A stretch of DNA of 61,748 nucleotides, the filler included, from Globobulimina sp. (Eukaryota): the NCBI GenBank assembly GCA_003354225.1. It is 16 parts of 16 records of this genome, joined end to end, with 100 filler letters (N's around TTAATTAATTAA, not from the genome) between each part and the next. Parts side by side here need not be neighbours in the genome. Positions count along the whole stretch, not along the records: positions 30,941 to 34,705 come from PIVH01002135.1; 15 more parts are not named here. One strand, written 5' to 3'. This document shows, one piece after another, positions 1-61,748 of this stretch. A program made the position numbers and the translations under genes. The notes under the pieces were generated by a model. That model was not told the origin of the DNA, did no database searches, and saw only the letters and a program-made list of their open reading frames with translations. The stretch's first letter is position 1. Every line of letters starts with the position of its first letter.

Positions 1-1079
1 CTCAGACGCTGCACCGATTAATTTCGGTGAATGTATCTCTATAAAACCCTATTTTTGCATGCATGTTTTATAAAAATATTCCAAAAACACATAAAAATAG
101 TCATACCTCCGAGGTTAAATACTCCCTAAAAAACCTACCCACGCCAGCTTGCAGTCTGAATATCGCATGATTTGCAATGGTCCGCAAATCAATATACCGG
201 TTATCCAAACGTATTTTCTGTCCCACGTTGACAAATTTCTTCTCGTCATCTTCCTTGCTCTCCGGCCGCGAGGCATCATTTAATTCAAAGGGCAATTCAT
301 TTGCTTCTACATTTGCCACACAATAGATCTTCCGGACCATGATCTCAATCAATTGTAATTTATGCGGTGTGGCAGTCAATATCTTATCTTTAACAATGGT
401 CACCGTGCCATACACATCAATGATGGCTTCAGACTTGAGGCTGCTGCAATATTTCACCATCTCTTTGGGTGTGTTTTGATTCGTTTCCACCACAGCTTGA
501 ATCTTACAAAACGAACGGCGTATTAATATAAATACTCGTTTGCCCACTTTACGCACAGTGTCGGCACGGCCGCGGATTAACACATTCTTGCCTTGCAAAT
601 CTGGACTCAAATCTTGTAACTCAGTCCAGACTCTGTTGGTCTGTGGAAGGGAGAAAAAAAAAGAAATTTCCGGATAATTTGTTGGTGAAAATTATTGTTT
701 TTGTCATAACTCTGTAGTGCGACTGATTGAATATTAAATCACCAAAATTACCATCGTCTGGATGGCGTAACGATGGTTTGGATTTTGATTGTTGCCTTTG
801 ACGTGCTGCTATACGTTCGGCTTTGGATAATTTCTTTTTTTTCTCTTTTTTTGGTTTTTGTTGTTGTTGTTTTTGTTGTTTTTGTTCAGAAGCCATTAGG
901 TGTGGATTGTCGTAGGTGACGGGATCGAAGTTGGTTGGAGCTGATAGGTCTATAAATGTAGCGAATGAGAGGTGTTGTGTGTATTGGAGATGGTATTTGA
1001 ATGTGATGGGTTTGTGGATGAATTGATGGACTGATGATAGAGTTATTGGGTGTTTGATGATTCGACGAAAATGAAGCAT
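1..1079 (-). CDS. DARS1: Aspartate--tRNA ligase (cytosolic type), 5' part, cut by contig end; introns 641..710 and 49..106
   Basis: Lys-rich N-terminus, OB-fold (VLIRGRADTVRKVGKRVFILIR), then RLDNRYIDLRT..AIFRLQAGVGRFFREYL|GFIEIHSPKLIGAASE (class II motif 1). Both GT-AG introns restore the frame. Confidence 0.93.
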
Positions 1080-1203
1080 CAAAAACTTTAATTTTGAGCG
1101 ATGATGGAAGAATAATGAGATAGTATTGAAGTTGTGTCATATCGATCAATTAATGCATGGTTATAGAGCAATCAACAATGTTATTAAAGTTTGAAATTAG
1201 TTT

Positions 1204-1959
1204 TTATGATATTTTGTAAATAATTGCAAGGGCAGTGATACAAACTACAATTTGCAGAAGCCGGTTAAATAGAGCTTTTCCAATAGTTTTGAAGCTTGCT
1301 ATGCATTGGAAAAATAAGATTAATAATAATACTGATTCTACGATGGTTACAAATGATGTTATTTTCTTAGTTATTGCTTGTTTGCATTCCAAAGGATTTT
1401 TATCCCAAAAGGAAGCTGTTTGTTCACTTATTTCAGCACATATTTCTGGTTCAGTTTGGCCCTGAAAATATAAATCCGATAAATATGGCGTTAATATGTT
1501 TAAATGAATAAAATATATTCCATTTAAATAGGTATCAAATGATAATAAATCAAACGGAATTATTAATCCGTAATATATGATTAACATAATTAGAAAATAC
1601 ATGATTAATTTCAATGATTTATAATATATTTTTTGATCGGTTTGTAGTTTATGACTATAATATGTTGCATTTACTTTTAACTCCCATCCATTGTCATAAT
1701 ATTGACATGTTTGTTGGTGATAAAATTCTGGTGATTTACAAATGTTTGATAATGGGATTGTTGTTGGTTTATTGTAATAGCATTTAACACCATAAAAGTT
1801 GTATTGTTCAGATATATTAAATTCATTCTTAAGGATATTATTCAATTCATTTACTTCCATGTTTTTATAAACACCGATACACTGTGATTGTCCATTCAAA
1901 TTAAATTGAATGGGGAAAGTATCAGAGATTATGGACTCATTTGATGACTGCAGCTGCAT
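1204..1959 (-). CDS. Hypothetical membrane protein (2-3 TM segments)
   Basis: 251-aa ATG ORF with hydrophobic stretches and a Cys-pair segment (EICAEIS...FW..NP.EC). Confidence 0.6.
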   Translation of the reverse strand: MQLQSSNESIISDTFPIQFNLNGQSQCIGVYKNMEVNELNNILKNEFNISEQYNFYGVKCYYNKPTTIPLSNICKSPEFYHQQTCQYYDNGWELKVNATYYSHKLQTDQKIYYKSLKLIMYFLIMLIIYYGLIIPFDLLSFDTYLNGIYFIHLNILTPYLSDLYFQGQTEPEICAEISEQTASFWDKNPLECKQAITKKITSFVTIVESVLLLILFFQCIASFKTIGKALFNRLLQIVVCITALAIIYKIS

Positions 1960-2201
1960 GTTTCATTTAAGTATCAGAGATTATGGACTAAGTGTCACAG
2001 TGCAAACCATTATTTTGAAGCAATATTACAAAGCAACAGAGCTGAATATTTATGTCCAATCATTTGAAAAAAAAGAAAGATAAAAATATTAATTAAAATC
2101 CAGGAAATTCAGAATGCTGCGAAATTACTATGGAAAGTAGGTACACAAATTTGGAGCAAAGTTGTGTGAGCCTGGAATGAGATTTATAAAAAATGCAATT
2201 A

Positions 2202-3415
2202 TTAAATATTATAATCCTCGCAATATTCACGGTGTTTCCCAGCGGTCCAATCATATTTTTGACATCTCCGACTGCAGTATACATATATTTTGCATCCTGA
2301 ACATTTTCTTAACTTCTTGTTGGACACTAAAATCCTTTGATCTTTCCATTTCAAAGAAGCACATACTTCGCACCTTCTCCGTCCTTTAATTCGATAATAT
2401 TCCTTCTTACTGACGCAATAATCAAAAAATCTCTCTTTATCAAATGGTATAAACCATTTAGATGGATGTATCTTATCTAAATTCAATTTTTTCCATAACA
2501 ACACATTTCCACACAACTTATTTTCATAATCAATCAATTTATTTTTGTTTTCACACATTATCTTAATTGATTCCTGTAAATGTGTTCTGTTTCTTATTAT
2601 TTGTTGCAAATTTACGTTATTATCATTCTCATCAATCCGTAACCTCCCAATCAACCTATCCATTGCATTCAAAATATCCATTTTGTGCCTTGTTAGTATA
2701 TAATATTTGCAGTCAAAACACGAATAAAAAAAATTAATTTCTTTGTGCTCTGTTTTTTGTTGGTGTTTTGACTGCAATATGCGGAGTATTACTTTGTTGC
2801 GATATCGATATTATTCAATGAATGATCAATTGTGATGTTGAGTTCTTGCTGATAAACCAATAAAAAATTGCTATCTAACTCTTGATTATTTGTCTCAAAT
2901 CGATATGATGGATGAAAAGTAGATGCATCACTCTCTAGAAATGATTCTTGAGCTCCAGTAATAACTTGATACGCAAGTAATATTTCTCCGATGCAGTTGC
3001 ATTTAAATCCAATGCCCTTTGATAATCTGCAAAAAATTCTTTTTAATGAATCAAGCAATAACTTTGGAAATAAATTACATTGAGATATATATTTTTGGAA
3101 AGATGATGGAAACTTATATTTTTTAAACCAATTCTTCACCATATCATCAAAATTAGCATTAGCTAACTCACGTTCTTCCTCATCTTCAGATTCACGTTCA
3201 GATTGATATAATTTCGCTTCAATTATGCAAAATAAATGAACCATTCCATATGCTTCTAACCGACATGCCATTTTGGGGGATATATGTTTACAGATTGATT
3301 TATTTGATTCATTGTAAACACGAGAAAACTCTAAATCAGCTGGAATATTCATTTTCCATTTGCCACATATTTTGATGTTGGAAAATGTGAGCTTCGAAGA
3401 AAAAAACAGAGGCAT
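2202..3415 (-). CDS. MYND zinc-finger protein; two exons (intron 2689..2792); start at 3415 or 3352
   Basis: C-terminal CEVC...KCSGCKIYVYCSRRCQKYDW..KHREYC. The GTAATA..AAG intron joins ORFs 2789..3415 and 2202..2777 in frame (DIATK-HKMD). Confidence 0.8.
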
Positions 3416-3476
3416 TCAGCGTCTTATTCGAAGAAAAACTTTCTGCGTTAAAAAAATCAAAAATCCATAGCCAATC

Positions 3477-3769
3477 ATGAAACTGTTTGCTTTAATCCTA
3501 TCCCTAGTTATTATAGCCATTAAATCTGATGTTGAATACAAGTTATTTTCATCTATAATATTAATTTCTAATCTGTATTACTTATATTTTACCTGATCAC
3601 ACAGGGCAGAATTAGTAACATGTAGTGGATGAAAGTTAAATAAAAAACCAGAGGTCAAACGCTTTGTAAAAAAGGTATAGCCATATTCAATATCCTTGCA
3701 CACACAACACATCATTACCTGTTATATTTCCCTTATTCCATTACTTAGCAATGTGGCACCAAACGTTCC
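3477..3769 (+). CDS. Selenoprotein M/F (Sep15/SelM family)-like protein, 5' part; Sec TGA at 3630..3632
   Basis: Signal peptide MKLFALILSLVIIAIKS, intron 3542..3604, then AELVTCSG(TGA)KLNKKPEVKRFVKK, matching the SelM-type CxxU-x-LN..EVKxFV pattern. Next donor at 3676. Confidence 0.85.
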
Positions 3770-3869
3770 NNNNNNNNNNNNNNNNNNNNNNNNNNNNNNN
3801 NNNNNNNNNNNNNTTAATTAATTAANNNNNNNNNNNNNNNNNNNNNNNNNNNNNNNNNNNNNNNNNNNN
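3770..3869. other. Artificial 100-bp contig linker (six-frame stop). Also at 7638, 11506, 15373, 19240, 23107, 26974, 30841, 34706, 38571, 42436, 46299, 50162, 54025 and 57887
   Basis: N44-TTAATTAATTAA-N44 repeated identically 15 times; genes are cut at the linkers. Confidence 0.99.
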
Positions 3870-4317
3870 CTAAATCATATCAATTTGGTTTATGTGTATT
3901 ATTGGATATTTTGAGTTTATTAGAAACAAGAAATAAAATAAAATGCTCCTTATATGGTGTATGGAAGGGTGGAGATCGAAGAAGTTGGCTTTTTTATGTG
4001 TATTCATCAATATCATCATTATTAATTAGTAAATATAAAGAAATAACAACATCAATACAGGAAACAATGAATGCACGTGGTCGTAGACAAGATTTATTAA
4101 TATTTGAATGTGAATGAATATCTAAATATGAATCACTCATTAAATACAATTTATATTTTTCTTTTTCTTTTTGTGCTGTCTGTGTTTTAAATGTGGCGTT
4201 AAATGTTTGTATTTTCCGTTTCATTGTAAATCTTTTTAATTAATAAAAACTAATTTATTTGTTTGTGGATGACGACGATTAAAAACAACTTTTTTTTTAG
4301 CAAACTCAGCTGACAGC

Positions 4318-7300
4318 ATGTCTGATTCAGCACAATCAGCGTATTGGCTCAGCTCAGATGCAGAGAACGATGAAACACAGACCAACAATTCCAAGCAAAC
4401 CACCAACACCAACACAGACACACTCTCAAACAACAAAGCAGATAACAGCACCAATAACCAATCCGCAACAACAAAATCTTGCAAAGCATCTGGCAAAAAA
4501 CGGTGCCAACATCAAGTCAATTTATCACCATCAACAGTTCGAAAAAGTTAAGCAAAATAATTTCTATTCATCTGATCTGCCAATCGGTGACATACTGTAC
4601 ACACATATATACGTACAAAATCTCAGAAAAACGACGGTTAAATAACAATAATCACAGCAATACAAATGGTACTCATCATCATCAAAATCACGACAAAAAG
4701 AACGCCGTTTTGAGTGTGCGGCATCATAGCCATTCCTCACAAAATGGGCAAACAGTCGCAAGCCATACGCAGAAGGCACATAATTTGCATTCAATCACCA
4801 AATTCAAAACATCCATGTTATACGATATTCAGTCCATTATTGCTGCCAAAATACATCCGGTTTAGTGCTCGCAGTTTTTTTTTCTTTTCTTTTTTTTTTA
4901 CATTTTTACACGTTTTCCCCATGGACTTTTGACCTTAATTTTTATGCATTTTTTTTTAATTATTTTGCCAGGACAATGTACGAAAAAAAGTGAAATGTTA
5001 TTGTTGCGGCGGTCTGTCCATTTTAAGAGATATGAATGGTTTAAATAGCTATAAATTGTGCGATTATTACTATTGCAGTCAATGTATGATTATAAATCGA
5101 GACATTTTGGATATTTTAAATGAAATGAACGAATGTGACAATTTTGAGAATAAATATATAATGCAAGTTTTTTGGAATAATGAAAAACAATGGAAATCTG
5201 CCAAAATTATCTCCATTTCGCTGAAAACCAAAACCAAAAACAAAAATAGCATGGAAGTGGATGAGGAGGAGAATGGCGAAGAAGATGACGACATTGACGG
5301 TAATAATGAGATTACCATTATTTATTTAGAAAATGAGATGGAAGACACCATCAATATCGACGACAATGACATGAGCCTTCGATTTATCACCAATTCACAG
5401 GACAAAGCATGCAAAATCTTGGTATGTGTGGCATAAAAAAACAATTTGCAACAGACTCAATCCAATGTAATGTGCATAGGAATTAATGGACGAGTCATTG
5501 GATGATCTCTCCATCGATGCATTTGAGGATAAAAGGAATAATAAAATCCTGTATTTCGAAGCCGCAGACGAGACATTGTTGCAATATCTCGTAAAATATC
5601 GAAAAAAGTCCTATTTACATTGCAAATGGCTGAGCTATGCCGATTTGGTGGGTGTTGTGGACGAATATTTGCAGAACAAAGAGAAGCAAAAAGATGAAGA
5701 CGGTGATGTCCATATTACTGCGCACAAAAAACACAAACATAAACACAAAAAAAGCAAAGAAGAGAACAGCAAATTAATGACTGATTTAGTACGAATTGTG
5801 AGGAAATGGAGAAAGGACGGTCGGCCCAATAAATATTATAATAACAATAGCGATGATTTAGACGCAATGTATGAGATAAATTATTACGACCCTTCGTGTG
5901 TGCAAATTGACCGCATCATCAATCACAAAACGATCAAAATCAAGAAAAAAAAGTCGCAAACTCAAAGCAAAAAACAAACCAAACGGTATTTGGTGAAATG
6001 GAAAGCTTTGCCGTATGAAGAATGTTCGTGGGAATTAATTGCCGATTTAACTGCATTTAATCCCCAGAATGCCAATGAAGCCGTGTTGAAATATCACACT
6101 TTGCTCCAAAACCTGCAAAAACAGAGCCAGAACAATGGAAAAAGCCAAAAGATAAAACCCGCGCCGCTCAATGGACACTTATCGAATCTGATATCGTTGA
6201 ACAACGGCTTGCAATTAAAAGACTATCAAAAGGAAGGCGTAGATTGGATTTGTTATAATTGGCACGAAAATCGCAGCGTGTTGTTGTGCGACGAGATGGG
6301 TTTAGGCAAAACCTGTCAAACCATCTGTTTCTTGCAATATTTGCATTGCATTCACGATGAGAATGGTCCTTTTTTAGTGATCGCGCCGTTGTCCACTTTG
6401 ATTCATTGGCGGAGAGAGATTGAACGATTTAGCACTATGTACTCGGTGATATTTCAAGGCAACAAAGCGTCGCGGACTGTGATCCAAGAAAACGAGTTTT
6501 ATGTCCACAAAAAGGAGCGGTTTAAGTTCAATGTCTTGATCTGTTCATACGATATGGCGATGAGTGAGAAAGCAAAGTTATCCAAAATGAAGTTCAAAGT
6601 GATTGTGATCGACGAAGCGCATCGGATTAAAAACCGCGAATCCAAATTATACCAAGTCTTGCAAAGAGAGTACGAGTGCAAAAAAAACAAAATGTACAAG
6701 GTATTATTGACAGGAACGCCCATTCAAAACAACGTGGAGGAATTTTGGAGTTTGTTGAATTTCATTGATAACAAAAATTTCAACGATTTGCAGTCCTTCG
6801 AAAGCAAATATGGCACCATCACCAAATTGGAGCAGTTGGACGGATTGAGGCAAATGTTGGGATCGCACGTACTGCGCCGCCTGAAATGCGATGTGGAGAA
6901 ACAATTATTGCCGCGCAGCGAGATGATAATCTATGTGGAACTGACCAAATGTCAAAAGGCGTTCTATCGCGCCGTGTACGAGAAGAACGTCGACATTTTA
7001 TTCAAAAAGACCAAAAAACTGAAATCCTTACGCAACATTGCCATGACTCTACGCAAAGTCTGTTTGCATCCGTATCTGTTGCAAGGCGCCGAAAAGGAAG
7101 AACTGAGTCGGAAACACATCAAATTGCCGCCCGATTTGAAGGAAAAGCAGCACAATAAACAGGAGGATGACTATGATAACAAAGACGACGTACTGCAACA
7201 TTTGGTGTCCGTGTCTGGCAAATTTGTGTTGATCGACAAGTTATTGTCCAAATTGAAGGAGGAAGGCCACAAAATCTTAATCTATTCGCAGTTCACCTCT

Positions 7301-7637
7301 TTGTTGGACATCTTGGAAGATTATCTTTTATGGAAACAGTACGAATTTGAGCGCATCGACGGTACCACGTCGCTGAGCTCGCGGCAGGAATCCATTGACA
7401 ATTTCAGCGACGTCGCCAACACGCAATGCTTTATATTTTTATTGTCGACGCGAGCCGGCGGCGTAGGCATTAACTTAATCGCTGCCGATACTGTGATCAT
7501 ATTCGACTCGGACTGGAATCCGCAAAACGACATCCAAGCACAGTCGCGCTGCCACAGAATCGGACAGAATAAAAAGGTATAAACTGCATATATATAATAT
7601 TGTAATTTGATATGCGTAGTGTCACATTTTTGCAGGT
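4318..7637 (+). CDS. CHD-family (chromodomain-SNF2) chromatin remodeler, multi-exon, 3' end cut by contig end
   Basis: Two chromodomains (YLVKYRKKSYLHCKW; YLVKWKALPYEECSWE), DEMGLGKT, DEAH, LTGTPIQN, LRKVCLHPYL, LSTRAGGVGINL, SDWNPQNDIQAQSRCHRIGQ. The 5' exons (4318-5420) are approximate. Confidence 0.92.
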
Positions 7638-8013
7638 NNNNNNNNNNNNNNNNNNNNNNNNNNNNNNNNNNNNNNNNNNNNTTAATTAATTAANNNNNNN
7701 NNNNNNNNNNNNNNNNNNNNNNNNNNNNNNNNNNNNNACTTGTGAAGCATTCTAAAAAAGATGTATTATAATAATTATAATGGTTTGTAGTTATATATAA
7801 GCACTGAACGATATATCCCATTGGATAACCCCCACATTTGTATACATATCGATCAATATAAAGTTTGCATTAACAGATTAACTTTGCAAACCCAATGCAA
7901 ACCCAATATTAAATCATATACAAAATATCGACTAGGTGTAGTTTTCTATTAAAATTAAACGCATCGTTAAAGCAAGTCTCTGAAGCGATCGGATTTGTTA
8001 AATATCTCAGACC

Positions 8014-8682
8014 ATGTCACTAAAAAAATCGTTTGCATATCAGTTTCAATATATTGTAGTTGGAGAAACAAATATTGGTAAAACATGTTTGCTGTTACAA
8101 TTTACAACAAAGAAATTCTCCACGCAATATGAAGTCACAGTAGGTGTAGATTTTGGAACCACAACGATAGAAATCGATAGGTCAACTCGATTAAAATTAC
8201 AAATTTGGGACACATCGGGCCAGGACGCATTTCAATCAATAACGCGTTCGTATTATAGAAGCGCAATCATGGCATTATTAGTATATGATATAACGCGACA
8301 AGATTCTTTCGAGAAATTGAATTTTTGGATGAGTAAATTGCGCGAAGATGGACAGGATGATCTACTTATAATGTTAGTGGGTAATAAATGCGATTTAGAG
8401 CATAAACGGCAAATACCCAAATCTCGCGGTAAACAATTCGCGTCAAACAATGCTTTATTTGGTTTTATTGAAACTTCTGCAAAAACTTCACATAATGTGG
8501 ATGAAGCATTTAGCAGACCTGCAAAATATTTGTTTCATCAAATACAAAATAAAACTATTAATCTCACCGATGGCAAACATCAAGGTATAACCATTGGACC
8601 CGATATGAAAGCACAATATGTCTCATTAGGCGATGATTTTAATAAAACTAAAAAATCAAATTGTGCCTGTCAACTCTTATAA
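8014..8682 (+). CDS. Rab GTPase, divergent Rab2-like, intronless
   Basis: GETNIGKT, TVGVDFG, KLQIWDTSGQ, SITRSYYR, GNKCDL, ETSAK and C-terminal CACQLL. Confidence 0.92.
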   Translation: MSLKKSFAYQFQYIVVGETNIGKTCLLLQFTTKKFSTQYEVTVGVDFGTTTIEIDRSTRLKLQIWDTSGQDAFQSITRSYYRSAIMALLVYDITRQDSFEKLNFWMSKLREDGQDDLLIMLVGNKCDLEHKRQIPKSRGKQFASNNALFGFIETSAKTSHNVDEAFSRPAKYLFHQIQNKTINLTDGKHQGITIGPDMKAQYVSLGDDFNKTKKSNCACQLL

Positions 8683-8793
8683 GTGTGCTGTGTATAATAT
8701 TATTGTGTTAAATAGGGAGGTTCTCACTAAGTATCAACTTTCATCCTTGCACTTTAAAAAGACAAAGTAAAAACAGTATCTCACTGATTAGTT

Positions 8794-10565
8794 ATGGATA
8801 TCATTGATTTGACTACAGGTAAAACACCTGAATTGTACAATGGAATTACCAAAAGAACGCATAATTACTTACGACATCGATTAGGAACAGATTGGCATTA
8901 TGGTACAAAACAATTTGTGCACAATGCAGAATATGACGGGTATGACACATCACAAAGTGTTCCGGTCCCAAATAGTCCATTCTGGAAACATGACATCATC
9001 CGTGATCCACGCAATTGTATCTCCCATTAGTGCATAAAAACACCCGATATCACATCCAATTATATTAATGCAAACCAACCATTACAGAAATCTTTATATT
9101 CTGACACTATTCGTATTGAAGAGGCGAAAAAGAAATTGTCATCACATAATAGGAGTGTTCATAAATCACGTAAATATTTTCTTGATTTACAGAGTGCATC
9201 CTCGCAATGTATGCGTGCTATAGATCCGAATGATTATAATATTACTCAGGTTGAGTTATGTGAGGATGAGATCCAATTAACTTCTATTAATATAAATAAA
9301 TCGTATACAAATTTAATTTGTCCTAATTGTAATATTTACTTTCAATCAATACCTGTCGGAATAAACGAAATATATTTAATATGTTTTAATTATCCGTATT
9401 GTAAATATCCCATTAATCAAAGCGATTTCCACACACGTTTTAAATGGACAAATGTGAAATATGTTGGACCCGTCAAATATACAGCAAACCTACACTTTGA
9501 TACACAATTTATACGAAATAATAATATTAAACAAGAGAAATTATACAAAAGAATGAAAAAAAAAGAATTATCATTCAATGCTGTTGTTTCAACGAAAAGA
9601 ATGAGGAATAATACTATCGATAATAATAGTGACAGTGAACCAAAATGCAAAAAAAGAAAATTGAATAAAAATGCGGAAATCGCATGTATTTGTGGTGATT
9701 TTTTGGCAGAAACAACTTGTGTGGAATGTTATGGTGAAGAGAGGGTAGAATGTAATGAATGTGATATTGAAATATGTGATAAGTTGCAAGTTATTTATCA
9801 TTGTAATAAAGAGAATTTTAATATGAAAAATCATAAAAATGGCTTTGATTTATGTCAGAAATGTGCATTAAAACGTAAACATAATCACAATATTAATAAT
9901 AACAGTGGCTCGGATGTAGAGATTTTATATTGCATTTGCCGGAAACCAGATAATGGTTTGGAGAATATGATTTGTTGTGATTTCTGTGATGAATGGTATC
10001 ATATTACATGTATTGGATTGGATTATAATAAATTTGTATCTGTACAAGAATCTGACTATAAATGTTTTAAATGTATCGGTGTGGATAATGGAAAGAAAAA
10101 AAAGAAGAAAAAAAGAAAAAGGAGAAAAAAAAAGAAATTTGACTTAATAAATGCGGATATTAAAATATTGAAACATGAATTTGATGAAAAATGTAATTTA
10201 TACAAATTTAAAATTAAGAAATCAAAGAATGATAATGTAACTCAATGGTTTTATGGTATGTTTATGTTTCTAATCGAAAAATAAATAAATAAAATATTCA
10301 AATTAAAGGGGATGAAATTGATATTTCCAAAATTATAGTTTTCAAAAAATATTTGGAAACAAATAAATTATTATCAGTGGCAGAAATAATTGGTAATAAA
10401 GAGAGTTTTTTGGGCGACATGTTATTTGAAATAAAATGGAAAGGATTTAAACAAGGATTTGATGAATGGAAAAGTAATGATGATTTAATTGGCAATAATA
10501 TATATTCTGCATATTGTAAAAAAAATAATATTGTTAAGTTACATTGCTTGTACTTTTTTTATTGA
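8794..10565 (+). CDS. PHD-finger and chromodomain protein; multi-exon; in-frame TAG at 9028..9030
   Basis: YCICRKPD...MICCDFCDEWYHITCIGL...YKCFKC (PHD), then a downstream chromo-like exon (VAEIIG...FEIKWKGFKQGFDEW). The 5' extent is uncertain. Confidence 0.7.
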
Positions 10566-10935
10566 ATTAATTGTGATAAATATGATAAATATATAGATTG
10601 GTTGTGAAATAATTAAAGACGATGTGGATATTAATGATGATAAACAAATTTGTGGGTTGAAATCTCATTTTGTTGAGGATAGTGATGAGGAAAGTGTACG
10701 TATTATTGAATGAGAAGGATGCTAAAATTGATATAAACAATGAGGTGAATGATTGTTTGTAATCTACAAAAACACATATTTTTTTTTTTGTTTTTTTAAG
10801 AATCAATCAAAAAGGTACCCATATAATAAATTAAAATAAAACTTTTGTATGTAATTTTAACTAAGTTTTCGGCTTTTTTGTATTTGACTTTGCCTTCAAT
10901 CAAGTGCTCATTTAGTGCAAGGATCCAACATCACA

Positions 10936-11505
10936 ATGAATCGGAATAATTACATCAACTCTGAGATGCAAAACATCAAACGTGTTCAACAAAGCCTGCC
11001 AGTGTATGCATGGAAGAAAAGAATTGTTGAGGCAGTAAAATCGAATGCAATAACTTTAATTGTAGGCCAGACGGGCAGTGGCAAAACAACCCAAATACCC
11101 CAATATTTATTAGAATGGGATGAGATCACACCAATTTCTAAAATAGTATGTACGCAGCCACGTACAGTCGCAGCCCAATCAGTCGCACAGCGCGTAGCAG
11201 AAGAACAAGGCGAACAGACTGTAGGTTATGGCGTTGTCGGTTATCATATCCGATTAGATAAGAAAGTGCAAGAAAACGTAACCAAATTAGAATATATGAC
11301 CGAAGGTGTATTGTTACGCAAAGCAATGAGCTGCGACAACTTGGCTGCGTATAAAGTGGTAATCATTGACGAGGCTCACGAACGGACTGTAAATGCGGAT
11401 TTGTTGATGGGTTTTTTAAAGCGAATGGTTCGTGACCGCCCGAATGATTTACGTGTGATTATAATGAGTGCTACGTTGGACACTGAAAGGTTTAAAACCT
11501 ATTTC
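10936..11505 (+). CDS. DEAH-box RNA helicase (Prp43/DHX15-like family), 5' part
   Basis: LPVY, GQTGSGKTTQIPQY, CTQPR.VAA.SVA.RVAEE, YMTEGVLLR, IIDEAHER, IMSATLD. Confidence 0.93.
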
Positions 11506-11605
11506 NNNNNNNNNNNNNNNNNNNNNNNNNNNNNNNNNNNNNNNNNNNNTTAATTAATTAANNNNNNNNNNNNNNNNNNNNNNNNNNNNNNNNNNNNNNN
11601 NNNNN

Positions 11606-13828
11606 TATAATGCTGAGCCTTGTGGCACACCAATTGGTTGTGCGACCCAGTTCGACTCTGCTTTCTTTGCTATTACTTTCGTGAATCGAGTCTGTATAAA
11701 CGATGCTAAAACGTTTAATATATTTCCAGTTATTTTATTTTTTATTAGTTTATAAAGCAGTCCATTGTGCCATACGCTGTCATATGCTTTCGAGAAGTCA
11801 GTGAATACCACATCCGTATCACTGACCATATCAAGGGATGTTTGTACATCTGAAATAAAAGATGTTAACACGTCATCGCAGCATCTATTTATCTGAAATC
11901 CGCATTGGTAATTGTCGAATATTCTATTTTCAACACAAAAATGCTGAAGTCTATTTGCTAAGACCTTTTCAAAAACTCTCCCTAAGCACGACGAGATAGC
12001 AATGGGACGGTAGTTTTTGGGGTTGCTGTGGTCTTTGTGTGGTTTGGGGATTGGCAGTATATGGGCGAAATTCCAATATCCCGGGAATACGCCCTTCTTC
12101 ATGCATTTATTAAATAGCGGCACTAGACATTGGATGAGAGCTTCCCCGCCATATTTAATCATTTGATTATGAATTCTGTCGGGACCATACGCTTTGTGGG
12201 TATCGAGCCGTTTAATGACATTTCTTATTTCATAATTTAATATTGGATCGTTTAATAACTGATAATTATTTGGGTCAATTTGTATATGCGTATTTATTTG
12301 GGATGGATACTCTGAATTAGTATTTGAATTTTGTTTATTTTTATCATCTGTTATTTTATGGGAGTCAGTATTAATTAAATTTGGATTTATTCGATTATTA
12401 CGAAGCAAAGTGGGGACAATGGAATCAATGTGATCATGCCATGCATTATGCGTAGGGTTAGATGGAGGTTTAGGAGGTCTTGTCATTGCTTCATGGAGGG
12501 CTTTTGCCTGCAATTTCGGATCAATTATATTGAAATCATTTTTATAGTTTAATGGTGGAATATTGTTGGTGTCAATGTGGTTAGTTTTATTGCTGGATAT
12601 GGTCCGCCAGAATCTGCGGCCATAGTCCTTGCACGATTGAATATAGCTATTTATTTTATCATTATATTTGGATTTCGCAATGGAGATCGCTTTGTATTTT
12701 CGAGATTGACACCGGTTCAATTTGGTCTTCTCTTTTTTGTATCTATGGAAGTTGTGGAAGTCAGTTTTCCTCCTTTTGGCGTTTCGTTTTATTCTTTGTA
12801 TGCGCCTTCGTAATCTTTTACATTTTCTTTTTAGTTTTTTAATCGTTTTATTCCACCACGGTTTGTGCCCTCTATAGTAGCATTTGTATCCTATTGTTTG
12901 CTCCGCAGTGAACAAAATCAAATATGTTAATTGCTCAGTTTGTATATTTGGGTCCTTATCAAACGTTGTTTCATTTATTGTGTTTTCAAGCGTTTCTGTG
13001 TAGTTCCTCCACTTGTTACTGTTTGAGAGGTTCCACGTTTTTTTCCCTTCATCAAATCCAAAAACATGCGAAACCTCAAAGGTAGTTAATATTGGAATAT
13101 GGTCGGAACAATTTCTATCATATAAAGCATGGAGTATATTCCATTTTTTATATTGCAAATTATCAGAAATTAATGTTAAGTCTATACAGGATTTGGTGTC
13201 ATACGATTTATGGACATGCGTATGAAGGATTATTTTTATTTAGTATTTGCATATTAATAAAGTGTAATCCATCTATAAAGTTGTTGGATTCCGCTGTTGA
13301 TCTGTTACTGCCCCAGATCTCATTTGGAATATTGAAATCGCCCGCAATTATATTACGATCAACAGTGAGTGGGTAGTCAAATAATTGGTCAATGTTCGGG
13401 TTCCTTGGGCAGTTATAAAGGGAATGGACACCAATATTCAAATCGCCGCTATGTAGGATGATACTGGTAATATGGCAATTTTTTGTCCTATCATCTCTGT
13501 TGTAATTTGGTGGCGAATTTATCGGCGTTACATTCAATGTTTTCCTATATAGGATTGCCGTTTCTGTGCCAGAATGATGAACTTTATATTGGGGAAAGAA
13601 CTGGATTGGAAATTGCAGGGCGTGTATCACGTCGTTTTTGTCAATGTATTGCTTTTGTTTCGGCGTTATTGCATATCTCAACGTCGCACTCCACTCCTGA
13701 AGTAGTAGGAAGTCCACTCGTTTTGAAAGTAGTATTTGATTAATTCTGCGGCATTTTGACTCCTGTGACATATTCGAGGGACTAATAACACCGCTAATAT
13801 TATATTGTAAAATATTATATCTAACCAT
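11606..13828 (-). pseudogene. LINE ORF2 (endonuclease plus reverse transcriptase) with a 1-nt frameshift near 13210
   Basis: The NNPSYACP* frame must shift by one base to reach KSYDTKSCIDLTLIS...SDHIPI within the APE domain. Confidence 0.8.
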
Positions 13829-15372
13829 TATTTATCGGATTTTGATTATTGTGCATTTGTAATTGGCTTATTTTAGAGTTATCTGACTTAGAGATCGTCA
13901 GATTATGTATATCTGAATTTGTGAAATCAATTTGGAAATTTACTATTCGAGAACTATTTTTATTGCAGTTATTAAAAAAGGAGATCGAATAAAAAGTAGA
14001 GTATTCTATATTGTACAAAAACAGTTTATAATGAATAAAATATTCAATATAAGAAACTGTAAATATAGAATGTTCTCCGTCTTTATAGCATTCAATCATA
14101 AAATCAATCAACATATACATAGATTTACAAAAAACAAAAATTAAAGGATTCGGGACCATTAATATATAATAACGACGAAAATATATTTGCCCAATGGCCA
14201 AGGCTTTCATTCCCAGCTTTTTATTAACTTTCCTTCTCATCATTGTCTGCTTGGTCTGCTTGGCTTTCTTGGATCTTTTTTATTGCATTTAATCTTTTCT
14301 TTTTACTGTTGGCCGCCGCTCTTTTATTTGTAAACGGCAATTTATTGCCCTTATTCGTTCTTTTTTGATTGTTCAATATCCGTTTATGTACAAACTTTTT
14401 ATGGAATTTTTCTGCGTCGGCACCCCTTTTCCGTGAATAGCGAGGAATATTGGGATTAATCTGAAGCGATTGCGGTGGCTGCGGTTTCTTCAATTTCTTT
14501 CTTTTATTCTGGTTTCCACCGTCACCAAAAGTGCAATTGTCTACGTCGAAGGAGGTATTGTTGGGATTATTGTTGGTTTGTTGTTGGGAGAGATGCTGTA
14601 TTTCGTTGTTGTTATTTCCATTTACGTGTAACTCGAAATTGGTTGGATTTGATGTGAATTTATACGGTTTGATGGGGGGAATACGCGCCAAATTATTATT
14701 CGTCTGTCTTTCCCGCGGAGTCTCATTGCTAATGTGTAATATCTCATTCTTTTGCTCGTTTGGTTCCGTTGATATAATATCATTTTCTTCAAAGTCCGCA
14801 TCTCCCAAACCATGGTCATTCAACGAATCATCAGTTCTAAATAATGCTTCCTCCGCTTCATTCGCTGCAACATTCTGTGAATTCAATAATGTTAAATCAT
14901 CCACACCAATATCTGCCATATCTTTATATGATTTTTTCTTTGATTTATTTACTTGATTTGTTGATAAAATTTCAATTTTCTGATTGGCTGCATCCGAACT
15001 TATCGATTTATATAATTCTTTTATTAATAAATTTTCATTAACTGAGCAATTAACTAATTTATAATGATCGACATTTTCTAATTCAATATCTTTCCAATTA
15101 TTGATAATATTATGCAAATTCTTAAATAACGCCCTCAATTTCTTCGAATCATCACAAATATCCGGATCTAAAGACCGTATATGGTCATACAAATAACAGC
15201 AAACGCACTGGCATCTGGGGCATCGGCAACCATTTATAAAATGACCCCAAATACCATAATTTAGGCACTTTACCAATATGATCGCTTTCTTCTCACTCTC
15301 CATTCTCTCCCGCGTGATTTTACCACTCTCAAAGCGTTGTTTGATGGAATTTAATCTCTTCGCCAAATATCT
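11606..15372 (-). mobile_element. APE-type non-LTR retrotransposon (LINE, Jockey/I-group-like), both ends beyond the contig
   Basis: ORF1-like 14224..15372 with a degenerate CCHC knuckle. ORF2 from 13828 has APE motifs (QYNISG, LLQE, AGDFN, IDLT, SDH.PI) and RT motifs (YRPIAISSCLGRVFEK, DFSKAYDSVWH, GVPQGS). Confidence 0.93.
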
Positions 15373-15472
15373 NNNNNNNNNNNNNNNNNNNNNNNNNNNN
15401 NNNNNNNNNNNNNNNNTTAATTAATTAANNNNNNNNNNNNNNNNNNNNNNNNNNNNNNNNNNNNNNNNNNNN

Positions 15473-16540
15473 ATGCCGAATAAAAACCGTTTTTAAAATT
15501 TCTTACATCATCACCTGCTGCAATTTTGCCACTCCTCTTCAATCCATCAACATCAATCATAATGTCATTCTCCTTATTTCTTTCATACGATTCAGCATTT
15601 GCTCCCAAATCAACCCACGGCGACACCACTGCCACTCCGCTCGGATACAGATTTTGTAAATTATTCGCACCCAATTTCTGGATTGACAACAAACTTAACC
15701 CTCCGCCTTTGATTTGTTTTTGTTTTTGTTTCTGTCAATGCACTGATCATTACAAATGTGAATATGTGGCAAACCTGCACTGTCCCCAGAGATTATTATG
15801 TGCTGTGATGGAATTTTAAGGATCAATGTCAAATAAAAATAAACAGTCAGCACTTGATCGACTTGGTATGGTATTCTTACTTTTGGGGGAACGTCATAGC
15901 ACAGATAGGCAACGCGTGTTTGTGTAGCAATGGATAATTCCGATGCAAATCCGAGATGTGAAGCACCACCAAATATATGAGCACCGCCATGAATAAAAAG
16001 TATTGTTTTCGAGTTGGATGAATTTTCAACATTTTCGTCACCAATTAACCAGATAATGCGTGTATTTTGTGGATAGAATCTGGAATAATCCGTATTGGCA
16101 GACGAAGATCTAATTTTTATGCTGAGTTGTTTTTCAATAGTAACTGGATCTATATTTATATATTGAGATGATATTTTCGTGCTTTTTGGAATTGGTACAA
16201 CACATTGTAACATATTATTACTTTTGTTCCATTGGTTGAGAAATGTTGCTTGATCTGAATTAATTGATGGCGGCGGCTGTATGTAATTAATAAAGGAAAA
16301 TGCTTGTTTAAATGCACGATATTCTGTGGATATGTGTTGATTTGATGTATCCGAATACACCGCGTCAATAATTTTGTTTGAAAATTGAAAAATTGCCAGA
16401 GTTATGCTAGAAAATGATTGTATTATAATGCATTCTGTTTGGCTCATTTCATAAACTCTGCAATTTTTGATATTGGAATAAATCAAAATTGCAATCGCTG
16501 CAACCACAATGGTTGATATTTGCAACAAAGAGACTCTCAT
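15473..16540 (-). CDS. Alpha/beta hydrolase, HSL/esterase family, 3' end cut
   Basis: N-terminal signal/anchor, ILFIHGGAH, GDSAG|GGL split by an intron, SPWVDL. Confidence 0.88.
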
Positions 16541-16695
16541 TATATTTGTAAGAAATGGAACGAATTAAATTGAGATAGAATATAAAATTAAATTAAATTA
16601 ATTAATACAATGTGTGGCCACAGAATTGAGGAACACAAAGTTTTTTGATTTGTAAAAAGCACATCTTTTGATATTAAAATTTATATTGCTATAAT

Positions 16696-17910
16696 TCACA
16701 CAAATATCCATGATAAAACAACAAATATATTTTGCCAATGCCATTTATGCACAGTCCAATCCCATTCATAATCCAAGCATCCGACAACATCGGTGGCACC
16801 ATACAAACTCACTGATGTCGATAAAACTGAGCTGTATAAACAAAAATGTATCGACGAGAAAATAATCAATATTATCAAATGTAATGTTATTTGTTGCAGC
16901 CCTTTAAAGAAACATCCACAAATCTTTATTTTGTGAAAATAACATTGATGACAGTATTCAAAGAAAGCGTGCAAAATATAAAATGGTACGCCCAGCGCTG
17001 TTATAAAACAAAATATTGCCAACATTAATAATATTGCGCCAGGCAACAATGGTATCCATATTATGCCGATTATCAATGATATTATCAGTTGAAAAATGTT
17101 CACTTTCTCTATTATTTTATATTTACTATACTTCGCATCTGTAAGTTGCATAATATTGCTCCATTCCATTTTGTGTGGATGATATGAGCCAAAATCCATT
17201 GTATAAAAGAATAAGAATTTATAACATCGCAAAAATGGCTGGATTAATGCTGTACAAATACACCATCCATTATAATAATTCCATCCATTCGAATTCTCAA
17301 AGTTGGAAACTCTTTTCCACGCAGAAAATTCAATGATTATTATAATAAATGTGACAAATTCGCAGAAAATCACCAGCATTGAATAAATAGTCGAATATAA
17401 AACTAATTTATTGATATATGTCGACAAATATCGGCGAAGATAATCTTTGTCTCTCCACGGCCATAGTTCCATCTCTTTATTTTTATTTTTGTTTAATGTC
17501 TCCATTTCTTTGCAACTGAATGTTGATGAATCCGTACGTCCCATATCATATGCTTTTATTTCTAAATATGAATATATTAAATTAACAATATCTTTATGAG
17601 GGATAAATAATAATAATTCATTCAATATTTTTAAGTTTTCTTTCTTGTGAGATTCCATTATGCTTATTTTTATTGCAATTGGTAGTCCGTTTAAATTATC
17701 ATAGTAGTGTAAAATATACCATTTCTCTGATTTCATTCGAAAGAAAAACAGTTGATTTATGAGCATTGCGACTGCGATGGATGCCATATTAATTAGAAAA
17801 TCTACATACAGCGGAAGACAAAAGATCTCTGATAATGGGAATATGTCCTCCAGTGTCTGTCTACGTTGTGCCGGTGGTCTGCCTGTGCTTGAAGACATCA
17901 CTACTGACAA
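16696..17910 (-). CDS. Hypothetical multi-pass membrane protein
   Basis: ~400-aa ORF with about 6 hydrophobic segments. Confidence 0.6.
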   Translation of the reverse strand: MSVVMSSSTGRPPAQRRQTLEDIFPLSEIFCLPLYVDFLINMASIAVAMLINQLFFFRMKSEKWYILHYYDNLNGLPIAIKISIMESHKKENLKILNELLLFIPHKDIVNLIYSYLEIKAYDMGRTDSSTFSCKEMETLNKNKNKEMELWPWRDKDYLRRYLSTYINKLVLYSTIYSMLVIFCEFVTFIIIIIEFSAWKRVSNFENSNGWNYYNGWCICTALIQPFLRCYKFLFFYTMDFGSYHPHKMEWSNIMQLTDAKYSKYKIIEKVNIFQLIISLIIGIIWIPLLPGAILLMLAIFCFITALGVPFYILHAFFEYCHQCYFHKIKICGCFFKGLQQITLHLIILIIFSSIHFCLYSSVLSTSVSLYGATDVVGCLDYEWDWTVHKWHWQNIFVVLSWIFV

Positions 17911-17970
17911 AAGAAAAAAACTTTAAACTAAAATGTTAACCTTACAGTGGAAGTTCAAGCAATCGATGAC

Positions 17971-19212
17971 TTATATTATCTCATTTGTCAATGAAGAGAC
18001 ATGACCACTTTCTTGTTTGCCTTTAACCAGCTTCAACGGACTTGGTTCAGCCCCACCTTTCTTTACATACACAAATAAAACAAGACATAAAAGAGCGCCG
18101 ATTATGTTACCTACCGCCCAGATATTCATATAATTTTGATTCAACTGAATGTGTTTACTGTTAATACCCAATTTTGCCATAACTGGAAAGTAAAGAAATA
18201 AACATGACCATAAAACATGTAATCTTGACTGAATCCACAAATCTGATCTCCAGTGGTGAAATGCGCGAATAATACATGGGATTAAGTGCACCGGGCCCAG
18301 TGCGAGATTGCCGCCGCCAAAATTACGAACTGTAAATGCGTAGTTCCACGACGAATATACAATTATCCACAAATAGCTGGCAAACATAGATAATGTAGAA
18401 CGTGTCGGGAAATACAAGGACAAATCCTCATATTTGACTGAATTAAATTGAATATCATTTGTTGTCGCTTGCAAAATGATTTCTTCCTTAATACTGTTTC
18501 GTGCTCCACTGATATCATAAGACGCATCTACTGATTTTCTACTTTCTTCAGCTGGTTTTGTTTCATTTAATGGTTCCTTTAATTCACTAAACAAATACCA
18601 ATTATTTGTAGGTGATGGGATCATTAAAATCGTCAGAATTCCAGCAATTGCGTTGACTAAACATGCAAATCTGCCATACATATCTTTGCCCAAAGGATTG
18701 CATTGCCGTTCATCTTTATCTCTTGTATCATAACCAGTAAACATTAAGAATTCAGATATTACCGCTTCGGTGATATTTAATACTAAAAATACGTAGACAG
18801 TGATGGCGATAATGTGTGGTTTCCCCATTTTGTATTGCAACCATTTACCATTACAGCACAAGAATGTCTTGAAAGCATCGAATTGATGTTGTAAGCCATG
18901 GATGCATCGAAAGACTGATAATGCTGTGGCTGGTAAGCATAATAAGTATGCTTTGATTATGAGAAACGTTGTCAATGTTTCTTTTACACCAAAATGGCTC
19001 TTGACTGCATCACTGATAAATACTGTAATTCCAATAATTGAGATTGACCCTAAAATAACACCAATGATCGGGCGTCTTCGCATTACGAACTCATCGAATA
19101 ACACTTCGGCTAAAATCCCAATCGGTATTGCCATTGCAAGTAGCCACCATTCCGTAGGTTGTGGTGCACCTACATGCCAAGGACATATTATTGGTTCCGG
19201 TTGAGCTGGCAT
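17971..19212 (-). CDS. DUF5692-like integral membrane protein, intronless
   Basis: Motifs LNITEAV, NAIAGILTIL, WIIVYSSWNYAF and WIQSRLHVLW parallel the recalled DUF5692 pattern (NI.EAV..D, NG.AG.LN, WIIAYDLWN.AY, WLQHR..TL). Confidence 0.65.
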   Translation of the reverse strand: MPAQPEPIICPWHVGAPQPTEWWLLAMAIPIGILAEVLFDEFVMRRRPIIGVILGSISIIGITVFISDAVKSHFGVKETLTTFLIIKAYLLCLPATALSVFRCIHGLQHQFDAFKTFLCCNGKWLQYKMGKPHIIAITVYVFLVLNITEAVISEFLMFTGYDTRDKDERQCNPLGKDMYGRFACLVNAIAGILTILMIPSPTNNWYLFSELKEPLNETKPAEESRKSVDASYDISGARNSIKEEIILQATTNDIQFNSVKYEDLSLYFPTRSTLSMFASYLWIIVYSSWNYAFTVRNFGGGNLALGPVHLIPCIIRAFHHWRSDLWIQSRLHVLWSCLFLYFPVMAKLGINSKHIQLNQNYMNIWAVGNIIGALLCLVLFVYVKKGGAEPSPLKLVKGKQESGHVSSLTNEII

Positions 19213-19339
19213 CTCTAAATTTGCTTTTTAATTAATTTGNNNNNNNNNNNNNNNNNNNNNNNNNNNNNNNNNNNNNNNNNNNNTTAATTAATTAANNNNN
19301 NNNNNNNNNNNNNNNNNNNNNNNNNNNNNNNNNNNNNNN

Positions 19340-22300
19340 AGTTCCCGGCTGTGCCCAAGAATAATTTGAAAATATTTGACATTTCAAACAATAATTTTGG
19401 TGGAGAGTTGCAGTTTTTTGATCAAGTTCGCGATGATACATTTTATCCAAACTTCTCCTGGGTTTGCAATTTAACGGTGTTTTACATAAATGACAATAAG
19501 TTCACTGGCCGCATACCGGTCAACTTAAATGGCTGTGATCAGCTATCCACGGTATCAATGCACGAAAATAGGTTCAATGGCAGGTTGCCGGAATTCCCGT
19601 TTAATACAAACATCACCAATATAACCTCATTAACTTTGCATAACAACAAAATCGAAGACAGTCATTTAGAACAGTGGCTGCATGCGCTATTTATCAACAA
19701 TCCGTACCTCGGATTTTTATCTATTTATGGCAACAAAATCTCGGGCAAATTATCCGAGACATCCGCGCCGAGGCTACACACCTTCCTTGCTCACGATTGT
19801 CGCATTTCAGGTATATATCATTTTCGATTTAATTTGTTTTCCAAGGCATGTCTCAGAAACAACATTGTATACAGGAACTGTGCCAGACCAATTTATAAAC
19901 AATTCATTTTTAGTCAATATAACATTATTCGATAACCGTTTAAGTTGCACATTGCCGGAGCATATAATCATTGATGATAACATTCATTATTCTAATACCA
20001 CTGTCATGTTTTTGTTAGGGAATCAGTTCTCCACCAAAGGTAACAATTTGCCGACATATATCAACCCTGATTTCGCCAAAGCAATTAATCTATACATAGA
20101 CGCATATGAAAATATATTAGAAAATATCACATTGTACTTCGCATTGTGTGGCTGTATCCCATTTATTGTGCTATATCGCTGTAGAAAATTGTATTTAAAA
20201 CACTGTACAGCTGATTATGACGAACACACGGGATTCGATTGGCTGTTTGCTGCCCCTTTGCAACGGCCGGCGGAACCGTTTAGTTTCAGATCGTGGAACT
20301 CGAAGAAAAAAGCTTTTGCTAAAACATGTACAGACGGCGGCTCCGCGTACACTGAATTTAAGAGTCACCAACCTGGCGATGTCACATCCGGGGCCTCCGG
20401 GGAAGATTATCAATTTTTTAAAGAAATTCAATTCTCATTGAATGCTATCAGCCATTGGCTCGTCATAGTGTTCATATTGGTGCTAACTGCGATTTATGGA
20501 CTCAATTCGACATATTATCAATGCGCAAACGTGTATTTACATTTTAGTTTGGCGTACATGGAAGGAAGCAGGTTCCCGCAAATGTTGCTTGCAGTTTTGT
20601 TTGTGAGTGGAAACGCATTCATTTTAATGTTTATATTCTTAGCATATAGACGTGAAAAAAAAGACGCGTTACAAAAGAGCTATGGTAAAAGCAGCAGCAA
20701 GCAACGCAGTCATAGGCCCATTGGCCATGTACAGAGCAAAAAAAAGCGTAAACGAGCACACCGACATCATAAGAAAAGCAAAAAACAATTACCAACGGCG
20801 GGTCCAACGCCAATGTGTACGCCGGTAACGCCAAACATTGCAATAACTCCAAATTCAACAATGACCACTCCAAACATTGCAATAACACCGCAGCGCGGGA
20901 TCACCGTGTTGAAATCGCCCAATTTGCAAACATTTCTAAGCCCACAAAGACAGCGGGCCAAAGGCACAAATTTTATTAGCGAACTATATAAATCGCCATC
21001 CGTTAATGCTGCAGCTGAGCCACCGCCACATGCAGTAAATGTCAACGTCAATCCAGCTGCAAAATATTCCATTGAAACCGTAGAAACTTCGTCCAGTGGT
21101 TATTCTGCACCGTATCCGGCGGGCGTTGACACAACGACTTCGGTGTCGTCATCAGGTTATTCCGCAAGGAAAGATATGATATTGGAGGAGGATTATAACC
21201 CAAAATCAGCGTTTTTTCGTGATACACCAGGCACGAATACATTTTCTGGAATCCAGACGCCGTCGTATATTGTGGACGACCAGAGGAACGTTAACAAGAA
21301 TGAGCCACTGCGTCAATTGGATCATAGTGATAAAGTGTCAATTTTTCGAACGAGTGCACTGGATTTGCGAATGCAGGCGATTTTATTCGATAAGACATCG
21401 GAAAGCACCAAACATGCGCTGCGCATTGAAAAATGTAACTGTTTTTCCGCAGTGATTTATGTTTTTCTATGGTTGTTTACATTGACTACAACGATAACCT
21501 TTTTTGTCACTATCTCGTTGCCGTACGATAATACCTTACAAATGGCGGAATGGACCATTGTGGTCATTCAGTATTCACTGGGCTTTGTGTTGTCAATTTG
21601 TAATATATTCATCGTGCCGAAAATCTCCGATTATATCATTTTTGCGCATATATTGATCAAGTCATTGTGCTGTGGGCCTTGTGGCAAAGATAAGGATAAG
21701 CACAGCAACAGTAAATATTGCAAAAGCTGTAACTGTATATGTATTCCATGCAAATTGTTCTTTAGTACTAATAAATGGAAAAGATTTAACAAATTTGACA
21801 ACCTCCGCACGCCCACCGGCTATAAACAGAAACATATCTTTGATTATAATGATATGGTCGACGATCAACGACAGCAATATTACAAGAAATTAGTCCGAGA
21901 TTTTGAGAAGAAATCTATCGACACACAGTGGCGTATTAAAAAAAAGCCACGCAGTGCTTCTGCCTTTATAACCACATTGCAATCTAAATTCAAAAAGAAC
22001 TCTGACGTTAATATTGCTGGTACCAATGTCGCCGCAGCTGACTATTCATTTAATTATTTCCAAGGCTTCGATCAAACCGTCACTGAAAAGGCCAGAGCTC
22101 AGACACCACCGCCCATTGCCAGCAAGTATTTGGCACCGACTAATAACACAGCGCTTAGTTTGCAACCCACTGATTTGATCATGTCCGCATCCACGCAACG
22201 AAAGGAATCTTCTGGTATTCATTTTGAGCCATATTCTCGCGGCGTGGAAGGCAGAATAATCAAAGAAGACGTGACCGGGTCCGGAGGTTCCAGCGCGGTG

Positions 22301-23106
22301 TACTCCTCTGCTCCGTTACAGAAATCATTGCAAATGAGCAGGAAAAGGAAAATAAAGACTGTGAAGCTCAAGCGTAAGAATAAAGTGTCGTATCATCGAC
22401 GCTCGCACCATTACCAAAAGAAAAAGTATCTGACTTCTTCTTCGTTGTACCAATACAGGTCGATTATAACTGCATTATTGAGGTCGGTGAATTTGATATG
22501 GATCCCCTTTGTGGTGGCGATATTCTTTGAGAACGATTGTGGTGGCGGTTGGAGTCTATTTTGGGATCCATGTCAGTCATTTTATGGTAATAAAGATGTT
22601 TCTGGCTCAGAGTTGACAGTGTTTTTGGATTTGAGTGGCACGCAAACAGTGATTATACGGGAACCGACAATATTCAATTTGACAGATGAAGCTCTGGTGG
22701 AGATCCCATATGGCTCTGTAACAGCAATGTTGACACCGGATTCGATATGCTTTAAAAAGCAAAACTTAGCCGTTAGTGCGCTGACGGAAAGCACAGATTG
22801 TATACGGGCTGTGTTGTCCGCGTGGGCCGACATATTAATTATAAAAATGTGTGTCAATATTGGTGTGTTGCTCGTGTCTGCGTTGACTATCAATTTTGAA
22901 TGGAGCAGAAATAATTTATGGTTGAGAATGAAACCGCACGTCCGGATGGATAAGGAATATGCGTCGATATTATCACATTTAGAGATTGCCATTGTGATAG
23001 GATATATAGCAACGATTATTATACCTATTATTGCTCTGGTCATTATTGTTACTATTTATTTTTATAAAATGCCATTAAAAACGGGGAGGGATTTAAGGAA
23101 ATCTCA
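19340..23106 (+). CDS. LRR-ectodomain multi-pass membrane protein, both ends cut; intron ~19811..19875
   Basis: Plant-type LRRs (FDISNNNFGGEL, INDNKFTGRIP, MHENRFNGRLP, DNRLSCTLP) followed by ~7-8 TM segments with long S/T/P/K-rich loops. Confidence 0.8.
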
Positions 23107-23913
23107 NNNNNNNNNNNNNNNNNNNNNNNNNNNNNNNNNNNNNNNNNNNNTTAATTAATTAANNNNNNNNNNNNNNNNNNNNNNNNNNNNNNNNNNNNNN
23201 NNNNNNTGTAGGTAAAAACAATAATAGGTACACTCAGAAACGGTCACTGTTATATGTGTTAGCATTTGCTTCATTGCTACCAATTGTATTTAGTTCACGT
23301 ATGTATACTATATAATATATATACACTCAAACACACGATCGATACAAAAAATGGATGGATTGTCAATTAAAATGCACTAATGATCAATGCACGTAATTTG
23401 AATTAAATATAAATTCCGCCCACAATTTAATATCACAAATCACACCAAACGCACTCCAACAAATTCAACAACATACAACACTCACAAACACACACTCAGC
23501 CATCACAATGTTACAAATTATATATAATTACAATGTCGCCGAGAAGCCATAACCGACAAAACAAAGACCACACATTGATGCAAATGGTAATAAAAAGCCA
23601 TCAATTTTACACGACCCAAAACCACCATGGATAAACAAGTAAAAAACGACATTGTTTGGTAAAATAAGCAACCATTTATACCTCCACGTTTGACTTAATA
23701 TCGCTAATAAAATTAAAATGACAGAATAAATGTGCATATTATTTGACAATCATCATTTATTTCTATCAGATCTCTGCAAAATTTGCACCGCATTCTTTAA
23801 ATGAATAGTTTTCCAAAATTTATCACAAAACATACATACTAAAAATATTTTAAACAGGAAGCGAAAAGATTGCCATTATTGTTTGCGTTTTGATTGGTTT
23901 ATCATATTCAGCC

Positions 23914-26752
23914 ATGGATACAATTCATTATTTTGATGCTATCCATGCTATACATACTGTATTAACAGTGTTTATTTTATCATTATTTTCGCTCAACAAA
24001 GGATTTAAAACTACTTTATTATTAATCATTGCATTACATTTTAAAACCTCTCTAACTTTAAATATCACAGCAGGCCGAGGTTGGCATTCATGCGCATTGT
24101 CCACCGGCGCTGCATTGAAGTGTTGGGGCTTTAATGCTGATGGTCAATTAGGACACAATCATACCAATAACATAGGAGATGCAGCCAATGAAATGGGTGA
24201 TTTTTTATTAGATATCGACTTAGGATCTGGCTTCATTACAGCACAGATTGTAGCTGGATATTACCATACCTGTGCATTGTCGACCAGCGCTGCCTTGAAG
24301 TGTTGGGGAAGGAACGATTTTGGTCAATTAGGGTACGGTGACAGTCACAACAGAGGAGATGGAGCCGATGAAATGGGGGAGAATTTATTGCCGATTGACT
24401 TAGGATCTGGCTTCAATACCACACAGATTGCAGCAGGACATTCCCATACATGTGCAGTGTCCACTATGGGCACAGCCAAATGTTGGGGCTTTAATGATTA
24501 TGGCCAATTAGGATATGGTGACAACCATAGTCGCGGGAATGCAACCGATGAAATGGGAGATTTCTTATTAGAGATAGCGTTGGGATCTGGCTTCAATGCA
24601 ACACAGATTGTAGCGGGGTGGTCGCATACATGCGCATTGTCGACCAATGGGGCAGTCAAATGTTGGGGGATTGGGAATCACGGCCGATTGGGATATGGAG
24701 ATTTGGAGTGGAGAGGAGATGGAGCTGATGAAATGGGTGATTTTTTATTAGAGATTGAGCTGGGAACTGGTTTTCAGGCAACACAGATTGTAGCAGGCTG
24801 TTTCCATACTTGTGCATTATCAGTTGATGGCGTATTGAAGTGTTGGGGAAGGAATAATTATGGGCAATTAGGGTACGGTGATAACAATGACAGAGGAGAT
24901 GTTGTTGATGAAATGGGTGCGTATTTATCAGCAGTTGATTTGGGCTCCGGTTTTACTGCAAGTCAGATTGTAGCAGGTTGTAGGCACTCATGCGCATTGT
25001 CAAGCGGTGCAGATTTGAAGTGTTGGGGAAGGAATAATGCTGGACAATTAGGATATGGTGATGAGGATAACAGAGGAGATGGAACCCGTGAAATGGGAGG
25101 GTATTTAGCAGGGATTGAGTTGGGGTCCGGTTTCATTCCAAGACAGATTGTAGCCGGAGCTTACCATACTTGCGCATTGTCAACCATTGATGCACTCAAA
25201 TGTTGGGGTAGTAATGGGTATGGTGAACTGGGATATGGTGATATGAATGTTAGAGGAGATGCAGTTAATGAAATGGGTGATTATTTATCAGAGGTTGATT
25301 TGGGGTCTGGTTTTACACCAACTGTATCTCCAACTGTTGCCCCAACCAGATCGCCAACAATGTCTACAAACCCACCATCCATATGACCTTCTGATCCGCC
25401 AACGCAATTTCCAACTAATTATCCAACGCAATTCCCAACCAATTATCCATCCTCAAATCCGACATTTTTTCCGACCAATTATCCATCCTCAGATCCGACA
25501 TTTATCCCAACATGGAATCCCAGTTCAAATGCAACATATTATACGCATACTGTTAATATAACAATAATAGTGACAAACATCACCAATAATATTACCAAAA
25601 TAGAGAAATATCTCAAGGAAACAATTGAAAATATGTTAATTGCGGATGAAGCTGTACGTCATTTGGATGTTGATATAATTGTGAAAGATGTTGATGATGA
25701 TTCACTTGTCGTTATCGCAATAATTACATTGGATGCAGATTATATCAATCAAAGAGAGATCGAAAGAGAGATTCAAGATGGCTTTGATAATCAAGACGAT
25801 GTTATGAAAGTAAGTGTAATTACAACAAATACATCAACTACAAATAAACCGGATGGAACACAAACAAATATGATATATTTTGTAATTGCTGCCAGTACAT
25901 TTGCATTTTGTTTTATTTGTTTTTTATTCGCTATTATATTACATTTGTATTTACGAAAGAAAGTGCAAACTTTAAATATGCAAATTACAGCGATACATAC
26001 TGCACAAATTAAAGGTATGCAAATATATTGTACATTTTATGAGGAATATATATAAATTTCCAATTGTCACTGATTGCAATTAATTTGCTGTACTGTATAT
26101 CTTATAAATGTAGCAGTATTAAATTGGAAATTTATATTCAAAATAAAATTTTATGATTCCTGTCTGTATTTTAAAAGATGAGATTGCGTCAAATGATGAT
26201 GATTTGGTGAGTACTACTGTTGATGCAGAAAAACTGGATGCGGAAGATATAGATATAGAACATATGAGTACCTCCGGAGATGTTAGGTATGTCTTTGATG
26301 GCGCTGAAGGTATGCAAATATATTGTACATTTAATGAGGAATATATTCAAATACATACGTGCTGTAAAGATGATATTGTTGTTGATGCAGAAAAAGCTGA
26401 TATGAATGCCACAGTCGATGTTAATACATCTGATGGCTATGCAACAAAGACAGACAAAGGAAAACCAGTCAATGTAAATGAATTGTTATCTGCTGTAAGC
26501 ATACAATCTGCTCAGTTAATGGAAATCATTGCCAATGAAGAAAAAGAGAGAGAAGAAAGAAAGGAAGAAGAGGAACAAGAGGAAGGTGTTAATTTCGATG
26601 GTATGTTTGTTGAGGTCGATAATGAAGGCGCTTATGAACCAGATGAATTTCATATTATTAATAGAGTCAAAGCAAGAACGTGTACTGGCGGTGGCAGTAC
26701 AACGAGTGGAGCGACAGTGGATAACCAAAATGAAAAGTTTGTATATAAATAA
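23914..26752 (+). CDS. RCC1/BLIP-II repeat surface protein with PT-rich stalk, TM helix and acidic tail; in-frame TGA at 25384..25386; introns 26015..26177 and 26310..26369
   Basis: Seven 60-aa repeats (AG..HTCALS..G.LKCWG.N..GQLGYGD), then PTxxPT repeats. The frame continues past the TGA into ORF 25570..26055, which holds the TM helix. Confidence 0.85.
24064..25320 (+). repeat. Coding tandem repeat, 7 x 180 nt (RCC1 blades)
   Basis: TGTTGGGG recurs at 24121, 24301, 24481, 24661, 24841, 25021 and 25201. Confidence 0.95.
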
Positions 26753-27073
26753 TACGAAATACGTTTTTTTATTAATGTGTCCGTACAAATACGTTATTTA
26801 TATTATATAATTCATCACAGTGTTATTGAATGTGTGATCCGTTTTGTTGTTTTAAAATTGTTTGTAATATATTAAGTATTAAATAAACCATTTTAATTAT
26901 TTGATTGTATGTTTGTTTTGCGTGCTTTGTTTGTCTTTGTCATGTAAATGATGTAATATAATAATATTAATTCNNNNNNNNNNNNNNNNNNNNNNNNNNN
27001 NNNNNNNNNNNNNNNNNTTAATTAATTAANNNNNNNNNNNNNNNNNNNNNNNNNNNNNNNNNNNNNNNNNNNN

Positions 27074-27775
27074 AATACCTCGCCGTCTAATGATACACCG
27101 CCATATATACCTTTATTGCCAAATGAATAGTTAAATATTGGCGCAATTGCTTGCTTTCCAGAGGCTGAATTTTTATTGGTACCAACACCAATGCCGGCAT
27201 CTGCATTACGACCCCATTTAGCTGCAGTTGCATTTGCATTGCCTTTGATTTGCAACTGTCCATTGGATAAAAACATATCAATTTGTTGTTGCGAACTCAA
27301 AATTATAATATGATCCACTTTAGCGGCACCTGCTAAAAACCCGACTGATACTCCACCGGTACCAACAGCACATGGACAGCTCCATTGGTTTTGTGCGGCT
27401 TTTTTTTTCCTAAATTTTTTTTTAACCTCAAAATGAGATTTTCGAACCAAAATTATACCCGAACCACCTTTGATTCCCACTATAAATCCGCCCTTGGCTT
27501 CGGTTATTAAGGCGATACCTTTTGCCTTTTGCAATACTTGACGCGACATTCGTTCCTCTTGTTTGATCACTTTATTACCCAAATAATATTCTAATGATAT
27601 GCGAGCTTGGCTCAATAACCCCTCCATCTTCACTCGTTCATCGAAACTTTATAATAAATATCATATTCATGCGATTCATTTGCGGAATAAATATATACCT
27701 TTTTTTTGTGTCACTGGCCTTTTGTTTCGTTGCTTTCCATGCATTCCCTAAAGATTTACCAAACGAAGAGGCCAT
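27074..27775 (-). CDS. SYLF/Ysc84 actin- and lipid-binding domain protein (SH3YL1-like), 3' end cut
   Basis: VLQKAKGIALI..AKGGFIVGIKGGSGIILVR, WSCPCAV, GGVSVGFLAGA, KGIYGGVSLDG. The first exon MASSFGKS... is spliced on. Confidence 0.88.
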
Positions 27776-27831
27776 GAAAAAATGGAAAAACTCAAGAAGG
27801 CCACTCAAGGTTAAATAGGAAAACTCTACTA

Positions 27832-28845
27832 ATGTCTTCTGTTGCTTTGACACATTTAATATCAATTGAATTTGGAAAGATTATATGCATTATAACATTG
27901 GGCTATGTTTGTGGCAAAAACAATTACTTTTCCTTTAAAAAACGAACATTGGCGCAATTACTATCGAAACTAATTCTGCCCACTGTATTTTTCTATTCAA
28001 CCGCAACAATGAATTTATTTAATATTAATATTAGCATTGCATTTTTAGGATTATTATCTCGATTCATAATGATGCTCATTTACTACATTCCAATTCTTTT
28101 TATTTACAACACATCATCAAATATTCAAAGATTACAATACTGGGCAATGGCAACATTATTTGTGACAATGTCATATGATGTGGCTATCGGATTTCCCCTA
28201 GCACAGATTTTGTGGAATAATAATAATAATAATGATGACGCACAATATATATTAACATGGGCTGCATTGTCAAAAATATTCATTATGCCAATATGTATTG
28301 CAATATTAAATTATTGTCAATGCCAAATGACAAACAATAAAAACAACCAAAGCAATATGAGCATTGTCATTAATCATTTCATATCCAATCCAATTATTGT
28401 TGGCATATTCTGCGGTCTCGCAATTAATGTGTTTTGTTGTGTATTTTTTGGAATGGAATCTATTCCACAGTTTCTTAAAGAAATTTGTATTATGATTAAA
28501 AATGCATATCCATTTACAGCATTATTTATCATTGGATACGGAATCTGTGAAACAAATACATCTTTGCTCAAAATTGATAATAAACCTATGATTATATTGT
28601 TAGTCATTGGGAAATGTTTTATTTCGCCTGTTGTGTTTTATGGTGTCTTCGGATATGTTGTTAAAGATCCAGCCGTTCAAAATATAACGACAATGGCATG
28701 TTTTTATGGCATGTTACCAGCTTCCTCATCGCCAACTGTATTATCAATACAATATAAGATTTATAATGACATCATGGAGCTGGCAACAGTTGTTTGTTTG
28801 GTTGTTTCTATGCCAATCTTAATTGCGTTTTTATTATATAAGTAA
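27832..28845 (+). CDS. PIN-like/auxin efflux carrier (Mem_trans) family transporter
   Basis: About 10 TM segments in two halves; LGY..., LILPTVFF, IGFPL, FISNPIIVGIFCG, ALFIIG, K.FISP, MLPAS. Confidence 0.75.
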   Translation: MSSVALTHLISIEFGKIICIITLGYVCGKNNYFSFKKRTLAQLLSKLILPTVFFYSTATMNLFNINISIAFLGLLSRFIMMLIYYIPILFIYNTSSNIQRLQYWAMATLFVTMSYDVAIGFPLAQILWNNNNNNDDAQYILTWAALSKIFIMPICIAILNYCQCQMTNNKNNQSNMSIVINHFISNPIIVGIFCGLAINVFCCVFFGMESIPQFLKEICIMIKNAYPFTALFIIGYGICETNTSLLKIDNKPMIILLVIGKCFISPVVFYGVFGYVVKDPAVQNITTMACFYGMLPASSSPTVLSIQYKIYNDIMELATVVCLVVSMPILIAFLLYK

Positions 28846-29025
28846 CGCTGAAATACTGACGTATTACTTATAGTTTTTGTTTAAGGGTTTATGTGCATGC
28901 TGTCAAACTGTCATTCCAATGGCAACCATTTAACGATTTAAAATATATATTGATACATGGATGAGACTGGCAGTCAATAATTAACTCATAATTATAAGAA
29001 GAAAGTACTCCGGATCCAAATCAAA

Positions 29026-29988
29026 ATGAAAGTAATTTATTCAATAATATTGATATGCTATTCGGTAAACATTATTGCTGCTCTAAACATTGATACAGTT
29101 GTAAAATGCGCATATGACTGTTGGGGTATTGGAAGTTGGGGCGATCGGATCCAACCACCACCATCATATGAATTGGTTGCGTCCGGTCACCGCCATGTAA
29201 CAGCGATGTTGTCGCCGCGTACGATATCATGGGTCATTTTCCATTCGCAAAAGCACCGCCAAGTATATGCCGTATTCAGTGGTTCGAAAGTAATTGGTGA
29301 TACGCTGGACATTGTGAGTAAATCGCGTGAACTGCAATATCTATGCGGTAAAGATGGTGATAAGAAGGTTTTTTCTTTTCATGAAGGAATATTGGAGATG
29401 ATGAGGGAAACATCACGAGAATTTCAACAAGCAATCAATGGCATTATTTTGGATAATTATAAGTCAAATGGTGCAATGCCCAAGTTTTTGTTCACTGGAC
29501 ATAGTTTAGGCGGTTCTTTAGCAATTCTGCATGCTTTGGATATTTGGTGCACTTTTCCAGACAAAGAATGGTTGGATTATTCATTTGAAATCGTGACATT
29601 TGGATCTCCGAAATTTGTTTCAGAGTCAAGTAAATTCCCGATGAATATTATTCAAATTATGAATATTATAAATGATGGTGACATTGTACCGGGTTTAGGT
29701 TTAACATTTTTAAACGGTTTTAGGCACATTGGTGCAACGACCAAACCGTTGTCTGTCGGAGCTTTTAGTCAGTTCCGACTACCGTCACCACTCAAGTTGA
29801 TTGTTGGCAAATGTCATTCTCCAGAATATTATTACGCGATTATACATAAAACCGAACAGATGGAATCAGAATGGAAAGGTACAGAAGCAGAGTGGGGGGA
29901 GCTTGTCCAAGAAAATATTCAAATACTTGATGCATTTTTGCAGAATTGGATAAGTACAGATTTTTTAAAAAGCTTTTTAAACAATTAA
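29026..29988 (+). CDS. Secreted lipase, class 3
   Basis: Signal peptide, VFSGS, FHEG, FTGHSLGGSLA, VTFGSPK, DIVP. Confidence 0.88.
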   Translation: MKVIYSIILICYSVNIIAALNIDTVVKCAYDCWGIGSWGDRIQPPPSYELVASGHRHVTAMLSPRTISWVIFHSQKHRQVYAVFSGSKVIGDTLDIVSKSRELQYLCGKDGDKKVFSFHEGILEMMRETSREFQQAINGIILDNYKSNGAMPKFLFTGHSLGGSLAILHALDIWCTFPDKEWLDYSFEIVTFGSPKFVSESSKFPMNIIQIMNIINDGDIVPGLGLTFLNGFRHIGATTKPLSVGAFSQFRLPSPLKLIVGKCHSPEYYYAIIHKTEQMESEWKGTEAEWGELVQENIQILDAFLQNWISTDFLKSFLNN

Positions 29989-30101
29989 ACAGCTCTTAAA
30001 TTTCCAATAAACAGCTCTTTTCCGATAGGCATTTTTTGCTTTATCGTGTGTCGAAAGTTTACGATGTGTTCCACAATTTGAAATATGAGTGTTCCAATCT
30101 G

Positions 30102-30840
30102 TTAAACAATTTGAAATATGAAATGATTTTTAGTGGTATTAACATGATATCGATTCAATTGGGCAATTATCCTTGGAATCAGCATCCGAACAACATTAAA
30201 ATTGTGAGGGATTACATGCAAATTTAACTGCTGTTTATTGATCCTCAAAAAATAATTTTCCAATATATCTGATCTCATCCAATTCATCCAATTTTCGGCC
30301 TCATTGCTTTGTGGAGAGTGTACATTAAACATTCTGATTATATTCAATTGTTTCAGCCATCTGTGACATATATTACTTATTTGTACCAAAAACATATTCC
30401 AAAAATCACTATTTTTAAATTTATTACGCAACAAATTTTCCAATGTAGTCTGAACATATTTAGTTGATTGTTGTTGTAAGATATGCATAGATTTATTGTT
30501 TCTATTGACCATTCTCACATAATTCGTATGGTAAACATGCGGTATTTTGGATACATCCCTTCTCATTTTCGCATCACATTGTAATTCAGCTACTGATTCA
30601 TGCAGTAATCCGGGCATTTTATCGAATGTTTGATTCATTATTCTTGCGTTACAAATAAAATGCAGCCAGCTCATAAATTTTGCGATTTTCACCATATTCA
30701 AATTTCGGCTCATTGCGTTGACTGTGTTCATGCATCCAAAAACTGCGGATACCAAATTCATTGAAAGCTCGTTGCATTTCTCCGATGTTGGCAATAAAAT
30801 GGCGTTTATTGCAGATGAATCTGTGTCAAAATCTTCACGA
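30102..30840 (-). CDS. Hypothetical protein, 5' end cut
   Basis: Frame stays open for over 230 codons up to the contig end; no recognisable motif. Confidence 0.45.
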
Positions 30841-31195
30841 NNNNNNNNNNNNNNNNNNNNNNNNNNNNNNNNNNNNNNNNNNNNTTAATTAATTAANNNN
30901 NNNNNNNNNNNNNNNNNNNNNNNNNNNNNNNNNNNNNNNNTCACCACCAACACTTCCTCCAGGTTGTTGCACTCTTTGAGACGACTCTTGTCCACTGTCC
31001 CGTTCTGCACGTAGTTTTGTTTCAGGTTCGGGTCGATCTGGCTCACGAGTCGACTGTGGTTCGAAGACGGCTTGATCATCTCTTCTGAGATTTGGGAACT
31101 CTCCAGTTTGTTGGAGTGTTTAGGACTGGCGTAGTTACCTGCCTTACTCGATATTTGGCTGTGTTGCTGGCTGTTCTGCCGGTTTCCACGGTTAT

Positions 31196-33503
31196 TGCTG
31201 GGATATTGCAGTAAAAAAATGTGGCGGGTTATTGTCAGATTTATGGACAACGATTTCAGAAACATGCGGTCAAATTATTCGTAACCGATCCAAGACAGAT
31301 TGGTATTGGTTTAAAACCTGCCTTCTTACCTCGACGATTTGGTATAGAAGATCTCCGAAAGACGGCACTTATTTATATTATCAATTATTAAAATGGGTAG
31401 AAAATGAGGCAAATAGTCAATTAAATAAATTGGAACACGCATTGAGTAATACAACAAATGAAAATAAAAATGATTGGGACGACTTAATAACATTCAACGT
31501 ACAAACAGAATATAACAGTAATCAAATAAGACAAGATGTGATACCAAACGGTATTGTTAGCTCTTATTCCCATTCTCAATTAGTCGATGCCTCATATCAT
31601 ACATTTAATGCTGCTGCTTTTTATGTACAATCAATATTTATCTCGGTTGGTATTAGCAGCTCAAATGTGTGATCCCCAATTTCAAGAATCTGTGCAACAC
31701 ATTTTTGCCCAAATGATAAAGAACAAAAGCGTTCAATATAAAAAAGGACCGGTCAAATTATTGGAAAGAGCAAAGAATAAAGCTGGCACAGATTATATTC
31801 ACCAAACATATCCGACAAGTTCGTGTGTTATTGATTTTAATCGATGTGCTTTAATATTTAACACCGTGCCAACATTGTTACAAGCATTGCAATTATTCAT
31901 TAAGGCAGTACACACTAACTCGGCCGGGACAATTATTGGCATTGTTCGTTGTAAAAATGGTTTTGTTGAGTATGCCAAGCAAGCATGTTATGCCGACATC
32001 AAATTAAATGTTATTATTTGCGGCACCTATAACATTATCGGAGAGGTGCAATTCTTGCTGCAACAGATGAAATTATTTAAAGATGTTGCTCATAATTTGT
32101 ATGGTGTCCAACGACAACAAGAAAGAATGGATAATTCGGTGAGTAAAATATTGCCGATGCTGTTAGATCAGGATAAATCATTAGCAATTGCTGGCACTGT
32201 GGGGAATATTAAATCCGTGTTGCAACTGATGGTTTGGTATAATTCCTCCGGTGACGAGATATTGAAAGCAGATGGTGGTGGTCGTAATGTCTTGTATAGG
32301 ATCTGTAGAAATAATAATGTTGATTTATTACTATTTTTAAAATCAGTGTTGACTAAGAAACAATTCTTTGATGGGGTATTATTAGAATGCGATATTGATT
32401 CCAGTTGTATTGAGACATCTGTCTGGTTTTCTCGGTCGCAGATTTTAAAAAACGTATTTAATGTTCCTCAGATTCGCGCAAAATACATGAAAGATGAATA
32501 TATGTTTCGTATATTGGATCATATGTTTGTTGGCAATGAAAAGGCGGCATTTATTCAATATTTATTACAAGAATTAAATATAACAACAAAGAAAGTGCAG
32601 GAGATGATGACATATCAATTTCCATCCAATAAAATTAAACCATTACCAGCTCATCAATGGGATAAATATACAATAGGTACACTAGTGGTGTCTAAAAATG
32701 GGAAAAAAGCGGCTGTTGAAAGGTTAATCAAAGTGATTGGTGTTGCTGTATTTGTTAAAAACGTTTTTTATGCGAATGGAAGTGAGAATTTAAATATGTT
32801 GGAATGTGCTATAAAATATGATAGAACAACAATCATCGAATATATACTGTCATTCGAGCAAGTAAGACAGAGATATAATACGGGTGCGGGTGCTGGTGCT
32901 GAGAATGATAAGTTATTGTTTAGATTAACATGTTGCTTGTTTGGTTATGCTAAACCTGCAATGATTAAATTCATATTAGAGAAATTAAAAATATCTGATA
33001 ATACTGTCCAAAGATTGGTGGATAAATACCAGTATCCTACACCAAAAAAGAAATATAAACAAGATATACCGGCACGTGAAATACATCAAGAATTCCAACA
33101 ATATCATTTGTTAAATGTTATTGGAAAGGCAGTATGTTCAAATTCGTTGGACGCATTGCAACGATTAGTTGAGATTATTGGTGATAATACGTTTAATGAT
33201 GTTGTGTTCAGAAAAGATGGTTGTAACAAAAATGCGGTGCAATATGCAGTGCAGAAAAATAAATTGGATATATTGATGTTTATGATCAATAGAACGGAGA
33301 TTAAAGCTACGATTATGAATGATGTGGATGCGTTTTATAGCATTATTTTGCAATTAAATGACAATTTCAATTTGGAAATGGCGAAATATATTGTAAATGA
33401 ATTGGTTATATCACAGAAAGGAATGTTGGATAAATTAAAAACGTTAAGCAATGGTGTTGACATTTCCTCAATATTGAGTGTAGTAAAGGCCACTGATAAA
33501 TAA
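31196..33503 (+). CDS. RelA/SpoT-synthetase-like nucleotidyltransferase fused to ankyrin-like repeats; N-terminal part in another frame (1-nt insertion ~31626)
   Basis: GPVKLLERAKNK..DY, VIDFNRCALIF, KNGF...YADIKLNV, IIGEVQ, AHNLY. Ankyrin-like units DGGGRNVLYRICRNNNVDLL, NMLECAIKYDRTTIIEYIL and DGCNKNAVQYAVQKNKLDIL. Confidence 0.72.
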
Positions 33504-33573
33504 GCTTTTTGTTGTTTGTTCTTATTTTTGTCAGTTGTAAGTAACTACATCTCCTTGCACACCATTTTCAATA

Positions 33574-34479
33574 ATGGCTATGAAATCTGAGAATACTAAC
33601 GATGCTAAAGAGGAAGAGAAGAATAATATCATTAAAAGAATAAATGTGTTGTTACTATCTGATATCCATTGCAATAAAGCAAATATTATGAAAGTAAAAG
33701 ATTATATTTCTGCATCAAATATTAAAGTGCATCATTTATGGATGCCAGGTGATTTTTTGAATGTAAGTACAGCAGAGAACGAAGACGAAAAAACAGTTAA
33801 AGACTCAGAAATCGAATTGATTGATTTATTATCTGCTGCGAGATCAATACACGACAAACCAGTAATAATACCCGGTAATCATGATCCAATTACATTATTT
33901 CAAACAGATAATGACAAATATTTTAATTTTGCAAAATGTATAAATATTCATAAACAATTGTATGCTGTGGATGGTGAAACTAATTTATTTATGATTGGTT
34001 TTGGTGGTTCGGTGCCAGCGATTTGTGAATCAACACCAATTTGGTCTGGATATCCATTTAAAAATGATGCAGAATTAGGCAAAGAATTCATACCGTTTAT
34101 TGAGAATAATATGAAGAGTTCTGAGAGTGGTAAAAATGTGGTATTATTTACGCATAATGGACCAACAAAAAGTAGTACAACAATGGATTGGAGAAAACAT
34201 GATGTTGCTAAAATAATAGAATCAGGAAGTGATTCAGTAAGGGATGTGATATTAAATAAGGATCTAAGAGATAGAATAATATGCAACATTCATGGCCATA
34301 CGCATGCGGGTGTCGGTCAAGCGCGTATTGGCCATGTACCAATCATTAATCCAGGCAGTTTATGTGGAAAAATTGATGGTGGACATAATTGTAATACTTT
34401 TGCGTTAATGGAATTGGTACAGTTTAAAGACGAAACATGGATGTGTGATAATGTTCGTTTTAAATCATTAACCCAATAA
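33574..34479 (+). CDS. Calcineurin-like metallophosphoesterase
   Basis: SDIH, GDF, GNHD, THNGP, HGHTH and INPGSL. Confidence 0.9.
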   Translation: MAMKSENTNDAKEEEKNNIIKRINVLLLSDIHCNKANIMKVKDYISASNIKVHHLWMPGDFLNVSTAENEDEKTVKDSEIELIDLLSAARSIHDKPVIIPGNHDPITLFQTDNDKYFNFAKCINIHKQLYAVDGETNLFMIGFGGSVPAICESTPIWSGYPFKNDAELGKEFIPFIENNMKSSESGKNVVLFTHNGPTKSSTTMDWRKHDVAKIIESGSDSVRDVILNKDLRDRIICNIHGHTHAGVGQARIGHVPIINPGSLCGKIDGGHNCNTFALMELVQFKDETWMCDNVRFKSLTQ

Positions 34480-34805
34480 ATCTAACATTAATTTCAATAT
34501 GAATACTAGAATACTCTATGTACGTTTAATATATACTTTATAATCGTTTTAGTTGCAAGAATACTGGAATCAGTTTCTATGGCCTCCTGTATAGGAGCTA
34601 CGGCAGATCTGACCCCAGAGACAAACCCTAATATTCGTTGGCAAAACACGTGGTAAACACTAGACTGTCTCAAACGACCGGGAAAATGTACTTTCCAAAC
34701 TTCCCNNNNNNNNNNNNNNNNNNNNNNNNNNNNNNNNNNNNNNNNNNNNTTAATTAATTAANNNNNNNNNNNNNNNNNNNNNNNNNNNNNNNNNNNNNNN
34801 NNNNN

Positions 34806-34944
34806 AAAGGCAGCAAACAGTATGGGACTGAGGACAGAGCCCTGAAGGACACCATTGTGCAATTTGAAGAGTTCAGTGATGAATGTGATATCACGGATGG
34901 CTGATTGTGAATTATTGTAGATAGCTTTGATTATTCTAGCCAGT
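34806..34944 (-). mobile_element. Non-LTR retrotransposon RT fragment (5'-truncated copy or chimeric end)
   Basis: The minus strand reads LARIIKAIYNNSQSAIRDITFITELFKLHNGVLQGSVLSPILFAAF (RT GxxQGxxLSP motif). It is not in the ORF track. Confidence 0.85.
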
Positions 34945-34983
34945 GAACGGTTTTTTTTTAATAGTTACTTAGAGAAAGAGAGC

Positions 34984-37110
34984 ATGCTTTCCGGCTCAAA
35001 CTCTCAAACAAATATAAATATAAATATACAATTACCTTTGCCAGGCACGGTCATACGGAAAAGAATTGTTTATGGGACAATATGTGTCATCATTATCCTG
35101 TTAATCTACATGGAGTCTAACTTGCTGTCAATGGATCCGCAACACACAAATGATGAGGATGCTATGAGCTTATTTATTGGCAGCGAGCAAAGCAAAGCCA
35201 TTCCCATTCAAAGTATATTGCAGCACAACGTCGCGAAAACAGACAACACCAATAATGACAACAATATTAATGAGGAATCCGATGATATCACCAATTCGAA
35301 TGCGAACCTGAAGCTGAAGCTGAACCAAACAGATTGGGATCGAGAAACAAAGTGGTTTCACCAAATAGAATTTCAAGAATCAGTGTTTAACGTGACATGG
35401 CACACTTTGTTTGACAATGAAACAGATCTCAAAATAAATGAAAATAGACACAAACTAGAAAGCGAATATAATCTCCATCCATTACATCCAAATTTTGATA
35501 CCATTGAACTGCTTCCATTGCCTCGCAAATTTCTGTTGTATTCCAAGCTGATTCCTATCGGCGACAAACAGCTAAAATTTGAGTCCAATATGCCGCACAG
35601 CAAAATAATTGAAAACAGCATCAACAAATATCTGCCTTTAATGTTCGAGCATAGATTGGATGACATCGACGTCGCCGTCGCCGCCTTGCACGAATATTAT
35701 TTCTTGAATGTTGAGATACGAATAAAAAATACAGACATTAGCATCTTCAAACAGGATACGGACGAATCGTACCGTATGTTGATACCGTTTGGCGTCGACA
35801 GTGCGAGTCATACCATTTCCATTTCGTGTATGACTGTGTTCGGTGTCTTGCATGCAATGGAAACGTTATCTCAGTTAATTGAGTATGACTTCAATCAAAA
35901 CCTATATTTTATAAAATACATTGGCTACATTTCCGACTCTCCATTCTATAAATACAGAGGCGTCCATTTGGATACATCGCGCCATTTTTATCCGATTGGC
36001 GCAATATTTAAGTTGATCGATTCGATGGTTTATACAAAGTTCAATGTGTTCCATTGGCATATCGTGGATGATCAGTCGTGGCCATTCCCACTGTCCGTAT
36101 ATCCCAACGTGTCAATGAATAGTTCGTGGAGCAAATATGAACAATATTCCATCTCTGATGTTTATGCCATAATATCCTATGCCGCGTTGCATGGCATTCG
36201 AGTCATTCCGGAATTCGATGTTCCAGCACACGTTGCTTCTTTATGCGAGGTGTTCGATATATGCATGGATCAATTTTGCACGCGATCAACCAACGGATTG
36301 TTAGACCCCACAAAGTCTCAGTCATTGACGGTGATTTTTAATATTTATCGGGAGATAATGTCGATTTTCGCAGACGAATATGTCCATATTGGCCACGACG
36401 AAGCCGATTACAAGAAATGCTTTCGAAGGAATGGAAAGTTAAAGAGCTGGGTCTCTCAGAATGTTATAAGAGGAAAGAAGCGAAGTCGCAAAGAATTGGG
36501 AGTTTATTATTATTTTTTGGATAAAACGCACAGTTTTTTCAAACAGGAATATCAAAATAAACGCATTATTGCTTGGGATGACATTTGGTTTCGACTGCGG
36601 AAGAAATTCGACATTCCTTCGGATATAATATTGGTTTTTTGGCGGCAAGCTTGGAAGCAAAAGATCTGGGAAATGATTGCCATGAATTTCAGCATCATTA
36701 TGTCGGAGCCGTTTTATATCGATTTGACAAACACGGACTTAAAACGCAGATATTATTGGGATCTGTGGATGGTTGAAAAGGACCGGAAAAGTAAGAACGG
36801 GCTGGATGCGTTTGATGAGAAATGGAGGGACAATATCTTGGGCGGACAAGCTTGTATTTGGAGCGAAAGAATTGATATTTCTGTGTTGGACGCAAAACTA
36901 TTCCCGGATTTGTCGGCAATTGCAGAGAATTTATGGCTGGGCGGCAAATATACAAAATATAACAATTGGAATATCGTGAAAAAAAGATTAAAATGGCATA
37001 GATGCTTATTGTTAAAAAGAGGGATCGGAGCGTCCCCCATTGAGTCGAATAGAAGCACTAATTTATATAATAGACAGCCACCGCAACCTGGCTCTTGTTA
37101 TCAACAATAA
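34984..37110 (+). CDS. Beta-N-acetylhexosaminidase (GH20) with type II membrane anchor
   Basis: DESY.M, YRGVHLDTSRHFY, KFNVFHWHIVDDQSWP, GIRVIPEFDVPAH, HIGHDE, ILGGQACIWSE. Confidence 0.93.
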   Translation: MLSGSNSQTNININIQLPLPGTVIRKRIVYGTICVIIILLIYMESNLLSMDPQHTNDEDAMSLFIGSEQSKAIPIQSILQHNVAKTDNTNNDNNINEESDDITNSNANLKLKLNQTDWDRETKWFHQIEFQESVFNVTWHTLFDNETDLKINENRHKLESEYNLHPLHPNFDTIELLPLPRKFLLYSKLIPIGDKQLKFESNMPHSKIIENSINKYLPLMFEHRLDDIDVAVAALHEYYFLNVEIRIKNTDISIFKQDTDESYRMLIPFGVDSASHTISISCMTVFGVLHAMETLSQLIEYDFNQNLYFIKYIGYISDSPFYKYRGVHLDTSRHFYPIGAIFKLIDSMVYTKFNVFHWHIVDDQSWPFPLSVYPNVSMNSSWSKYEQYSISDVYAIISYAALHGIRVIPEFDVPAHVASLCEVFDICMDQFCTRSTNGLLDPTKSQSLTVIFNIYREIMSIFADEYVHIGHDEADYKKCFRRNGKLKSWVSQNVIRGKKRSRKELGVYYYFLDKTHSFFKQEYQNKRIIAWDDIWFRLRKKFDIPSDIILVFWRQAWKQKIWEMIAMNFSIIMSEPFYIDLTNTDLKRRYYWDLWMVEKDRKSKNGLDAFDEKWRDNILGGQACIWSERIDISVLDAKLFPDLSAIAENLWLGGKYTKYNNWNIVKKRLKWHRCLLLKRGIGASPIESNRSTNLYNRQPPQPGSCYQQ

Positions 37111-37129
37111 TTTAATTAATTTGTAAACC

Positions 37130-38413
37130 ATGGCCGAGTCACGCCAAACTAAGCAGATAGAGATGGAGATGGATGAATGTGCGCCATCTCCAGAAAGTGA
37201 TGCCAGTGCCGAAACGAATAAAGTGTGTGGAGTCATGAAATACATCTACGTGGTTAGCGTGTTTTTGTTTGGATTTGCTCTGATTGCAGTGAAGCAATTC
37301 TCTGATGATTTTGACGATTGGCTGGATGAGAGCCAACAACAAGTCTTGGAATTCTTTTTGGAGAACAGCATGCTATTTATCATTGTGGTTATTTTGTTTA
37401 TATCCATTTTAAAAGGATTTGGTGTGAAGGATGTGCTGTCACTGCGGACCATTTCTGTCGTTATTTTGTCATATAAAATCGTTTCAAATTCCCAATTTCT
37501 AACATTTCTGTTATCAGTTTTAATTTTAGGCGTTTTATCCTCTTGTTCGAAATTATTGGAATACAAAGTAATTGGCCGCGAATTGCAAATTGTGGAAGGC
37601 ACTCCAACTAAATACATATTCAAATATATCAGAAAAATGTTGCTGTTCTGCTTTACAAACGAAGATAAAATAAAATGGCTGGATCCAAAATATACGTTTC
37701 AAATTAGTGACAAATCGCGGACTGATTCCGATATGGACGTTTACTCCAATTTTCATATTGTTATTACGCAATTATTCAAACGAAAAGAGGAAACTCAGTG
37801 CGATATCGGTACAGCCAAACATGTACAATATAGGTTTGTGGCAAAGGATACAATTTGCAGGATATTGGTTTTTGTGCTTGCTGTGATATGGTGCTCCATC
37901 ATTGAATGGGTGCAGCCAATCACGGAATTATTTTTGTATGCCCATAATTGGCGGCTATCCTTTCGCAATGTAACAATTATTATTTTGTCTGAGATTGCCG
38001 ACATTGATAAAATGGTGGAAGTGGTGTTTATCATTACCTCTTTGTACGAAGATGGCGATGTAATTGCGGGGAAAATATCGGGTGTTTTGTTCAAACCCGT
38101 TTTTTGGGCCTTGGGCTATTTGCTGGTGATGCCACTCTCATTGTTGTGGGCCTATCAATTTCATCAAAAATATTTGTTTGTTGACAATTATCCACCGGAT
38201 AATAATAATAATATTTTTGAAATGGCTATACCGGCGATGGAGCGAACAACAACTCCGTTCTTGGATGAATATTCGCCGACTAATAATAGTGATGGTGATG
38301 CTTGGAAAAGATTTAAATATGATCATAATTATGAACAGACCAACAAAACAGAGGAGGAAGTGTTTGTACTTGGGAATCATACAACGCATAGAATGCATAG
38401 CACACACTTGTAG
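37130..38413 (+). CDS. Hypothetical multi-pass membrane protein
   Basis: 427-aa ORF starting 19 bp after the GH20 stop, with 5-6 hydrophobic segments. Confidence 0.6.
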   Translation: MAESRQTKQIEMEMDECAPSPESDASAETNKVCGVMKYIYVVSVFLFGFALIAVKQFSDDFDDWLDESQQQVLEFFLENSMLFIIVVILFISILKGFGVKDVLSLRTISVVILSYKIVSNSQFLTFLLSVLILGVLSSCSKLLEYKVIGRELQIVEGTPTKYIFKYIRKMLLFCFTNEDKIKWLDPKYTFQISDKSRTDSDMDVYSNFHIVITQLFKRKEETQCDIGTAKHVQYRFVAKDTICRILVFVLAVIWCSIIEWVQPITELFLYAHNWRLSFRNVTIIILSEIADIDKMVEVVFIITSLYEDGDVIAGKISGVLFKPVFWALGYLLVMPLSLLWAYQFHQKYLFVDNYPPDNNNNIFEMAIPAMERTTTPFLDEYSPTNNSDGDAWKRFKYDHNYEQTNKTEEEVFVLGNHTTHRMHSTHL

Positions 38414-38867
38414 CTCGAATTTATCTTTACTTTAACGATATATTCCAAAAGATACCTCCCCCCCCCTCCCCCCGGTTGATAAGTTGTATACATTTAATTC
38501 AATTATCTAAGAAACGCTTTGCAAATCCAGAACAAAGTCAGAACAAATTTATAATTGAATTTTCGGTATANNNNNNNNNNNNNNNNNNNNNNNNNNNNNN
38601 NNNNNNNNNNNNNNTTAATTAATTAANNNNNNNNNNNNNNNNNNNNNNNNNNNNNNNNNNNNNNNNNNNNCTGTTCGACAGGATTGTTAAAAAAAATGAA
38701 AAACTCTGTCAAACTGAATGAAAATTCAGTACATATCGGAGACCCCTATTATAGTTTTTAAATATTATTATGTACCTGACTAACGACTGTTGTTTTAAGT
38801 TTAGATGCACCTCAACTCGCTAAATATTGCAATTGTGCTATTGTATTTGTGTTTGGCATCAAATACT

Positions 38868-41035
38868 ATGTCCCAGCAACAAACGCCAACCTCAAATGAA
38901 ATAACATCAGAAATACAAACATTTATGGATTGCCTGAAACACACCGTTTACTTAAAACCATCTTCGATATCCATAGATATAATTATTAAATACATCGTGG
39001 AATGCCAAGTATCAAAAGTCCAACAAATAATCGATGATATTGCCCTGTATTCCGACCTCATGCCTGGGCCTGGCATCATCTGTCAATAAATCTAAAATAT
39101 TTGCAAAGATGGTTACGATGGATAGCCAAGATTCTATCATCCAAATCATGCTCCATTGTGAGTGCTACACATTTACAAATACGCAATTTTATATTGTGTT
39201 CCTGCTGTTTAGCCGGAATACTTTTACTATCTTTACTATGAGACAAAGAATAACTTGCTACACATATATCGATGAGCAGGTACGAATATATCTGACTGTT
39301 ATTTGAAATGTGCGATGGATTTTGTCTATTAATTTTGTTTGAATATGATCGATTTTATAAAAACACAAATATATATATATGTTTCCCTACGGTATTGTAT
39401 AATGTATATGATGTTACACAGTTTGATGACATCGAGGACATTATGGATGATATAGATGAATACGACGAGAATGATAATAATTCTGCCATCGTCGAGGAAA
39501 TGGAACTATCCATCTCTGCTTCCAATGAATTCGCGTCAGAGTTTTTGAGAGCAATACAACAGTCTCAACAATCACCTTCGACACTGCTTATGGACCACAA
39601 GAATGTTATAACAGACGAGTTTAATTTCGATGGAGAACACAAAGAACAGATTTTCAATATGGAACAGTGCAAAGATATTGTTGTTGAAATGATAAAAATT
39701 GAAACGGATTTAGACATATTATATTTTGATGATAATGCTGAGAATATCAGCAAGTTAATCAACAAAATGGGTCCGGATGTTAGTTTTTGTTTTTTTTCCC
39801 AACAACTTCAGTATTATTATATATGTACTGCAGCAAAAAACATATTTCTATATCTGATATATAGGTATTCTTGGATTTGCATGGCATTTTAACGAGGCAT
39901 ATAATGAATGGATACATGAAAGATATAAAAACTGAATGGAGCGCAATTATATCGAAACAAATGCGCTCTTTTATCATAGAAACATATTTTATGAATGACA
40001 AATCGGTGCAATATCAAAATATGGATCTTGCCAACCTAATGAGAAGACATATACCGCATAGTCCTCTGTTACATGTTCTGATCAATACTAGTTCTAATAT
40101 GGGCCACAAATTAAATGCAAAGGACGCAAATCTGAAACTAATTCAATACATTCAATTAATATCATCCATAAATGGGATCCCATCAATGATGAATTTATTG
40201 AACAAACAGGAAGGATCAAAGATCATTCATTTTGATTTATTGTTTGTTTTTCATAAGAAAATCTGGAAAGAAATTGCTAACAGAATTGTTAAGAAAAATA
40301 ATCATAATTTTATTGTTAAAAGCAAGAAAATAAAAAAGCAGCAGCAATATTATGATCCACAAGAAATAAAAAATCACATTTTTAGTCAATTGTTGCAAAT
40401 GTTATGCAAACTACTGCGGGATGCTTCATTTACAACTGATGTGATCCGGATTTATGTCAACTGCAGCAGTTAAGATATATGCTTATCATATATACAGTTG
40501 TATTCATTGTATATGTGATGTATTTATAATAAAAACAGAGTTTGCAGAGAACAGATATCCTGAATTGATCATAGAATATAGAAATATAACAGTTATTTGC
40601 AAATATCACTTGAATCTGTTTTACACAGTACTGTCGAGGAAACGATACACCGCAGATATTGAAAACGCTAAACACGCACTGGGATATAAATTTGGTGGAC
40701 ATAGGAATGCAGACATTGTTAAAATTGTAGAATCTCGCTATTTTATGCATTCATTTATCGTTAAACCACGTGAGAACAGTTTCAATGTGTTACAGTTTAT
40801 TCATTACGGATTTGGAGTAATGCGTTTTGTAAAAGATGATATTTATAGAATTATGCCGTATTTCTTTGTGAATTCCAGCAAAGATCAGTATCTAACACAA
40901 CAGCAAGTTTTTGGATATGACAAACAAGTTAGTTATTTGACAAATAAATTATACGTTGAGACGGAAAAAAAATTTGATAAATTCCAGCACTCAAATCGCA
41001 AACCTAAATACGGCAAATATTCAACAAAACAATAA
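38868..41035 (+). CDS. Hypothetical multi-exon protein (structure uncertain)
   Basis: Chain of overlapping + strand ORFs (38805, 39308, 39871, 40454) with GT..AG candidates between them; no recognisable domain. Confidence 0.4.
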
Positions 41036-41163
41036 ATCGCACTGATAACCCCCACATTTATAGCAAATCTAAATAAAAACCTTGTTACAAGTTGTTGCTC
41101 TGCACCATTACACTCTAATTCATCACTTTCGTATTATTATTTGAATCAACGAACACATACAAT

Positions 41164-42435
41164 ATGGGAGCAAATGTATTTGATGTAATCGATATTATTG
41201 GAATTATTTTAATGTTAATCGGTGTGTTGCTGTTAACTCCGATTTTATTATATTCATTATACAACTTTTATTCTATAAATATTCGATCGACAGATCTCAT
41301 TAAATATCGAAATAAAAGATTAGTATATTATATGAATGCATTAGCCATACTCTCATTTTGTACGGAAAGAATATTTACTATTTTCACGCAAGTATTACGC
41401 ATTCCCGATGGTGCAATATCACAATCTCTCTGTTTCATTGCTGTTTATTTATTTGTCTTTGGTTTTTATACGTTATTTCTTATTAAAACATGGTTAAGTT
41501 ATTATTCACGTGAATATCATCGTAAATCAGTAGAATTAGCATGGTGCAAAGATGTGGACCCAACAACTTCGAAAAATGTCTCAAATGAATGGTTTATAAA
41601 ATACAAACATAAATTAGGCAATGATAGGTTTTTAATAAAAATTGCTGTTTTCCCGTTTTTATTTTTTATTTTGTTGGAAATAATTCTAGATATTATGATT
41701 GAGGGCTCGCTCATTGATGATGTAATTACTTTATCGTATGCCTCATTTATATTTATTGTTTCATTCGTATTATATTACAAAACTCTTAATTTTAATGATA
41801 TTTATCATATTAAACAAGAAATGCAATATCAAACAATCATATTATTATTTATTGTATTTATTAGCATATTAAGTGTACTCATTCAGATCATTCGATATCA
41901 TGATATAGATATTATTTGTATAAAATCAACAAATGAATGTGATATACATCGAGTTGAATGGCTACTTTCTTCATTCATTGGCTATATTACATTATTTTCA
42001 ATATCATTAATATCGACTGCGTTTCCTGTGTATTTATATAAGAAAAATATAAATACCGTACAAATGAGCCAATGCATCGACGAAACGAGCACTGAGAAAC
42101 ATCATTTCTTAGATGGAATGTTCAAAATTATATCACATGAATCTGGATTTAAAGCATTTATGGTTCATTTAATTAAAGAATATTCGACTGAAAACATCTT
42201 ATTTATTCTTGAATTGGTTCAAATAAAATCATCATTCCAATTCAAACATAATAATGTATTAAAATTACCAAAATCTATTGATTTAAATCTATTATCAATG
42301 CCAGACGCTAAAAATAAAAAAGTAATATCTGTTGAAAAAATAACAGTTAATTTTAATATGCTACCAATGGAATTTAAGAGACCAAAAACGTTAACACCGA
42401 AAATTGTTTTAGAGGAACCATATTCAAATAATAAT
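41164..42435 (+). CDS. 7TM-RGS protein, 3' end cut
   Basis: About 7 TM segments with IKYRN and D.YHIKQE motifs, followed by an RGS box (IISHESGFKAFMVHLIKEYSTENILFILEL). Confidence 0.85.
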
Positions 42436-42535
42436 NNNNNNNNNNNNNNNNNNNNNNNNNNNNNNNNNNNNNNNNNNNNTTAATTAATTAANNNNNNNNN
42501 NNNNNNNNNNNNNNNNNNNNNNNNNNNNNNNNNNN

Positions 42536-42654
42536 TTATCATCGCCAACGCGAGTATTTTGTAACACGTTGGTGGTTCACAATGATTTGGTATATGGCGG
42601 GTATTCAGACGGAATTATTCGAGCTTGGAAGTTTAATGGACAGCTAAAGTATGA
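42536..42654 (+). repeat. 119-bp terminal direct repeat, left copy
   Basis: Identical to 46180..46298 (TTATCATCGCC...AAGTATGA). Confidence 0.97.
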
Positions 42655-44897
42655 ACGGGGAGGACATAGAACGGCAATTAAACAGTTAATAGTGGCTGGA
42701 GATAAAATCTATTCATATGACGATTGCTGCAAGTTATTGGAACGGGATCCATTTGGAAATGTATTGCGCGAATTTGAATTGAATAATAAATGGATTCGAG
42801 CAATCGTAGCCATCCCAAATAGTAATCAATTATGGATGGTGCATCACGACGGCGTCTACGTTTGGCAAAATGTTAAGTTTTTTTTTTCTTTACAGTTTTT
42901 TTTAACTTTAATTTATAATGATTTTATTTTGACTTTGATGTAAATAGTATTCACTCATTGAGATTCTCCACGGCCACGAAGCGCCATTAACGAGCATCTC
43001 ACAGCCATGGAATGATCAGATATGGACAGGCGACAAAAATGGGGTAATTTGCCTGTGGGACATGAAGACGTTCAGTCTTTTACGCAGAGTCAAATATGGA
43101 TCGCTGCCAATCACTGATTTTACGCCTATTAACAACGAGTATATGTTGGTTGCAAATGACAGTCTCGTCGAAGGCCTCTTGATTGCCGCACTGAATAAAG
43201 ATGGAAATTTAATAAAGTTTTTATTCCCTTTGCCAGATTCGGACACAAATCAGAATAATAAGCAATGTTTTTATTCCTCTCCGCAATCATTGACTTCTCG
43301 CAATCGCAAAGCGATGGCATTTACATTATATTCGGCGACGTCCATCGCAGCCATCGAAGCAAAGAAATTGCAGATTGGCACTGAGAAATATGTGTTGTCG
43401 CAAATGGTAATGGACCACAAATACGGTCGCTTATGGCTCGGATTTAAGAATCCACTCTGTTTACAATCATATAATTTGCATTCTGGCTCGCTTTGTGAGT
43501 CGAAGAAAAGGCAAAATAAAATAGAAATTACTTCAAATAATTGCGTTAAACTGGATGTCGAATCAGAATCAGATTCAGATAATAACCGCAATAAAGGCGT
43601 GGATGCGGCGCAATCAATGGTATTAACACCGAGTTCAATGGACATCCAACGACAGCGATTAATGCAATTTGCAGAAACTTTGAATGCAGAGACACTGAAA
43701 TTGAATGCAGACAAAACTGAAATAAAAAAACAAAAATCCATTTTACAAAAGGAACTGAGAGATATTCAGCAAAGAACTAAGAAATTTGAAGTGATGATTT
43801 CTGAGCAAAAATGTAAAATGAATGAAAAGAAAGATTATGAAAATCGGATCGGCAAATTACAAGAAAGTTTAATAAATTCACGCGTTGAACTCACAAAATA
43901 TAAAGAAAGCTGCAACGACCAATTAAAGCAAATTCGTTCCATTCAGCACAACAAAGAAATGGTTGAATATCAACTAAAACAAACACTGAATCAAGTCAAT
44001 GAAATGAAAAAATGCAAAGTTAAACGCGGCGCGGATTTGAAAAAAGTGAATGAGTTAATTTGTGACAATAACGCAAAAGAAATGAAATATGTCTCTGAAA
44101 TGCAGGAAAAAACAAGAAAACTGATTGAAAGCGAAGAATTATTCAATAATATCAAATTAGAAAACGACAAATTCAAAAATATAAATAGTGAGTTAGTAAA
44201 ACAAGTGGATGGATTATTGAATATTTCGGTGGACAGAAAAGAGACAATTTCGACATTACAAAGAGAGCAACGCCAAAATGCAGAGCATAGCCAACAATGC
44301 AACGAGTTTATGTTATCATTATTTGATCATTGCCATCGATGCAATGACAATAATAAACCAACTCCGATGCGCGAATTACAGTGTTTTGCACAGCAAACAT
44401 CGGCAATCTTGTCCTGGTTCGAAAGGCATGAAAACAAAATGTGTTCGAAAATATTACTTCATAATGAAACATTGAACCAATACGAAAACAAATGCCACAA
44501 ATTGCAAAATGAAAAGGAAAAACTGGAAAATGACAATAATTTGTTAGCGAGCAATGGCGATCAAACCATCTCTGACAACAAAGAAATGGGCAAACAATTG
44601 AAGGATTTACAAAATGCATTTTCGAGATTATTACACAAATTCAATCAAAACTCACTTCAAACCAACCAAATAAAACAAGAATTAAATGAGAAATGTCAAG
44701 AATGTGAAGAGATTCATTTGGATTATGTTCGAATGAAAATGCAACATTCCGAATTTAAGCAAAAATATGAAAGATTACAAGCACAACAAATACAAATAAA
44801 ACAACCACAGCCACAACAACAAGAAAATGAAAATGAAAATGATGAAAAAAGTATATTAATGCAATTAAATCAATCCATTGCAAACGATCCGCAATAA
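42536..44897 (+). CDS. WD40-repeat plus long coiled-coil protein; intron 42872..42947; its 5' end lies at the other end of the contig (46141..46298)
   Basis: GGYSDGIIRAWK, GHRTAIKQL and GHEAPLTSI..IWTGDKNGVICLWD, then a heptad-rich E/K/Q region. Confidence 0.82.
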
Positions 44898-46179
44898 TAA
44901 ATTGTAAGTTTTCTGGGTTTTTTTTTAAATTTAATTCATATTTCAGACACAACTCCGTTTGATACCAACTTTCTCATCATGTTAAATATGCAGTTATTGC
45001 AATAAATTTATTTGTCCTTTGTCTTCAAATGAAAATCTGTTTGGTATTAAGACAAATATAATAAAATAATGCGTCGATCTCCGATCCTAATCTTATTCAA
45101 ATAAAAAAATTGTTGGATTTTAAGCAAATAATATTCAATGGAAATTTTTATGGTTCACAAATAATCAAACAAATTCAAAGAAAAACAAGCAATGAAAATG
45201 ATAAAATCACAGAAAATTCAAAAGGATATGTTTAAAAAGAATAAAATTTAAATGAAAAAGTGCAATAATTATTTAGTTTTATAAATTATTAATTCTCGTT
45301 TATGTTTTATTAACTCAACAAAAAAATTGCTCTCCACAAATTTACAACGCATTTCATCCGAAAATACACGATCTAACCCTTACCATGTAACCGCAATGCA
45401 AATGCGTGGTTTAAAACGCAAATTGAGACATATTCTTCTTTCTCGTTATCATCAATATTACAGTTTGTTGTCTGTTTTGAATATTTGAAAATCACTTTGC
45501 TCTGTTTCAGTCACTGTGGCTTTGTCTTTTATTGTTTGCCATTTTTTAAAATGAAAATCCTCGCTATTTCTGTATAAAACAAAACAAAAAGTGTTGTAAC
45601 TGAGAAAGCTTTAATTTGATATTATTAATAATTGTTTGTGCGTATTATTGTGAGTGAGTTTATTAATGTTTTGTAAAAAAGTGAACACGTTCTTTGACAT
45701 TGTATTATATGCAAATTGTTTGGTGCTGAGTTTGGTGGACAGCGTACTGAGCGGTTACTTTTCCAGCGCACCATAATAAACTCACAAATAATATCCACAA
45801 ACAACTATAAAATCAATAATTGGAATGGATCGATATGGGATTTCGTAAAATAAGCAGTGAGCGATGCTGTTTGTATTGGTTTCAAACCCAATTAAAAAAT
45901 ATGTGCGATGATAATGCCAAAAACCATCTCGTTCATTACTTATTTTGTGGCTCTTTGTTTGTTGAAATACATCAATATTAATTGTGTGTCGTTGTGGTGT
46001 GATATCGATCGATATTAAATTTGATTGTTTTTGTGTGACGGCGGTGTTGTATTTGTGCCAAATCCGGCTATCCTAATATATGCTGACTATGCGCCAAAAA
46101 CACAAACTGACGAAAGCATCTAAATACTTAGTCACAGTTTTTGAGTGGAAAGTTAGTAAAAGTTGATCATCAAAAACAC

Positions 46180-46298
46180 TTATCATCGCCAACGCGAGTA
46201 TTTTGTAACACGTTGGTGGTTCACAATGATTTGGTATATGGCGGGTATTCAGACGGAATTATTCGAGCTTGGAAGTTTAATGGACAGCTAAAGTATGA
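46180..46298 (+). repeat. 119-bp terminal direct repeat, right copy
   Basis: Identical to 42536..42654. Confidence 0.97.
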
Positions 46299-46398
46299 NN
46301 NNNNNNNNNNNNNNNNNNNNNNNNNNNNNNNNNNNNNNNNNNTTAATTAATTAANNNNNNNNNNNNNNNNNNNNNNNNNNNNNNNNNNNNNNNNNNNN

Positions 46399-48362
46399 TC
46401 ATCATAACCAAATCGGTTAAATTCATTGATTCCGCGCCTAAAATATTACAAACTGATGAATATATTTTAACATTTACGCATAACTTGGGTTTCCTGAATA
46501 TTTTATCCATTCTAAACCATATTTTCCTTTTTGAATTCGCGTCAATAACAATGGGAGGATCATACTCATTTTCTTTGCTTTCATGCTTAATTTCTTCTTT
46601 ATTTTCTTCACAACAAACACTAAAATCATCAGCAATATATTTATTCGCTTCGGGTGGGAATAACTTATCATTGTCATTTGCATCTAGACATTGTCGCCAT
46701 TCTTCTAATACCTTTTCCTCAATTTCTTCTTTTTGGTATTGTGTGCCGTACCATTTCTCTTTCTCATCCACCGAATCCTTAAAATCTTTTGCAATTAATT
46801 GGTAATAACAATTATCCACAGTCAAAAAGGATAAATATTTGCAAATTAATTTATAATCGTACTCAAATAATAAACCACTGTAACATTTCAAGAATTTATC
46901 CCTTGGATAATTGCGATGCAACGACCGTGCCAATCCCCTCGCATAGCCATAGCTTTTCTCCTTTCCTTTAAAATTAAAATTCATCAATTTCACTTTTGCT
47001 CGTTCGTCAAAATACATTCTCCATCTTCCGTCTTCCACTGACATCAAAACAAAGTTATTTTAATTCAATGAAAACAGCAGAAAACAACGTATACAAAACT
47101 TACCTAATGTCATTTTATAAATATACTGATAAATAATCCCAACAATTTGCTGCCAATTCACCAAGCTGCGCGGAGTCAATTTAACAGTACATCTAAAGCC
47201 GCAAAACTCGGGCAAACTCCTACAACATCCCGCCGATAATCCAGTGGCATATCCCAACTCTTTCAAGTACGACAACACAGATCCTTTGCTTTCATCGCCC
47301 ATACAATGCGATAATAATCTCGTGGGGCGAACTAAAGTATATTCATAACAACTGTCCATAATCCAAGTCAACTTCAAGTCCCTTCTTTCTTTAACCGGCA
47401 AAATCTTATACAACATTGGAAACGTATTCTTATCATACACATCATCGCCATATTGCGGTTCAGAAACGTTTTTATTCACAACTGCAGCAAACATTTTATC
47501 CACCATATCAGCCAACGTATCAATATCTTCTTTGCCCACAATCGCGAGTTTCATTATCGACGACGAATAATATGTTGCATGGAACGCTAATAATTCTTGT
47601 CGGACATCAATGGAACTGGGTACATCTTCGCGTAGTGTCTTAATATTACCTTTTTAATATGTATTATTTGATTTATTTCTAATTAATTCTGCAACATTGA
47701 ACAGAAATGTTACCTGTGCCAAATTTATGAAAGGGATGGGAAGAGTTAGCGAGCGATCTGTCAAATTGATAGAGTCTCCGACTATCGTTTTGTTGATTGT
47801 TGCTGCATTCTGAGTTTACTGCATTTAATTCACGATCGGCGGCAGACTCTGTAAATAGTGGGGCGATGAAAAACTGTGCTAAACGATCCACAGCGTCTGC
47901 TAAATAATCGCTGTTAATATCAAATTGGAAACAGGTTTGGTGCGTTGCTGTGGTGGCATTAGAACGGCCGCCATGGTCTTTGATAAATTGTTTATAGCCG
48001 CCTTCTTTGGGATATTTTTTTGAACTTAAAAATAACATCTATGCAGTGGTAGATTTGTGTTGTATTGGGGGTGATGATGGTGTGGGGATAATGACGTAAC
48101 ATGTTCCAAAAAATGGGCGAGTCCAGGGAGAATATCTGGATCTGCTAAATTGCCAACTTGCACGCATAAAGCACAGGCGCCTCTGTATGGATTTTGATAT
48201 GATTAAAGTGCTGTGCATGAGGGATTGATTTAATTTTAACTTTTCTGCCTCTGGGTCAGATACAATGATACATTCGAGTTTGTTGGGTAATGTGATGATT
48301 TTATAAGTTCGTGGATCCGACGGAGATTGTTCAGGAACAGTCTCCTTCGTTTCGGCTGACAT
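46399..48362 (-). CDS. IDE: Insulysin/pitrilysin (M16A metallopeptidase), multi-exon, 3' end cut
   Basis: DPRTYKIITLPNKLE, PGLAHFLEH|MLFL.SKKYP (HxxEH), RELNAVNSE, HPFHKFGTGN, YGTQY, DKIFRKPK. Confidence 0.92.
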
Positions 48363-48419
48363 GATGCTTAGAAGATAGAGCGTACAAAGCAAGTTTTTGC
48401 AACAACTTTTGAAGCGATA

Positions 48420-50041
48420 ATGGGCAATGATCATAACAACAATAACAACAATAACAACCATGGATCGACACAATGTGCACATCCTACAAATAAAGAAAAA
48501 ATCGGAAAAAAGGCACCCAAATTACCAACATGTCCAATATGCTTTATGAAAGTCAAAAATAGCAAAAGATTAAAAAATTGCAATCATTTGATATGCCATG
48601 ATTGCTTAAATGGATATATCTCAACTGATTTAAAGAATATATCCTCGTATCCATTGCATTGTTTTCAATCAGATTGTGATAAATTATTACATTTTAGTGA
48701 TGTGGAATATGCATTGAATTACAATAAAGATTTATTATTTATCTTTGATAAGTTTTCTATTTTATGTGCCATATCGCCAAAAGAAAGAGAACAATGTCCA
48801 AAGTGTGAGATGGTATTTTTTTATCAAAGTAAATGGTCGCGAGAGAAAGTTAAACCATTCAAATGGATCCAAGACAAACAACGCAAACAATGTACAAACA
48901 AATTATGCGAGAAGTCATTTTTGGGATTTATAATCAGAAAACATCATTGTATGTAAAATAAATAATATATTTATTGATTTGTTGTCAAATAAATGTATAT
49001 ACAAAATATTAAAGGTAGAATATGTGGAGAGATATTTTGCGATGATTGCAGTTCCCATGAATTGCCATTATCCGCTGCCAGCAATGATATGTTGAAAACG
49101 TGGATAAAAGACACACATAACAGACACACAAGTGGCAGTGTCGAAAAAGCTAAAAAATGGATGATAAATCTAGCAGCAACACCCGCGAGCAGTGTGTTAT
49201 GGAGCTCATCGGACGAGGACAAGGAACAGGAACACCATCACAAACCATATGTTGATGACGATTCCAAAGCTGATAAGAATGAAAATGCAGCACCGGTTAA
49301 GCAACAACAACTGCAGCAAACAGAAGAATTTATTCCGAGGTCTGGTAGGTGTACGTATACAATGTCAGATATGTTTTGCTATGTTTTTGTATATAAAGTG
49401 AATCCGAGGAGAATTTGATTGAAGATGCGCGAGTCAGATGTTGTTATGGCTGTTGGTTGGATTATCATCGAGGAATTTGCACGGAATGCGAATTTATTTA
49501 TTGTATACAGTGTAGACAAGAATGGCATAATGATTATGATTGTGAAGAAATAAAGAAAATGAAAAACGAAATATCTTTACGGAGGAAATTAAATGATGCT
49601 CAAGCGGAGGAATTAATGTTAAGGTAAGTTAGCATATATATTGTAATTAATATTGTGTGTTGGCATAAATTAACAAAAACAAGGGAAGGATGGAGGCGTT
49701 GTCCAGGATGTAAAGTATGGGTCGCAAAGTCTGAAGGTTGCAATCATATGACACATAGTAATTGTCCGAAACCAAATGAATTACGAACAAAAAAATGCCA
49801 TTTTTGTTATTGTTGTGGTGAATTATTATTTGATCCACATCATAAACATGACGCCAACGGGAGGTTGCATTTTGTAGATGGTGTCTTTAATGCATGTACC
49901 AATAACTCAAAAGCAGAGCAAGTGCGTGCAAAATTACATGATAATGCTAAGGGCAATATCGAACAAATTGAAAACGAAATTCACGAATTTGATGAAAATG
50001 GTTTGCTTATCAAACACGATAAAGGATGTATTGTAATGTGA
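48420..50041 (+). CDS. RBR (RING1-IBR-RING2) E3 ubiquitin ligase with an inserted FYVE domain and C-terminal CaaX; 3 introns
   Basis: RING1 CPIC..CNHLICHDC..C..DC; FYVE WIQD..C..C..F....RKHHC|RICGEIFCDDCS..RVRCC.GC; RING2 RCPGC...KSEGCNHM..FCYCCG; ends in CIVM*. Confidence 0.85.
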
Positions 50042-50449
50042 GATTATCATCATAAACAGCCTACTTTTTAGCTTAATTCACACTTCGCACCATCCTTTCG
50101 TCGACTTTGTGCGTCAGCGAGCAACATGTCACAACCGCCCAGCAACCCATACATAGACGAANNNNNNNNNNNNNNNNNNNNNNNNNNNNNNNNNNNNNNN
50201 NNNNNTTAATTAATTAANNNNNNNNNNNNNNNNNNNNNNNNNNNNNNNNNNNNNNNNNNNNAATAACTGATGGTATGTTGTGGGTTGATATTTGATGTTG
50301 TTTTCCTACAACGGACTTGCTACCACCTAGAAAACGGGCGGTAAGTTTACGCGCTAAAGTTAGTTGTCATACTGGTGAATTAGGTACAGTACCTAGTTGA
50401 ATTATTTAACATTTGGAAAAATCTTTCTTGTCACATCTATTCAAATCCC

Positions 50450-53400
50450 TTGAATGAAATGACAACAAATTCGAAGGTTTGATCAGAAATCATTTATGAC
50501 AGATAGAACATAATTAAAACACATAAAAAACCATTGACGGTTAAATACTTACCCAAAATAATTGTCATTAATTAAATCCATTGCAAACATCACCAATTTG
50601 TTTCCACAATTTCTCGTCGAATGGATGGAGGCTTGAGGCATGCTGAGAATGTTTGATATTGTCTGTCTAAACAACATATGTACAAATTAAAGAACTTAAC
50701 AGCAAAAGTTGCTAAAGCTGCAGTTGCATCATTCACCGCAATAAAATATTGAGCCTCAATTGTCCATAATTTATATTTTAATGCATTAAGAAAATGTGAA
50801 TCTCCGTTTCCAAATGAAACCAAAATGTTTAACTTATCATCACCACATATCTGACCATTTTCGATTCTTTTCCAACTCATTTCAATCAATGACAAGGCAT
50901 TTTGTGAATGCTCATTGTTCTCCGTTTTGTCCTGTTTGTAAAGCATCAAATATATCTGAATGAGCTGCAGCATTCCCATCAGGTTTGGCAATAATTGCTG
51001 CTCACCACATTCGTCCATATGTCGCTGCAAAGCCTCCATGGACTCATTCAATTTGTTTGACAGATAATAGGTGGAACCAATATGTAGCCACAATCTGGTC
51101 TCATGGTCATTTATCAATATTGCTTCGCCTAATTTGGACAATGCAATTTCATATTTCTTCTCATAAACTAATATGCGATGTTGCAACAACACAAAATCAA
51201 TTTTATTCTCCGCATTGCTTTGAAAGAATGGTCTTGAAACAGTTAATATGGTTTCAACCATTCTTTTACAGTCAAATTTCAACGCAATATTCACTGCAAA
51301 CATCCACAAATCATACAAAGTATATTCATTTTGCTTTTCTTCTTTGCTCTCACTCTCTTTGTTTTGTTGAATAATATCAAATTGAGCTTTCAAAATACTT
51401 TCAGAATCTTGCATTTCTTCCATAAGATATTCCAACATTCCTTTTAAAATCTCAACAGACGGATCGTTTGGGAACAATGCCAATAATCTGTCCATACAAG
51501 TTTCCGCTTCTTCCAATCTGTCCTCTTCGCATAACATCATTACTTTGCTGGACAATGCTTCTTTGCTTTCTCGCATGGAAACACTTTGATTTATGCAATG
51601 ATACGCCATCGCAGCATCAGGTTGGGTTTGGCTGAAAGTAACAGCCAAATCCAGAGACAATTTGCAATATAATGCCTTATCTTGGCATACTGCCATTGTT
51701 TGTGCTATCCATTTGTGTGCTGTTTGGTAATCTTGGTTTAAAAATGCAATCTCGATCAATGTTTGCATGCTATCGATATTTCGCAATGGCTCAGCATATA
51801 TATTGTCAATATTTGTGCATTGTAAATATGCTTTCATCGCATTATCGATATCATTATCTTTCACTTCATTATTTTTGATTGGTTTACGAGTAATTTTCAT
51901 TTTATCCATAATTGTGTCGAATACAGGTTTGCATGCAACGTCTATGATGGCTCGCAATTTCATGGCTTTCTGTTCGGTGATCAGCTCAGACTCTGCATAC
52001 ATTTGCTCCTTTGCCACAGATGCAATTATTTGCGATAGAATAGCTGCTAATCGTTGGCCATGCGTCGAACGCAACAAATATTTCAGAAATGTCTCCTTTC
52101 TCTCTGCTTTTGTCAGATTATTATATGTTGTGCATACCTTCAAATATCTATTTTTTAGCTCTTGCTGTATCATTGCAATAATGGCTTGCAATTTTGTCTT
52201 CGATCCAATTTGTGTTTTATTCTGGTTTTGTTGGTAATTCCTTCTTATTTCAGATCGTTTATGCAAATCTGCAGCAGATGGCAGTGCCTAATATGAAAAT
52301 GCATATTTGCATACAATCTGGCTCGGAAATTCAAAAACATACAAAACTTTAACATATGGCACAATCAAAGGATGTTTAAAACTAAACCGTATTCCAACAT
52401 TGCTTGCTACTGCGATATTACTCCAATTTATGGCATATTCTGTTTGTGGCAATGTGCACGTTCCAGGACGTGTAAAAGGCCTTAAATTCAGTGGCAAACA
52501 AACTGTATCTTTGATGGTTTTCGTGTTTTCTTTTTTCTGGTCTTGTTCAGAAATCATATGCTCAAACTTTTGTATGTTTTGTATCATTTTAATATGCAAC
52601 ATATGCAACACACAAAATACTCAACTTTCATATCAAAGGGTTCTTTATTTTGCGCTTTGCAGAGATAATAATTCACCGCATATTCATCGATGAAAAACAT
52701 CCATTCTTCATTTAAAGAAATGTGGTCCGTTTGAATCGGCAAATTTATTTCAATTTTTTCGGAATAATTATCTGAGCAAACTACTTCAAATGAGATGGAT
52801 ATTAGATTTTGTGTCTTATCGTCATCGATTGTAGAAAGCCACTGATTTGGTATTGATTTGATATCATTGCAATTGATAATTAAATACGAATATTTTTCAG
52901 GAATTAAATCCATAAAATTCTTGCATTTCTGCCATGAAACACTTTCCTTTTCATCATCATTCGGATTTTCTTTTTGTGTTAATTTGGAATAAAATATAAT
53001 TTCTAACTCTATTTCTCCTTTTTTCAATGTATTATGTTGTGAATCCAAAATGGGTAATTTGAATATGAAATGTTCAGATTTAGATTTCTGAGAATTTAAT
53101 GCTGATAATATCCATTCTCGCCATTCCATACTAATTACACCGAATATTGCATCTTGATCAACTGTGCCTTTTTTTTCTTTTTTTTTCTTGTTGGCAATTC
53201 TTTAAAAATATCTTGCATTCAGCACAATTTGTCAGTAATAAGTCCGTAATTAATTGTTGAATGTGGCTGTATGTAAATTTTGAAGAAAAGTTATATTGCG
53301 GATTTGCAGAGTTTTCATATGCTTCACTTTTGAGAAAGTCCGCATTTATTTCCTGTTGAGGCTGTTGATTGATGCGAGTGGCTCGGCTTAATACAGGCAA

Positions 53401-53660
53401 ACATATAAAGGTTGATGGTGAAAACTTATTTTCTTCACTCTCTTGTTCACAACTTGAGTTACTTGACGATATCGGTATTGGTGTTTGTAAAGCAGTGCTC
53501 TCTGGTAAAAGATTGGCCTTTTTCCATAATATTTCTGTGGTTTAACAGTAACTCAAAATGTAACACAGATTTGCATTATTATCAATCACACCTATTTGAA
53601 GCATGTCTAGTTACTTCCACCTGGATAGTAAGATTTTCACGAAGTAAGCCAGTAAACATA
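50450..53660 (-). CDS. Large multi-exon TPR protein (possibly CFAP70-like; weak)
   Basis: Co-oriented ORFs 53158, 52584, 52288 and 50590 with TPR-like helices (EEAETCMDRLLALFPND, RLWLHIGSTYY). Boundaries are approximate. Confidence 0.55.
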
Positions 53661-54124
53661 TGCAGTTTCGTTTTCTCGACAGTCAAATTTGAGTATTATT
53701 ACTGTGTATATTGTCAGTACTCATTACATTCTGTTTTGGTGTGATTGGTGAAGACGGTGATTCTGTTGTTGCTACAGATGGATATATGTTGGGATCTGAT
53801 GGAAAGCATACACAAATTACACATATACAATGTATCAGAGTGTTGATGAGTATCGGTGCATTATTGCTAATGTGTTATATGTGGATTGTAACGTGTTGTA
53901 TGTGTCGATATGCGTATTGTGATAAACCTGGCGAATGTCCAAAAACGAGAAAATATTAATTGATCACCAAAAAAAATAATTGTAAAATAGTTTCTGTAAA
54001 TATTTGTTAGATTTGTTCTTTTGTNNNNNNNNNNNNNNNNNNNNNNNNNNNNNNNNNNNNNNNNNNNNTTAATTAATTAANNNNNNNNNNNNNNNNNNNN
54101 NNNNNNNNNNNNNNNNNNNNNNNN

Positions 54125-54340
54125 AAAAGGGTATGACCCGAATACGCGACATGTGCTATATGGCCTGGACGCGGATCTATTTATGTTAGGTTTGGCAACG
54201 CACGAAATTTATTTCACGATCTTGCGCGAAGAGGTTTTATTCGACAAAAACGCGCCGTGCCACAACTGCGGCATTGCTGGGCATTGGCCGATAAATGTAC
54301 GAATCCGCCCAAATCCGCCGCAAAAGCTCGCGATTTAGCT
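54125..54340 (+). pseudogene. XRN2: 5'-3' exoribonuclease XRN2/Rat1 internal fragment with frameshift
   Basis: [34 protein letters not shown], then a CCHC knuckle broken by a 1-nt deletion; homology then stops. Confidence 0.75.
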
Positions 54341-54690
54341 GTGTATTAGAAAGATATTTATGGGAATAATGGCTGATTAAAAGAAGCCAGTTATCGTTAA
54401 GAATGGTATAATATGTATTGGTGTTTTATGATTTTATCAAAGAGATATTATCAAAGCTGTTGTTATTAAAGGAATATAATGCGACAGTTTACAAGTAATA
54501 ATGTCGAATGTCGATCGATGCGATGTATTTGTTTGCGACGCACTCATCGCGATCATAGCGGAATTATTTTTTGTAACTGATTCCAATGTAAATGAAGTTA
54601 TATAACGCAACAGATATTGCATAAAATTCATTGTTCGATATATTTATGTTTAGTTTGAACAAATTATAAGTTTGTTTGTTTTTTGTTTTT

Positions 54691-54908
54691 TTTGAAATTA
54701 GAAAATGTTTTTCAAACATTGGTAAAATAGAAAAAGGTTAGAAAAATATTAGAATTTGAAAAAACTTTGAAAATGTATGAAAATGCTTTGTAAATGTTTG
54801 AAAACGGTTATAATTTGAAAACAGGAAACCTACTTTGAAAACATAGAAAAAGTTTGAAAAATATTAGAAAAACGTTTGAAAATATTTTTCAAATCAGAAT
54901 TTGAAAAC
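54691..54908. repeat. Degenerate TTTGAAAA/TAGAAAA minisatellite-like tract
   Basis: More than 10 imperfect copies of (T)TTGAAAA at roughly 10-13 bp spacing. Confidence 0.7.
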
Positions 54909-56479
54909 ACTGCAGCTTTGACCTCTTCTCTCCGCATATTTTTCAACAAAACATCTTTATATTTAAGAAATTGCTCATTTTCAATTTGTATGATCCAGTC
55001 AACAACATCCGAATATCCCCATGCTACATATCCCAATCTCTTCTTATATTTATTCCATTTTCTTTTCAATGCATCATAATCATTTAATTTTTGTTTAAAA
55101 ACACTTTGTTCGGCTTTTAATTGCTTTATAACTCGTTGTTGTCTCTTATTCTGTTCCTTCAATGCATAAATTTCTTGCTTTTCAGAATGCTTTGTTTCCT
55201 CTACATTTTTATTTTTTTTGTTTTTCTGCATCCAAAAATAAGGCACAATGTGCTTAATATCCATTGAATAATGCGATTGTTCGTTGATTAAATGCATTTT
55301 GCTCTGAATTATCAAAGGTTGCCCAAAAATACATTGTTTGGTTTTACTTTTCTTAAATTGTCGCTGTGCAATGTTATAAACCCAAATATCGTATGTTCCC
55401 GAACTACAAAGTAATATAATTCCTTCTTCTTTCACCAAAATATTCTGATAATTCGAATTCCTAAAATTCCTATTCTTGCTGAACGGTGCTGGAGTTTTTA
55501 CAGTTAATTTTGAAAAATTATTCGTCGTTAAATCTAACTCAAAAATGTCTGGATCATCAAATAATAGCAACATTTTCTTGTCAGCAACATAAATCATAGA
55601 ATAATCAGATTTCAACGTATTGCAAAATCCTTCAACTTTTTGAAGTATATTTTGGTGCTGATCAAATATAAAATGCTCAGATGTTGGTCCATTGGTAAAT
55701 AAATGCAATACATCCTGAACAAGGAGTATCTTACAAATATTATGGCCGCTATCAAATGAGGATAATAACTGCATGCTGCGGTTTGTTACATTAAGTTTGA
55801 AAATGCCATATTTTGTAATCGCTGCCATTTTATCAAGTAAATACGCGTTAGTTAACGTCCGAGTTTGTGAATTAATATCGCTCCGAGTGACCCCACAAGA
55901 TACTTTTGCATAATACAATGCAGCTTGTTCTGCCTTGTTTTGTAAATCCTGTGAATAATCTTTGAACGAATTCTTTGACTCAATGTATGTTCCATAGATA
56001 AATACTTCCGATGTTTCTGGATTAGAACAGATATTCAATGGATTCAGCAACATATATTTACTGGAATCTATTTGGAATTCAGTCCATTTTGAATCACCAC
56101 CATTAAAAATCGATGAAGTTGGATTATGCGTAGTCGATAACTCTGCTTTATTGATATTGGGAAGTGAGCAAGAATTACTTCGATCATATTTAGTTAGGTC
56201 ATACTCACAAACTGGAGATATATGGTTCTGAGGGATATACATAAAGCGTTCTTGGTTGAGTTGGAACATCGAACCTAATTTCATAGATTGAGGACATTTT
56301 TGTAACATATCCCAAGCTGCATTTGTTTGATGCACACTATGTCCTCTTCCCCTTCCTCGCCCTCTCCCTCTTTCTCTATTGTTGCCATACCAGTTGCCTC
56401 TGCCTCTGGACCCTCTTCCTCTAACATTCCGTTTATTTCTTCCATATCCTCTACCTCTAAAATCACGAGCATAGGACAT
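54830..56479 (-). CDS. RGG-rich N-terminus, beta-propeller-like core, coiled coil and truncated SAM-like tail
   Basis: RGRGYGR...RGRGRGRGRG; beta-strand repeats; WGYSDVVDWIIQIE.....Y...L. Confidence 0.65.
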   Translation of the reverse strand: MSYARDFRGRGYGRNKRNVRGRGSRGRGNWYGNNRERGRGRGRGRGHSVHQTNAAWDMLQKCPQSMKLGSMFQLNQERFMYIPQNHISPVCEYDLTKYDRSNSCSLPNINKAELSTTHNPTSSIFNGGDSKWTEFQIDSSKYMLLNPLNICSNPETSEVFIYGTYIESKNSFKDYSQDLQNKAEQAALYYAKVSCGVTRSDINSQTRTLTNAYLLDKMAAITKYGIFKLNVTNRSMQLLSSFDSGHNICKILLVQDVLHLFTNGPTSEHFIFDQHQNILQKVEGFCNTLKSDYSMIYVADKKMLLLFDDPDIFELDLTTNNFSKLTVKTPAPFSKNRNFRNSNYQNILVKEEGIILLCSSGTYDIWVYNIAQRQFKKSKTKQCIFGQPLIIQSKMHLINEQSHYSMDIKHIVPYFWMQKNKKNKNVEETKHSEKQEIYALKEQNKRQQRVIKQLKAEQSVFKQKLNDYDALKRKWNKYKKRLGYVAWGYSDVVDWIIQIENEQFLKYKDVLLKNMRREEVKAAVFSNSDLKNIFKRFSNIFQTFSMFSK

Positions 56480-56582
56480 CAAAATTGAATTAACTTGGCT
56501 GAGCTACCAAGAACGGACTACGACATCCTTTTTTTTTGATGAGTTTTTTTGAACTGAACTTCTGCGTCTGTAAATTTTGATA

Positions 56583-57886
56583 ATGTCAAACAAAACTGCT
56601 CCAATCTTCGCTTCATCATTTCTAAGGGTATTATTTGATTGTATTTTATGCGATCCTTAAATAATAAACACAATTTGTCAGCAATCATCGTTATTACATG
56701 GCAGTCTCATAGATGACGATTCAAAGCTAAACAAACACGAACAATACCATTGGTATAACACAAACAACACAGAATGTGTAACATTTCCAGCCTCAAATGA
56801 CGATATTCTAAATCAAAACGACTGGCTCCATTTATTGTCCTTAATATCCACTCGTTTTATTCAGGTATCCTGGCGCATCTTACATGACTTACAAATAGCT
56901 CCTCCCTCCAATACCTATCACTTACAAAACCACGATGAATGGGTAATGGTTGAAATATCCTACAACGAATTAAAAAGCATTGCATGCATTCAAACCATAA
57001 ATAAAACAAATTCAAACAATTATGATGACAATAAAACGAATTCAAACGTATCCTCCCTATCCTCCATATCTCTATCGGTCCTCAATGAGGACTCAAATCC
57101 TTTAATTAAATTATCGCCATTAATCATTACCGACTTACATTTATCATACACATTCAATCCAAATCACCTCTCATTGATCTCGTTGAATAATATGAACAAA
57201 ATCGGGTTCAAAAGCATTGATTTCCATAACTTTCCCATTGCGAAAATGGTACGATTCCAAGTGATATCGTGTGTAGCATATGACATAAATGGCGATTATA
57301 ATAATATTGTATCCAAATATATGTTGGAAAATAAAGTGAATGATATTGAATTGATGAAGGATGATTATTATGTGCATCATAAATGTATTTGGAAAACACA
57401 AATCGTTGCAATTCCTGTTATAAATTCGGATTTATTGATACAAGAAAAACAGAGTAAATTGAGCGGTATTGCTGCGTTGAAACATTTTTATGAAAATAAG
57501 GAGAAATTAAATACAAATTCATCAGATTATAGTGTAAAATATTGGATTTATGTTAAGATTCTTGACATTATGACTGACAATGAAGAGAAGAAGCAGTGTG
57601 AGGATGAATATTATCGCATATTACCTGCAGTGACCACATTTGTACAAATTAAACAAAGTACACACAGCGTAGTACCACGTTTATGTGAATATTTTACCTC
57701 TGTATTATTGCACGCAAAGGAAAGGATAAATGGTGATAATTTATTTTATAATTATAAAATACCGAGTTTTTATCAAGATATATTGTTGAAAATATTATTT
57801 ACAAATATTTATTACTAATATAATGATAATAAACATACATTGAATGTGAACCCACCGTTTTTGATCACAGCTCAGCGCGGACATAA
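56583..57886 (+). CDS. Hypothetical protein, 3' end probably cut
   Basis: The MSNKTAPIFASSFLR exon splices (GTATTA..CAG) into a long open frame continuous with ORF 56835..57818. Confidence 0.55.
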
Positions 57887-57986
57887 NNNNNNNNNNNNNN
57901 NNNNNNNNNNNNNNNNNNNNNNNNNNNNNNTTAATTAATTAANNNNNNNNNNNNNNNNNNNNNNNNNNNNNNNNNNNNNNNNNNNN

Positions 57987-58753
57987 AAAAAGGACATTCG
58001 AATTATAAATTATTAGTCATATTTGACCATTTCAGCCATTATTATCAAGAAAATGAGCATAACATTGCAGATCGAGGCATTGTATGGAATCAATTGCAAT
58101 CATTATTCGTTTGGAAAAAAAATCGTAAATGGACGCTATTCATTGTTGAGTCGAATCCAAATATGCTAACTGTCGAAGATATGCATTATGCGCAAAGAAT
58201 ATTTTCTAAAAATAGTAAAGCAAAAAGTATTTGTATCTCATTTAACGGTGCGATGCTGTTCAAAAATGTAATGGATCGGTTGATTAATAACACGCAGGAT
58301 ATTCAATTACATTTTAATCACTCTCGAGATGAACAATGGGATAAACTCATGAATGATATGCAATATTTTACGATTTATGATGCGTTCAACATTTATCATA
58401 CACGAATTCGAATGGAAGCGCATGAAAAACAAAAAAAACAAGGAATACCAATTATTTTTCAATTCGAAGATATTTCCACCATCGTCCAGCAATATAATGC
58501 GCAGTTTCAAGATGAAGACGTCAATAAAATGAAGCAATTTGCACATTCAATTGGCGCGAAATGTTTCAATGAGCAACAAGAAGAAATCGACGCAGATAAC
58601 CATACTCAACAAATAACGGCTGCACATTCAAAGCCTCATTCAAAGAAATCAAAAGTTACAAAAAGAACAATAATATTAATTGCCACCATCATGGCCATTA
58701 TTGTTGTTCTAGTGTTACTGGTGTGGTCATGTTACATGGTTGTCATTATTTAA
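57987..58753 (+). CDS. Hypothetical protein with C-terminal TM anchor, 5' end cut
   Basis: Open frame ending in basic residues plus a hydrophobic tail. Confidence 0.5.
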
Positions 58754-58797
58754 GCTTCACTCATTTTTAACTAAAAAAAAAACCTCACTTGACATAC

Positions 58798-60048
58798 CTG
58801 CATAATGCGGTGTGCCACACGGCGTTTCCAACGAAAACACTTCCTCCGGAATAATATTCTTTTTATCAATATCGGTCTGCGACATCAACTTTCCATTTAT
58901 TTTCAATCGATTCGATAGCCCAAAATCGATAATCTTCATCGTATTATCATGCGGCTCCACATACATTAAATTCTCCGGCTTCGTATATGTATATAATATG
59001 TATATAAAATGATTATAATTTCCAGATATAATACCTTCAAATCACGGTGCACGATGCCCAACGAATGCAAATGTTTCAAGGCCAACGCGACTTGTTTTAT
59101 CAACTTCGAAGCTTGGATCTCTGTAAATGTCTGTTGCTCCATCACGCGGTCAAAAACATTGCCGCCCCCACAATAATCCAACACGATGAAAATGTGTTGC
59201 GTGGTCTCGCACCAATCATGAATCCGAATCACATTCCTATGGAATACCAGAGCCAGCGCCGAAATTTCCCGCCGCATTGCACGGACATCGTCAGAGTTCG
59301 CCTTTTGTTTCTTCACGATTTTCATCGCCAAAATGCGCTCATTATTTTTCTTTTTGCATCGATAAATCTTCGCGAAACTGCCTTGCCCGATAATCCTCGA
59401 CATCTCCACCAAATATTTGCCCATAAACTCGTGCTTCGAAAGCGATTCCAACTTCGCAGGGCGCGACAATGTCATTGTACGGATGCGGCGCGACGGCTTT
59501 TTGCTGTTTATATACATGAAATTGACTACATTTGCCTCGGTCGCCGGCGTTTCTGTGGCAGCGCCAAAGGTTGGCGTAGTCATAGATTTTTCGATGGATA
59601 TTTTAAAGTGATTACTGGTGGCGGACCGTGGGGAAATTGGTGGAGGCAATGTCGGTCTCGGCTTCTTTGGCAACATTTTTTTGGGGATGATTTTGTATTT
59701 TGTCACACTTTTATTTGGGTTTTTGGGCAGTGTATGCTTTGGAGGCGGCGGTATGGCCTCCGCTTCGCGGATACGTTGGAATTTTTTGCTGTTTTGCTGT
59801 GTGGGCTCGAATAATTTGTACATTTTTTCCAGTGGCTGCCACATGATTTGCTCTGTTGTGTTGAGCATGGATTCTACGGTGGGTTCGATGGGCTGGACAT
59901 CGATGCGCGAAATGATGGGCAGCGGCGATTTGGACCGGCTGTGCGGTAACGAGTATCTTTGAGGTCTCTGAGGCAATGAATGCGACCACGGTCTGTAGGC
60001 TGCTTTGGATGGTTTGTTAGGCTCTGTCTGTTCTGCTGTTTCTGTCAA
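58798..60048 (-). CDS. CAMK-group Ser/Thr kinase domain, C-lobe missing
   Basis: IGQGSFAKIY, AMKIV, REISAL, HRDLK|PENL, IIDFGLS, CGTPHYA; no APE or later subdomains in the contig. Confidence 0.88.
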
Positions 60049-60082
60049 TGTTTGTTGCAGTGTGACAGTGCGAGGATATATG

Positions 60083-61748
60083 TTACATATAAATACCTGT
60101 AGTTTTTGCAGTTTTTAGTTGATCAATTTGAGCTTTTAGTTGTTTGATATTATTTTTTAATTTCGATAGTTGCACGGCGTTATCATGCAAATATTCGGCA
60201 AACATGGAGAAGGCCGCCACATTTTGATGGTATCTTTCGATCAATAAATGATGCGTATATTCATGGTTCAGAATGGTTAATAATGAAATTGTGCATAGTT
60301 TTTCATCATAGATATACTGTTCATGGATATCTATACTTTGATGGTATTCCCAGATTAATATTTTAATGTATTGCACGATCATCGACAGTTCCAAAGGCAA
60401 CATATTATTCAAAAAGTCGTTGTTGTCATTGTGGTGTTTGTTATTTCGTTGTTGATAATGTTGATATGTAATTAAATCGGAGAGTAATGAGGAAATAAAT
60501 AATTCAAAACTGCGCTGGCTTAATTGTCTTGTTTTGGGATTGTAAATGTAATAATAATCGAATCTGTCGCTTAGGTACTTGTTGGGATCAGGTGTGGTCA
60601 TAATAAATTTGAATAGTTGCGGTATTATGGAGTCACGAATAGTATCGAATTTCAGTGATGTTTTTGGCAGTAAGTTGTATGGTATTGTTGTTTCTGGCAA
60701 TTCATATAGAATTTGCATTGAGTTTGTTGCACTTTCTACGCATAATTCTTGCATCCATGGTATTAATAAAGGGACTAAAAAGCCAAATGATGCTGTAACA
60801 TTCTCTGCTTTATCCGCAAGGGAAGTTACCATCAATGCCATGCTACAAAAAAAGTTTTTGAGCAAGGATTAGAATAAAATAAGAATAAAAGAAAAAAAGA
60901 AATGTAGGAAAAAATAAAAATAATAAATTATACTGTAAATTAATATCAATTGGTACTGTCAGCCATAGTTTCCTCAACAATTGTTTGCAATGAATAATAT
61001 TTTTTTTCTTTTTCTACAAATAATCTTATACTTGAGACAAATGATAAATGTCCATGATCCAAACTGGATAAATACTGTGGAAATATTGATAAATCGGGTC
61101 GAATAAATGATAGATCGAAAATTATGATATTTTGGATCATTCTTATTAAACAAAATAAAGCTGCCAATGGAATATATGTAAAATCATTTATAATCAGAAT
61201 TAATGAGCAATATTTATTATCCATTTGATTTTTAAACCATAATTTAATGATTAAATATTGAAAAATAAACATTTCGAATATATAATAAAGAAAATAACAT
61301 AAAATATATTTCCAAACACCGTTTTCAATCAATAATGATTGAATATCAGTACTTAACGTAGCACCGGAATTAAATAAATAATATGACAGCTGCTATTATC
61401 ATATTATTCAAATTCCACTGTACGACATACCTTAATATTAAACCAAATACTACTGCACATAAAATAGATATCAATGCAGATCCAAAAACAATACAACATG
61501 CAATTGAAGAGATAAATTTACTGCTCCACCATAGCGGATAGTCATTAATATCATATTGACTCAATTTTTTACCTGAAATATTATATCCATGTCGCATATA
61601 AGCAATCCTTTGTCGCCAACTACGAGCAATAACCAACGAACCAAATATACCAAATATTAAACCAAGAATACTCCCAAATAACAATGCATCAGATATTGGT
61701 TTACAAAATAAATATATTGTTTTACTCATTGCTATGGTCCAATCGTGC
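60083..61748 (-). CDS. STRA6-like multi-pass membrane region plus helical region, probably upstream exons of the kinase gene
   Basis: RSWRQRIAYMRHG and RPDLSIFPQYLSSLDHGHLSFVS resemble STRA6/RBP-receptor motifs. A GTATTT..GACAG intron near 60045-60100 joins this region in frame to the kinase exon. Confidence 0.5.

Follow-up and report, generated by a model that had tools for sequence, protein, structure and literature searches.

In bacteria, RelA/SpoT (RSH) enzymes play a central part in stress signalling, in toxin-antitoxin systems and in defence against phages. To our knowledge, eukaryotic RSHs are established only in plastids, accompanied by some unexplained synthetase-only genes from fungi, Dictyostelium and diatoms. 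The divergent synthetase-only RSHs termed divRel were reported from Aspergillus, Gibberella, Dictyostelium and diatoms (Atkinson et al. 2011, PMC3153485, here and below for the part of the article that was available), where Nudix and SAH are also mentioned. According to similarly partial accounts, divRel and the RelA_SpoT N-terminal domain of fungal NLRs resemble the protein described here in being non-plastid, eukaryotic and equipped with an RSH synthetase without a hydrolase domain, and in fungal NLRs this domain is likewise fused to repeat-containing receptors. Those proteins were found with RSH/PF04607 profiles, whereas the family reported here is invisible to such profiles. Compared by description only, it also differs in its architecture (coiled coil, ANK, RSH-like domain, ANK, without NACHT) and in belonging to the Foraminifera, with hundreds of clusters. 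We regard it as a new RSH-like variant from eukaryotes, very divergent and of putative synthetase chemistry. A non-plastid eukaryotic RSH had been proposed in a preliminary description of the locus, and agrees with the lack of a recognisable plastid RSH architecture and with named members that are all foraminifera, but this aspect is less new than was implied, since synthetase-only RSHs outside plastids had been described from eukaryotes in 2011 (PMC3153485).

The locus lies in a window (the whole stretch of DNA analysed) of 61,748 nucleotides from Globobulimina sp. (GCA_003354225.1), consisting of 16 pieces of about 3.76 kb separated by artificial N44-TTAATTAATTAA-N44 linkers. Only positions 30941-34705 represent the single contig concerned here, the rest of the window being other joined pieces. 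Its features are as follows.

30941..31191, no strand: GC-rich stretch of 251 bp, first part of the contig piece, outside the gene
31192..31625, + strand: 5' coding part of this gene, read in frame 2, corresponding to the helical region in front of the RSH-like domain of family members
31625..31626, + strand: frame break, where the window is two bases short relative to contigs of three public runs
31626..32153, + strand: RSH synthetase-like nucleotidyltransferase-fold domain, as modelled (core 31719-32141, ORF residues 45-185)
32154..33503, + strand: C-terminal ankyrin-repeat solenoid (ORF residues 190-638) and stop codon
33504..33573, + strand: spacer of 70 nt between the two genes, read from the sequence
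33574..34479, + strand: calcineurin-like metallophosphoesterase of 301 aa, above the Pfam cut-offs

The + strand ORF at 31587..33503 (638 aa) contained, in the order first described, the motifs GPVKLLERAKNK, DFNR, KNGF...YADIKLN, GEVQ and AHNLY. The ORF call had to be revised at its 5' end, as its first 13 codons (MPHIIHLMLLLFM) are read out of frame and the gene extends upstream. Homologues aligned to 31196-31624 in frame 2 and to 31617-33500 in frame 3 (tblastn); residues 205-343 of the family member P0001 matched the former segment with 45% identity, and P0006, P0008 and P0021 behaved in the same way. Frame 2 was open from 31124, without an ATG. Contigs from three public runs carried an additional 'AT' after 31625 (X1, depth 36.2; X6, 14.4; X8, 4.5), a site not covered by X2, and by hand reading this insertion gave a single frame, F-Y-D-Y-N-Q-Y-L, matching the homologues.

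Contigs of the same three runs parted from the window sequence exactly at 31192, 5' of which they displayed a different, in-frame and family-like sequence (637 nt extra in X1). Positions 30941-31191 had a GC content of 51%, against 33% for the gene, and zero depth in all four public runs (X1, X2, X6 and X8, of which X6 and X8 were taken as RNA by guess only). This stretch is probably a chimeric or contaminant join and not gene sequence, and the divergence at 31192 together with the missing coverage indicates that the window copy is 5'-truncated or chimeric. An intron end at 31192 was considered and rejected: the window has 'gg' instead of 'ag' before this position, and the 251 bp in front of it are foreign in composition. 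As it stands, the window copy is not an intact gene, being 5'-truncated and out of frame at 31625, which is best explained by assembly or strain defects. The intact protein was estimated at about 950-980 aa from the X1 contig and the 957 aa of P0001.

At the level of its modelled fold, the central domain is RSH-synthetase-like, with a central mixed beta-sheet framed by helices and superimposable on SAS and Rel structures. Foldseek searches against the PDB returned 56 matches at E<=0.001, RSH entries accounting for 22 of the 22 among the matches listed, and the closest were SAS1/SAS2, Rel, CapRel and Tas1 (for one PDB entry, 8vx3, a literature search found no paper). This was the structural comparison on which the preliminary description had staked its RSH assignment, and the assignment withstood it because the best matches were RSH synthetases. 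In the ESM Atlas, some of the members carried PF04607 in 12 of 30 named-cluster matches (score 0.90; rank 15 in another listing).

Other pol-beta-superfamily enzymes were also present in the structural match lists, which would suit a nucleotidyltransferase with a chemistry other than pyrophosphoryl transfer, e.g., nucleotidylation of a protein, an RNA or a small molecule. We consider this very unlikely, since alignments with these enzymes covered only about 95-125 residues, whereas those with RSH covered 134-160, and their scores lay 3-4 Z units below the RSH matches. The classical pol-beta signature consists of hG[GS] and DxD; as read from the sequence, the family lacks both and has an RSH-type single Asp plus E-x-Q, with a single acidic residue on beta2 (DFN, no DxD).

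Sequence comparisons did not recover the relationship seen in the fold. PF04607 matched none of 43 family members at E<=10 and none of 40 distant members, no RSH chain was retrieved from the PDB with the domain by phmmer or by profile search, and no link to RSH was obtained with NCBIfam, PADLOC or PHROGs. Alignment with hhalign to RelA alone and to a RelA/SpoT profile gave probabilities of 0.1-0.2%. Against a profile of 45 RSH sequences, including 16 Bacillota SAS, the real score was 10.1, while 60 column shuffles scored 12.1 +/- 2.0 and 50 of the 60 reached 10.1. Thus neither PF04607 nor RSH alignments were matched significantly by sequence or by profile, and the RSH likeness originally claimed from motifs holds for the fold but not for any sequence method. 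The 132-column colinear hhalign alignment, itself non-significant, was used for residue mapping only and not as evidence of homology.

Among 155 aligned domain sequences, 30-61% identical to that of the window, the polar motif residues were conserved in 150-154 of about 155, so the ordered motifs are not a product of chance. Conservation reached 153/155 for K57, 152/155 for R61, 153/154 for K65, 154/154 for D83, 153/154 for R121 and for K123, 152/155 for Y135, 154/155 for K139, 154/155 for E153, 151/155 for Q155 and 150/155 for H169. Equivalences to RSH residues were drawn from the non-significant alignment, spacing and predicted secondary structure, superposition having returned aligned ranges only. 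Predicted strands spanned residues E85-91, 116-123, 138-144 and E150-158, and DSSP placed D83 and R86 at beta2, Y135 in the beta3-beta4 loop and E153 and Q155 on beta5. By this spacing and alignment, the domain has an Asp on beta2 in the position of the Mg2+ ligand and a catalytic-type E-x-Q on beta5, the putative counterparts of D83, E153 and Q155 being Asp107 and Glu174 of SaRelP and D90, E145 and Q147 of FaRel2. Catalytic-type residues of S. aureus RelP are Lys88, Asp107, Glu174 and His190 as named in the available part of PMC5794853; the distance from E153 to H169 (16) equals that from Glu174 to His190 (16), and the distance from K65 to D83 is 18, against 19 from Lys88 to Asp107. In the best local hhalign alignment, again not significant, Y135 paired with the G-loop Tyr of SAS, and with the spacing this moves the G-loop Tyr from the F of 'KNGF', as initially read, to the Y of 'YADIK'.

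The family departs at its donor site from SAS1/SAS2 (RelQ/SAS1 and RelP/SAS2; PDB 5ded, 5dec, 6fgk, 6ewz, 6ex0), to which it shows 10-13% identity and no PF04607 match, and from which it also differs in being embedded in a eukaryotic ankyrin protein of the estimated length given above. In the place of the triphosphate-binding motif R-x-K-x3-S-x3-K-x2-R after beta1, the family has G-P-x-K-x3-R-x3-K: both Lys are kept (153/155 and 153/154), Pro occupies the position of the Arg in G-R-x-K (148/155) and Arg that of the Ser (152/155), and the last Arg position is Asn, Thr or Ser. D-x-x-R stands for D-x-x-G-x-R, and 'E.QFLL' (E-x-Q-F-L-L) for 'EIQIRT' (E-I-Q-I-R-T). The pair of arginines that sandwiches the donor adenine (R78/R112 in SaRelP; R64/R95 in FaRel2) was not found, its positions being occupied by Pro55 (148/155) and Ser/Ala/Thr88. 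Donor binding may differ or be lost, since the stacking arginines are replaced and 'EIQIRT' is changed.

Both substitutions, the loss of 'IRT' and a sequence too divergent for detection by any RSH profile would suit a non-catalytic RSH-fold module, no longer active as a pyrophosphokinase and acting as a nucleotide-binding or purely structural element in an ankyrin scaffold. This seems quite unlikely given that about 17 polar residues, the putative Mg ligands D83 and E153 among them, show 97-100% conservation at 30-61% identity, a pattern typical of active sites, which makes an active site likelier than a relic. Moreover, the invariant R61 and R86, located six residues after Pro55 and two residues before position 88, could substitute for the lost arginines.

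The explanation we favour, with reasonable though not strong confidence, is that the locus encodes a foraminiferal multidomain paralogue whose very divergent RSH-fold domain is a putative Mg-dependent pyrophosphokinase, targeted or gated by ankyrin repeats, with the phosphoesterase as an ordinary neighbour. We infer that the domain is active. The donor triphosphate would be held by K57, R61 and K65, and Mg2+ by D83 and E153 (with Q155); H169 would contact the ribose, while Y135 would reach from the beta3-beta4 loop to stack on the acceptor base. R121, K123 and K139 may form a basic patch suiting a phosphorylated nucleotide acceptor, and the product would be an alarmone-like nucleotide. Judging from the sequence, the altered donor site hints at a chemistry possibly differing from ppGpp synthesis.

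The ankyrin repeats reported after the domain were confirmed by Pfam (Ank_2, E 6e-7, 30.4 bits against a cut-off of 27.3) and by structure. The AF2 model of residues 190-638 (pLDDT 86.1, pTM 0.83) consisted of helix pairs throughout, as in the ankyrin solenoid of tandem helix-turn-helix repeats of about 33 residues, and its best Foldseek matches were ankyrin-1, AnkB repeats, DARPins and tankyrase ARCs. Homologues bear PF12796, PF13606, PF13857, PF00023 and PF13637. The gene is one paralogue of a large, undescribed foraminiferal ankyrin-repeat family with a conserved central domain; intact copies comprise, in order, an N-terminal coiled coil, a few ankyrin repeats, a helical region, the RSH-fold domain and a long C-terminal ankyrin solenoid. 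The family amounted to 566 clusters at 50% identity (exhaustive search, E<=1e-3), against 66 matches in a word-index search. All 18 named members looked up were foraminiferal (Nonionella stella or Bolivina argentea), and two further members were named Ammonia sp. in the search listing. Searches for relatives with only one or two peptide patterns, hence weak negatives, gave 1 stretch in genome contigs, 46 in viral contigs and 104 in metagenome contigs, none confirmed by tblastn.

Within the same 15 proteins the domain was 45-56% identical and the ankyrin part 23-37%, as obtained by different alignment methods; at the sequence level the RSH-like domain is the better conserved of the two. The faster-evolving solenoid would most likely target or gate the enzyme through protein-protein contacts. 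It could alternatively belong to an immune or conflict sensor-effector, in which an ankyrin-gated, toxSAS-like domain pyrophosphorylates tRNA CCA ends or depletes ATP via (pp)pApp. Under this reading, the variable solenoid would block the domain until a foreign or danger-associated protein is bound, as does the fused C-terminal domain of CapRel. We hold this sensor-effector role to be unlikely. Compared with toxSAS enzymes and relatives (CapRel, 7ztb and 9erv; Tas1, 6ox6; FaRel/FaRel2), the partner here is an ankyrin solenoid and not a pseudo-Zn-finger, and the host is eukaryotic, without toxin-antitoxin or secretion context. Basic residues by the G-loop Tyr are invariant here, against a small patch in the tRNA-targeting FaRel2 (available part of PMC11782079).

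More speculatively, and doubtful as a whole, the hundreds of foraminiferal paralogues combining a cryptic RSH-fold pyrophosphokinase with fast-evolving ankyrin repeats may constitute a cytosolic sensor-effector system, in which a ligand frees the enzyme to produce a (pp)pNpp messenger or toxin, or to pyrophosphorylate RNA. If so, CapRel/toxSAS immunity would have a counterpart in eukaryotes, and a non-photosynthetic protist lineage would for the first time be credited with an alarmone-type signalling system. Returning to the favoured multidomain synthetase, a large and strongly conserved group missed by existing RSH profiles would extend the superfamily into Rhizaria, and provides a concrete test of the old question of alarmone-like nucleotides in non-photosynthetic eukaryotes. 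Structure-based search can thus find RSH domains overlooked by sequence censuses.

A complete phosphoesterase ORF of 301 aa starts 70 nt after the stop of the ankyrin ORF on the same strand, as previously noted. Same strand, short distance and one assembled contig would fit a two-gene module in which the ankyrin-RSH protein makes a messenger that the adjoining metallophosphoesterase degrades, and some metallophosphoesterases hydrolyse nucleotide polyphosphates. The alarmone hydrolases known to us are, however, HD-domain or Nudix enzymes. In word-index searches the phosphoesterase had 15 homologues and the RSH-ankyrin family 66 matches, the exhaustive search for the latter giving 566 clusters; the phosphoesterase homologues are thus too few for this neighbour to accompany most paralogues. 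Relatives of the phosphoesterase at 29-34% identity occur in a sponge, Sycon ciliatum, and in a fungus, Neoconidiobolus thromboides. A gap of 70 nt is ordinary, 19-155 nt separating unrelated ORFs in other window pieces. No contig of the four runs bridged the two genes (ends at 33533-33549, starts at 33535-33612): those of X1, X6 and X8 stopped at 33540-33549 and the next started at 33554-33612, while X2 contigs abutted at 33533/33535; the join of the window contig at 31192 is also unsupported. The suggestion of a partner hydrolase is therefore unsupported, such a module being highly improbable and the phosphoesterase probably a functionally unrelated neighbour.

The phosphoesterase itself is calcineurin-like. 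Metallophosphoesterases of this class are recognised by a Pfam Metallophos match and by the motifs D-x-H, G-D, G-N-H-[DE], H and G-H-x-H, and its translation reads SDIH, PGDF, GNHD, THNG and GHTH. It matched Metallophos_2 (PF12850, 37.3 bits against a cut-off of 27, E 3.4e-9), Metallophos (PF00149, 36.2 bits against 21.5, E 1.1e-8) and a PHROG metallo-phosphoesterase (E 1.5e-8). It resembles YfcE/MJ0936-type phosphodiesterases in having both Metallophos domains and all metal-binding motifs, and weakly in its matches to TIGR00040 yfcE (E 1e-5, below cut-off) and PDB 1s3l MJ0936 (E 0.063), but at 301 aa it contains insertions and falls under the curated cut-off of every specific NCBIfam model.

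The domain preceding the ankyrin repeats in the first of the two open reading frames (ORFs) below was predicted to adopt the fold of RelA/SpoT homologue (RSH) synthetases.

31587..33503, + strand, RSH-like/ankyrin ORF, 638 aa
33574..34479, + strand, metallophosphoesterase ORF, 301 aa, 70 nt past the first ORF

Residues 1-220 of ORF 31587..33503 had no match in Pfam. The AlphaFold2 model of residues 1-218, built on a 43-sequence alignment, reached a pLDDT of 87.4 and a pTM of 0.76, with elements in the order helix, beta1, helix, beta2, helix, beta3, loop, beta4, beta5 and long helix. Foldseek returned 56 PDB matches to this model at E<=0.001, and all those listed were RSH synthetases (SAS1/RelQ, SAS2/RelP, exported SAS, Rel, RelA, SpoT or Tas1; SAS, small alarmone synthetase). 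The best structural matches were RSH synthetases; a best match outside the RSH/pol-beta NTase fold was the outcome that, according to the preliminary description, would have refuted its RSH-like assignment. Clusters containing PF04607 (RelA_SpoT) were also indicated by protein-language-model features. The assignment of this predicted fold is robust.

The RSH-like assignment held at the level of fold and active-site pattern, but not at that of sequence family. PF04607 matched none of 43 family members, even at E<=10. RSH sequences were gathered from E. coli RelA and SpoT, RelA fragments, 80 RSH loci and 16 Bacillota SASs, and a 45-sequence RSH profile was compared with a 155-sequence profile of the family. 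Full profiles scored 13.3 (E 0.64) and trimmed cores 10.1, against 12.1 +/- 2.0 for column-shuffled controls of the latter; because 50 of the 60 shuffled controls scored at least as well as the unshuffled cores, the comparison gave no statistical support. Homology of the domain to RSH is not demonstrable from sequence.

The motifs previously reported in ORF 31587..33503 were all present and in the reported order. Residues were mapped from the best local profile alignment, which was non-significant and colinear over 132 columns. The positions that it aligns are G-P-V-K and G-R-V-K, R61 and the Ser of the motif, K65 and Lys, D83 and the Asp in D-I-A-G-L-R, Y135 and the Tyr of the G-loop, E153-x-Q155 and E-I-Q, and finally H169 and His. 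The earlier equation of 'KNGF' with 'K.NGY' was probably off by one element, R121-x-K123 closing beta3 and Y135 being the loop tyrosine. In SaRelP, as described in excerpts of PMC5794853, adenine is stacked by Arg78 and Arg112, phosphates are bound by Lys80, Ser84, Lys88 and Arg91, Mg2+ is held by Asp107 and Glu174, the G-loop contains Tyr151, and the ribose is contacted by His190. Measured against these residues, spacing was 16 in both SaRelP and the family for Glu-His, and 19 versus 18 for Lys-Asp. The mapped residues were near-invariant among 155 family sequences (D83 in 154/154, E153 in 154/155, K57 in 153/155, K65 in 153/154, Y135 in 152/155, H169 in 150/155), as were R61, R86, R121, K123, N124, D137, K139, N141, Q155, Y172 and R176. 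In contrast, both adenine-stacking arginines of the SaRelP excerpts were replaced at the mapped positions, by Pro55 and Ser/Ala/Thr88, and E-x-Q was followed by 'FLL' instead of the 'IRT' of RSH. The domain probably has enzyme activity. For toxSAS enzymes, donor and acceptor sites have been described, with a larger basic acceptor patch in alarmone synthetases (excerpt of PMC11782079).

Only ankyrin repeats were detected by Pfam in the full ORF (Ank_2, E 6e-7). The model of residues 190-638 (pLDDT 86.1) consisted of helix pairs throughout and matched ankyrin-1, AnkB, DARPins and tankyrase ARCs, in agreement with the repeats first described after the RSH-like domain. Across the same 15 proteins, identity to the window was 45-56% in the domain versus 23-37% in the ankyrin part (alignment methods differing between the two), a picture in which an enzyme-like core is conserved and a binding domain evolves faster.

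A word-index search with residues 1-220 retrieved 66 proteins of 357-1102 aa with 45-60% identity over the domain. Most carried ankyrin Pfam domains, and none of the 66 had a Pfam domain on the region matching the query. Exhaustive HMMER over 1.84 billion cluster representatives gave 566 proteins at E<=1e-3, of which 283 reached E<=1e-10 and 60 reached E<=1e-30. A Pfam scan of 40 more distant members gave ankyrin-family matches in 24, nothing in 13 and weak unrelated matches only in three, with no match to PF04607 in any. Of 28 members looked up by exact sequence, all 18 with a name came from Nonionella stella or Bolivina argentea, and the remaining 10 were ENA contigs; two further word-index matches were named Ammonia sp. 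Three members outside the window, from the same Pfam scan of distant members, displayed additions to the RSH-like/ankyrin core: a calponin-homology (CH) domain in P0154, ZZ, C1 and FYVE fingers in P0202, and a weak MBT repeat in P0153.

Pattern scans of 185,579 prokaryotic species genomes, viral contigs and JGI metagenome contigs, which are weak negatives, displayed no family relative. The nearest ESM Atlas clusters by language-model features were 168-198-aa 'hypothetical proteins', labelled mostly as Eukaryota, with Bacillariophyta the commonest phylum, or as Bacteria (Bacillota), together with phage clusters that had PF04607 in 24% of their members. Since these clusters were of diatom, Bacillota and phage type, stand-alone relatives of the domain may exist outside foraminifera, as a lead only.

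Divergent synthetase-only RSHs have been listed for Aspergillus, Gibberella, Dictyostelium and two diatoms, without known hydrolase (Atkinson et al. 2011, PMC3153485, in part), and RelA_SpoT is among the NLR effector domains reported before an excerpted fungal NLR survey (10.1101/2022.03.16.484565). Within full-text literature, outside subscription journals, neither the family nor a paper on foraminifera and ppGpp was found, and no paper listed for RelA/SpoT and ankyrin in eukaryotes was judged relevant. Nor did the titles listed for a foraminiferal genus and ankyrin point to the family. The protein is read as a new, very divergent eukaryotic variant of RSH-type enzyme.

ORF 31587..33503 was present, but details of its gene model were incorrect. 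The window matched the family member P0001 in two frames (residues 205-343 at 31196-31624, frame 2; residues 342-957 at 31617-33500, frame 3). Because family members match in two frames, the opening 13 codons are an out-of-frame reading and the gene is frame-broken near 31625. Contigs of four public sequencing runs (X1, X2, X6, X8) were placed on 30941-34600, with identities of about 99% for X1 and about 96% for X6 and X8. Two additional bases followed 31625 in X1, X6 and X8 (three of four runs, X2 having no coverage there), which by hand reading yielded F-Y-D-Y-N-Q-Y-L, identical to homologues.

The same three runs parted from the window at 31192 and continued 5' with different sequence. Its last 30 letters read by hand, in frame, as R-L-P-F-C-D-N-L-L-I, family-like at that position, and the X1 contig, extending 637 nt further 5', agreed with the 204 N-terminal P0001 residues missing from the window. 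The 251 bp directly 5' of the gene (30941-31191) had no coverage in any of the four runs and a GC content of 51% versus 33% for the gene. An intron at 31192 was considered and rejected, with no AG before it and with that coverage and GC content; the segment is read instead as a join of chimeric or contaminant origin. Its minus strand forms part of a 126-aa ORF (30885..31265), and it may stem from a contaminant or chimeric read.

The calcineurin-like phosphoesterase described 70 bp downstream on the same strand was present. It scored above Pfam cut-offs for Metallophos_2 and Metallophos, and appeared as a generic enzyme with the full set of metal motifs and weak similarity to YfcE/MJ0936 phosphodiesterases and a phage metallophosphoesterase family. 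The word-index search gave 15 homologues, nine at 52-60% identity (including one from Nonionella stella and one MMETSP transcriptome) and the others at 29-34% (including the sponge Sycon ciliatum and the fungus Neoconidiobolus thromboides). Its proposed role as partner of the RSH-like protein was unsupported. Because hundreds of RSH-ankyrin clusters stood against 15 phosphoesterase homologues in all data searched, a general pairing is unlikely. Contigs ended between the two genes in all four runs. The adjacency of the genes depends on the contig in the window itself, where a join at another site is unsupported. Unrelated ORFs lay 19-155 nt apart in other contig pieces.

Downstream of the phosphoesterase, at least three distinct upstream sequences led into position 34546 in X1 and X2 contigs, and depth in X2 climbed there from 6.7 to 56.5; the contig probably ends in a dispersed repeat (34546-34705). 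One X1 contig stopped at 34567, where a few A's preceded the adapter, and this may mark a poly(A) site.

Fifteen double runs of 44 N flanked TTAATTAATTAA (3770-3869, 7638-7737 ... 57887-57986). Because these linkers, which are six-frame-stop, recur at a spacing falling from 3868 to 3862 nt, the window consists of 16 contigs joined in order of slowly falling length, and gene order across a linker is therefore meaningless. Only 30941-34705 is one contig around the locus, and genes outside it are not neighbours. At E<=1e-4, Pfam had no match for the 1158-aa ORF 19682-23158 (+), nor for ORFs 41164-42483, 43062-44897 and 54830-56479. A 219-aa ORF on a contig piece other than that of the locus (30102-30761, -) weakly matched the C-terminal part of the protein adenylyltransferase SelO (E 0.0086, 15.3 bits versus a cut-off of 22.8) and may be a fragment. 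Reverse transcriptase and endonuclease/exonuclease/phosphatase ORFs of LINE-like retroelement type were found at 11554-12486 (-) and 13208-13828 (-).
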